Source of the DNA: Eledone cirrhosa
Lineage: Eukaryota
DNA: 64,000 nt
Direction of reading: 5' to 3'
Assembly (NCBI GenBank): GCA_964016885.1
Contig: OZ024747.1
Span: forward strand, 48,794,001-48,858,000
Under the pieces are notes generated by a model. That model worked only from the letters and a program-made list of their open reading frames with translations. It did not search any database and was not told the origin of the DNA. How positions within the stretch are numbered: the first letter of the stretch is position 1; every line of letters starts with the position of its first letter. Below, one piece after another: positions 1 to 64,000 of this stretch. The position numbers and the translations under genes were made by a program.

Positions 1-37
1 TCCTTGTTGTGTACTGTCAACCATGTTATTCTTCACT

Positions 38-73
<36 letters not shown>

Positions 74-76
<3 letters not shown>

Positions 77-394
77 ATTAATGTTCAGAGTATACACTGA
101 GGATGAAAAACTCAGAGCTGTATGGGAGCATCCCAAAAGTCAGCTCAAAAGTGACACAGAGGAGACTGAGGTTGGCTGGACATGCTCACCGACATCCAGA
201 GTTGACATTGCACTCAGTGCTCCTTTGGGAGCCCCTACATGGACTCACTAGAAGAGGAAGACCAAGGTTAACATATGTTGATGCCCTAAGGACAGACACT
301 CGTCTGTTGGAGATGCAGGATATGGCAGCAATAATGAGGGACAGAGACCGCTGGAGAGAACTCGTCCATGGATCTCGGGAATTTTACCCGCCTT

Positions 395-396
<2 letters not shown>
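74..396 (+). mobile_element. 3' fragment of RTE-clade LINE (RT C-terminus), between (TA)n tracts
   Basis: ORF 103..396 has RRLRLAGH...LLWEP...RRGRPRLTYVD...RDRWR, the typical RTE/RTEX C-terminus. Confidence 0.75.
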
Positions 397-456
<60 letters not shown>

Positions 457-459
<3 letters not shown>

Positions 460-580
460 TGGTTCCACAACAGTTAGTTCACCATACCGGTATGATGAAC
501 TAACTGTACTGTTGTGGAACTACTTCTACCAAACTCGTCCCATGCTCTGCTACTACGGAAATAACCCTCCACTGTTCTAC

Positions 581-583
<3 letters not shown>
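457..583 (+). mobile_element. Fold-back mini-insert from PLE pLTR family A (same family as 4094 and the PLE at 38811-41492)
   Basis: Palindrome centred at ccgg 487-490; the long arm matches 4200-4290 and the reverse complement of 41274-41365; (TA)n on both sides. Confidence 0.8.
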
Positions 584-640
<57 letters not shown>

Positions 641-643
<3 letters not shown>

Positions 644-1050
644 AAAGAACACAAGAGCGTCTACAACATCAAAAGATTTTTATTGGCTTACAATGTTTCT
701 TCCTTACGTAACCGTAGGATTCGTCAGAGCTATAAAAGGGGTTTGATTGGTGTTATGGACTCTACCAACCAAACATTCAAGAACAAAGAGTAAAGAGAGT
801 AAAGAACAAAAGCAGGGGACGATAAGTCTAATTTTGGTGCGGGAGGGTGGGGTTTGGGTCCTTGTTTACTAGCTGTGGTCATATTCATTCCCGGGAGTCG
901 AGTGGTTAGTTGAGCCATAGATGGGGTGGCGTCGATAACACCAATCAAACCCCTTTTATAGCTCTGACGAATCCTACGGTTACGTAAGGAAGAAACATTG
1001 TAAGCCAATAAAAATCTTTTGATGTTGTAGACGCTCTTGTGTTCTTTATC
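641..1050. mobile_element. Fold-back insert: ~116-bp inverted arms (641-756, 935-1050), each carrying a hammerhead
   Basis: gataaagaacacaagagcg... versus ...cgctcttgtgttctttatc; TA flanks. Confidence 0.85.
961..1005 (+). ncRNA. Type I hammerhead ribozyme (mirror copy 686-730 on -)
   Basis: gct CTGACGA atcctacggttacgtaaggaa GAAA cattg TA agc. Confidence 0.75.
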
Positions 1051-1767
1051 ATATATACGGCTCTGCTCCAAAGCATAGAGCTAACTATTATGCTGCCAAT
1101 ACCTTAATGGGACACGGGTATACAATACCTAACTCCTATTAACCTAAGTATATATATATATATATATATATATATACAAATATAAATTCACCGAGAATCT
1201 TATTTCAAGCGCTCCATGGACCAGAAGAGACCAGAGCAATCAACATAAGTTATAAAGGCCATACAAACTGAGACGGCGGTTAAGAAACTATTAACCACCT
1301 ACCCCCCCCCCCCCCCCCAAAAAAAAAGAATGAAGCAAGCTAAACGGATCAAACAAAATAATGCATATATATATATATATTTATATATTTTTATATTATA
1401 TATTTTTAGAACAAATTATTCCTCACAACAAAGAAATAGCTAACTTTTAAAGATTATTCTATTCCATTCTACTTGATGTAACACACTAATCTCAGCATCC
1501 CAACTCCTCCAACCGTAATCTTCTTTGACCATCAATACCTTTATATACAATATGCCTAAACTCATTTACACTAACAACTCTCATTTCTTTTCTTAAAAGA
1601 CACTTGATACCTTATCCACTGATGGCCTATTTATTCATCTACTACCACCAACCTTAAGGATTTATACTGCCCCTTTCCATTCTTAACAATGGTCAATCTC
1701 AACCTGGTTATAAAACCTTACTTATTCATATGTATGTTTGTTTTTGTATTCTTCAATAAACAAAGCT

Positions 1768-1906
1768 CATTATTTCTGAAGACTGCGGGTAGTGAAGACG
1801 TATGTATTCTTTTATCACCAAGATATTTTGTAATATGTTTTACATAGATCAATAATTAAATGAACATGCAAAGGACTACCCACCCAGAAACGATCGTAAA
1901 ATAATG
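1768..1906 (+). ncRNA. Hammerhead with ~100-nt stem II insertion
   Basis: cattattt CTGAAGA ctgcgggtagt...actacccaccca GAAA cgatcg TA aaataatg; 8-bp stem I, palindromic stem III. Confidence 0.75.
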
Positions 1907-2599
1907 TGTTTTACTATGAATTAACAGTTTTGTGTTTAATTTCATTGTTTTAATATTTCTATATTTATATATATATATATATATATGTGTGTATGTGTGT
2001 GTGTGTGTGTGTAAGTATGTATGTACATTTCAACATGATTTATAACCACTTATGTTATACATTTTACATTTTGTTTGGGTCCATGAAATTATTATTATTA
2101 TTATGTTCCTTCCAGGTGATTGGGCGACAATCTCTCTCAAATTATCTCAAACTCAAACACAAACATTTCTAATTTACTTTGTTTCGCTACCCACCTCCTT
2201 ACCCCCTCCTCTCTCCCTTTCACTCCCCCTCTCTCACTCACTCCCACTCTTTCTCTCTTTCCCACTCATCTGAAACCACAGCTCTCTTGCCCTCTCACCC
2301 TCATCCCAGTTTACGCCCCCCCCCTCTCTCTTCCAGTTTCTTTCTCTCGTCCCACCCAACGTCTCTCTTAGGAGAAACGTTACGAAACTTGAGACCTTCA
2401 GAGTCATATGAATACGTTCAACAGACCACCCCTATTAAGATACGGTTTCAGCAAATATTTCTGAATTTAGAACAAGTAAAGTTTCAGCCTGTATATACAT
2501 GCGTGTGTGTGTGTATTGAGAAATTAGATCAATTTAGTGGTATGGACACGTGAATGTGTATATGTATATATCTTTATATATATCATATACATGTATTAT

Positions 2600-2711
<112 letters not shown>

Positions 2712-2859
2712 ACACGTATATATATAAAATTGCAAGTTTGAAGAACTATTAGATAAAATATATACAGTATTTCCTCTTTCTAGTCCGTATAAATCAACCA
2801 TATAAAAAATCATTTAAACGAGGCTATAAGTTTAAAATGTAACTATGAAGAAATAATAG

Positions 2860-2939
<80 letters not shown>

Positions 2940-2954
2940 TGTGTGCGTGCGTGC

Positions 2955-3050
<96 letters not shown>

Positions 3051-3058
3051 GTGCGTGC

Positions 3059-3113
<55 letters not shown>

Positions 3114-3439
3114 TACATATATATGTGTATAAATATATATTTAATTAAATTTCTATGTATCTCTCTCTCTCTCTCAAATTCTCTATTTTAATTCCTGTCC
3201 TCAGTAATGTGACTTGTATAACAGGTAGTTTCAGGTATAAATGACATTTATTAGACTCGGTAATGTTGGTGTAAATGGCGTTGTCATGAGTTACATAAGG
3301 AGTGTGTCATGCCAGATGGGATGTGAAGTGTTTCTTATTTCCTCTTAAGATTACATTATTGTGAGATTTTGTATTTCGTGTAACAATTCACTTCAAAGTG
3401 TGTAAAAAAAAAAAAAAAAAAAAAGGAAAAAAGCTTGTG

Positions 3440-3740
3440 GCTATATACTAAATTATTTGAAGTTGAGGTTTGTTGAATCTTTTATAAACAAACAACTTTC
3501 ATTGTGTTTACTGCATCACAAGAGATTTTCTAATGAAGCAATGAAACGTAGACATTTGTGATAACATCTTACTAACCAGTATTCAAAGATAAACCAATTC
3601 ATGAAGATAAACCCGCTGAAATACTCTATAAAGAATTTCAAACTTGTTCTGCGATGGATGATGCATCCTTAAAAATTCAAAATGCTTTGAACAAGGGTTA
3701 ATTATCTGCAGCAGTTTATCTTATATTACATTGAATCGTC
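3440..3740 (+). pseudogene. Degraded hAT (Charlie/SCAND3-like) transposase N-terminal BED-finger remnant
   Basis: Translates LRFVESFINKQLSLCLLHHKRFSNEAMK..HL, resembling CLLC..FSNEAMKPSRL..HL; contains stops. Confidence 0.5.
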
Positions 3741-4057
3741 ATTTTTCTGTGTAGTTGTATGAGCCTAACGTTACAGATAATGTTTTATTGATTGCATATA
3801 TTTTTATGAAAGCAATCCATTAAACGAACAAATGGTATTTATTTTAAAGTTTGTCATATATACCAAACGATTATCAATGTTTGCCAGTATGCAATCCCAA
3901 TTTCACACACACAGAAAAAAGTAATATTACCTTGAACAAAAGTAATTCATTTTGCTGGTTTGGTTGGGTTTTACAGTTGAAGAAAAAAGTATCAAACGTT
4001 TCGTGTGTTCATTGTGCGGTTCTCACACATACGCACACCACACATACGCACGTATAC

Positions 4058-4093
<36 letters not shown>

Positions 4094-4096
<3 letters not shown>

Positions 4097-4290
4097 GTTA
4101 CACAACAGTTAGTTCACCGTACCGAGAACAATTGTTTCACCTTAGCGGATCCTCAGCTCGATTTACGAGCTAAGGTGAAACAATTGTTCTCGGTATGGTG
4201 AACTAACTGTTGTGTAACCACTTCTACCTAACTCGTCCCATGGACTGAGTGCTCTACCACTACGGATATTACCTTCCAGTGTTCTACTAC
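4094..4290 (+). mobile_element. Fold-back mini-insert, pLTR family A
   Basis: Inverted arms 4094-4146 and 4169-4222 plus 3' tail; TA flanks. Confidence 0.85.
4123..4160 (-). ncRNA. Minimal hammerhead
   Basis: Minus strand: cgag CTGAGGA tccgctaaggt GAAA caattg TT ctcg. Confidence 0.75.
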
Positions 4291-4355
4291 TATATATATA
4301 TATATATATAAAAATAATGATCCGAAGGCATGGTATAAATTTCCAATCATTTTAA

Positions 4356-4429
4356 TCACGGCACATGTTTCAATAAGAGATAGATCGATCGTGCGGCCAT
4401 GATCGACCATCACTGATCTCGTCAGGTGA
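4356..4429 (-). ncRNA. Degenerate hammerhead
   Basis: Minus strand: tcac CTGACGA ...long hairpin... GAAA catgtgcc gtga; cleavage-site U mutated. Confidence 0.5.
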
Positions 4430-4539
4430 AAATGAATTGTCTTCAAATCCTTGATATGAGGGAGAAAATTTAACGGTGTTCACTCACAAGAGTTTTCTCC
4501 CCCATATGACATTATCGAAAAAATGAGAACAATATCTTT

Positions 4540-4680
4540 TTTGTTAAGGAGTTTTATGAAGTATATAAAATATAAAATATATTACCGGTTTCGATGTAAT
4601 CCATCTTATCAAATATTAAATTAAATATTACAATTAACAAAGAATTAAAAATTAAAAATCAAGTGTTGTTGAAGAAGGCA

Positions 4681-4747
<67 letters not shown>

Positions 4748-5030
4748 TATGTCTTTTCACAGAGCAAACGTGTTTTTAGGAAGAGGAATTTTTCTGTATA
4801 TATGTGTGTGTATCTCAATTGTGTTAAAGAACTGGTCAAGAGTTCAGCTGGAGGTGGTGAAGAGGGAAAATGTAAACTAGGGACAATTTCTTTAGGGTAG
4901 AGATATATATATAGGATTGTCAAAGTTATAGGACTGTAAAAGAAATTCTGTTTTAGGAATATGTTTTGAGAGGGTATGAGTGTGTATATGTGAGTGTATT
5001 TATATATAGAAATATGTATGTGTGTGTGTA
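4540..5030 (-). mobile_element. PLE 3'UTR/pLTR fragment with internal (TAG)n; inverted relative of 12700-13195
   Basis: Collinear reverse-complement similarity to 12700-13195, including the hammerhead. Confidence 0.75.
4579..4616 (-). ncRNA. Minimal hammerhead, U3:A8 variant
   Basis: Minus strand: atat TTGATAA gatg gatta catc GAAA ccgg TA atat. Confidence 0.75.
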
Positions 5031-5031
5031 G

Positions 5032-5103
<72 letters not shown>

Positions 5104-5107
<4 letters not shown>

Positions 5108-5310
5108 AAGTATGACCCCGACGGCAGAGCTCAAGCCGTTTCGACGGCTATTTCTGGACTAAAGTGACTTTAGTCCAGAAATAGCCGCCGAAACGGCTTG
5201 AGCTCTACCGTCGGGGTCATACTTTCTCCTATTACCCACTCTACTACCCTAAGTATTGAGTGCTCTGGTGCGTTATCGTCCATCTGGTTCTTTACCACAA
5301 CTCCTTCGTT
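5104..5310 (+). mobile_element. Fold-back mini-element family B (GACCCC family), copy 1
   Basis: ~60-bp arms gagaaagtatgacccc...ggggtcatactttctc, ~80-bp tail ending ttcgtt, TA flanks. Confidence 0.85.
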
Positions 5311-5325
5311 ATATATATATATATA

Positions 5326-9407
<4,082 letters not shown>

Positions 9408-9432
9408 ACCACACACCACACACACACACACT

Positions 9433-9466
<34 letters not shown>

Positions 9467-9657
9467 GGAGAAAGTATGACCCCGACGACAGAGCTCAAGC
9501 CGTTTCGACGGCTGTTTCAGTCCAGAAATAGCCGTCGAAACGGCTTGAGCTCTGCCGTCGGGGTCATACTTTCTCCTATTACCAACTCTACTACCCCAAG
9601 TATTGAGTACTCTGGTGCGTTATGGTCCATCTGGTTCCTTACCACGACTCCTTCGTT
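9467..9657 (+). mobile_element. Family B copy 3
   Basis: Hairpin plus tail as at 5104; TA flanks. Confidence 0.85.
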
Positions 9658-9689
9658 ATATATATCACAATTCATACATCTCAATTCTA

Positions 9690-9722
9690 CTTTTGAAAAG
9701 CAGAACTGCGAAACCGGTAAAG
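9690..9722 (+). ncRNA. Minimal hammerhead, U3:A8 variant (relative at 35891-35926 on -)
   Basis: ctt TTGAAAA gcag aa ctgc GAAA ccgg TA aag. Confidence 0.7.
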
Positions 9723-9849
9723 GAACCAAATAAATATATATTTTTATAAAATAAGACTCCGCCTGCATTATCGATGTCATCTTTTTTCCTCATACTTTCA
9801 ATTGTGTAAGACTCCTCAGCTTTTTTTTCATTTTGTGAAAAAACCTCAC

Positions 9850-9953
<104 letters not shown>

Positions 9954-10080
9954 AAAGTATTGGAGATTGATTGACGCATAATCAAGCGAGTAGCGAACTC
10001 TATACAGTTCAAAGAAACAATTGTCAGCAATGTGAATAAAGCCCTTATTGTATAACCAACCATGTCACTCTTCTTTCTTG

Positions 10081-11018
<938 letters not shown>

Positions 11019-11110
11019 ATATATATAGTAAGAAACTGGAGCTCGGTAGTAGTGTTGGGATTTGAGCGTGGTAAGGGTTGAAAAGTGCTACGGAAGTAGG
11101 AGCTAATATG

Positions 11111-11178
<68 letters not shown>

Positions 11179-11267
11179 CCGAAGAGATTGTTTTGGTAAA
11201 AAACAGGAGCAAGCTGGAGAAAGCTCTCGACAATCGCAGTTTTTAGTTACGATGGAGATTTTTTATA

Positions 11268-12076
11268 AAAATAACAAAATAAAATGCTGATGTTACATAA
11301 ATCGTTGACCCATTATAATTATTTCCACGGTTCTCCATGCAATCGAGAAGTCCTCCATGCATTTGTTGTTGTTATGAGAACGGTATCATCAGATGAAATC
11401 CGATTTATTGATATGCTGCCGGCAGGAAAAAACACACGTCTTTCTGCTCGTGTGCCCGACATACATATGAGTTCCTGAAAGGGTCTCCCAGCCGTCGTGT
11501 TTGCTGTAGTAAGGTGTTATCAACGTATTAATTAGTGAAATCAGGGCGGTGGATTGGCAGTATCGGTAGAGGGTCGGACGCCATGCTTTCCAGCATAGTT
11601 ACGTCCCTTTACGATCTGAGTTCAAATCCCGCCGAGGTTGACTTTGCCTTTCATCCTTACGGGGTCGATAAAATAAAGTACCAGTAATGCACTGGGTAAT
11701 TGCTGGCCTTGTGCCAAAAGTAGAAACAATTAATTAGTGAAATCAGGATTCACGCATCCCCCACGGATTTGAAGTCGTAAATTAGCAGAGAGGTAACCCC
11801 TCAAGTATACTGATCTGTATCAAACGAAAAACTGTGTAACCAGAACCCAGTAGATAGTAGAAACAATACAGGGAGGTTGGAGTATATATTTTGTTGACAG
11901 CCACATTCAAGACAACAACAACAACAACAACAACAATAACAACACCGACACCGACAACAGCAGCAAAACCAACCAAACGTCGCTCACACTGGCCGCAGCA
12001 GTCGTAGTGATAGTACTACCCCGCTGACAACAACAACGATAACAATAGCTACATAAACCAGCTACAACAACAACAA

Positions 12077-12108
<32 letters not shown>

Positions 12109-12660
12109 AAAATAACAACAGTCACAGCAATAAACGGAACTCTGAGGTAGGTTGATACACAGACTTGATGGCATCTTTCCCCATGACCACAGCAACAACA
12201 ACAACAATAGTAACGGCAACAACAGTAACACCGTCCATCACCTACACCGGTCGGTCGTCATAGTAGTGGTGGTATCATTGATATCAGTATCCAGCGGGTA
12301 CCCATTATCCGAGAGCCAGACAGCGGTAACACCAACAACGATAACAACACCAGTAAAGAACCCACCACGGCGACGGCAGCAACAAAAAAGCCTGGTAGTG
12401 CGGGTCGCTGACAAAAAAATTCTTACTTTACTGACAAATAGTCAATATTTCTCGCTTCTACCTTAAGGCACAAGGCCAGTAATAATTACAGTGCAGAAAA
12501 CAGCTAACCAAAACAGCAGTCAGTTGTAACTACAATGGTATCAATACTATCAAAAGGGCTGCTAGACTTTCAAAGAATTCTCGATTGCATGGAGAACCGT
12601 GGAAATAATTATAATGATTAAACGATTTATGTAACATCAGAATTTTATTTTGTTATTTTT
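11268..12660. repeat. ~80-bp inverted repeats (11268-11349, 12578-12660) around a 1.2-kb spacer containing a SINE and CAA/CAG repeats
   Basis: ccacggttctccatgcaatcgagaa versus ttctcgattgcatggagaaccgtgg. Confidence 0.7.
11543..11729 (+). mobile_element. Full-length tRNA-type SINE with ~18-bp target-site duplication
   Basis: A-box-like tggcagtatcgg, B-box gagttcaaatcc, central gcctttcatccttacggggtcgataaaataaagtaccag; TSD ttaattagtgaaatcagg at 11528 and 11730. Confidence 0.85.
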
Positions 12661-12962
12661 ATATATATACATTTATATATATACATATATATACACCCAC
12701 ATATATACACTCACATATACACACTCACACCCTCTCAAAACATATTCCTAAAACAGAATTTCTTTTACAGTCCTATAACCTTGACAATCCTATATATATC
12801 TCTCTCCCCTAAAGAAACTGTCCCTAGTTTACATTTTCCCTCTTCGCCACTTCCAACTGAACTCTTGAGCAGTCCTTTAACACAATTGAGACACACACAT
12901 ATATACAGAAAAATTCCTCTTCCTAAAAACACATTTGCTCTGTGAAAAGGCATAACTACTAT

Positions 12963-13025
<63 letters not shown>

Positions 13026-13133
13026 AATCACCCCTCTTTCTCTATATATAAGGTTCAATTTAGACCCAGTCTTCCTCCCAACAAGAAAGCACTTAATTTT
13101 TAATTTTTAATTATTTTTTAATTGTAATATTTA

Positions 13134-13171
13134 ATATTTGATAAGATGGAGTACATCGAAACCGGTAATAT
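13134..13171 (+). ncRNA. Minimal hammerhead, U3:A8 variant
   Basis: atat TTGATAA gatg gagta catc GAAA ccgg TA atat. Confidence 0.75.
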
Positions 13172-14355
13172 ATTTTATATTTTATATACTTCATCAATTA
13201 CCCAGTACAATACTGGTACTTTATTTTATCGACCCCGTAAGGATGAAAGGCAAAGTTGAAAGATCAAAGGCAAAGTATGATATTATAAATAATGAAGCTA
13301 AAGATATAGCAAGAAAATTAAGAAGAGATAATAGAACCGAAAGCCTAGCAAAACGTAAAGTCTATATTGCACTAAAATAGATTTCAATAACCGACCTAGT
13401 TGTAGACTTATTAAACCTGCTAAATCAGAAATTGCTGTTGCTAGTAAAAAAAATGTTAAGAAATAACATTAAATTAAATTAAGAAGTGCAACATAATTAT
13501 TTCAATGGTTAAATACCTCCTCAGTTATAACTTGGTTTAATAATATAAAAGAGAAAATTATATTTAGATTTACCCAATTAGATATAGCAGATTTATACCC
13601 TTCTATTACTCACTCCTTATTAGCTAATACATTAGAGTTTGCTAGACAATTTATTAATATATGAGAGCTAGAGGAAGATGTAATTGTGCACGCCAGAAAA
13701 ACATAACTTTTTGCCAAAGACGAGACCTGGGTAAAAAAATTAAACCCAGAAAATCTTTTTGATGTCTCGATGTGTGTGATTTAGTTGGTTTATTCCTCCT
13801 CCACGCACTTAAAGAGAAATTCCCCAATCACACTATCGAATTATATCGAGATGACTGACTAGCAGTCTCTCATACCACCAATGGCCATGATCTTCACAAA
13901 TTTCGAAAAGATTTGATAAAAGCCTTCTTTAATCTAAACCTTAAAATCACAATAGATACAAATCTAACTAATGCCAACTTCCTCGATATTGATCTTGATT
14001 TACTTACTGATTCTTTTAAGCTATATCATAAACCTAATGAACATTTAAGATATGTAAACAAAGTGTCATGCCATCCCCCCATAGTATTTAAAAACCATAT
14101 CCCGAATATTAGTCATAGGATATCAATCCTCTCTTCCATCCAAGAAATATTTAATAAAGTAGCTCCTTATTATAATAAGGCCCTTAAAATAGTGGTTTTA
14201 ACGAATCAAATAAATATATACCTAATCCTACTAATAATATTAAACATAATAATAGAAAAAGAAAAATAATCTGGTTTACACTACCTTTAGCACTAAAAAA
14301 TATGTAGGCAAAAAGTTCCTTGATCTCTTAGATAAGCATTTCCCCCAAATATAAT

Positions 14356-14521
14356 GATTTTTAGTATAGGCACAAGGCCAGTAATTTTTTTTGGGGGGGG
14401 AGTCGATTAAATCGACCCCAGTACGTTACTGATGCTTTATTTCATCGACACCGTAAGGATGAAAGGCAAAGTTAACCTCGGCGGGATTTGAACTCAGACC
14501 GTAAAGGGCCGTAATTTTCCG
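14356..14521 (-). mobile_element. 5'-truncated SINE (11543 family) inserted in the PLE
   Basis: Reverse-complement match; TSD ccaaatataat. A smaller fragment lies at 13200-13260. Confidence 0.8.
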
Positions 14522-15735
14522 CCAAATATAATAACATGTTTAATAGAAATTTAGTCAAGATTAGCTATTCATGCAGTCCTTCTATGAAATCCAAGATTAC
14601 CAATGGGAAAATACACAGAGAAAATCAGGATGTTCATGCAGAAACATATGAGAATGTCCTCTACAGGCCAAATGTAACATAACATTGGATATGAGGCTAA
14701 AGTGACACCTGTAAACACCAACCAGCCAGCTACCGGTGAGTGATATGTGGGTATGAGTCAAGATAAATTCAAACAAAGATATTACGCACATGTCGCTTCC
14801 TTCAGATATCCGGAAAAAAATAAAACCACGGCACTGGTAAACGGAGAGGGGGGGGGGGGGGGTATGAAAGAACGTGGAATTCCATATTTAATTGATTGGT
14901 TCATTTAAGACCAATCAAAAGAATATTCAAAGTACCAGAAAATGTATTTTATGCATAAGTGAAAAATATAGAATTCTACAAAACCTGAAATCTTCAAAAA
15001 CGTGTCTTAACTCTAAAACTAAATTTTCAGAAGTTGCCCACATATAAGATCCCATCTGCTTTACTGTTGGCATCAATTCGGTTCGGACACACAACACCTT
15101 TAACATATATTTCAATTATGAAATAGCATTAACACTAACTATCCAGAAACTATATTCAATATGAACACACACATAACACACAAACAACACTCATATATTG
15201 ATTGATTATATGCTTTTTGTTATACCTATAACACTCATATATCGATTATTCTCCCTTTTCACTAAGTGTCCTCTATAAGACGCATCAAACACTCCTTCTT
15301 CCTAATGATATATTTGACATACATATATTTTCACTTACTAATAACACATATTTTTTTATCAAATCTTACTTCATCCCTAATTATAGCACCGAAAAATATA
15401 CTTAACATATTGATAGATATGAATGAATATTTTTCAGTGATAATATATTTTTTTTTCTATGTATGAACTTACGTGTGTGTGTATATAAATATGCGTTTAG
15501 ATGTATGTGAATATATATTTGTTTTGTACGTACGGTTTTATGTGTAGATATGTATGTTTTATATACATATATACTTATTAAATATGTATATACCCATATA
15601 ATATGTGTGTGTGTGTGTGTGTATATATATATCGTATATATGCATATATGGCCAATTTTACATATATGTATTTTACATATATGTATTTATATACACCTAT
15701 ATGAGTGTATATATGTGTGTGTGTATGTATGAGTG

Positions 15736-15778
<43 letters not shown>

Positions 15779-15868
15779 ATGTATATGTATTTTGTATAGA
15801 AATGTATATATATATATGTTTTTACATATAGGTATATATGCGTATATGTGTATGCGTATGCATATGTA

Positions 15869-15920
<52 letters not shown>

Positions 15921-16159
15921 TGTGTGTGTGGGTGTGTGCATGTGTGAGTGTGTGTGTGAGTATGTGTATATTTATGTGTATATGTATGTGTGTGTATGTA
16001 CGTATATATATATATATTTATATGTGTGTGTGTGTGAGTATATATATATATATATATATGTATGTGTATATGTGTAGATATATATATATATATGTATGTA
16101 TATATATATATATGGGGGGGTAATTGTATGTCTATGTATATTTTTGTATGTATGTATGT

Positions 16160-16320
16160 CGGGTAACTCTTGTATGCTACTGGTAACATGTAACCCAGTA
16201 CAACCTGTCGCATGGTCGGAATCGTCGGTGACTAAACCAGCAACCCCACCAAATTTTCTTGGTGAGGAGGGTGATTTGGGACACTCCGCAGGACAAAAAA
16301 CAAAAGTTGACAGCATCCTA
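16160..16320 (+). mobile_element. Dispersed repeat fragment related to 54088-54602
   Basis: ttcttggtgaggagggtgatttgggacactccgcaggac matches the reverse complement of 54545-54600. Confidence 0.55.
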
Positions 16321-16451
16321 AAATGTGTATATATATATATATATATATATAGAGATTTTGAGTTTATGTTGGTTGTATACCAACACCTCAGTATGCAGGC
16401 TGGAGCACTCGAGGAAGTGCGCAGGTTGGTTTGGTTACTCCGGAGTAGTGT

Positions 16452-16812
16452 AAAATAAAGTTAAATAAAAGTCAAATGATTAAAATTTAGCTTCGTTTAT
16501 TACTGCTATATATATTTCAGTGACAGCCATCTTTAGCTGTGACCTCTTCAGGCAGTTTGAATTAGTATGGTATATACAAGTACATATGTTGTTTAGGTGT
16601 ATAATATTATCAATACTCTGATATGCCCAGTTCCTTGCTGGGTTGTTGATTCACTGAGGAACTGGAGTCATATCATATGTACTTGTCTATACCATACTAA
16701 TTCAAACTGCCTGAAGAGGTCACAGCCAAAGATGGCTGTCACTGAAATATATATAGCAGTAATAAACGAAGCTAAACTTTAATCATTTGACTTTTATTTA
16801 ACTTTATTTTAT
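16452..16812. mobile_element. Fold-back insert: ~137-bp inverted arms, each with an intact hammerhead
   Basis: Arms 16452-16588 and 16675-16812. Confidence 0.85.
16706..16760 (+). ncRNA. Type I hammerhead (mirror 16502-16556 on -)
   Basis: actgc CTGAAGA ggtcacagccaaagatggctgtcact GAAA tatata TA gcagt. Confidence 0.85.
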
Positions 16813-16834
16813 GTATATATATATATATATATAT

Positions 16835-17423
16835 ATAAAATATTAAAAAAATAATGAATAAACAATGAAACAGTTCCTTATATTAAACAAAAAAAGTTCA
16901 TTATTTAACGATCGTTTCTAGGATATATATGTGTTAGAATTGGCATGCATATTCAACAGATCTATGTACAAAATTATACAAAATTATACAAACTATCAAA
17001 ATTAAATATACATACCAACACATATATATGCCGTCTTCAGAAATAATTTTCAGAAATATTTCAGAAATATTTCAGAAATATTATTTCTGAAGACGGCATA
17101 TATATGTGTTGGTATGTATATTTAATTTTGATAGTTTGTATAATTTTGTATAATTTTGTACATAGATCTGTTGAATATGCATGCCAATTCTAACACATAT
17201 ATATCCTAGAAACGATCGTTAAATAATGAACTTTTTTTGTTTAATATAAGGAACTGTTTCATTGTTTATTCATTATTTTTTTAATATTTTATCTTGACTC
17301 TGTATTCCGTTTATCTTTCACCGAAAGTGATTTTTCATTGCATCTCTTCTTTCCATGATATCCGGATTACATTGAGTTCTTCATACGGATTGGACACTAC
17401 CGTAAACTCTTGGTAGATTTATC

Positions 17424-17426
<3 letters not shown>
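16835..17426 (+). mobile_element. Fold-back element family C: ~213-bp arms plus 3' tail
   Basis: Arms 16835-17048 and 17080-17291 joined by three stutters of tttcagaaata; relatives at 31609 and 61794. Confidence 0.9.
17080..17227 (+). ncRNA. Hammerhead with ~115-nt stem II (mirror in the left arm)
   Basis: attattt CTGAAGA cggcatatatatgtgttgg...ctaacacatatatatccta GAAA cgatcg TT aaataat. Confidence 0.75.
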
Positions 17427-17477
<51 letters not shown>

Positions 17478-17580
17478 GATGTTTGAGAATACAAAAATTA
17501 ACACATGCATATCTATACATGCATACATGCATACATATATATATACATATATACTTATAAACATATATATATACACACTT

Positions 17581-17613
17581 TTCTCCTGATGAAGGGCTTA
17601 TGCCCGAAACGTC
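17581..17613 (+). ncRNA. Minimal hammerhead core; stem I partner lost
   Basis: CTGATGA agggc ttat gccc GAAA cgTC. Confidence 0.6.
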
Positions 17614-17693
17614 TCCCCCCCCCACTCTCAAAACCGTGAACCTAATAAACTCTTATTTGTACTGCTTCCCTGTTTTTGTTCCTGTCTAAGTTT

Positions 17694-17766
<73 letters not shown>

Positions 17767-17778
17767 GTATATAAGTAT

Positions 17779-18520
17779 ATATGTAGAAATAAACACAGTA
17801 AATTCTGCGTCTAAAATTACGAGGGTAGATTATACCACAATGTTTTATATATTTAAACTGAAGCATACAGTAAGATACAATATTTCCTATACAGACCGTA
17901 TCAATAACGATTTCATCTCTCGGACAAACCAAAGATTTAATCTGTTTCGCCCTGAAAATTGTGTTTGTAACAGATAATCCTTAGGCATTTCATCAGTAAG
18001 AGATTAGATTAAATGAAACTAAACACATCTAACAAGAAACTCCCGGAAGTAAATAATGTACCTCGTGGGTTGAAAGCTATGCGTGGTGTGAGTGGTTATG
18101 CTAGAAATAATAGCCTAATTACACTCATCTTATAAGCTCACCAGATAGGGAGCCGAAATACAAATAAAATATAGAGTTATTAACTCATATTGATACCCTG
18201 CAGTTAACAAGCTCAAAGTATAAATACTGAGCATTATAATAGGTGGATTGGCAGTATCGGTAGAGGGTCGGGCGCCATGCTTTGATGCATAGAGTTACGG
18301 TCCTTGCCATTCTGAGTTCAAATCCCGCCGAGGTTAACTTTGCCTTTCATCCTTACGGGGGTCGATAAAATAAAGTACCAGTAATGGACTGGGTAATTGC
18401 TGGCCTTGTGCCAAAAGTAGAAACAATTATAATATCAATATATGTAGAAATAAACACAGTAAATTCTGCGTCTAAAGCAGGGTATCAATATGAGTTAATA
18501 ACTCTATATTTTATTTGTAA
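17779..18520. mobile_element. Rearranged pLTR-like insert with direct and inverted duplications, a degenerate HHR (~17936-18000, -) and a nested SINE
   Basis: 17779-17816 repeated at 18439-18476; 18158-18201 inverted at 18477-18519. Confidence 0.6.
18241..18428 (+). mobile_element. tRNA-type SINE (11543 family)
   Basis: Near-full-length match. Confidence 0.85.
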
Positions 18521-18569
<49 letters not shown>

Positions 18570-18622
18570 TATATATATTAATTCAAAATATTAACAAAAT
18601 GGATATTCTTGTGATCAATTAT

Positions 18623-18687
18623 ATTTTATTATACATATTTCAGAGGTACTGAGTTAAGTTCAACAGTACGTCCTCATCAGATAAAAT
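18623..18687 (-). ncRNA. Hammerhead in pLTR family D (insert 18579-18852)
   Basis: Minus strand: attttat CTGATGA ggacgtactg...cagtacctct GAAA tatgta TA ataaaat. Confidence 0.8.
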
Positions 18688-18849
18688 AAGATGATGCATG
18701 ACATACCCTGACATAGTAGATGGTTAAGATTCAGTCATATTTTGAATTAATATTAATAACTCTGGAAAACCTTTTTTTTTACAGTTGAGTGCTTCCAATC
18801 TATTGTAAAACTCATCCATTGATGTATTCATTGAACCTTGTTTAACTTG

Positions 18850-18943
<94 letters not shown>

Positions 18944-19144
18944 GAGGTTATATTTAATTTGTTGGGATACAACAAGCTTAAAAATATTTATTTAAACCTT
19001 TCGGACACTTATTTGCATACTCAATCATAACCTTATATCACTCTCAATAAATCTAATATCTCCACTATCCAGGAAGCTCCAACCGTTAAGGTTGTCTTTT
19101 TTCAGGGTATGTCAATATTTATTTATAAAACTAATCTGTATTGT

Positions 19145-19208
19145 ATTTTATCTGATGACAGCGCACCATAATTTGCTTTGGTGGCCCTTGAAATATGTAT
19201 AATAAAAT
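19145..19208 (+). ncRNA. Hammerhead in a D-related pLTR (insert ~18941-19250)
   Basis: attttat CTGATGA cagcgcacca...tggtggccctt GAAA tatgta TA ataaaat. Confidence 0.8.
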
Positions 19209-19247
19209 AAATATGGTTTTATAAATATAGTTTCCATTTGTTAATAT

Positions 19248-19284
<37 letters not shown>

Positions 19285-19395
19285 TTAAGGATACTATTTA
19301 TGGTTATGTATATACTAAAACTTTTTATAGTTATATATATTTTGGACGAAACAATTGTAAGCTAATAAATGGTTTGAACAGAACTTTGATTCATG

Positions 19396-19498
<103 letters not shown>

Positions 19499-19958
19499 TG
19501 TATTAATTTTTGTATTCTCAAATATCCAAATCCGACAAAATGTTTGCTCACTAGACTCTGCAAGTAACCTGACAGAAGTAGTGAAAGTTGCATAAATATG
19601 TTCATATCATTTTTCCCAATGCAATCACTGTTAACATTTTACATTTTACATGTTACATTTTACATTTTACATTTTACATTTTATATTTTACATTTTACAT
19701 TTCTCTTACATCCTAATGTAACATGGCTAAATTTCAAATTTTAAAAAGAGAAGAAAACTGCCAAATGAATAAGATACATTTCACTTCCCCCGCCACTACA
19801 ATAACGTCTATACACTCTCCTCACCACCACATTTACACTTTTACACTCACACAAGTCAATACACAACCTATCTAGACGAAAGTCACTGAGCTGCTACCTT
19901 CCTCCCTACTTTGTGTTGAATATGTATGTGTGTATATATATCTATCTATATATATATA

Positions 19959-20158
19959 GGAGTAAGTAAGACCCCGACGGCTGAGCTCAAGCCGTTTCGA
20001 CGGCTAATTCTGTACTAATTCTGTACAGAATTAGCCGTCGAAACGGCTTGAGCTCAGCCGTTGGGGTCTTACTTACTCCTATTACCCACTCTACTACCCT
20101 AAGTATTGAGTACTTTGGTGCGTTATGGTCCACCTGGTTCCTTACCACTTTTCCCTCG

Positions 20159-20160
<2 letters not shown>
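19959..20160 (+). mobile_element. Family B copy 4
   Basis: Hairpin with duplicated centre ctaattctgta x2. Confidence 0.85.
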
Positions 20161-20222
<62 letters not shown>

Positions 20223-20247
20223 ATGTATGTATATATATATATATGTG

Positions 20248-20286
<39 letters not shown>

Positions 20287-20311
20287 ACGTATATATATAT
20301 ATATATATATA

Positions 20312-20614
20312 TACGATATATTAACAAATGGAAACTATATTTATAAAACCATATTTATTTCATTATACATATTTCAAGGACACCAAGTTAAATTATGGTG
20401 TGCTTTCATCAGATAAAATATAATATCGATCAGTTTTATAAATAAATATTGACATACCCTTAAAGAATGCGACCATTTCAGTTGGAAGCTCCCGGATAGT
20501 TATAGTTTCCATTTGTTAATATATCGTATTTTTACTCCAATAATTTGTTGAGTGCTTTATATCAGTTATAAAAATATTTGCTTGTTGTATCCCAACAATT
20601 TAAATAGAACTTCT

Positions 20615-20617
<3 letters not shown>
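20312..20617. mobile_element. Inverted pLTR insert with hammerhead 20357-20419 (-)
   Basis: 27-bp inverted overlap 20312-20339 / 20501-20527; relative of 18941-19250. Confidence 0.75.
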
Positions 20618-20686
<69 letters not shown>

Positions 20687-20774
20687 GAAAGGTATAGAAA
20701 GTATTGTAGCAAGTAGCCAACAGTATATATATATATATCCCTCTTTGGATTTTAGTCTTCAAATTTATTATTAT

Positions 20775-20834
<60 letters not shown>

Positions 20835-21327
20835 GAAAAGTATAGAAATTATTGCAGCAAGAAGCCAACAGTATTCCATAATATATAAGTAACTATAGCG
20901 TCAAAATGGAAAAATAGTTAACGTAAGATGTGGGAAAATAATTCAAACTCAATTCAAAAAGAATCAGGATATAGATTCATCCAACAGAATTTGGTGAAAT
21001 CCAGGGAAAAATCAATTGAGCCTTAACTCAGAATAAAATAAAGTTTAAAATACTCATCCTTCAATTTGGAAAAACTACAATGCTCTGTATAGTCTTAAAG
21101 ACTATTTCACGAAACTTTCAGTGGAGATGGTCACGGTTGGAATCGATCATCGGCAGAACTCAAAGACACGATAACCAAAGTGCCACTGTTTATAATATGC
21201 CAAAAAGGGAATTTAAAAGCAGGCTAGTTCAACATCATGCGTAATTATGAAGAAAAACGCACATGTAGAGACAGGGCTGGTGACGTCAGAATGAGATGAA
21301 TGTCTGTTTACATGAAACAGCAGTCAA

Positions 21328-21371
<44 letters not shown>

Positions 21372-21437
21372 CACGATAAATTAACGGAGCCATATTCCCT
21401 GTCAATAATGTGCTCAAAGGAGAAGGAATCCTGAGCT

Positions 21438-21495
<58 letters not shown>

Positions 21496-22056
21496 TTGCG
21501 AGGTTTTTTATATGAAATCGTGTGTCGAAACAGATATTGTTATATTTGGGGAGGGTCATATTTGCGTAATATTGCCAGAATTAATAACAGAACACACTCA
21601 CTGTTTGGTTGGTTTTCGCTTCTCGCTGTCTTTTATATATATATATCTGCGATCTAACTTACTCGGTCCTCAATGTTGCCATTGACTGACCGGCGGTCAA
21701 AAATAATACAGATACAATATAGACACAAACACATATATATAGTTTACATAATTTACATAAATCTTTCGTTGCACATCTGCAACATCGTCAGTGGTGTTAT
21801 ATTCATTGTTCCTCCTGTTGTGTTGTATGTCTACGCCATTTTTTTTTTTTGTTCAGTCTGTCTATATATTTATTTATTTATTTGCTTGTTTGTTTATCTT
21901 ATTTTATTTTGTCTTCTTTGCGCATGCGTTTGCGTGTGTGTATAGTGTGATGTGTGACTAGTGTGTATAGTGTTGTGTCTGCTGGGTGACTAGTGTGTGT
22001 TTATGTGCTTGTGTATGTATTTATTTATCTTATTTTATTTAATTTTATTTACTTAT

Positions 22057-23286
22057 TTATACTTCTCTTAGGTCAGTGTTGTTTGTTTGGGTGTTGTTGT
22101 TGTTCCACTCATTCTTTCTGTTTAGCTTTGGTCTTCTAATTTCTATTTCACTGGCCTCTCTGATTTGCCTATCTGCTGGGTCATTCCTATGTTTAGATAT
22201 TATTCTAATTTCTATGTTGTCTATGTTACCGTCATGTTGTTGTCTAGCATGTTCGTATAGTACTGACCCGTTTTTTCGTCCTTTTAGTTCCGCCCAGTGT
22301 TGGTCTATCCTTTCACCTATGCTACGAGCTGTCTCACCTATGTATGTTGTTGTCATGTTTCTGCAAGTACCCTCTGTACATCTTATGCTATAGACTACGT
22401 TTCTAGTTTTACAGTTTATCCGGGGGTTCACCTTACAAATGATACATTTCCTATTGGTACAGTGGGTTTTCTTAAAAGGGTAGGTTTTGCTGATCAGGGA
22501 TTTTATGGTGGTTCCTGGCTTTTCTACCACCTTTATTTTTAAGTGGGTCTTTCTCAGGGCCTTTCTACACTGGTTAGCTAATTTCCCTCCAGGGGTGGCG
22601 TCCACAAACATGACACTCTGATATCTCTGGTTGTCGTACCATGATGTGGCCTTCCCTATCTTATGTGTAGCCCTATCTAAGCTATTCCATGATTTGCTCC
22701 TGTATAGTGGGCAAATTCCTTTCATGTCCAGTTCTATGAGGGTCTTATACTTTTCCATGGCTCCTTCGTATACTCTGACTCTGTCTCTTTGGTTGTAGCC
22801 AGAGAACTGCATGCGGTTGATGAAGTGTTGGATGTGTCCTTCCATTTCTGTTGGGTCGCACATGCTGGACACATTCTTCATCACTCGTACCAAATCTGCG
22901 ATCAGAATATTAAACTTAGCACTACTGGACATTGCTGAGTTTTTGAGTATCAGGTATTTGGAGGCCATGGGTTTAGCATAGTGTGAGTGGAGAATTTGGG
23001 CTCTCTCGTCTATAGTGTTAATCCAGAGTTCTGTGTCTAATACAGGTAGTCTATTGTTAGGGTGTTTGGAAGGGAAGTCTATAGTTACAGTTATACTCTG
23101 GTGTATGGAATTAGCTATCTGCTGGATGCTTTCCATCGTGCTACGTTCTAAATTAAACTTGTTAGTGCTCTCTAGTGGGGGTGTTCTTATAACTATATTG
23201 ATATCGTCTACATAACGAGAGTACATGATGAGGTCTATGGAGCTTTCATTAAGGAGATCTTTAAGTCTCCTTTCCCACCATACCAT
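22057..23286 (-). CDS. PLE RT (C-terminal half) plus GIY-YIG endonuclease; frame stays open upstream to the inversion junction
   Basis: EGAAIGVSIAGDVAKLFMVWW, YSRYVDD, LPVLDTELW, CTNRKCIIC, NVVYSIRC..YIGETARSIGER. Confidence 0.9.
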   Translation of the reverse strand: MVWWERRLKDLLNESSIDLIMYSRYVDDINIVIRTPPLESTNKFNLERSTMESIQQIANSIHQSITVTIDFPSKHPNNRLPVLDTELWINTIDERAQILHSHYAKPMASKYLILKNSAMSSSAKFNILIADLVRVMKNVSSMCDPTEMEGHIQHFINRMQFSGYNQRDRVRVYEGAMEKYKTLIELDMKGICPLYRSKSWNSLDRATHKIGKATSWYDNQRYQSVMFVDATPGGKLANQCRKALRKTHLKIKVVEKPGTTIKSLISKTYPFKKTHCTNRKCIICKVNPRINCKTRNVVYSIRCTEGTCRNMTTTYIGETARSIGERIDQHWAELKGRKNGSVLYEHARQQHDGNIDNIEIRIISKHRNDPADRQIREASEIEIRRPKLNRKNEWNNNNTQTNNTDLREV

Positions 23287-23372
23287 GAAAAGTTTGGCAA
23301 CATCACCAGCTATGCTGACGCCGATGGCTGCTCCCTCATTTTGGGTGTAGATTTTCTCACTTAAAAATAAAG

Positions 23373-23846
23373 GTGGTAGAAAAGCCAGGAACCACCATAA
23401 AATCCCTGATCAGCAAAACCTACCCTTTTAAGAAAACCCACTGTACCAATAGGAAATGTATCATTTGTAAGGTGAACCCCCGGATAAACTGTAAAACTAG
23501 AAACGTAGTCTATAGCATAAGATGTACAGAGGGTACTTGCAGAAACATGACAACAACATACATAGGTGAGACAGCTCGTAGCATAGGTGAAAGGATAGAC
23601 CAACACTGGGGGGAACTAAAAGGACGAAAAAACGGGTCAGTACTATACGAACATGCTAGACAACAACATGACGGTAACATAGACAACATAGAAATTAGAA
23701 TAATATCTAAACATAGGAATGACCCAGCAGATAGGCAAATCAGAGAGGCCAGTGAAATAGAAATTAGAAGACCAAAGCTAAACAGAAAGAATGAGTGGAA
23801 CAACAACAACACCCAAACAAACAACACTGACCTAAGAGAAGTATAA
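23373..23846 (+). pseudogene. Inverted duplicate of the GIY-YIG coding segment
   Basis: 157 aa matching the 22057 ORF C-terminus except HWAE>HWGE. Confidence 0.85.
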
Positions 23847-24361
23847 ATAAGTAAATAAAATTAAATAAAATAAGATAAATAAATACATACACAAGCACAT
23901 AAACACACACTAGTCACCCAGCAGACACAACACTATACACACTAGTCACACATCACACTATACACACACGCAAACGCATGCGCAAAGAAGACAAAATAAA
24001 ATAAGATAAACAAACAAGCAAATAAATAAATAAATATATAGACAGACTGAACAAAAAAAAAAAATGGCGTAGACATACAACACAACAGGAGGAACAATGA
24101 ATATAACACCACTGACGATGTTGCAGATGTGCAACGAAAGATTTATGTAAATTATGTAAACTATATATATGTGTTTGTGTCTATATTGTATCTGTATTAT
24201 TTTTGACCGCCGGTCAGTCAATGGCAACATTGAGGACCGAGTAAGTTAGATCGCAGATATATATATATAAAAGACAGCGAGAAGCGAAAACCAACCAAAC
24301 AGTGAGTGTGTTCTGTTATTAATTCTGGCAATATTACGCAAATATGACCCTCCCCAAATAT

Positions 24362-24398
<37 letters not shown>

Positions 24399-24767
24399 CA
24401 AAACAAACTTTATTGACCAACATATGAACTTCTGACTTTATCATACAGCATGTATTCATTTTCTACTAACATTACAACGGGTCCGACTAGCCGCGGATTA
24501 CAGAGTCGGATAAGATCGATACAGATCGAACCTTGAGCTGATCAGTGGCGAAACGCACCTCACCAACCAATAAATGTAATGAAGGCGTAACCAAACGTCT
24601 TTGTTATCTTTTCAATATAATACACTCTGTATAGCTCTACACCTCGACACTGAAGTGAACCTAAACATCGAGTGGTCACCCGGGTGAACCTACAGTAACT
24701 CGAAATTCCACTCCCTGGATATTTAGCTCCTTTACTTAGTCGAGCGCTTACCTGGAACACCATAGAA

Positions 24768-27280
24768 TTGTTCTACAACACTTCCTCCCTAAAGGACATA
24801 CCTATACCTTCAGATGGTGTATACATGAATCTTTTACTAATGCAGACCAACAATTTCATTAGAAGGATCCGTTGGAAAGCCTACCACTACAACAATAGGA
24901 GGGCCCCTGGATCCGACGACAATTCGCCCAACCACATGAAAAAACTATTCAAATCGAGGAAAAATCCACCACTAAAGGAAATTGAGGACAGGATTATTAC
25001 CATGGTCCGGACTATTAAATTTAGAAAACCACCGCAAAACACTGACAGAAGTGCATTCCTGTCTGGGCTCGCATCTACTTTAAAAAAGGTCAGGAAAAGC
25101 CCTGGCATCATCGTACCGGCCGATAAGACAGGAAAAAATCTATAATTTGGTGTACAAAACCTACAAGAAATGCATCACAAACGAAATAGCTAAAATATAC
25201 AAAATATCAACACGGGAAAACCTAGCAACATAAACAAACAGGCGAAAACAATAATGGCGTAACTGAGCATACATGACAGGACTCAACCCTACAACCCTAG
25301 GACACCGAGGACATCTAGTAAAGACCACAAACCGGACTTTCAGTCCAAACTACTGGTCAGACTCATAGCTCCCTCTAAATCAGACCTAGGTAGAATAAGC
25401 AAATCTATCATTGACCGGATTATACAAGAACTTAGAAATGGGACTAAACTCAGCCTCTGGTGCTGTACAAAATCGACTGGTTCTCCGGCATTGAAACCAA
25501 GTCGGACGTTCGATTCGTCCAAATGGACATTGCGAACTACTCCGCCTCTATATCTCTAGTCATCCTTAACAATGCACTGATCTCAGCCATGAACAGATCA
25601 AGCCTCACCAGAAAGGAGATGGACATAATACTAGTAGCTAGGCAAACTTTACTAGAATTTGACGGTAAATTGTGGGAACGACAGAATAGAACAGATAGCT
25701 TCGACATTACAATGGGGTCGTCCGACTCCGCACAGGTTACCGATATAGTGAGCCTATACCTCCTAAATATATTAACAGATGAGATCCCCACCATGGGCGG
25801 GTGCTTGTACCGGGACGACGCCCTACTCATGGCCCGTGGACTCAATAATAACCAATTAGATAGACTACACAAACGACTTAGATATATCTTTAAGACCCAA
25901 GGATTAGCGGTAGAAATAGAACCCAACAGTGGGACAGTAAACTTCTTAGGCGTCACTTTAGAATTAGACACAGGTCTCTACCGCCCTTACCATAAACCAA
26001 ATGAAAACCTGAAATATGTCAACAGACACTCCAATCACACCTAAGAGCATAACTCACTTAATAGTTAACAGCGTTTCCTACAGTGTCCACCCTGTCGGCA
26101 AATAGAACTATCTTCAAACAGCACGCGGAATACTATAACTCCGCACTTGGAAAGGCTGGTTACAATGAGAAGATATCTTACAATGAACCAACTAGAACCG
26201 CAACGCCGCTAAACCTAATCAGACCATTAGAAACACATATAGACGAGGACACCACACCTAGAACAAATACTAACCTAAGACCCTCATTAGCCGGCAGGAC
26301 AGGCAGCGTTACACACAACTGCCAACGAGATAAAGCTACACTCTCCAACCTCAATAAGGACTCTGAATATCGCACGCGTATACGTAGTAATAGAGACCCG
26401 AGACATAACGCCAATAGAATAGTAGGAACCCATATGACAAATACGCCTGACCAAAACGCACCCACGCAACCACCAAACCACAACAACCACTCTAAACACC
26501 GTAAAGCCCGAAGTAGACCTGTGACATTGTACAACGCCCCGTTATCTATACACGTTGCCACCAAAATACCAGGAACCTTCTTCAGAGCTCTGGAACAATC
26601 CTTCCCATACACACATAAATACCACAAGCTCTTCAATAGACACACTGTCAAATTCTCTTTCTCCACAGCACCAAATCTAGGCGACATGATAGCACACACT
26701 AATAGGAAAAAATACGCAAACACATGGTAGCTCCACAACAAACCACTAGCACAACCCAGAACGAAACCACACACACAACACAACACAACAACCCACATAC
26801 CAGTTCCACATAGAATACGAACAACCGACAACGTGCCATCAAACCTGTCGCCCCCAACTGCAACTGCAAAAAGCGGGTAGAATGCCCACTAAACGGGGAG
26901 TACCTCGTTAAAAACATTATTTACCGGTGCGATATCACAGCTGGCAGAAAAGAGTACTCCTACATAGGAGCGACCTCGACTACGTTTAAGGAGCGCTGGT
27001 ATAACCACAAAAGCTACTTTAAACACAGGCTCAAACGATCCCAAACTAGACTGGCCGGCTTGATCTGAGACCTCAAAGATAAGAACATCGAAATCCAGAT
27101 CAAATGGTCAGTTAAAAGACGCATGGCTGAACTCCCCAGTGACAGAAACCACTGCAGGTTATACTTGAACGAGGCGGCTGAGATCATTAAATTGAAATCT
27201 GCCATAAACTCTAGGTCTGACATAATTATAAATTGTAGACACACCAGGTTGGACACCTTCTCTGCACAAACATTCGGCTG
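24768..27280 (+). pseudogene. Disrupted PLE ORF (RT plus GIY-YIG)
   Basis: SLKDIPIPS, VPADKT, FDITMGSSDSAQVTD, LYRDD, VNFLGVTL, CPLNGEYLVKNIIYRC, YIGATSTTFKERWYNH. Confidence 0.9.
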
Positions 27281-27752
27281 AGGGCCACACACTAACCCTG
27301 ACCCAACATAGATAACCACCTTTGCCTTGCCACACCGCCCCTCATCTCAGTGCATTTGTCTTATATAACATGTAACCCTTTGTAAGTTCAGATTTTGTAA
27401 ATATCATGTCGCATCCATCACCCCCACCACCGTCACCAACAGTCACATCGCCATACATCCCTCATCTCAGTACCATTGTGGTTTATCTGTCCTCTCTGTC
27501 AGGTTTTAACTTGTAAACCATCATAACATCCGATCCTGTAAATATAATGTCCAACATATCACCCCATCGGCACCATTCACATCGCTATACGTCCACCATC
27601 CCTCATTCACAACCTTGTTTTCCCCGTGTTCCCTATGCATATGAATACACACACGCTCTATGCAAATTAGTCTGCCCACTACTAATTTTCATAGAAAAAG
27701 CATATAACGATATGTGCTTTTACGATTCTCTAGAAAGGCCGGAAGATAGGTA

Positions 27753-27797
27753 AATATTGCTGATGAGTTGTAACAACAACGAAACTAGTTCAATATT
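27753..27797 (+). ncRNA. Intact minimal hammerhead of a nested pLTR fragment
   Basis: aatattg CTGATGA gttg taacaa caac GAAA ctag TT caatatt. Confidence 0.85.
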
Positions 27798-28018
27798 CCT
27801 TGTCTGGCTTTCTGGAGAATAGAGGAAAGGTGTTTCCTCAAAAACCAGTATGACTCTAAAAACCGGTTTGTCTGTGTGTTTACATACAGAATAGCTGGAC
27901 ACTCACAGTAAAGTGACCAGTGAAAAACTCGGTACATCTACATATGTATACGTGTGTGTATTCATATGCATACTAGTATTTCAGTATACATATGTGGATG
28001 TACATTTTTGACTTAATT

Positions 28019-28082
<64 letters not shown>

Positions 28083-28085
<3 letters not shown>

Positions 28086-28561
28086 GGAGGTGAGTTATAT
28101 TGTAGTACAATAAAGCAATGCAGATATCGGATAAGAAGCACTCTACAATTTGTAGGACTGGAGTATACATAATATATAAGAACAAAAGATGGTTAAAAGA
28201 GTTCCATGTATTTTATTATGCGCATTTCAAAAACAAATATCATCATGCAATAATATTTGTGTTTTCATCAGATAAAACAGGAAGATATGATATGAAGGTT
28301 AAAAAACACTTGTGGATAGTGCAGTTTTAAATCAACATATGTTGATTTAGTGCAGTTTTAAATCAACATATGTTGATTTAAAACTGCACTATCCACAAGT
28401 GCACTATCCACAACTGCACTATCCACAAGCGTTTTTTAACCTTCATATCATGTCTTCCTGTTTTATCTGATGAAAACACAAATATTATTGCATGATGATA
28501 TTTGTTTTTGAAATGCGCATAATAAAATACATGGAACTCTTTTAACCATCTTTTGTTCTTA

Positions 28562-28566
<5 letters not shown>
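28083..28566. mobile_element. Fold-back insert with ~180-bp arms, stuttered centre and two hammerheads
   Basis: HHR 28461-28527 (+): ttttat CTGATGA aaacacaaatat...atatttgttttt GAAA tgcgca TA ataaaa; mirror 28211-28277. Confidence 0.9.
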
Positions 28567-28601
<35 letters not shown>

Positions 28602-29239
28602 GTGTATGTATACAATGTATTTGTCAGACTAGGTGTGTCTATATATGTATCTCCTTATGGAAATGAAACCACGATCACATTCATCACACCACCATAAACA
28701 CCGCTACCTCATCTTTCCCACAAACAACAACACCACACCCAAACCACAAACAAAAACCAGCCACAGCTACATGTTAATCTGTCTACCGACAACCAGCACT
28801 CCCACACCACCGCCGACTTCAGCCTGCGACCGTCACCCCCATCTTATCACCACCCCCACCCACCCCCACATACACTACAGGCGAAAACATCCCTATGATC
28901 TATTCCACCAATCAAAACAATCCTTATTGTCCAACATATGAACTTCTGACTTTATCATACAGCATGTATTCATTTTCTTCTAGCATTACAAAAGGTCCGA
29001 CGAGCCGCCGATTACAGAGTCGGGTAAAATCGATACAGATCGAACCTTGAGCTGATCAGTGGCGAAACGCGCCACACCAAACAATAAATGTAATGAAGAA
29101 GTAACCAATAATCCTTGTTATCTTCTCACTATAATACACTCTGTATAGCTCTACACCTCGACACTGAAGTGAACCTAAACATCGAGTGCTCACTCGGGCG
29201 AACCTACACTAACTCGAAGTTACACTCCCTGGATATATA

Positions 29240-29392
29240 TATACCTTGATTAAATCTTAACCATTTAACATCTCAGGGTATGTCATGTATCATTATATTT
29301 TGTCTGATCAGGACGTACTGTTGTACCTCTGAAATATGTATAATAGAATTTAAATGATCAAAAGAACATCTATTTTATTAATATTTGTACTG
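29240..29392 (+). mobile_element. pLTR family D fragment with mutated HHR (CTGATCA)
   Basis: Matches 53907-54062. Confidence 0.65.
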
Positions 29393-29739
29393 TAATATAT
29401 ATATATAAAATATATATATATATATATATATTCACGGCGTACGGTCTGCTTCTCTGACCGCTCATGAAATTCACCCAGATTATGCTGATCGGATAACTAT
29501 CATGTGCTTGCTGTTTTTCCAACCTTCGGTTTGCTTTTCCTTCTGTTGTTTTCTTGTCTCACTCGCTTTACGCGTTTCACTTGTCCCAATAGCTTATTTT
29601 AGTTATTGCTCGCACCAACCTGAGGTATCTGATTTTTAATGCGATGAAATACCAATGATGGTTGGCAAATCACTGATGAGGGACTTATTTTATAATATGT
29701 AATCCATGTGCAACCATGCAGTATTCTTCTCTCCTTGTT

Positions 29740-29821
<82 letters not shown>

Positions 29822-30109
29822 TTATATATATACAACACTTATATATATATCATACGATGGGGATCCTGAGACCTAAGCTTAAGCAGTTTCGGTGGCCAGA
29901 TCCATATGTATAATATAGCACACCCACCCCGCCCGAACCACCCCCACACCACCCCATTGTTCACCTCTTTCAAATGTAGGATGTTTTTTAACCTATAAAC
30001 CCTCTACTTTTATCGAGTACTCATCAGATATGATGACATTTACCCAGAATACCACAAATGTCAACAACATTGTTTCACGTTCCTGGATGTCATACAACCA
30101 TTGAATTGA

Positions 30110-30395
30110 TGGTGGTGGTGTCGGTGTTGATGGTGTTGGTGGTGTTGGTGGTGGTGTCGGTGGTGGTGGTGTTGGTGGTGGTGGTGTCGGTGGTGGTGGT
30201 GGTGGTGTCGGTGGTGGTGTTGGTGGTGTTGGTGGTGTCGGTGGTGGTGTTGGTGGTGTTGGTGGTGTCGGTGGTGGTGGTGGTGTTGGTAGTGGTGGTG
30301 TTGGTGGTGTCGGTGGTGTCGGTGGTGGTGGTGGTGGTGGTGGTGGTGGTGATGGTAGTGGTGGTGTTGGTGGTGTTGGTGGTGGTGTTGGTGGT
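30110..30395. repeat. (GGT)n-derived degenerate trinucleotide repeat
   Basis: ggt/gtt/gtc units. Confidence 0.9.
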
Positions 30396-31573
30396 GAAAG
30401 TAGTGGGCAACTGATTGTGATGGTAATGGTAGTAGTAAGGATGGTACGGATAGTGGAACTCGTTTTATATTTCCGGGTTTGAATCTTCCAGCTTCAATCA
30501 CTTCAATCACAAGTTGAAATAAATGAAATCGCAATCTAAAGACACTCCAATGAATCTCTGGAACGAAAAAAAAAAAAAAAAAAAAACGAAATATTTTGGT
30601 TTGATCTCTTCCCGCCTAAATAAATACACTTTAACTTCTCTCTCGGTCGGAATCTCCAGAATGTGACATTTTCCAAGCTATGATTCCCATAAATTTTCTT
30701 TTCTAAACACTCACTCACATAAAACAAAACAGATTCCAGCTTAAATTCCACAAGCAATCATTCTGTTTTGATGATTTACCACTATTCAACATGGATGTCT
30801 ATATTGCTGGTTTGTCGTCTGGACGTCTAGCTACACGTGGATTTAAACTCTTTGAAATCTCTGGAATTTTCCTCAGTTGATATAATTGGTTGAGGGTAGT
30901 GATGGTGGTAGTGGTGGTGGTGATGGTAGTGGTGCTGGTGGCGGTGGTGGTGGTGGTTGTTGTAGTGATGTTGGTGAGGTTGGTGTGGAGGTTGGTGAGG
31001 GGCTGGTAAGGGGTTGGTCGAGATAATAATAATAAGGATGTTGATGTTAGTGGGATTAATGTTGCAAATAGTAACATTAGTATTTATGAGTGTTGTTATT
31101 GTTGTTTAGTCCACAGATCAGCAATGGATCAAACATATTTATAATAAAAGGCATTCCTTCCATGACCTAAGTATTTTGTTTTCAAACATATGACTACCTA
31201 GATATACTAAGACAACCAACCTATGTTTGGCGGTGGTGGTTATGGTGGTGGTCGTGGTGATGATGGTTGTGGTGGTGTTAATGGTGGGGTTAGAGGTGAT
31301 GGGAGTGATGGTGGTTGTGATGGTGGCGGTGGGTGGTGGTGTGTGTGTGTGTGGGGGGGGGGGGTACAACATATAGAGGTTTGCCACGATAACCTATTGC
31401 GGAAGGTCTTCGTTTTTCTATATTGCTGCTGTTTCTGTTGTTTCTGTACCAGCTTTGTTTGACGTTGTAATTGTGGGTTGATGTACACACACAGACAAAA
31501 GAACAATTTTTTTTATATATCTATGTATATACGTATATACATACACACATACATACATACATAAACACATGTG

Positions 31574-31608
<35 letters not shown>

Positions 31609-31614
<6 letters not shown>

Positions 31615-31908
31615 TATTAAAAAAATAATGAATAAACAAAGAAACAGTTCCTTATATTAAAAAAAATTTCATTATTTTACGATCGTTTCTAGGATATACA
31701 TGTGTTAGAGTTGGTATGCATATTCTATAGATCTATGTACAATATTTATACAAACTATCAGAGGGAATATACATACCTACACATATGTATGCTGTCTTCA
31801 GAAATAATGTAGTAGTTTTTGAATGCATCTTCTCTTTTCATGATATCCGGAATACATTAAGTTCTTCATACGGATTGGACACTACCGTAAACTTTTGGTA
31901 GATTTTTC

Positions 31909-31909
<1 letters not shown>
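31609..31909. mobile_element. Family C insert: inverted HHR arm (31670-31809, -) joined to a non-overlapping 3' tail
   Basis: Matches 16835-17048, then 17340-17426. Confidence 0.8.
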
Positions 31910-31991
<82 letters not shown>

Positions 31992-32267
31992 TGCCCAGGA
32001 AAACTCTTTCCTTTGAGCTCATTTAATTACAGGATTATACGCGAGTCTTTTGCTCCGTTATTTTTTTTTACTTGATATTTGCTCCTTGCTCTCTCTCTCT
32101 CTGCTGTTGAGCACCATAAATTGAATAGTATAGGCTGCCATTTCTAGCAGCTTGTCCTGTTCATGCCACCGGTTACTGCCTCGCGCACGCATTTCCCTTA
32201 TGTCTACACGTGCGACAGCTAGTTTACTTTAGTTCCCTCTAGTAGTGCGGACAATATCGGCCTTCCA

Positions 32268-32325
32268 CAAGCTGATGACCCACACGGCCGAATTGGAATC
32301 CACTTAAATGGCGAAATATTCTCCT
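32268..32325 (+). ncRNA. Degenerate hammerhead
   Basis: ag CTGATGA ccca...tggc GAAA ta TT ct. Confidence 0.5.
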
Positions 32326-32522
32326 GGTGAGTTTGTACATGTGTGACTTAGATATGAGGTTGGTTTCTCATTTTAATTTATACTTTTAATTTTAATGTGT
32401 TTCCTATGCCTCTAGTAGCTTATATTCTCTTCACGCTGGTGGTTTGAAATTCCTGTAAAGAAAAACACACTCTCCTGTGTCTTTCCCTTCTATATATTGT
32501 ATATATATATATATATATATAT

Positions 32523-32585
32523 ATAACAAAGGAGTCCAGAAATAGCCGTCGAAACGGCTTGAGCTCGGCCGTCCGGGTCATACTT

Positions 32586-32589
<4 letters not shown>
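32523..32589 (+). mobile_element. Family B minimal copy: ~11 nt of the 3' end inverted, then the short arm
   Basis: ataacaaagga (reverse complement of the terminus) + gtccagaaatagccgtcgaaacggc...catactt. Confidence 0.7.
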
Positions 32590-32659
<70 letters not shown>

Positions 32660-32662
32660 AAG

Positions 32663-32693
<31 letters not shown>

Positions 32694-33492
32694 ATATACA
32701 TATATTTCTTTGTACGCTGAGATGCAACCGGTACTAGCAGTGAAACCCATACTAGTTTCGTCAACCTATTATTAGTATTTTCTCCCAACTAGCAGATTAA
32801 CAGTGAGAGTAAGTTGAACGAGGTTCCACACTTTTTTTTAATTGTCTTTTGTTTAATATGCGCTCTAATAAATGTTAAATCTTTATCTCTCACACTCACC
32901 TATTGAATTGTTCAAGTGTGAAATTAATCGGTTTACGCACGTGGTTGGTTGAAATATCTAGAATTTGAATTCTAACCAGCGCACTAACTCTATATCGATG
33001 TCTAATCGCCGATTGGCATTTAATGTCCGGAAAGGTTTTAGGCGCTACCATTGTTACAGTCGCACTATTTCTCGCATGGTACTTGGAGACTAGAGCCAAA
33101 TGCTTAGTTCCGCTCCAGCCATAAGCTCTCAGCCAACGTGTCTCAAAAACAAATTAACAAGCGAGTGAAATACGGTTATTAAAAAAATCAATTTCCTATC
33201 GCTGTTCCTATCGCTGTACAATAGAATGGCAGCATTCGGCTCCATATTTCGACCAACCACGTGCGTAACTGTTCAATGCACACAAATATATATATATTCT
33301 TGTTATAATAATTATCGTTATCAATATCCTGCATCGACATCCACCTCTGTACAAATATTCAAAACAATATGTCAAATTGTCAAGTGATAACAGAATTTCT
33401 AGAACAATTTGATGCACTGCAATGTATGTATGTATGTATATATCTATGTATGTATGTATGTATGTATGTATGTATGTATGTATGTATGTATG

Positions 33493-34540
33493 TTCTTCTG
33501 GTTTTATAATTTCACCAATTTTTACCAATAGAGAGAGGGTCAGTTTCTCATATAATTACAAGACTCACTCATTGGAATTTACACATCAACTAGGTAGATA
33601 TGTATAGGTTATTGTCTATGTGGATGTGGATGTTTTGAGTTGTATGTGAGCATGTGTATATGCTTTGTATCTGTACAAGTGTATATGCATTTTTTAGATG
33701 CAGACGTTTTGGAATGTTTACATATTTTTACTATTCCATTAATGGATTGTACTTGTAATTTTCTACCTAGTTGTGTTCCTTATATTTCTGTGAAGCCCAG
33801 CTTCTCAACATTTGTATTGAGGCAGTTACTAACATATCCCAGTGCCCCAATAATCGCAGGCATAAATCTGAGGTGTAATCAGGGTGGAGTATCTGCAGAT
33901 TTCTCATTAGTTCTGCATAAATATTCACCATTTCCCTAATCTTTGATATTATATTGGCATCTGCTGGGCAGCTAACTTCCACTACTGTGCATGCCTTCTT
34001 TTCCTTGTCCCATATCATAATATCTGGTCTGTTATGCCTGCATTTTATTGGGGTTTTTACTGGCACATTCCACCAGTACTCTTTCATATTATGTATATGT
34101 ATGTCTTCCACATTGCTGTAGCTTTTAATGTGTTTATTGTTGGGGCTATCTTTTGTAGGGATTGCATTGTACAGTGCTTTGGCCACTACATCATGCCTCG
34201 TAGGTAGATAGTACCGATGACATCTTTGGGCAACTGCTTATGACATTCGATGTTAATTGTGCAGAGTCTGCACTTGTCACATCTAGGTATTTTGCCTGCA
34301 TCCCTATCTCTTTTGTGAATCAGGTATTTTGTGTTGATTTCCTGTTCTTGGATTGCAAAAGCGTATCCTTCAAAGTGGGAGCCAATATAGCAGTTGTTGG
34401 TCCAAGATAGACTACTTTGCTTATCTATATTACTCTCACTCGGGAGCTTCATGGCAACATGTCCATGTCTAATGGTTTGCTGATAAGCATGCAGTTTTCA
34501 TCCATGGATTCACTGCAGTGCTGTTGGGCAATTTCCCTGG
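33493..34540 (-). mobile_element. 3' part of R4/Dong-like non-LTR retrotransposon (CCHC plus restriction-like endonuclease)
   Basis: CRLC, RHDVVAK, YWWN, RPDIMIWD, VVEVSCP; (TATG)n on both sides. Confidence 0.85.
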
Positions 34541-34704
34541 GTGTATGTAGGTATGTATGTATGTAGATATGTATGTAGGTATGTATGCATGTAGGTATGT
34601 ATGCATGTAGGTATGTATGAATGTATGTATTTATATATATGTATTTATATATATATATTATATATATATATATATTCATATATATGCATATATATATATA
34701 TATA

Positions 34705-34820
34705 TAAGTTGAAATAAAATGAAAACGAAATTTCATTTCTCACTCTTAGTACGGCACTTACTTAAATGTAAGTATGTATGTATACGTACATACATATATG
34801 TATACAGACGTACAGTGGCA

Positions 34821-34878
<58 letters not shown>

Positions 34879-35307
34879 CAGGTACACATACATATATGCA
34901 CGTATCAGTTTAGCGGACGCTTATTATAACGCCGCTTTGTTCGTTTGTCAACAAACTGAACAGCCTGAATTTATGCCATACGGTGTTAAGGCAACCACGT
35001 CACCTTTTTGTTCAACACTGACACAGGAACGATGTACTAGTTTCAAGCTTGTTAGCTATCATCAGCACCGTATACCCTTCTGCCAGATAGTTGAACGTTC
35101 GAAAGTATATACTTTCCTTATGAAAATTAACGGGTGAGCAGCCTAATTTGCATATCGAGTGAGTTAAATCGGTCAGGCATACCGAAAACGATAAGTTGAA
35201 ATAAAATGAAAACGAAATTTCATTTCTCACTCTTAATACGGCACTTACTTAAATGTAAGTATGTATGTATACGTACATACATATATGTATACAGACGTAC
35301 AGTGGCA

Positions 35308-35310
<3 letters not shown>
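34705..35310. mobile_element. ~490-bp unit in partial tandem carrying a hammerhead (retrozyme or tandem-pLTR-like)
   Basis: 34705-34822 repeated at 35193-35310; the second unit appears to resume at 35748-35779. Confidence 0.7.
35030..35070 (-). ncRNA. Intact minimal hammerhead
   Basis: Minus strand: cggtg CTGATGA tagct aaca agctt GAAA ctag TA catcg. Confidence 0.85.
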
Positions 35311-35370
<60 letters not shown>

Positions 35371-35776
35371 CGCACGCGCATTCTTTCCCTCGTTTAAATT
35401 TTAAATAATTTTCTCCCCATAACGGCATTCCTGTCTTAACGACATCACAACTTTCTCCTCTTGGCCTGTTCCCCCCCCTCCCCCCTTTTGGAACTTTCCC
35501 CCGTTGATGGGCGTGAGCCCGAAATATTGGGATTAAATCTCTACTACGGTAACCCTTCTACCTTTGTTTTGTTTTCATCTTTGTCTCTCTCAATTTTCAC
35601 TTTCACCTGTTTTTCCTATCTATCTTTCACTTCCTACCTCGAGATTTCCCTCTGCATTGTTGTGGCTTTCTTAACTACGTATTTTACACATTTCACAATG
35701 CTTCAAGCAAACTTTAACACCCTCATATATATATATATATATATATACATACAGGCACACATACATATATGCACGT

Positions 35777-35821
<45 letters not shown>

Positions 35822-36013
35822 AAAAAAAGATAAAATCGAAAATGCAACTGAAGTCTTATTTAAAAAAATATATATATACTTATTTGGTTCCTTTACCAGT
35901 TTCGCAGTTCTTCTGCTTTTCAAAAGTAGAATTGAGATGGAGGGTCTGTGGTTGGTCTTTGAATGTTACTTGTTTTATATGGAATATATATATATATATA
36001 TATATTTTTTTAA

Positions 36014-36048
<35 letters not shown>

Positions 36049-36049
36049 G

Positions 36050-37998
36050 TGTTTCGTTCTGAATTTTTTTAGCAAGATTCTTTACCTAAAAACGTGTGTT
36101 GTTATACTTTGGGAGGGTCATGTTGCCAATATGAAACACACGCACCAGATGCTTTCACTCCAATTTATTATAAATTAAATTATAAATTTAAAAGATTTAT
36201 AAATTTCCGGTTGGTTTGTTGGTTCCACAACCGGACGGTTGTTTATATATTGTCAAAGTTCTTTCGTCAAACATTCTGTGACTTCTTCAGTGACTGGAGA
36301 TTCTTTTCTTTGTTTTGTGCCTCTCCTTTGGAAAACATATGCCCAAGAGGAGGGAGCAGCCATTGGTGTTAGCATTGCAGGTGACATAGCTAACCTATTC
36401 ATGGTATGGAGGGACAATAAACTTAAAGAACAAATAGAAGACACCAACCTCTTAACCCTGATAATGTACTCTCGCTATGTTGATGATATAAACATCGTAG
36501 TAAAAACACCCCCGCTAGAGAACAGTCAGGAATTAGAGAAACAACACCATGGAAAGCATCCAGCAAATAGCTAACTCCATCCACCAGAGTATTAGAGTTA
36601 CTATAGACTACCCAAGTAAACACCCCAACCATCGATTACCTGTACTAGACACAGAGCTCTAGTTAGAAACCATTAATAACAAAAAACAAATCCTCCATTC
36701 CCATTATGCCAAACCCATGACTTCCAAATATCTGATCCACCGAAACTCAGCTGTTTCGGATCACACCAAAATCAACATAATGATTGCGGATTTAGTACGG
36801 GTGATGAGGAACGTGTCCCGCATGTGCAACCCCAAAGAACCAGAGAGACACATACAACACTTCATCCACCGTATGCAGTTCTCTGGTTACAATCAGAGAG
36901 AAAAAATCAGAGTATATAGAGGAGCCAGAACCAAATGGGAAAAAAATGGGAAATAATGATACAAATGAGACCTGCCCCTTGTATAGGAGCAAATTTTGGA
37001 ATAGAATATAATGAACTAGGAATAAGGTGAATAGAATAAACTCATGGTATGATAGCAATAAATACTAGAGTGTAATGTTCATCAATACAACCCCTAGAGG
37101 TGAATTAGCTTACAAATTTAGAAGGACCCTAGATAAACTTAAACTAAATATTAAGATAGTAGAAAGACCAGGTACCTCCACAAAAACACTTATTAGTAAT
37201 ATATACCCTTTTCAAAGACCTCCCTGTATAGATAAGAAATGCATAATCTGTAAACTAAGCCCACATATTAACTGTAAAACTAGAAACATAGTATATAGCA
37301 TAAGATATACTGAAGGACAATATAAAGATAAGAATATAGTGTACATAGGTGTGACAGCTCGTAGTATAGGAGAACGATTAAATGTACACTTGCGATAGCT
37401 TCAAGATAGAAAAGAGTCATCAGTACTCCACCAACATGCTAAAATAGAGCATAAGGGCAAATTAGAGAACATAGAAATAAAAATAGAATCTACACACAGA
37501 AAAGACGCAATGTTTAGACAAATCACTGAGGCAATAAACATAAAAGAACTCCAACCAAAATTAAATAGAAAACATGAATGGAATAGCAACATCACAACTT
37601 ACAATTAAGGACAAAATGAAAACTCACACACATAGAACAAACAACCAACCAGTAACATGTAAATAAACAAATAAATAAACAAATAAAAACACACACAGAC
37701 ACCCGAATGTTACACATGCGCAAACTAAGCACACAACACACACAAAAACAAGATGGCGCAGGACAGAACAAAGGAGAGGCACAAAACAAAGAAAAGAATC
37801 CCCGGTCACTGATGAGGTCACAGAATGTGAGACGAAACAACTTTGAAAATATATGAACAACCGTCCGGTTGTGGAACCAACCAACCAACCGGGAATTTAT
37901 AAAAATTTTTAAATTTATAATTTCATTTATAATAAATTGGAGTGAAAGCAACTGGTCCGTGTTTCTTATTGGCAACATGACCCTCCCTAAGTATAACA
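36050..37998 (+). mobile_element. Decayed Naiad-like PLE with inverted upstream pLTR (36050-36330)
   Basis: EGAAIGVSIAGDIANLFM, YSRYVDD, CIDKKCIIC, YIGVTARSIGER; HHRs 36252-36294 (-) and 37805-37847 (+). Confidence 0.9.
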
Positions 37999-38048
37999 AT
38001 ATATATATTTATATATATATATATATATAATATATGTATGTATGTATG

Positions 38049-38112
<64 letters not shown>

Positions 38113-38119
<7 letters not shown>

Positions 38120-38519
38120 GTTTGAATATGTATAATAAAGCCAAAACAATGCAGGTATGGACATAGAAAAAAGAATGCAATTGCAAAAGATATTGTTGAT
38201 AAATCGTCTTTTACCTTAGATTTATTTAAATGTCCTTAATTTTCGAGATAATATCTCTTCTTCAGAGGGAAATAAAGGTCTCAAACCAGCCTTCTAAATA
38301 TCTTGCCAAGCCATGCTGACAGGAAATAGTATGGCTTCGCAAGATATTTAGAAGGCTGGTTTGAGACCTTATCTAAGGTAAAAGACGATTTGTCAACAAT
38401 ATCTTTTGTAATTGCATTCTTTTTTCTATGTCCATACCTGCATTGTTTTGGCTTTATTATACATAATCAAACGTTTATACCTCATTACACAATGCTTCAA
38501 GTGAACTATAACCTCCTCC
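38113..38519. mobile_element. Fold-back insert; hammerhead 38234-38268 (-) present in the left arm only
   Basis: Minus strand: cct CTGAAGA agagat att atctc GAAA at TA agg; right arm jumps gagacctta|tctaaggt. Confidence 0.85.
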
Positions 38520-38525
38520 TATATA

Positions 38526-38595
<70 letters not shown>

Positions 38596-38616
38596 CGTAT
38601 ATATATATATTTATAC

Positions 38617-38675
<59 letters not shown>

Positions 38676-38810
38676 CTTACTGGTAATAGGATAGTAATTA
38701 AAGACTATCTCTCACTATTTAGGGTTTGTGTATATATAATATATTACCATCAAAGGTTTTATTGCATACATAACCATAAATAGTACCCTTAATACTATAT
38801 ATATATGTAT

Positions 38811-41492
38811 ATAGTTAATTCACCATTTCCGAGAACAATTGTTTCACCTTGTTCGGATCATCGGCTCGGTTTAAATGAGATCGTACGGAAAAGGAAAAAC
38901 ACTTGTACGAATAAGCATGTGCAAAAACAGTCACTTCCCAAAAGTGAAGCAACCCACATTGGATCGGTGGAGGGGAGAGAAAACTGTGGATATTCAGAAT
39001 AAAAATAGATTATTCATGTTATTCAGTCCAGAAAATTATAGATTTTTCATGTTAGCCAGTCTGGAGTTTTGTAATTACGTAATAGGTGTTTCCAGGCGTA
39101 TAGACAACGCGAAAAATGTTCATTCCCTGAATTTAGACAAGCGCTATTATGAATATTTCTCAGGATATTGATTCTTTCTTCAATGCACAGCCCACAAGAC
39201 ATATCCCCGTTTGCGTATGGCTTAGACTTAGTAATAACTTCCCACTGAATGGAGTAATCCACGCCTGTGTCCTTGAGGGACCATACGTGGCTCGCAAACT
39301 TCGTGGACGATCGTTTGTCTCGGTATCTGAAAGTCGACAGATGATTCAGGAAGAGTTCTTTAAACCGACCCTCCGCCATACCTACATAGGATTTGTCCTC
39401 TTGTTGTTGATTTGGTTGGTTAGAAGTGACTACAGCTTCGTAAATTACAGCGGGTGTGTTACATTGTTGTTGAAGGGGACAAGCTTCAGGCCTTCGGTAA
39501 GGGAATCTTGGTGGGGTTCTGCTCTTAGGGTTGTTGGTGATGTTGGCCTTCATATTCTTAGCACAGGAGTATCCTAGTTTCACCCTGTGTCTGTTAAAGA
39601 TGGAGCGGTATTTATGACCTTTGGGGAAATTTCTATCTAAGAGAGCTAAAATTGAACCCACATTAGTTTTAACAATGAGTGAAAACCAAATTATTGTTCT
39701 ATTAGCACGATTTCTTTTCCTATTCTTGTTGGCGTTAGTAGGGGAGTAATCAATTTGTTGGGAGAAGCCGGTGTTAGCTAACACCGCAGGGGGCCGCTCT
39801 GTCAAAGATTGTTTCTTTAGAGGAGAGGCTAAAGATTCTAGTGCCGATATTTTTCACGAAGTTTCTAAAAACTGTAGGTAGATGACATGAATCTTTGTGT
39901 ATATAATTTAGTTTTTCATTTAGTTTATAGAAGGGTCTAAAGGTGTGTGCGTGCAGATCTAAATTTATGTCTAAGTAATCTACGCTAGTAAGGTTAGAAG
40001 CTACTGTTATCATAAGTCCTAACTCATTAAAGGTAGTAATTAAATCTTTTTTTAAACGGTTCAGGTTGTGACCACTATTATGGCTCGATAGGGTCAGACC
40101 ATCGTCACGGTATAAGCCCGTGTGGGAGTACGGGAATCTAGTTCATAACGTATCTAAAATAAATAAGCCAATCAAGTCGGATACATCAGCACTATCGAAT
40201 GATCCCATTGATGCGTCGAATAGTTCTGAAGTAGTTGACTTCTTTGTCCAGGCTACTCCATTATTGAAGAGGAGGGTTTTCCGGCAATGTGCAATGATCT
40301 CCATGTCTAAATGATTGACGGTGGTGTAAGTAGTGACAAAGCCCAACGCTTTGTTCAACAGGGTCACCGAGATCGACGGGTAAAAGAGCACACTGTCGAA
40401 CTGAGTGAATTTGGCATTTTTGGAGCTGAAAGAGTTGAACCACTTAATGACAGAACCACTGTTCTCCCACGGGGACAGGTTGGACTTAGTCCTAATAGTC
40501 TTAACTATATTCTTAAGTATAGCCTTACTGACTAGCGCCATCTCCGTACGTGACGGGTTCAGTAATCTACACGTGGGATTAGAAGCAAAGTCTACCTTGC
40601 GATCCTTAAGGGTGAAAAAGGCCTCACGCATAGCTAAGCATTAGAGTTTCTTATCTACCTTAAGGGTGGAGGCTAGGTGCTTGGCTTCTGTATTGATGTC
40701 GTGGTAGGCCGAGGGGTCAACCTTCTTATATTTAGAAGTTATAGCGTTTCGTGCCAAGTGGCTGTATGTAGTATTATCGACTTCGTAAATGTTATAAGTT
40801 TTGTCTGAGAGGACGAATGTATTAGTGCATGACCTAAATTTTCTTACTGCCATTTCCAAGTTTGTTTTGGAAAGTACTAGAGTGCTAGAGTGTTTGCGAA
40901 AGGAAATGTTAGCGACTAAATCAAGAAGGTCCGCTTCGAAAGGAGCGAGTTAAATTACCTTAGGAGGATAGGCTCTCGATTTCAGGTTGTAGGTGTTAGT
41001 GGTGCTTGTAATTTTACCATCGAAAGCCAGGGCTCACTATCTTAAGTGTTTAACGACATCTTTCGCTTTCTGTAGGAGAAGCCTTGAGTAAACATGGCTG
41101 GAGGGACTGGGATTATTCTTCAGAGAACAATCCAGTTCGTACAAATCCATTCAAACATTGGTGAGATACAAAGTTGTGTAAGACATGAGGATATAACGAG
41201 CGCTCACAGGATAGAAAGCCAAACTGCCACGTAGTGAAAAGAATCTGCTGGCTGGTGCTGGGGACGTGTAAAAGTAGAACACTGGAGGGTTATATTCGTA
41301 GTAGTAGAGCACTCAGTCCATGGGACGAGTTTGGCATAAATAGTTCCACAACAGTTAGTTCACTAATTCCGAGAACAATTGTACGGAAAGAGAAAAAACA
41401 ATTGTACGAATACGCAGGCGCAGAAACAGTCACTTCCCAAAGGGGATTTAACCCACGTTGTTGTTGAAGGGGACAAGCTTCAGGCCTTTGGA
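38811..41492 (-). mobile_element. Near-complete decayed PLE (source family of pLTR A), ORF ~41150 to 39047
   Basis: CSLKNNPSP, LSDKT, CRLLNPS, FDASMGSFDSADVSD, LYRDD, CPLQQQC, YVGMAEG, CGLCIEE; HHR 38828-38869 with CCGATGA core. Confidence 0.9.
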
Positions 41493-42909
41493 TAGAGGTG
41501 GAGAGAGAGAGAGATTTATGTTTTAAGTGGGAGTATTTGTATAATGCCTTGTGTGTTTACATGTAAGCGCTAAATAAACCTTAAAACAAACATCACATTT
41601 CAGTCGTTGGTACTTTACTTCTCCCATCCAAGATACCGATAATACATAAATTAAGAAAGAAATCCTTGTTATATTCTTTTTATTATATTTGTATTATTCT
41701 CCATTATCGATCCACACCAACCACGGTCCCAACCTCATTATCTGCTAATCTAAATATATTATCACGTTTCATAAAAAACATCAATTCTTTTACTTTCTCG
41801 TATGCATGTCGTCTGCAACAATTTGTATCAAACATGGCGTTTCTAAGACTTCAATATTTCATTGGTCTTTCGTCCTAATCAATTCCTGCTTTAGTTTCCC
41901 ACGCTTATTTGTTCTTAGACGCACAATTTATCGATTTTGTAACCCAATTATTAAGTTTTAAAAATACATCGCAGTTTACTTATTTTATATATTTAAAAAA
42001 AATCACATTTCGAATCGTTTTGTTTTCTTTTTTCGAAAAGTAATTTGCTTCATTGGTTTTTTTCTAAGTACCTTTTTTTTTTAATGTAAACCTCTAAAGT
42101 ATGATAAGACGTGATGTTATTGTTTTTCTTTTATTTTTGTTGTTGTTGTTACTATTGTGGTATGTATTGTTGTTTTTTGTAGTTGCTATCTCCCATGTGA
42201 TGATATTTAACTACCATTATATTGCAATCCAATAACGTTATTCTAATTTTTACTGATGCTAATATTACCTTATAATATGCATACTTACACACACACGCAC
42301 ACACACACGCACGCGCGCGCACACACACACATAATACATACATGTATATATATAATATGGAAAACGAAGAATCAGTGATGCATCGGAACACAATTTATTA
42401 ACGTACTCTGGATTCGCAAGTTCCTCAGATACGTCTAGTGATTTCAAAGCAAATCGTCTTTCTGTTGGACTCCGACCCTTCACATTTCTATCATCTGCCG
42501 TCATCCTGGTTACGCGGCCCGTTGATTGGTTAAGAGTTCGCGACGTCATCTGTATGTTTCACCATTCAAATCTGCCCACTGACCATTTCCATTCAGGCGT
42601 GAGCTGTCACTCACCTTAATTCTGTCGCCAGAATTACTGCTAGGTGGGCGAGTGGTTATGAATTGCCTTTCCAGTCCCTAGCTTGCCCGCAGCCCGACAC
42701 ATACACACCCACACACACGTGTGCCCACACATATACAGACATTCCGAGCTACTGATCGCACACTTATACAGACGTACAGTAGTATCTATATATATATATA
42801 CATACATGCACACATATATATATATATATGTACGTATGGATTCACCGAACATATATATAAGTAACAGCCGTACTAAGAGTGGGAAATGAAATTTCGTTTC
42901 ATTTTTTCC

Positions 42910-42941
<32 letters not shown>

Positions 42942-42945
<4 letters not shown>

Positions 42946-43607
42946 ATAATAATAAACGTGAAGACTAAATTCCAAAGAGGGCTCGATCAGGATAAATATA
43001 TATCAAATATATAAGAACCCTATAGCAAATATTTATTAAAATAATAGATTAAAGTTTAAGCAAAGAATCGCTGCTTTCACCCTAACGGGATCTTCTGAAA
43101 CTAAAAAATTCAATGTGTGAACGCAGAAGTAAATATTTCGGAAACCGAATGATTTTCGGCTTCGGACTTAAGAATAATGTAGATAAATTATTACTTTTTA
43201 TGTTTTTAATAACCTCTGTTATTTTCGCTTCACAAAGTACCAGTAATACACTGGGTAATTGCTGGCCTTGTGCCAAAAGTAGAAACAATTATTCTTAACT
43301 CCGAAACCGAGAAATGTTCGGTTTACTAAATAGCATATTAGTCTACAACTCCATTTATACCAATAACGTGGTTTTGTCTTTGCGTGTATTTGTTCTCATT
43401 GATCTACATAACGACGTATTATCTTCGTTTTGTTCCGTTCATTGCCAGGGAACGTCTTCACGAACGAAAGTATCCTCTTTCTGTTTTCCTTCGGTTGCAA
43501 CGGTTTTCGAAATATTTACTTCTGCGTTCACAGATTGAATTTTTTAGTTTCAGAAGATCCCGTTAAGGGTGAAAGCAGCGATTCTTTGCTTAAACTTTAA
43601 TCTGTTA

Positions 43608-43614
<7 letters not shown>
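42942..43614. mobile_element. Fold-back insert family E with CAGAAGA-core hammerheads (43053-43102 -, 43546-43596 +)
   Basis: Arms 43034-43147 and 43501-43614; SINE 3' fragment at 43236-43290. Confidence 0.8.
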
Positions 43615-43680
<66 letters not shown>

Positions 43681-43689
43681 AAAAAGAAA

Positions 43690-44095
43690 AAAAAACACAG
43701 TAGAAAATGCTAGAGGAATTTTTTCAGTATTACATCAAAACATTTATTTACAAAGTAGGGATATCCGCATTTAATTGTACCGGTTTCAGCTTTATATGCT
43801 TTTTTCAAGAACGGGAGTGTATAGTGCAGTTAAATTGCATATTCATAAGATACTAAGAAAATGGAGAAAAACAATTCAGTTTTTAGATATATATTTAGGG
43901 AGGAAAGTTTATATTTTTGTCCGTATTCTTCTTTCGTTATCTGTTAGTGTTGACCAACAGTGGTGGTAGCAGTTTAAGTTGTTGAAAAATCAAATAAAGC
44001 TGAAACCGGTACAATTAGAAGCGGAAATCCGTACTTTGTAAATAAATGTTTTGATGTAATAAAAATAATCTCTCTAGTATTTTCTACTGTGTTTT
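43690..44095. mobile_element. Older fold-back insert with U3:A8 hammerheads in both arms
   Basis: agttg TTGAAAA atc...gct GAAA ccgg TA caatt (43977-44016); mirror 43773-43812. Confidence 0.75.
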
Positions 44096-44155
44096 TCCTT
44101 TTTACTATTTCTTTATATATATCATATATCAACTCGTGTATCACTTCTCTACATT

Positions 44156-44259
<104 letters not shown>

Positions 44260-44341
44260 GTGTATAGTGGTAGCTATGGTGCTTCCATAGGCGGTATGCC
44301 AAAATTAGCACTCGATATTCATCAGAGTAGAGTGTAGATAT

Positions 44342-44586
44342 TATAAAGGAAACGAAAACTCAGTGATGCATCTGAACTTAGTTTATTTCGTGTTACAAAT
44401 GTTTCGCCGGCATGTAGCTCGAGTCATGGTCCTTGTATGGATCTGGCTGATTCTACTTCTGCGGGTTCTTTCCGACACGGGTGTTACGTCCGTGATAAAA
44501 TTTGCTCCAAGCTACATGCCGGCGAAACATTTGTAACACGAAATAAACTAAGTTCAGATGCATCACTGATTTTTCGTTTCCTTTAT
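44342..44586. mobile_element. Fold-back insert, ~75-bp arms holding a hammerhead 3' half
   Basis: ccggc GAAA catttg TA acacg; relative at 42359-42435. Confidence 0.7.
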
Positions 44587-44820
44587 ATATATATATATAT
44601 ATATTTCCTCACCTCGAATCTAGAACCATTAACTAAAAGGGGATCATATTTAGGGAGTTGTCACTGGAAGACAGCAGGAATGAACTAGTAATGCCGCTGC
44701 ACTCTATTTATTGGAGCCAAAGCAGAATTGATTAAATAACACTTCGTATATATATATACTTACGCAAGTACTGGTAACTTCGTGTCTCGATTTATGACCA
44801 ATACCCCTTACTGCTCTCTT

Positions 44821-44935
<115 letters not shown>

Positions 44936-44961
44936 GTATCAATAACGACCTTGTCTACGTA

Positions 44962-45001
<40 letters not shown>

Positions 45002-61697: not shown

Positions 61698-61733
<36 letters not shown>

Positions 61734-61793
61734 TATATACATTATATATGTGTGAGTGTATGAATATATGCGTATATATATATATATATATAT

Positions 61794-62321
61794 GTAGATA
61801 AATCTACCAAGAGTTTACGGTAGTGTCCAATCCGTATGAAGAACTCAATGTATTCCGGATATCATGGAAAGAAGAGATGTAATGAAAATCCAATTTCGGT
61901 GAAAGATAAACGGTATACAGAGTCAAGATAAAATATTAAACAAATAATGAACAAACAATTCCTTATATTAAACAAAAAAAGTTCACTATTTAACGATCGT
62001 TTCTAGGGCATATATGTGTTATAATTGGTATGCATATTTAACAGATCTATGTACAAAATTATACAAAATTATACAAATTATCAAGATTAAATATACATAC
62101 CTAACTCATATATACGCCGTCTTCAGAAATAATGAAGACGGCGTATATATGAGTTAGGTATGTATATTTAATCTTGATAATTTGTATAATTTTGTATAAT
62201 TTTGTACATAGATCTGTTAAATATGCATACCAATTATAACACATATATGCCCTAGAAACGATCGTTAAATAGTGAACTTTTTTTGTTTAATATAAGGAAT
62301 TGTTTGTTCATTATTTGTTTA

Positions 62322-62330
<9 letters not shown>
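61794..62330 (-). mobile_element. Family C fold-back centred at HHR stem I/core
   Basis: ...cttcagaaataa|tgaagacg...; HHR 61984-62132 (-). Confidence 0.85.
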
Positions 62331-62372
<42 letters not shown>

Positions 62373-62376
<4 letters not shown>

Positions 62377-62567
62377 GAGGAGTTGTGGTAAGGAACCTGA
62401 TGGACCATAACGCACCAGAGTACTCAATACTTAGACTTAGGGTAGTAGAGTGGGTAATAGGAGAAAGTATGACCCCGACGGCAGAGCCCAAGTCATTTCG
62501 ACGGCTATTTCAGTCCAGAAATAGCCGTCGAAACGGCTTGAGCTCTGCCGTCTGGGTCATACTTTCT

Positions 62568-62570
<3 letters not shown>
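62373..62570 (-). mobile_element. Family B copy 5
   Basis: Reverse orientation, same arm end-point. Confidence 0.85.
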
Positions 62571-62648
<78 letters not shown>

Positions 62649-62984
62649 TATGTATGTGAATAGTGAAGGGGAGAGCGAAAGAAAGAAAGAGGGTGAAAGA
62701 GACAGAGTGTGTGCAACATTCCTGCGGTGTATTCAGATTGTGCAATTCCGGTCGTTCAATCTAAATGTGTAGCCTTGTTGATTGCATGTGCACGGCTGGC
62801 AGTGGTGGTGGGGTGCAGCTGAAATACACCCTAGTTTCTGGCGTTATATGAAAGGGTGGGAGAGAAAGAAGAGGTGTAGAGTTACGAACGGAAGGGGAGG
62901 TGAGACAGGAGAGGGAGAGAGGAGTGTAACGGATTAGATGAGGCGCTGATGTGGAAAGAGACATAATGATGATTGTGGTAGCAG

Positions 62985-63110
62985 AAGTGATGGTGCTGGT
63001 GGTGGTGGTGGTGGTGGTGTCGAGGCTAATGGTGGTAGTGATGATGATGATGGTGGTGGTGGTGGTGGTGGTGGTGGTGGTGGTGGTGGTGTCGAGGCTA
63101 ATGGTGGTAG

Positions 63111-63141
<31 letters not shown>

Positions 63142-63197
63142 GGTGGTGGTGGTGGTGGTGGTGGTGGTGGTGGTGGTGTCGAGGCTAATGGTGGTAG

Positions 63198-63231
<34 letters not shown>

Positions 63232-63410
63232 GGTGTCGAGGCTAATGGTGGTAGTGATGATGATGATGGTGGTGGTGGTGGTGGTGGTGGTGGTGGCGGT
63301 GGTGGCGGTGGTGGTGGTGGTGGTGGTGGTGGTGGTGGTGGTGGCGGTGGTGGCGGTGGTGGTGGTGATGGTGGTGTCGAGGCTAATGGTGGTAGTGATG
63401 ATGATGAAGA

Positions 63411-63444
<34 letters not shown>

Positions 63445-63506
63445 GGTGGTGGTGGTGGTGGTGGTGGTGGTGGTGGTGGTGGTGGTGTCGAGGCTAATGG
63501 TGGTAG

Positions 63507-63540
<34 letters not shown>

Positions 63541-63866
63541 GGTGTCGAGGCTAATGGTGGTAGTGATGATGATGATGGTGGTGGTGGTGGTGGTGGTGGT
63601 GGTGGTGGTGGTGGTGTCGAGGCTAATAGTGGTAGTGATGATGATGATGGTGATGGTGGTGGTGGTGGTGGTGTCGAGGCTAATGGTGGTAGTGATGATG
63701 ATGATGGTGATGGTGATGGTGGTGGTGGTGTTGGTGGTGGTGGTGTCGAGGCTAATGGTGGTAGTGATGATGATGATGGTGGTGGTGGTGGTGGTGGTGG
63801 TGGTGGCGGTGGTGGTGGTGATGGTGGTGTCGAGGCTAATGGTGGTAGTGATGATGATGAAGATGA

Positions 63867-63900
<34 letters not shown>

Positions 63901-63945
63901 GGTGGTGGTGGTGGTGGTGATGGTGGTGGTAGTGGTAGTGGTGGT
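62985..63945. repeat. Minisatellite: (GGT)n-GTCGAGGCTAATGGTGGTAGT-(GAT)n
   Basis: About a dozen units with a fixed core and variable-length triplet runs. Confidence 0.95.
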
Positions 63946-64000
63946 GTTCTATTGGTGGTTTTCGTTGTGTTGGTGTTGGTAATGGTGATGATGTTGGTGG

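What the first reader, a model, noticed from the sequence alone, without database searches (positions are those of the whole stretch)
13134..13171. Recurrent U3:A8 covariant hammerheads in three families
Cores TTGATAA (13134, 4579) and TTGAAAA (9690, 35891, 43773, 43977) replace CTGANGA at both positions 3 and 8, preserving the established tertiary 3-8 Watson-Crick pair. All have an ACCGGT-type palindromic stem III (one mutated) and a GUA site. A compensatory change repeated across families argues for function, and consensus-based searches would miss these motifs.
Basis: partly seen in the sequence, partly recalled or inferred. Interest (0 to 1): 0.75.

Follow-up and report, generated by a model that had tools for sequence, protein, structure and literature searches.

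The report
Retrotransposon hammerhead motifs, U3-A8 core
The six sites are hammerhead-ribozyme motifs with a U3-A8 core, carried in the tail ends of Penelope-like retrotransposons; this variant has already been described in blood flukes, and it would likely cut RNA only when two copies pair.

Summary
All six sites exist within about 5 nt of the stated coordinates. They fall into three repeat families.

Genome-wide, the composite motif occurs 19,805 times (control 10). The C3/G8 form with the same stem III occurs 13 times (control 5).

The motif lies in the 3'-terminal part of Penelope-like elements (one ORF with RT and GIY-YIG). It sits 1.0-1.4 kb after the stop codon in 25 of 30 ORF-bearing loci. 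20 of the first 30 copies lie in head-to-head pairs. Stems I and II covary, and homodimer folds give a double hammerhead.

The change is not recurrent. U3/A8 is strictly linked to ACCGGU, while about 40,600 canonical C3/G8 hammerheads in the same genome carry ACUAGU. One lineage inherited the change.

The variant is in print: Cervera and De la Pena 2014 found it in Schistosoma Cercyon elements.

Cleavage is untested, and U3 could also pair with A17. Verdict: a new member of a known kind, of modest interest.

The parts
13134..13171 (+). Family A hammerhead motif. Stem I 5' strand 13134-13137; U3 13138; A8 13143; stem II 13145-13148 with 13154-13157; G12-A14 13158-13160; ACCGGU 13161-13166; A17 13167. 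Predicted cut between 13167 and 13168. Stem I 3' strand 13168-13171.
4579..4616 (-). Family A hammerhead motif, inverted partner of the copy at 13134. The core is intact; the stem II loop differs by one base.
9689..9723 (+). Family B motif of the short-loop subfamily. Its spacer is 3 nt shorter than the main family B form. Stem I is 3 bp followed by an A.G mismatch.
35890..35927 (-). Family B motif with stem III mutated to ACUGGU. This sequence can still self-pair, with two G.U pairs.
43978..44016 (+). Family C motif, decayed. Stem II is no longer paired; stem I has 5 bp.
43773..43812 (-). Family C motif, decayed. It has one extra A after A9, a 3-bp stem II, and a mismatch at the closing pair of stem I.
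12701..13197 (+). Family A 3'-terminal fragment. It is one arm of an inverted pair with 4553-5003. The element ends about 25-30 nt after the GUA.
4553..5003 (-). Family A 3'-terminal fragment, the inverted arm.
9677..9790 (+). Family B 5'-truncated insertion. It starts 16 nt before the motif and runs about 70 nt past the GUA.
35820..35939 (-). Family B 5'-truncated insertion.
43691..44096 (.). Family C head-to-head inverted pair of two 5'-truncated copies. The arms are 43691-43812 (-) and 43978-44096 (+).
7670..8798 (+). Decayed ORF of a Penelope-like element. It keeps the YLDD motif of reverse transcriptase and a GIY-YIG-like block, and has many stop codons and a frameshift. It is about 40% identical to the family B ORF. 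It ends 895 nt before the family B motif at 9693 on the same strand. Whether the two belong to one element is not settled.

Best explanation
The six sites are copies of a minimal type I hammerhead motif with a U3-A8 core and a palindromic ACCGGU stem III, located in the 3'-terminal repeat of Penelope-like retrotransposons; the motif is predicted, not shown, to cut its own RNA after GUA when two copies pair through the palindrome.

Shown here:
- the motif, its copy number and the U3/A8 consensus state;
- its position in elements that encode reverse transcriptase and a GIY-YIG endonuclease in one ORF;
- the typical Penelope insertion architecture: 5' truncation, inverted 5'-truncated partner copies, tandem copies, and ends in (TA)n;
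- covariation in stems I and II.

Inferred:
- U3 and A8 form the 3-8 pair in place of C3-G8.
- The 2-bp stem III with a 2-nt loop cannot close alone. The active form would then be a double hammerhead, made either from two units of a tandem transcript or from two RNA molecules.
- Cleavage would process multimeric element RNA.

Integrated copies keep about 25-80 nt downstream of the cut site. The RNA that was reverse-transcribed was therefore not cut at its own 3' motif.
For: Counts in the 3.0-Gb genome, with an N{8,16} spacer:
- U3/A8 + ACCGGTA: 19,805 (control 10)
- C3/G8 + ACCGGTA: 13 (control 5)
- U3/G8: 96 (control 5)
- C3/A8: 179 (control 14)
- Family A-like copies: 19 of 20 are U3/A8 and 1 is U3/G8.
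- Family C: 192 copies. Of the 100 listed, 96 have T at position 3 and 4 have C; all 100 have A at position 8.

Link to Penelope-like elements:
- L043 has a 510-codon ORF with RVT_1 (E 5.5e-7) and GIY-YIG (E 8.3e-7), flanked by 880-nt inverted arms that carry the motif.
- In 25 of 30 loci found by that protein, a sense-strand motif lies 1.0-1.4 kb after the stop codon.
- 11 of those 30 loci keep an open 775-codon frame, and L120/L121 are tandem copies.
- 13 of 50 motif-selected loci (49 of family D or A-like, plus L049, a singleton with an unrelated spacer) have ORF remnants. In 9 family D loci the ORF (35-63% identical by segment) ends about 430 nt upstream of the motif in the same orientation; in L071 the distance is 817 nt.
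- 20 of the first 30 copies form 10 head-to-head pairs 76-1,441 nt apart, with variable junction points.
- 3' ends land in (TA)n.

Structure:
- On 37 distinct sequences, 83.2% of cells pair, against 66.8% in shuffles (0 of 500 reach the observed value) and 30-48% with slid partners.
- 5 of 5 stem I pairs and 5 of 5 stem II pairs show changes on both sides. G.U pairs are present on this strand.
- Family C has a distal stem I with compensatory variants.
- ViennaRNA gives stem I plus stem II for consensus-like monomers, and a double hammerhead with an intermolecular ACCGGU:ACCGGU helix for homodimers.
- Between families B and D, the only significant 3'-UTR similarity is the 65-95-nt block that holds the motif.

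Literature:
- The U3-A8 covariation, opposite-strand pairs 100-700 bp apart, and palindromic helix III in Penelope-like elements are described in PMC4209133.
- Inverted 5'-truncated copies, the short tail extension and the (TA)n insertion bias are described in PMC8557442 (passages).
Against: - No cleavage or RNA-end data exist for these copies.
- In the passages I read, Penelope hammerheads cleave poorly in vitro even as dimers (PMC4209133). One needed the element's protein and was dispensable for insertion in vitro, and no RNA-seq reads ended at its cut site (PMC11167929).
- The U3-A8 form itself was not reported as assayed in what I read.
- U3 can pair with A17. The predicted minimum-energy folds do pair them. 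By analogy with the C3-G17 trap proposed for G17 hammerheads (PMC3884650), this could hold the site in an inactive form. A17 is nevertheless the consensus: 19,805 against 435 for non-A.
- Stem I is weak in some families: 1-2 bp next to the core in D1 and D2. Two of the six window copies (family C) have lost stem II or the closing pair of stem I.
- Most loci were picked with the motif pattern itself, so invariance of the core in my alignment is partly by construction.
- Rfam hammerhead models give no hit.
Confidence: 0.75

Rival explanations
1. The block is a hammerhead-derived but catalytically silent 3'-UTR element of these retrotransposons. It would be kept because the element's reverse transcriptase or endonuclease recognises it, or because it helps place the start of reverse transcription. 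U3/A8 would be tolerated because cleavage no longer matters.
For: - It is the only conserved non-coding block between divergent families.
- It lies 25-80 nt from the 3' end, so every 5'-truncated copy keeps it.
- Integrated copies include sequence past the cut site, so uncut RNA was the template.
- Cleavage was dispensable for insertion of an Anolis element in vitro (PMC11167929).
- A U3-A17 pair is possible.
Against: - Every other hammerhead core position is kept, and the two changed positions are exactly the two that pair with each other.
- The stem III palindrome and stems I and II are maintained by covariation, as in active dimeric hammerheads.
- A pure protein-binding site would not need this exact layout.
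Confidence: 0.2
2. The sites are decayed canonical hammerheads. C3 to T and G8 to A would be independent transition mutations in an AT-rich genome, with no functional meaning.
For: - Both changes are transitions towards A/T, and the genome is about 35% G+C in this window.
- The same genome holds about 40,000 canonical hammerheads.
Against: - With the ACCGGU stem III, the canonical form is at background (13 against control 5) while U3/A8 stands at 19,805.
- Single-change forms are 0.5-0.9% of copies and mostly carry the stem II sequences of the U3/A8 families.
- With the ACUAGU stem III, the U3/A8 form is at background: 127 against control 108.
- U3/A8 is therefore the state of the source elements, not decay of individual copies.
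Confidence: 0.02
3. The inverted pairs are terminal inverted repeats of a DNA transposon or MITE, and the motif is a transposase binding site.
For: Many copies occur as close inverted pairs. The family A arms flank 7.7 kb in the window.
Against: - The pairs are head-to-head, with junctions at variable points inside the element.
- Homology runs outward to a fixed 3' end in (TA)n.
- Full copies carry a reverse transcriptase plus GIY-YIG ORF upstream on the same strand.
- Tandem direct copies exist.
- This is the published Penelope insertion pattern (PMC8557442).
Confidence: 0.02

Closest known systems
U3-A8 minimal hammerheads in the terminal repeats of Cercyon Penelope-like elements of Schistosoma mansoni (Cervera and De la Pena 2014, PMC4209133)
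   Same: - The same core covariation (U3-A8 instead of C3-G8).
- The same host element class.
- Mostly single, truncated copies, plus opposite-strand pairs 100-700 bp apart.
- About 1,300 hits there against about 19,800 here.
   Different: - The fluke motifs are described with a minimal helix III and a 7-8-bp helix II.
- Here helix III is a 2-bp stem with a CG loop forming the 6-nt palindrome ACCGGU, and helix II is 4-5 bp (up to 7 bp in a few family A-like copies).
- I could not see their figure, so position 17 and the exact stems cannot be compared.
- The host genome is different.
Penelope-element hammerheads with a short palindromic helix III that act as dimers (Drosophila, rotifers, shrimps, mosquitoes; PMC4209133. 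Lunse et al. 2017 is known to me only through the review PMC6765202)
   Same: Type I layout, a small palindromic helix III, dimer dependence, and a location in the terminal repeat.
   Different: Those are described with the canonical C3-G8 core.
Canonical type I hammerheads of animal satellite or retrozyme-like tandem repeats
   Same: - The same genome holds 40,557 C3/G8 motifs with the palindrome ACUAGU (control 15).
- Some form arrays with a 466-bp period.
- Two lie in this window, at 27760 and 35040.
- They share the dimer-type helix III.
   Different: - Core C3-G8, palindrome ACUAGU, and tandem short units.
- The U3/A8 copies were not seen as short tandem arrays.
Hammerhead of the Anolis Poseidon element PAc (Frangieh et al. 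2024, PMC11167929)
   Same: A Penelope-element hammerhead whose 3-8 pair was tested: C3G and G8C each abolish cleavage, and the double change partly restores it.
   Different: It sits at the junction of terminal repeat and ORF, overlapping the start codon, and has the canonical core. Here the motif lies 0.4-1.4 kb downstream of the stop codon.

Membership tests
Hammerhead ribozyme (type I, minimal or dimeric class) | Conserved core U4 G5 A6, A9, G12 A13 A14, A15.1-U16.1, and H17 not G | tested here: met
   All six window copies and the family consensus forms have these positions. Note that the search patterns required them.
Hammerhead ribozyme (type I, minimal or dimeric class) | C3 and G8 (canonical identity of the 3-8 pair) | tested here: not met
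   Positions 3 and 8 are U and A in 19,805 copies, against 13 with C and G. A Watson-Crick 3-8 pair remains possible as U-A. This variant is reported in the literature (PMC4209133).
Hammerhead ribozyme (type I, minimal or dimeric class) | Stems I and II flank the core and are maintained by covariation | tested here: met
   83.2% of cells pair, against 66.8% shuffled and 30-48% slid. 10 of 10 stem I and II pairs show double changes. Stem I is weak in families D1 and D2.
Hammerhead ribozyme (type I, minimal or dimeric class) | Stem III formed, here through a palindrome between two copies | tested here: met
   In silico only. Homodimer minimum-energy folds pair ACCGGU with ACCGGU and give a double hammerhead for consensus-like copies.
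Hammerhead ribozyme (type I, minimal or dimeric class) | Site-specific self-cleavage 3' of position 17 | not testable with these tools
   No RNA run holding the element was listed. Only contigs could be laid.
Hammerhead ribozyme (type I, minimal or dimeric class) | Match to the Rfam hammerhead covariance models | tested here: not met
   0 hits at gathering over the window. No hammerhead hit at E up to 10 on 13080-13230.
Penelope-like element | Single ORF with reverse transcriptase and GIY-YIG endonuclease | tested here: met
   RVT_1 and GIY-YIG lie in one 510-codon frame of L043. A 775-codon frame is open in 11 of 30 loci. The nearest Atlas clusters carry HTH_animal, DUF8422 and GIY-YIG or RVT_1. 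The window copy at 7670-8798 is decayed.
Penelope-like element | Terminal repeats from partial tandems and/or an inverted 5'-truncated copy; heavy 5' truncation | tested here: met
   880-nt inverted arms in L043. 10 head-to-head pairs among 30 copies, with variable junctions. Tandem copies L120/L121. Window pairs A and C.
Penelope-like element | Hammerhead motif inside the terminal repeat | tested here: met
   A sense-strand motif lies downstream of the ORF in 25 of 30 protein-selected loci.
Animal non-LTR retrozyme | Short tandem repeats, each unit carrying a hammerhead | tested here: not met
   The U3/A8 copies in the window and in the listed loci are solo, inverted pairs, or part of units of about 3.9 kb. 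The canonical ACUAGU motifs do form 466-bp arrays.

The most novel reading that the evidence does not exclude
Two hammerhead systems share one nucleus and are kept apart by a two-part code. About 20,000 copies have a U3-A8 core with the ACCGGU dimer palindrome. About 40,000 copies have a C3-G8 core with the ACUAGU palindrome. The different palindromes would stop cross-dimerisation between the lineages. In the U3 lineage, the universal A17 could pair with U3 as an alternative to A8. That would give the ribozyme a built-in off state, released only in the dimer or by the element's protein.
Probability: 0.1. Interest if true: 0.6.

Novelty: new member of a known kind. Interest (0 to 1): 0.3.

Why it matters
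The finding shows that the U3-A8 hammerhead is not a rarity of one fluke element. It is the fixed state of a large Penelope lineage: about 20,000 copies, with an open 775-codon frame in 11 of the 30 ORF loci examined. Standard covariance-model scans do not detect it.

The same genome also carries about 40,000 canonical dimer-type hammerheads. It therefore offers a natural side-by-side system for testing three things: what the 3-8 pair contributes, whether a U3-A17 pair interferes, and what hammerheads do for Penelope elements, which the papers I read still call unclear. The finding does not establish a new kind of ribozyme.

Tried and rejected
- **RNA evidence.** The look-up of sequencing runs listed no RNA holder for the family B stretch. 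Four runs of unknown kind, kept as contigs, were laid. They showed no other letter at 10% or more at positions 3 and 8, and (TA)n loose ends at the element's 3' end. Contigs cannot show RNA ends. A second lay on the four runs guessed to be RNA (X1-X4) did not complete five times.
- **Rfam.** Nothing at gathering over the window and no hammerhead model at E up to 10 on site A.
- **Window ORFs.** A Pfam scan of 18 window ORFs gave only a weak RVT_1 hit and a zf-RVT hit elsewhere in the window. The Penelope ORF in the window was found only by tblastn with the L043 protein.
- **Other Penelope families.** The protein search of the genome returned only the family B element: all 84 scored matches were 94-100% identical. 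It could not give a motif-independent sample of other Penelope families.
- **Family A source element.** Family A-like loci share only about 100 nt around the motif. None had a convincing ORF upstream within 1.5 kb, so family A's autonomous partner is not identified.
- **Literature.** Searches for C3U/G8A biochemistry found nothing useful. Lunse et al. 2017 is not held.
- **Rejected readings.** MITE or terminal-inverted-repeat, and decayed canonical copies; see the rival explanations.
- **Supplements.** The supplementary figures of PMC4209133, which show the motif families, were not consulted.

Full report
**1. The observation**

All six sites are present.
- TTGATAA starts at 13138 (+) and 4606 (-). 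TTGAAAA starts at 9693 (+), 35917 (-), 43802 (-) and 43982 (+).
- Each heptamer is followed, after 10-14 nt, by GAAACCGGTA. This is exact in five copies and reads GAAACTGGTA at 35894 (-) (sequences).
- The heptamers alone are no more frequent than chance: 13 against 22.4 expected, and 16 against 13.8. The 10-mer is enriched: 7 matches with up to 1 mismatch against 2.4 expected.
- Self-BLAST of the window confirms three repeat families: A at 4553-5003 and 12701-13197; B at 9677-9790 and 35820-35939; C at 43691-43812 and 43978-44096.
- At 13134-13171 every hammerhead position can be assigned: U3 13138, A8 13143, stem II 13145-13148 with 13154-13157, G12-A14 13158-13160, ACCGGU 13161-13166, A17 13167.

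**2. Genome-wide counts and the consensus state**

The window is C7:48794001-48858000 of a 3.0-Gb genome.

| Pattern (N{8,16} spacer) | Count | Reversed control |
|---|---|---|
| TTGANAA + GAAACCGGTA | 19,805 | 10 |
| CTGANGA + GAAACCGGTA | 13 | 5 |
| TTGANGA + GAAACCGGTA | 96 | 5 |
| CTGANAA + GAAACCGGTA | 179 | 14 |

- The single-change copies mostly carry the stem II sequences of the U3/A8 families, so they are mutated individual copies.
- Among family A-like copies (stem II GAUG...CAUC), 19 of 20 are U3/A8 and 1 is U3/G8.
- Family C has 192 copies. Of the 100 listed, 96 have T and 4 have C at position 3; all 100 have A at position 8.
- The subset with T at position 7 numbers 1,833.

**3. 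What carries the motif**

- Between two family B copies 5.7 kb apart (L043), a 510-codon frame has both RVT_1 and GIY-YIG. It is flanked by 880-nt inverted arms, 93.5% alike, each holding the motif near its outer end.
[quoted passage not shown] The Cys-rich linker between the two domains is visible in the translation. According to PMC8557442 (passages), such a linker marks the Neptune and Nematis clades. That assignment is my inference.
- Searching the genome with this protein gave 84 scored matches at 94-100% identity.
- In the 30 loci returned, a sense-strand motif lies 1.0-1.4 kb after the stop codon in 25. The frame is open for 775 codons in 11. L120 and L121 are tandem copies.
- Among 50 loci selected by the motif (49 of family D or A-like, plus L049, a singleton with an unrelated spacer), 13 have ORF remnants. 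In 9 family D loci the ORF (35-63% identical by segment to family B's) ends about 430 nt upstream of the motif in the same orientation; in L071 the distance is 817 nt.
- In the window itself, a decayed ORF of this kind lies at 7670-8798 (+). It is about 40% identical to family B's, keeps YLDD and a GIY-YIG-like block, and has many stop codons.

**4. Insertion architecture**

- Of the first 30 copies, 20 form 10 head-to-head pairs, 76-1,441 nt apart start to start.
- The alignment shows the two copies joined at different internal points in different pairs. Every copy runs outward to the same 3' end, about 80 nt past the GUA, and then into (TA)n.
- Family A-like copies share only about 100 nt around the motif and end 25-30 nt after the GUA.
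- This is the published Penelope pattern: strong 5' truncation, partial tandems, an inverted 5'-truncated copy at the 5' end, and a (TA)n insertion bias (PMC8557442, passages). Hammerheads lie near the 3' ends, and opposite-strand motif pairs occur 100-700 bp apart (PMC4209133, section 5).
- The window's family C pair and the family A arms fit this pattern.

**5. Is it folded like a hammerhead?**

- On an alignment of 37 distinct copies from families A, B, C and D, the hammerhead pairing gives 83.2% paired cells. Shuffles give 66.8% (0 of 500 reach the observed value) and slid partners give 30-48%.
- All five stem I pairs and all five stem II pairs show changes on both sides. G.U pairs occur on this strand.
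- The rows were chosen with the motif pattern and are related, so core invariance is by construction and the shuffle count is not a probability. The slid control and the stem changes are still informative.
- More stem II variants appear in minor families. Family C has a distal stem I with compensatory variants.
- Consensus-like monomers fold into stem I plus stem II. Homodimers fold into a double hammerhead joined by ACCGGU:ACCGGU.
- The only significant similarity between the 3' UTRs of families B and D is the 65-95-nt block that holds the motif.
- Weak points: stem I is only 1-2 bp next to the core in families D1 and D2, and the two family C copies in the window are decayed.

**6. Recurrent or inherited?**

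The same genome holds many canonical hammerheads.

| Core | with ACCGGU(A) | with ACUAGU |
|---|---|---|
| U3/A8 | 19,805 (control 10) | 127 (control 108) |
| C3/G8 | 13 (control 5) | 40,557 (control 15) |

- CTGANGA...CGAAAC occurs 34,773 times (control 1,494).
- Core type and stem III palindrome are thus strictly linked.
- Together with the related ORFs, this points to one change inherited by a diversifying Penelope lineage. It does not support a compensation repeated in three families. This remains an inference, because I made no tree.

**7. Known or new?**

[quoted passage not shown] A descriptor for it retrieved about 1,300 hits.
- They also report palindromic helix III variants in flies, rotifers, shrimps and mosquitoes, and low in vitro activity of dimeric and trimeric constructs.
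- My literature search for 'U3-A8' found only that paper.

**8. How it most likely works, and the doubts**

- The 2-bp stem III with a 2-nt loop cannot close on its own. The active form would be a dimer, as proposed for such hammerheads (PMC4209133; review PMC6765202).
- In head-to-head pairs the two motifs lie on opposite strands. Only tandem transcripts or two RNA molecules could therefore supply the partner.
- Integrated copies keep sequence past the cut site, so uncut RNA was the template. This agrees with the Anolis element, where cleavage was dispensable for insertion in vitro (PMC11167929).
- One new caveat: U3 can pair with A17, and the predicted folds do pair them. This mirrors the C3-G17 trap proposed for G17 hammerheads (PMC3884650). 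A17 is nonetheless the consensus: 19,805 against 435 for non-A.
- Cleavage is therefore predicted, not shown.

**9. Verdict**

The hammerhead reading is supported. The claims of recurrence and novelty are not. This is a new, very large member of a known kind.

Noticed in passing
window 27760-27785 (+), 35040-35065 (-), 17586-17610 (+), 37809-37838 (+), 4134-4156 (-): Canonical-core (CUGANGA...GAAAC) hammerhead-like motifs: 6 pattern matches in the window against 0.25 expected. The sixth match, at 51822-51850 (+), shows no hammerhead features.
- 27760: stem III ACUAGU, cut site GUU, and a 7-bp stem I.
- 35040: stem III ACUAGU, cut site GUA, and a 6-bp stem I.
- 17586: the minimal ACGU/GUC form.
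Rfam at gathering reported none of them.
   Followed up: partly
G000 C1:5738327-5752334 and C1:14044540-14050193: Tandem arrays of canonical hammerheads with a period of about 466-469 bp, resembling animal retrozyme or satellite repeats. Genome-wide there are 40,557 C3/G8 motifs with the ACUAGU stem III.
   Followed up: partly
window 21534-22545 and 23358-24369: A 1,012-nt inverted repeat, 100% complementary, with 812 nt between the arms. It surrounds a 450-codon open frame (22060-23409, -) that has no Pfam match. Two more perfect palindromes lie at 16835-17292 and 61928-62330.
   Followed up: no
window 55944-57500, 58240-58531 and 30049-30441: Long arrays of a 9-nt tandem repeat that produce spurious long ORFs in several frames.
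   Followed up: no
window 46111-46566 (+) and 36203-36571 (+): Traces of other retroelements: zf-RVT (E 7.5e-8) and a weak RVT_1 hit (E 8e-4).
   Followed up: no
G000, many places (for example C1:114901674, C2:100226283): A recurrent 25-nt sequence with CUGAAAA, an 8-nt spacer and GAAACCGGUA. It looks like a separate repeat family with a C3/A8-type core and a very short stem II. A similar stretch lies in L013.
   Followed up: no
window 4680-4700 and 12960-13024: A (TAC)n microsatellite lies inside both family A arms, about 70-110 nt upstream of the motif.
   Followed up: no
L039:1487-1544 (-): A single family B-like copy with both C3 and G8. It is one of the 13 canonical matches with ACCGGU.
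   Followed up: no

What the first reader, a model, noticed from the sequence alone, without database searches (positions are those of the whole stretch)
16835..17426. Arm ends are non-random: outer ends at internal AT microhomologies, inner ends at the hammerhead
Family C short arms end at the same aatattttat site in three copies (16835, 31609, 62330), and their inner ends fall at HHR stem I or the core. Family E short arms end near aatatttattaa. The 1-kb arm at 24370 ends at aacaatat and the arm at 28566 at ttatatat. The copy at 457 folds ~3 nt from the predicted cleavage site. This suggests TA-primed internal initiation and ribozyme-defined stops.
Basis: partly seen in the sequence, partly recalled or inferred. 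Interest (0 to 1): 0.75.

Follow-up and report, generated by a model that had tools for sequence, protein, structure and literature searches.

The report
Inverted Penelope-like retroelement end pairs
The palindromes are head-to-head pairs of the hammerhead-bearing end repeats of Penelope-like retrotransposons inserted in TA microsatellites; their fixed outer ends are the elements' two usual 3' ends and their fixed inner end is likely the start of the transcript, an architecture already described for this class.

Summary
The arms at 16835-17050 and 17077-17292 are 100% complementary. The same outer end recurs in all three window copies and in 13 of 15 arms of a structure-blind genome sample.

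The elements are Penelope-like retroelements (PLEs) inserted in (TA)n. "Family C" is the end repeat (pLTR) of a young 6.7-kb PLE.

- **Outer ends.** They are the element's two regular 3' termini: S1 lies 72 nt 3' of the predicted hammerhead cut and S2 lies 136 nt further. Ordinary long copies also end at S1 (13 of 30) or run on towards S2 (17 of 30).
- **Pairing rule.** Inverted pairs carry S1 at one end and S2 at the other in 10 of 11 sampled short pairs and in all 9 window pairs. This is the known one-sided "tail".
- **Inner ends.** They cluster 140 nt upstream of the cut, at the 5' edge of the hammerhead. No 5' end of 45 lies within 5 nt of the cut. Untemplated G and reiterated first bases there suggest a capped RNA 5' end.

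"Internal initiation" is therefore supported and agrees with published in-vitro work. "Ribozyme-defined stops" is not supported. The arms are made anew at each insertion, most likely by priming on both cut target strands. This is a new member of a known kind, of modest interest.

The parts
16812..16834 (.). (TA)n flank, left part of the target microsatellite
   Evidence: sequence; (TA)n flanks most sampled family C copies on both sides
16835..17050 (-). Family C inverted pLTR copy (reverse complement of q1..q216). Its outer end is the 3' terminus S1.
   Evidence: S1 is also the end of 13 of 30 long copies
17051..17076 (.). 26-nt joint between the arms. With the adjoining bases it reads as about three reiterations of the antisense of the first ~11 element bases.
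   Evidence: similar reiterations in L070 and L084
17077..17427 (+). Family C direct pLTR copy, q1..q351, running through S1 (17292) to S2 (...atctaca, 17427). The stretch 17293-17427 is the one-sided 'tail' of about 136 nt.
17080..17227 (+). Hammerhead-like type I motif: stem I 5' strand 17080-17086; core CUGAAGA 17087-17093; long helix II 17094-17208; GAAAC 17209-17213; palindromic helix III ACGAUCGU; predicted cut after 17220; stem I 3' strand 17221-17227.
   Evidence: read from the sequence; long helix II in the fold, z -5.66; no Rfam match
17428..17475 (.). (TA)n flank, right part of the target
61794..62132 (-). Family C copy 2, direct pLTR with tail (q4..S2) on the minus strand
62133..62330 (+). 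Family C copy 2, inverted partner q13..S1, followed by (TA)n
31609..31808 (-). Family C copy 3, inverted segment q4..S1
31809..31925 (+). Family C copy 3, direct segment about q250..S2. This is an inversion without duplication, as in twin priming.
   Evidence: same type in L073, L074, L096
16353..16811 (.). Family B inverted pair: tail 16353-16450; arms 16451-16588(-) and 16674-16811(+); hammerheads at 16551-16507(-) and 16711-16755(+)
21493..24369 (.). Inverted pair of a PLE with ORF. The minus copy 21534-23357 is 1824 nt and carries a 41-nt tail at 21493-21533. The plus copy 23358-24369 is 1012 nt. Both are 5'-truncated inside the RT/GIY-YIG ORF 22057-23409(-).
28083..28566 (.). Family D inverted pair: tail 28083-28163; arms 28164-28572 (92% self-complementary); hammerheads cut at 28217(-) and 28521(+)
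42944..43614 (.). Family E inverted pair: arms 42992-43147 and 43501-43656 by BLAST, with a tail of about 95 nt at the left end
53179..53452 (.). Family E short inverted pair, with a tail of about 100 nt at the right end. The inner ends lie at the first base of stem I (AGTTT).
457..567 (.). Family A short inverted pair folding 3-5 nt after the predicted hammerhead cut, with the tail at the right end
4094..4292 (.). Family A inverted pair. The left copy starts in stem I of the hammerhead and the right copy starts in helix II. Tail 4223-4292.

Best explanation
These palindromes are head-to-head pairs of 5'-truncated copies of the hammerhead-bearing end repeat (pLTR) of Penelope-like retrotransposons, inserted in (TA)n microsatellites and likely made anew at each insertion by reverse transcription primed from both cut target strands.

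**Shown.**
- The outer ends are the element's two regular 3' termini, S1 and S2.
- An inverted pair has S1 at one end and S2 at the other.
- The arms copy one another's private variants.
- Palindromic copies do not form a lineage of their own.

**Inferred.**
- One target strand primes at S1 and the other at S2, probably on the same RNA.
- Both cDNAs run to the RNA's 5' end, and each then serves as template for the other strand.
- The inner hot spot is the capped 5' end of a transcript that starts at the 5' edge of the hammerhead. Short palindromes would then arise when reverse transcription starts at the S1/S2 pair nearest that 5' end.
- Hammerhead cleavage plays no visible part in setting the ends.
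For: **PLE identity.**
- The ORFs carry RT motifs (FDIDNYYSSI, YRDD).
- The C-terminal domain keeps Y, YxG, R, H, E, N and three Cys invariant in 29 of 29 aligned homologues.
- The top Foldseek rows for that domain are GIY-YIG nucleases: T4 EndoII, UvrC N-terminal domain, I-TevI.
- The nearest Atlas clusters carry GIY-YIG and RVT_1.
- Copies form tandems of 6.7 kb and inverted pairs 3.5-11 kb apart.
- My scanner finds 9 hammerhead sites in the window, against a mean of 0.05 in 40 shuffles.

**S1 and S2 are true 3' termini.**
- 13 of 30 long copies end at q216 and 17 of 30 run on past q353.
- Among 8 single copies of a second sample, four end at each site.

**Pairing rule.**
- 10 of 11 short pairs are S1/S2. 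There are no S1/S1 or S2/S2 pairs.
- 5 of 6 long pairs are S1/S2.
- All 9 window pairs have exactly one tail.
- 6 of 6 determinable family E pairs follow the rule.

**Made at each insertion.**
- Arm and body of one copy differ by 0.4 per 198 columns on average, and 15 of 20 pairs are identical. Different copies differ by 4.86.
- 63 departures from the majority are symmetric and 8 are asymmetric. One of the symmetric ones is an 8-nt deletion present in both arms.
- On a tree of 49 copies the palindromic state needs at least 6 changes. Eight palindromic bodies are identical to 12 long copies.

**Against a simple hairpin.**
- Three of 15 sampled arms (L073, L074, L096) and window copy 3 are inversions without duplication. 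L171 of family E is of the same kind.
- The 1-kb pair has unequal truncations, 1012 against 1824 nt.

**RNA 5' end at q4.**
- Of 19 short pairs in a blind list, 14 have the spacing expected for a fold near q4.
- 6 of 22 palindromic copies carry an untemplated G just 5' of q4, where the genome has C.
- The first ~11 bases are reiterated at the joint in the window copy, L070 and L084.
- An initiator-like YYANWYY word lies at or within 3 nt of the hot spot in families C, E and A (read).

**Literature.**
- PMC11167929 (main text read): both strands are cut and extended, there are two internal start sites, and the tail is the stretch between them.
- PMC3846280 and PMC8557442 (passages read): an inverted pLTR beside pLTR-ORF-pLTR, a one-sided tail, AT/(TA)n targets, and the TSS in the pLTR.
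Against: - Pfam found no family for either ORF, even at E up to 10.
- No Foldseek match reached E 0.001.
- No phylogeny places the RT among PLEs.
- Three of 15 sampled pairs (L076, L078, L082) fold at one and the same arbitrary position in both copies. Two independent cDNAs would not give this. It needs a shared truncated RNA or self-templating.
- Symmetric private variants fit self-copying as well as a shared RNA.
- An untemplated G can be added by reverse transcriptases at uncapped ends too.
- No RNA data could be brought to bear, so the transcript start is unproven.
- The published enzyme saw no difference in start site between the two strands. The strict S1/S2 pairing is therefore not predicted by that work.
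- The tail here is 41-136 nt, against the published 30-40 nt.
Confidence: 0.6

Rival explanations
1. Self-priming (snap-back): a single cDNA primed at S2 reaches its stopping point, folds back on itself and copies itself. The palindrome is then a hairpin. This was proposed for Penelope elements in PMC3846280.
For: - Five of the 14 palindromic copies of the first sample fold with no loop, exactly at q4.
- Both copies share the fold position at arbitrary sites in L076, L078 and L082.
- Private variants are shared by both arms.
Against: - It gives no reason for the returning strand to stop at S1, yet 13 of 15 arms end there. S1 is also an ordinary 3' end of single and long copies.
- Inverted segments whose sequence is absent from the direct copy cannot be templated by it: L073, L074, L096 and window 31609-31925.
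- The 1-kb pair would need an 812-nt loop.
Confidence: 0.2
2. Descent: a palindromic non-autonomous master element (MITE-like or SINE-like) was copied as a whole, so the shared ends are identity by descent.
For: There are thousands of near-identical copies with the same ends.
Against: - Both arms mirror subfamily-diagnostic and private variants, 63 symmetric against 8 asymmetric.
- Joints differ between copies.
- Palindromic copies are scattered over the tree and are often identical to long copies.
- The same end rule holds for long pairs and for at least five other families.
Confidence: 0.05
3. Ribozyme-defined ends: self-cleavage by the hammerhead creates the RNA 5' end at which cDNA synthesis stops.
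For: - The window copy at 457-567 folds 3-5 nt after the predicted cut.
- L115 has one end at the cut.
Against: - None of 45 family C ends lies within 5 nt of the cut.
- Only 1 of 43 family A ends lies at the cut.
- The hot spots lie at the 5' edge of the motif, which cleavage does not create.
- In vitro, ribozyme mutants did not change insertion, and no reads ended at the cut (PMC11167929, main text read).
Confidence: 0.05
4. Artefact: the perfect palindromes are chimeric long reads or assembly errors.
For: 100% identical arms with tiny spacers are what such artefacts look like.
Against: - The same structure recurs at many loci with different flanks and different joints.
- Older copies have diverged arms, 92% at 28164-28572.
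- A contig of a run of another organism (X6) runs across a loop-free joint (table 7).
Confidence: 0.02

Closest known systems
Canonical EN+ Penelope-like elements (Penelope/Poseidon, Neptune, Nematis), as described in PMC3846280 and PMC8557442
   Same: [quoted passage not shown]
- pLTRs formed by partial tandems.
- An inverted 5'-truncated copy or inverted pLTR next to the direct one.
- A 'tail' at one end only.
- A hammerhead in the pLTR.
- AT-rich or (TA)n targets.
- A palindrome at the inverted joint.
- TATA- and Inr-like words in the pLTR.
   Different: - Tails are 41-136 nt instead of 30-40 nt.
- Solo inverted pLTR pairs without an ORF are here a very abundant insertion class, with thousands of copies.
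- The family C hammerhead has a helix II of about 115 nt.
- The family C 3' UTR is about 3.7 kb of degenerate microsatellite.
- Clade membership of the RT was not tested.
PAc (Poseidon of Anolis carolinensis) in-vitro system, PMC11167929
   Same: - The hammerhead lies just upstream of or at the ORF start.
- Reverse transcription starts internally at two sites downstream of the ribozyme cut.
- The tail is the stretch between the two sites.
- AT-rich DNA is cut, and both strands are cut and extended.
- Ribozyme cleavage is not needed.
   Different: - In vitro both strands used both start sites alike. The genomic pairs here are almost always S1 on one side and S2 on the other.
- The start sites here are 136 nt apart.
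[quoted passage not shown]
L1 twin priming (5' inversions of LINE-1 insertions; recalled, no paper read here)
   Same: The second target strand primes internally on the RNA. This gives an inverted 5' segment joined to a direct 3' segment without duplication, as in window 31609-31925 and in L073, L074 and L096.
   Different: - Most pairs here duplicate the same stretch in both orientations.
- The internal priming site is fixed (S1), not variable.
- The enzyme is a GIY-YIG/RT protein, not an APE/RT protein.
Animal non-LTR retrozymes (bioRxiv 10.64898/2026.07.22.740005, passages read)
   Same: They are non-autonomous, hammerhead-bearing sequences derived from PLE terminal repeats.
   Different: Retrozymes are head-to-tail tandems thought to pass through circular RNA. 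The copies here are dispersed head-to-head pairs or single pLTRs in (TA)n.

Membership tests
Penelope-like elements (EN+) | C-terminal GIY-YIG endonuclease domain with the Y, YxG, R, H, E, N set and Cys motifs | tested here: met
   - Invariant C102, C108, C114, Y121, Y134, G136, R145, H149, E204 and N217 in 29 of 29 aligned sequences.
- Model pLDDT 81.
- The best Foldseek rows are GIY-YIG nucleases, but at E 0.2-2.
- Pfam itself gave no hit.
Penelope-like elements (EN+) | Reverse transcriptase of the PLE/TERT-related clade | tested here: inconclusive
   - RT motifs A, B, C and E are read by eye in P0122.
- Homologues and Atlas clusters carry HTH_animal, DUF8422 and RVT_1.
- There is no Pfam hit, no PDB sequence hit, and no phylogeny was made.
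Penelope-like elements (EN+) | pLTRs from partial tandems, plus an adjacent inverted 5'-truncated copy | tested here: met
   Tandems are spaced 6.7 kb apart and inverted pairs 3.5-11 kb apart. There are nine inverted pairs in the window.
Penelope-like elements (EN+) | [quoted passage not shown] | tested here: met
   10 of 11 short pairs are S1/S2 and 9 of 9 window pairs have one tail. Tail length is 41-136 nt rather than 30-40 nt.
Penelope-like elements (EN+) | Hammerhead motif within the pLTR | tested here: met
   My scanner finds 9 sites against 0.05 expected. The family C motif was read by eye. All lie 38-86 nt upstream of a 3' terminus, except in the 1-kb-arm family, whose motif lies about 250 nt upstream.
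Penelope-like elements (EN+) | AT-rich or microsatellite target preference | tested here: met
   27 of 30 right ends, and most left ends, abut (TA)n.
Hammerhead ribozyme, type I (Rfam clan CL00010) | Match to a curated covariance model at gathering score | tested here: not met
   There were no matches at gathering score. The best was HH9 at 27742-27813 with 37.7 bits against 52. Nothing was found for family C, whose helix II is about 115 nt.
Hammerhead ribozyme, type I (Rfam clan CL00010) | Conserved core CUGANGA...GAAA, helices I-III, and H at the cut site | tested here: met
   The criteria are met at the nine scanner sites. Family C has the core but an irregular base of helix II (C.A, G.U), and the minimum-energy fold pairs part of the core otherwise. 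Family E has CAGAAGA, that is U4 replaced by A.
Hammerhead ribozyme, type I (Rfam clan CL00010) | Self-cleavage | not testable with these tools
   This needs in-vitro transcription or RNA end mapping.
Foldback/MITE-type DNA transposon | Equal terminal inverted repeats moved as one unit by a transposase, with target site duplication | tested here: not met
   The arms are unequal (one-sided tail), are regenerated at each insertion, and are continuous with long RT-encoding copies. A duplication cannot be read within (TA)n.

The most novel reading that the evidence does not exclude
**One RNA, two primers.** Each inverted pair is made from a single capped PLE transcript by a two-headed RT-endonuclease. 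One cut target strand starts at S1 and the other at S2. The one-sided 'tail' is then simply the footprint between the two start sites.
- When the S2 cDNA fails to pass the S1 complex, the result is a twin-priming-type inversion.
- When it does pass, the result is a perfect palindrome, whose two cDNAs template each other's second strand.
- The hammerhead is the very first structure of the capped RNA.
- Solo pLTR palindromes arise when the enzyme engages the start-site pair nearest the 5' end.
Probability: 0.35. Interest if true: 0.6.

Novelty: new member of a known kind. Interest (0 to 1): 0.35.

Why it matters
How PLEs build their odd tandem and inverted insertions is still an open mechanistic question, named as such in PMC8557442. 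The first in-vitro data appeared only in 2024.

This genome holds thousands of very young copies that record the outcome of many insertions. Four features of that record could guide and test in-vitro models:
- the near-strict S1/S2 pairing;
- the inversions without duplication;
- the sharp 5'-end hot spot with untemplated G;
- the absence of ends at the ribozyme cut.

For genome annotation, the finding means that perfect palindromes in TA microsatellites of this genome should be masked as PLE pLTR pairs. They should not be read as microRNA-like hairpins: Rfam's weak miRNA matches fall on them.

Tried and rejected
- **Rfam.** At gathering score it gave nothing. At E up to 10 it gave mostly weak miRNA-like matches on TA repeats and palindromes, plus one sub-threshold HH9 match. 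Nothing was found for the family C motif.
- **Protein identification.** Pfam gave no family for either ORF. A PDB sequence search gave only chance rows.
- **Genome search with the tail.** A DNA query of 148 nt found nothing, not even its own locus, presumably because its words are too common. I replaced it with exact-word searches.
- **RNA evidence for the 5' end.** No RNA holder was listed. Laying four runs gave only short contigs of the repeat, which cannot show starts. No conclusion on expression is drawn.
- **Earlier notes of this scan.** None were found.
- **Structure.** The fold assignment therefore rests on weak Foldseek rows and on invariant residues.
- **Sampling bias.** The first genome sample was biased towards copies holding the whole query. 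Its '14 of 14 folds at q4' is therefore not used as a frequency.
- **Correction.** I first placed S2 at q398 because BLAST ran on into (TA)n. The correct position is q351-353.
- **Rejected readings.** MITE or foldback transposon, assembly artefact, and microRNA hairpins.

Full report
**1. What is at the coordinates**

The stretch 16835-17427 is a perfect palindrome with one long side. Arms 16835-17050 and 17077-17292 are 216 nt and 100% complementary, with 26 nt between them. The right arm runs on to ...atctaca at 17427. (TA)n lies on both sides.

I number the element from q1 = 17077. Two more copies of the same family lie at 61794-62330 and 31609-31925. Their arms end at the same AATATTTTAT word. 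The window holds nine such inverted pairs from at least six families.

**2. What the element is**

Genome searches show that q1-q351 is the end of a long, very young repeat. Many copies are 100% identical over 413 nt. They stand in tandems 6.7 kb apart and in head-to-head pairs 3.5-11 kb apart.

One tandem unit (L063) reads as follows:
- the hammerhead-like motif, q4-q151;
- S1 at q216, then S2 at q351;
- an ATG about 150 nt further on, opening an ORF of 830 codons from stop to stop;
- about 3.7 kb of degenerate microsatellite;
- the next hammerhead.

The ORF has RT motifs. Its C-terminal domain keeps Y, YxG, R, H, E, N and three Cys invariant in 29 of 29 aligned sequences. The domain's model has pLDDT 81. 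The best PDB rows for it are the GIY-YIG nucleases T4 EndoII, UvrC N-terminal domain and I-TevI, though only at E 0.2-2.

Pfam gave no hit for either ORF. The Atlas places the protein beside clusters that carry GIY-YIG, RVT_1, HTH_animal and DUF8422. The best named relative is a hypothetical protein of Argonauta hians.

A scanner of my own for minimal type I hammerheads finds nine sites in the window, against a mean of 0.05 in 40 dinucleotide shuffles. Rfam's best match is below its threshold, HH9 at 37.7 bits against 52.

Taken together these are the defining traits of endonuclease-bearing Penelope-like elements (PLEs), as described in PMC3846280 and PMC8557442 (passages read):
- RT followed by a C-terminal GIY-YIG domain;
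- a hammerhead in the end repeat;
- tandem and inverted arrangement;
- (TA)n targets.

**3. The outer ends**

In 30 long copies chosen without regard to their 3' end, 13 end exactly at q216 next to (TA)n and 17 run on past q353. S1 and S2 are therefore the element's two regular 3' termini. Both lie inside the continuous tandem unit, so both are internal to the transcript.

A structure-blind sample took the first 30 of 4655 exact hits of a 28-mer in the tail. In it, 15 copies have an inverted partner, and 13 of the 15 partners end at q214-216. The other two end at A/T-only words at q172 and q194. 27 of the 30 right ends read ...ATCTACATA followed by (TA)n.

A second blind sample used a 26-mer upstream of S1. 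It gave 5444 hits, and 21 places were read. Its 11 short pairs comprise ten S1/S2, one S2/q172, no S1/S1 and no S2/S2. Eight of its single copies are four S1 and four S2. These two samples overlap, because both start at the beginning of contig 1.

Five of six long pairs are also S1/S2. All nine window pairs have a tail at exactly one end, and so do six of six determinable family E pairs. [quoted passage not shown] Here it is 41-136 nt long instead of 30-40 nt.

PMC11167929 (main text read) showed in vitro that a PLE protein cuts and extends both target strands. It starts reverse transcription at two internal sites downstream of the hammerhead, and the tail is the stretch between them.

The overlap with the (TA)n target is 3 nt at family C S1 (TAT) and S2 (ATA). 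Richer TA runs inside the element are hardly used. Family A and S2 of the 1-kb-arm family have 0-1 nt of overlap. TA pairing may help initiation, but it does not choose the site.

**4. The inner ends**

In the blind sample, body 5' ends fall into three groups:
- 9 are long;
- 10 lie at q-9..q6;
- 11 are scattered: 24, 30, 58, 106, 121, 134, 156, 231, 258, 291 and 293.

Arm inner ends lie at q-7..q10 in 11 of 15. Binomial p is 2e-8 and 3e-13. These tests count only ends within q-100..q300. Among the first 100 listed hits of the 26-mer, 14 of 19 short head-to-head pairs have the spacing expected for a fold near q4, 332-375 against 348.

The predicted cut lies after q144 (window 17220). None of the 45 ends is within 5 nt of it.

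Family A has the hammerhead CCGAG-CUGAGGA...GAAAC-AAUU-GUU|CUCGG, and its 22-mer has 7893 hits. There, 21 of 43 ends lie within -5..+12 of the first base of stem I, and only one lies at the cut. BLAST ends are approximate.

Family E has 35,562 hits of a 25-mer. Most of its short ends lie at -3..+9 of stem I. The window copy at 457 folds 3-5 nt after the cut, so it is an exception.

The hot spot behaves like a physical end of the template:
- 6 of 22 palindromic copies have a G just 5' of q4 where the genome has C.
- The first ~11 bases are reiterated at the joint in the window copy, L070 and L084.
- An initiator-like word YYANWYY lies at or within 3 nt of the hot spot in three families: TCATTAT, TTAGTTT and CCATTCC.

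That the pLTR holds the transcription start is known for Penelope (cited in PMC8557442). My reading is inferred, not shown. The RNA starts at the 5' edge of the hammerhead. Reverse transcription that begins at the S1/S2 pair nearest this end yields the short copies.

The 1-kb arms (1012 against 1824 nt) end inside the ORF. Long pairs therefore have ordinary, variable 5' truncations.

**5. Born at each insertion, not inherited**

Arm and body of one copy differ by 0.4 per 198 columns on average, and 15 of 20 pairs are identical. Different copies differ by 4.86. There are 63 symmetric and 8 asymmetric departures from the majority, including an 8-nt deletion present in both arms of one copy.

Both subfamilies contain palindromic copies whose arms mirror the diagnostic sites. 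On a tree of 49 copies the palindromic state needs at least six changes. No bootstrap tree makes it one clade. Eight palindromic bodies are identical to twelve long copies. The joints also differ: no loop, loops of 3-26 nt, extra G, or reiterations.

**6. Mechanism**

The best fit is priming from both cut strands, one at S1 and the other at S2. Both cDNAs run to the RNA's 5' end, and each then serves as template for the other strand.

Three of 15 sampled partners (L073, L074, L096) and window 31609-31925 are inversions without duplication. The S1 copy reaches q4, while the S2 copy stops between S2 and S1. L171 of family E has the same form. A hairpin cannot make these. Twin priming on a single RNA can.

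The strict S1/S2 rule, the shared private variants and the three pairs that fold at one arbitrary position (L076, L078, L082) all suggest a single shared RNA. They also keep the published self-priming idea alive as a rival.

**7. Verdict**

- The architecture is already described for PLEs.
- What is added is a large, young natural data set. It contributes a near-strict pairing rule, a sharp 5' hot spot at the hammerhead's edge with cap-like signs, and no trace of ribozyme cleavage in the insertion record.

Noticed in passing
L063:790-3279 (family C ORF, protein P0122, about residues 520-620): A long Asn/Thr/Lys-rich low-complexity insert lies between the RT and the endonuclease domains. It resembles the N-rich inserts reported in Adineta vaga Penelope ORFs (PMC3846280).
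   Followed up: no
window 43540-43600 and 53280-53340; L157-L186: The family E hammerhead-like motif reads CAGAAGA in place of CUGANGA (U4 replaced by A), yet keeps stems I-III. Its 25-mer occurs 35,562 times in the genome, so it is a very large family with a possibly crippled ribozyme core.
   Followed up: partly
window 17576-17699: This is a separate fragment holding CTGATGA-AGGGCTTATGCCC-GAAAC-GTC. It has no stem I partner and appears 5'-truncated at the core. It ends at (TA)n 86 nt after the predicted cut. It is not part of family C in other loci: only 1 other locus matched q500-577.
   Followed up: partly
window 62375-62572, 5032-5561, 9448-9665, 19920-20207: Another (TA)n-flanked repeat family has an internal palindrome of about 116-133 nt holding GCCGTCGAAACGGC. 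No CUGANGA core was seen, and its nature was not worked out.
   Followed up: no
window 55000-58600: A long block of degenerate short tandem repeats gives dozens of 70-78% inverted matches and long spurious ORFs.
   Followed up: no
window 17003-17124, 62087-62171, 28290-28448, 4095-4220: Rfam's weak microRNA-precursor matches (mir-2513, mir-5014, MIR529, MIR6217; all far below gathering score) fall on the centres of the PLE palindromes. Hairpin-based miRNA prediction in this genome would pick them up.
   Followed up: partly
runs X5 and X6 on window 16900-17400: Contigs of runs labelled as two other organisms hold family C sequence at 95% identity or more, including a loop-free inverted joint. 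The family is therefore shared with relatives.
   Followed up: no
L031:470-9926: A giant inverted pair of the family C element. ORF copies at 3669-5291(-) and 5533-7497(+) meet head to head, with several kb of microsatellite-like 3' UTR mirrored on both sides.
   Followed up: partly

Follow-up and report, generated by a model that had tools for sequence, protein, structure and literature searches.

Probable separate priming of the two arms in short repeats derived from Penelope-like elements of Eledone cirrhosa

In a 64,000-nucleotide stretch of the Eledone cirrhosa genome (contig OZ024747.1, positions 48,794,001 to 48,858,000; hereafter the window), two repeat copies, at 31609 and 32523, combine an inverted short arm with a long-arm remnant which contains few or none of the same element positions. 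The two arms of these copies are probably the products of two separate priming events, one for each cut strand of the target; we would put this reading at roughly seven chances in ten. The evidence comes from the structure of the two copies, from a census of similar arm pairs in the genome and from the sequence variants carried by the arms.

Results

Repeat families in the window

The window is rich in (TA)n and contains three dispersed repeat families which are built alike: in each, an inverted short arm is separated by a short, variable centre from a long arm, the latter consisting of the short-arm repeat plus an extra stretch. Single genomic copies, rather than consensus sequences, were used as rulers, namely window positions 5166-5312 for family A (147 nt) and 17076-17426 for family B (351 nt). 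On these rulers the short arm covers approximately positions 5-67 of A and 5-217 of B, and the tail the remaining 80 nt (68-147) and 134 nt (218-351), respectively. In each head-to-head pair one arm runs to the 3' end of the element, while the other runs to a fixed internal site (67 in A, 217 in B). The outer ends of nearly all copies read, from all three families, adjoin (TA)n. By a very rough extrapolation from 1.66 Mb, the copy number would be about 10^5 for family A and 10^4 for family B. The copies of the window are reported in Table 1.

Table 1. Copies of the three families in the window, with position, strand and composition.
Feature	Position	Strand	Composition
Two adjacent full family A pairs	5100..5518	+	5100-5165 (-)/5166-5312 (+); 5323-5382 (-)/5382-5518 (+)
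Full family A pair	9464..9659	+	
Full family B pair, reference	16835..17426	+	Short arm 16835-17050 (-), centre 17051-17075, long arm 17076-17426 (+)
Full family A pair	19956..20162	+	
Family B short arm	31609..31812	-	Element positions 217 down to ~5, inner end complete
Family B long-arm remnant	31816..31911	+	B positions 256-351, distal 'tail' part; then (AT)n
Family A long-arm remnant	32525..32535	-	Last 10-11 nt of the element
Family A short arm	32533..32593	+	A positions 7-67, full; outer end adjoins (AT)n
Third-family copy, one-armed, 5'-truncated	51205..51443	-	Long arm with tail
Full family B pair	61794..62330	-	Long arm 61794-62133 (-), short arm 62133-62330 (+)
Full family A pair	62371..62572	-	Long arm 62371-62511 (-), short arm 62509-62572 (+)

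The centre of the reference B pair contains a reiterated TTTCAGAAATA unit. Several Rfam microRNA models match the region around it (17003-17124), all of them below threshold, because of the long hairpin. A full copy of the third family, found at L068:8338-8892, consists of a 56-nt tail and a 499-nt near-perfect palindrome, 98.6% self-complementary; further copies of this family lie near window positions 21468, 36043 and 38002, and at L053:2080-2780.

Structure of the copies at 31609 and 32523

The first copy belongs to family B. Window positions 31609-31808/31812 are the reverse complement of B positions 5-217, with (TA)n adjoining the outer end and a hammerhead-like motif inside, whereas the remnant found on the other side of the junction corresponds to the last 96 nt of the long arm (256-351). 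The junction itself consists of three nucleotides, TAG (31813-31815), and the two arms have no element position in common. An earlier note on this stretch had stated that the inverted arm has no counterpart in the truncated long arm, and the alignment bears it out.

The second copy, of family A, was said to retain only about 11 nt of the 3' terminus, followed by the whole inverted short arm, and this description was also found to be correct. The 10-11 nt of the remnant differ from the reverse complement of the A terminus (ruler 5166-5312) by one mismatch, of CpG type, and the short arm covers positions 7-67; the remnant and the start of the short arm at 32533 have about 3 nt in common. By our own arithmetic, a given 10-mer with at most one mismatch is expected at a fixed place with a chance of about 3 per 100,000. 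The copy at 51205, which the same note had described as similar, is instead a single long arm of the third family, and no inverted short arm was found beside it.

Just upstream of the B copy, window positions 30873-31350 are occupied by an imperfect G/T-rich minisatellite (GGT/GTG units), arranged in two blocks with a poly-G end. Between the two copies, contigs and reads from other copies align to window positions 31990-32500 at 90-95%, with many differences, and this stretch is probably another, older repeat. Four of six listed sequencing runs (three low-depth contig sets of one sample and one RAD-seq run) were compared to window positions 31560-32700: the element positions were swamped by reads from other copies, and no record bridging a junction with unique flanks was found over this region in the four runs.

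Relation to Penelope-like elements

Families A and B most likely represent short derivatives of the 3' end of Penelope-like elements (PLEs). Positions 4-147 of A form the 3' end of a 1.7-kb copy located on contig C3 (L077:2117-3998), which makes family A the 3'-terminal part of something longer. This parent copy is 5'-truncated and its ORF (2984-3676, minus strand) encodes only the C-terminal part of a protein, with a GIY-YIG-type end; L116:1202-2188 likewise encodes a C-terminal part, and both ORFs contain VIY...YIGLT. The partner arm of the L077 copy contains A positions 5-67, ending at 67, joined to a 120-nt piece of the parent's 3' untranslated region, and the copy at L098:1917 is built in the same way. 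Family B extends into common upstream sequence at L171:7355, L190/L191, L041:8340 and L191:3149. A genome search with the internal part of L077 produced 3947 first-look candidates, 40 of which were scored; relative to most other copies among those scored, the L077 long copy has an internal deletion of about 370 nt.

Pfam searches on the local ORF pieces revealed no significant match and no reverse transcriptase (RT), and a GIY-YIG match on one paralogous copy (E = 0.002) fell below the cut-off. Similarly, no RT was recognisable in four 4-kb stretches upstream of long copies. Two longer protein relatives, P0001 (707 aa, 45% identity) and P0002 (666 aa, 42% identity), contain, by eye, RT-like motifs (FDV..FYPSI, GLYRDDGL) followed by the same C-terminal domain; the Pfam model RVT_1 matched neither of them. 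Their protein-atlas neighbours carry GIY-YIG, HTH_animal and DUF8422.

According to Craig et al. (2021, PMC8557442), the Hydra clade is marked by RWK, by DKT in place of DKG, by a CxCX5C linker and by an endonuclease without CCHH. RWK, DKT and CxCX5C are all found by eye in P0002 (RWK, ADKTS, CNCRVKTDC); P0001 has RWR, ADKTT and a CxCX6C linker, and the local copies include the C-terminal part only, with a decayed linker. On the basis of the RT-like motifs and of RWK, DKT and CxCX5C in these relatives, the parents of A and B were filed as Hydra-type PLEs, and they probably belong to this clade.

The same paper describes Hydra PLEs as short, present in aquatic invertebrates and nearly all inserted in (TA)n, and PLEs as having an inverted 5'-truncated copy and a tail which is often at one end only. 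Families A and B have in common with Hydra-clade PLEs the insertion in (TA)n, the inverted head-to-head copy, the tail at one end, the 5' truncation and the GIY-YIG-type end of the ORF. The unequal outer ends of the pairs correspond to this known tail; the earlier note had recognised neither the elements as PLEs nor these ends as a PLE tail. A tailed and a tail-less end are combined in 42 of the 44 classifiable head-to-head A pairs, and likewise in the L077 long copy. Families A and B differ from the Hydra PLEs described there in the length of the tails, which are 80, 134 and 56 nt in the three families against 30-40 bp, and in the fact that most copies are very short units, of 147 and 351 nt. 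In 1.66 Mb, the short copies of A and B included no head-to-tail partial tandems (pseudo-LTRs); pseudo-LTRs belong to full-length elements, and their absence in short copies is therefore no bar to the membership of the parents.

Census of arm pairs

An unselected sample of 1.664 Mb was surveyed, made up of the window and of the 10-kb stretches L031-L110 and L127-L206, corresponding to 400 kb flanking the window and 200 kb from each of the contigs C1-C6, other than C7. Thirty full pairs of family A were found by reading. In another 15 pairs a short arm which reaches position 12 or lower, and is thus complete, is combined with a truncated long arm, starting at 22, 29, 31, 36, 37, 41, 43, ~66, 66, 69, 71, 78, 88, 123 and 138. 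The reverse case, a truncated short arm with a full long arm, was found once, and the asymmetry of 15 against 1 is significant (binomial p = 0.0005). Both arms are truncated in two pairs, at the same junction, located on 5 nt of internal complementarity. Six solo short arms were also found, together with two short arms running into the parent element and one pair in which both ends lie at the internal site, with no tail on either side (L148:6393-6520). The latter is repeated about 640 nt away, at L148:7034-7160, with identical flanks, and represents a local duplication.

For family B, a search with window positions 31612-31911 detected 10 further loci, colinear with the query across the junction and provided with different flanks. 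At least eight different junctions are present among the resulting 11 non-overlapping loci, and several of these junctions show microhomology over 3-9 nt. Six of the 11 have a complete short arm, which ends instead at 18-20 in two and at 31-43 in three; the long arms start at 205-247, a range which is not a free sample, since the loci were picked by likeness to the query. A build like that of the copy at 32523 is present in family B at L051:1299-1411, in a copy with 99% identity to the reference: a short arm is joined to the final 10 nt of B, reiterated three times, a triplication found in no full copy read. The earlier note had proposed to compile overlaps and gaps over genomic copies; as carried out here, the compilation provided the 15 A pairs with a complete short arm and a truncated long arm, and the 11 B loci with non-overlapping arms.

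In both families the short arm has a fixed outer end. In A it lies at 67, although a variant subfamily can be aligned only to 53; in B it lies at about 217, and better TA-like stretches inside B are not used. Short arms extended into the parent element are four in all (L077 and L098:1917 for A, L171:7355 and L190/L191 for B). Taken together, these parent-extended arms, the solo short arms and the tail-less pair at L148:6393 indicate that the internal site is a real start point. Among the long-type A matches, 6 of 74 start within positions 61-70, which is no sharp pile-up, and a simple roadblock at the internal site is therefore weakly supported at best.

Priming of the short arm

Two-primer synthesis predicts a complete short arm regardless of the state of the long arm, whereas a snap-back, in which the long-arm cDNA folds on its own 3' end, predicts a short arm starting at the truncation point of the long one. 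Both arms start from the truncation point in only two pairs (L057:6476 and L089:947), which are about 80% identical to the reference. A snap-back cannot yield short arms with positions absent from the long arm, as found in 15 A pairs and at 11 B loci, nor solo short arms, nor arms of the L077 type, the inner end of which lies off the 5' end of the long arm; moreover, the fixed outer end at 67 or 217 would need a separate reason. The reading of the earlier note, that the short arm was made separately and not copied from the long-arm cDNA, is thus supported by the 15 to 1 ratio in family A, by the B loci, by the solo arms and by the short arms which run into the parent element.

The snap-back is not devoid of support as the main route, with the non-overlapping copies produced by some other, rare one. 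The centre most often seen in B is a perfect palindrome based on the palindromic 5' end of the element, the arms within a pair are near-identical, and short returns and zig-zag centres (L035:4668, L058:9743, L065:5601, L189:4061, L084, L136) show that strand switching takes place at the 5' end: in 4 of the 15 A pairs with truncated long arm, a hairpin turn is followed by 7-19 nt of return and then by a jump. The commonest B centre is, however, expected from either mechanism, because the 5' end of B is a short palindrome. The sequence of the majority class (the 30 full-overlap A pairs and 25 of 30 selected B loci) fits two-primer synthesis and snap-back alike. On balance, we consider it unlikely that the snap-back is the main route.

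A different explanation is that all pairs were born full and that part of one arm was removed later. Long palindromes are unstable, and the window copies at 31609 and 32533, being 86-91% identical to the reference copies, are not young. However, the loss is one-sided, affecting the long arm only in 15 A pairs, the short arm only in 1 and both in 2, and the short arm extends undamaged as far as the inner end which it has in full pairs. Neither could a deletion create the triplicated 10-nt terminus of L051:1299, a copy 99% identical to the reference, and at L183:4614-4760 the A short arm is separated from the last 25 nt of the long arm by 47 nt of unrelated filler. This filler may be a piece of another RNA, acquired by template switching. 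Random later deletion is therefore very unlikely to be the source of the non-overlapping copies.

A pair might also result from two independent insertions, of a solo short arm and of a 5'-truncated long arm, into adjacent places of one TA repeat. Solo copies of either kind do occur, and separate copies share a TA tract in the window (5312-5323, 62330-62371). In the non-overlapping pairs, however, the arms are 0-10 nt apart, always head-to-head and often with microhomology, and no TA repeat lies between them; in addition, both arms belong to the same subfamily in the four pairs, out of four, where this could be read in the first sample. Such a coincidence is highly improbable.

A script-based census of family A revealed 49 head-to-head pairs, of which 42 combine a long-type and a short-type end, two have two long-type ends, and five have an arm which is only partly aligned. 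The solo copies detected by the same script have 35 long-type and 15 short-type ends, the latter reduced to six by reading. One end of each kind is thus present in 42 of 44 pairs, against a fraction of 0.42 expected from free pairing of the solo ends (p = 5e-14).

Origin of the two arms of a pair

A good long arm was the sole criterion by which thirty B loci were selected. The short arm extends to the same internal site in 25 of them; four have none, and one has AT-rich filler at its centre. These copies are 97-100% alike, yet their centres differ, being either palindromes of varied length or reiterations of a 10-11-nt unit; centres also vary among the A copies. At a diagnostic site for B subfamilies, the two arms agree in 24 of 25 pairs, the exception being a CpG transition, and L008 has a private letter in both of its arms. 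In 26 full A pairs the identity of a short arm to its own long arm is 0.954, versus 0.889 to arms from other pairs; in 17 of the 26, no long arm matches better than the one within the pair, and a mean as high as that observed was not obtained in any of 20,000 permutations. Since the centres vary and the arms are alike in their variants, each pair is built anew at insertion, from one source.

Young copies had been suggested as a place to look for arms from different subfamilies, which would indicate two templates. The figures above do not reveal such mixtures in either family. Arms of the same subfamily exclude random pairs of RNAs, and are still compatible with two RNAs from one source. The B loci L018 (contig C587) and L022 (contig C3) have the same unusual reiterated centre and the same scores, and probably represent a segmental duplication or a single locus which was assembled twice.

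The same observations bear on a further possibility, namely that the whole foldback is mobile, either as a foldback/MITE-like DNA element or as an RNA containing both arms, and that variants such as that at 31609 are inherited. Ten other loci are indeed colinear with it across the junction, L210 and L213 have the same junction, and L208 and L215 a similar one. Against this, the 11 loci display at least eight junctions, centres differ among near-identical copies, copy-private variants such as that of L008 are present in both arms, and 4 of the 30 B loci, as well as many A copies, have a single arm, the 5' end of which is clean. Foldback and MITE DNA transposons, characterised by inherited terminal inverted repeats and by target-site duplications, are also unlike these families, in which centres vary and arms are unequal; target duplications are unreadable inside (TA)n. 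We judge a mobile foldback extremely improbable.

The hammerhead-like motif of family B

The inverted arm at 31609 had been described as carrying a hammerhead ribozyme. Family B does contain a type I hammerhead-like motif, defined in the reference copy by CUGAAGA (17087-17093) and GAAAC (17209-17213), with a helix I of 7-8 bp and a helix III of one pair closed by a palindromic GAUC loop. Helix I includes a pair which is C-G in one subfamily and U-G in another. Helix II, about 110 nt long, is devoid of the usual G10.1-C11.1 pair, which is stressed for hammerheads by Cervera and de la Pena (2014, PMC4209133). Rfam detected no hammerhead in the window at the gathering threshold, or in 16700-17500 with E up to 10. 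The motif is therefore only hammerhead-like: it has the core letters, a helix I and the minimal helix III, but neither the G10.1-C11.1 pair nor an Rfam match. No hammerhead-like features were seen by eye in family A or in the 160 nt upstream of it, while PMC8557442 reports a canonical hammerhead ribozyme as universal in the Hydra clade.

The predicted cut falls between 17220 and 17221, i.e. at B position 145, 72 nt before the internal start site; this predicted layout resembles the published one. The B arms meet at positions 1-5, away from the predicted cut.

In being short and non-coding, with a hammerhead-like type I motif, a minimal helix III and a palindromic loop, family B is similar to the non-LTR retrozymes (PMC7229834; bioRxiv 10.64898/2026.07.22.740005). 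Like them, A and B probably depend on PLE proteins. The retrozymes are reported to be tandem, non-autonomous and hammerhead-bearing; A and B copies are, in contrast, dispersed, two-armed and located in (TA)n, and no tandem arrays of them were seen.

Discussion

The sequence of events which we propose for the copies at 31609 and 32523 is the following. The endonuclease of the element would cut both strands of the target. One of the resulting 3'-OH ends would prime at the distal start site, giving the long arm, while synthesis primed by the other at the internal start site would reach the 5' end of the RNA and produce the short arm. The ends of the two cDNAs would then pair via a few bases, each being extended on the other, and this would generate the variable and sometimes zig-zag centres. 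An early stop of the first cDNA would leave arms with partial overlap or none, as in these two copies. In full pairs two rounds of copying would be needed for the common stretch, with strand displacement on a single RNA or with two sister RNAs as templates.

Biochemical data on PLEs are in agreement with this two-primer reading. A purified lizard PLE protein cuts and elongates the target's top strand as well as its bottom strand, and reverse transcription starts from two internal sites of the RNA without homology to the target, the stretch between them corresponding to the tail (Frangieh et al. 2024, PMC11167929). In the same work the protein prefers AT-rich DNA, is predicted to form a dimer and does not require hammerhead cleavage; the study stops short of second-strand synthesis. 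Both start sites are used there, in vitro, on both strands without preference, and the near-strict rule of one start site of each kind, observed here, differs from that behaviour and is not predicted by that work. PLE integration is called undefined in PMC8557442. The two-armed, tailed architecture had already been described; the present data add the complete short arms beside truncated long arms, the near-strict one-of-each rule, the variants common to both arms and the longer tails.

The 5' inversions of human LINE-1 were reportedly attributed to twin priming by Ostertag and Kazazian in 2001. The second primer of L1 can anneal at any place where a few bases are common to target and RNA. The copies described here resemble the products of L1 twin priming in having a direct 3' segment, an inverted upstream segment, a small gap or overlap and microhomology at the join, and the likeness is very close in the B loci without overlap, where the long arm starts at 205-247 and the short arm ends at about 217. 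They differ in that the second start is at one fixed site, in that most pairs overlap by the whole short arm, and in the reverse transcriptase, which is of a different class and associated with a GIY-YIG nuclease. No paper naming twin priming for PLEs was found in the literature searched, the scope of which did not extend to older subscription papers.

More tentatively, each insertion might be a single concerted event, in which a dimeric PLE particle primes both start sites of one RNA at once, a possibility to which we attach less than even odds. The distal site would be used on one cut strand and the internal site on the other, and the second cDNA would serve as primer and template for the completion of both strands.

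Two-armed copies resemble hairpins and might be mistaken for microRNA genes in genome annotation, where masking them as PLE fragments is advisable. The junctions of A and B are natural records of integration and place testable constraints on models of PLE integration: the short arm is made alone, one start site of each kind is almost always used, and the arms come from the same source. If insertion were indeed one concerted event, this would explain the presence of the tail at one end, and would provide PLEs with a built-in mechanism for second-strand synthesis, which is absent from LINEs.
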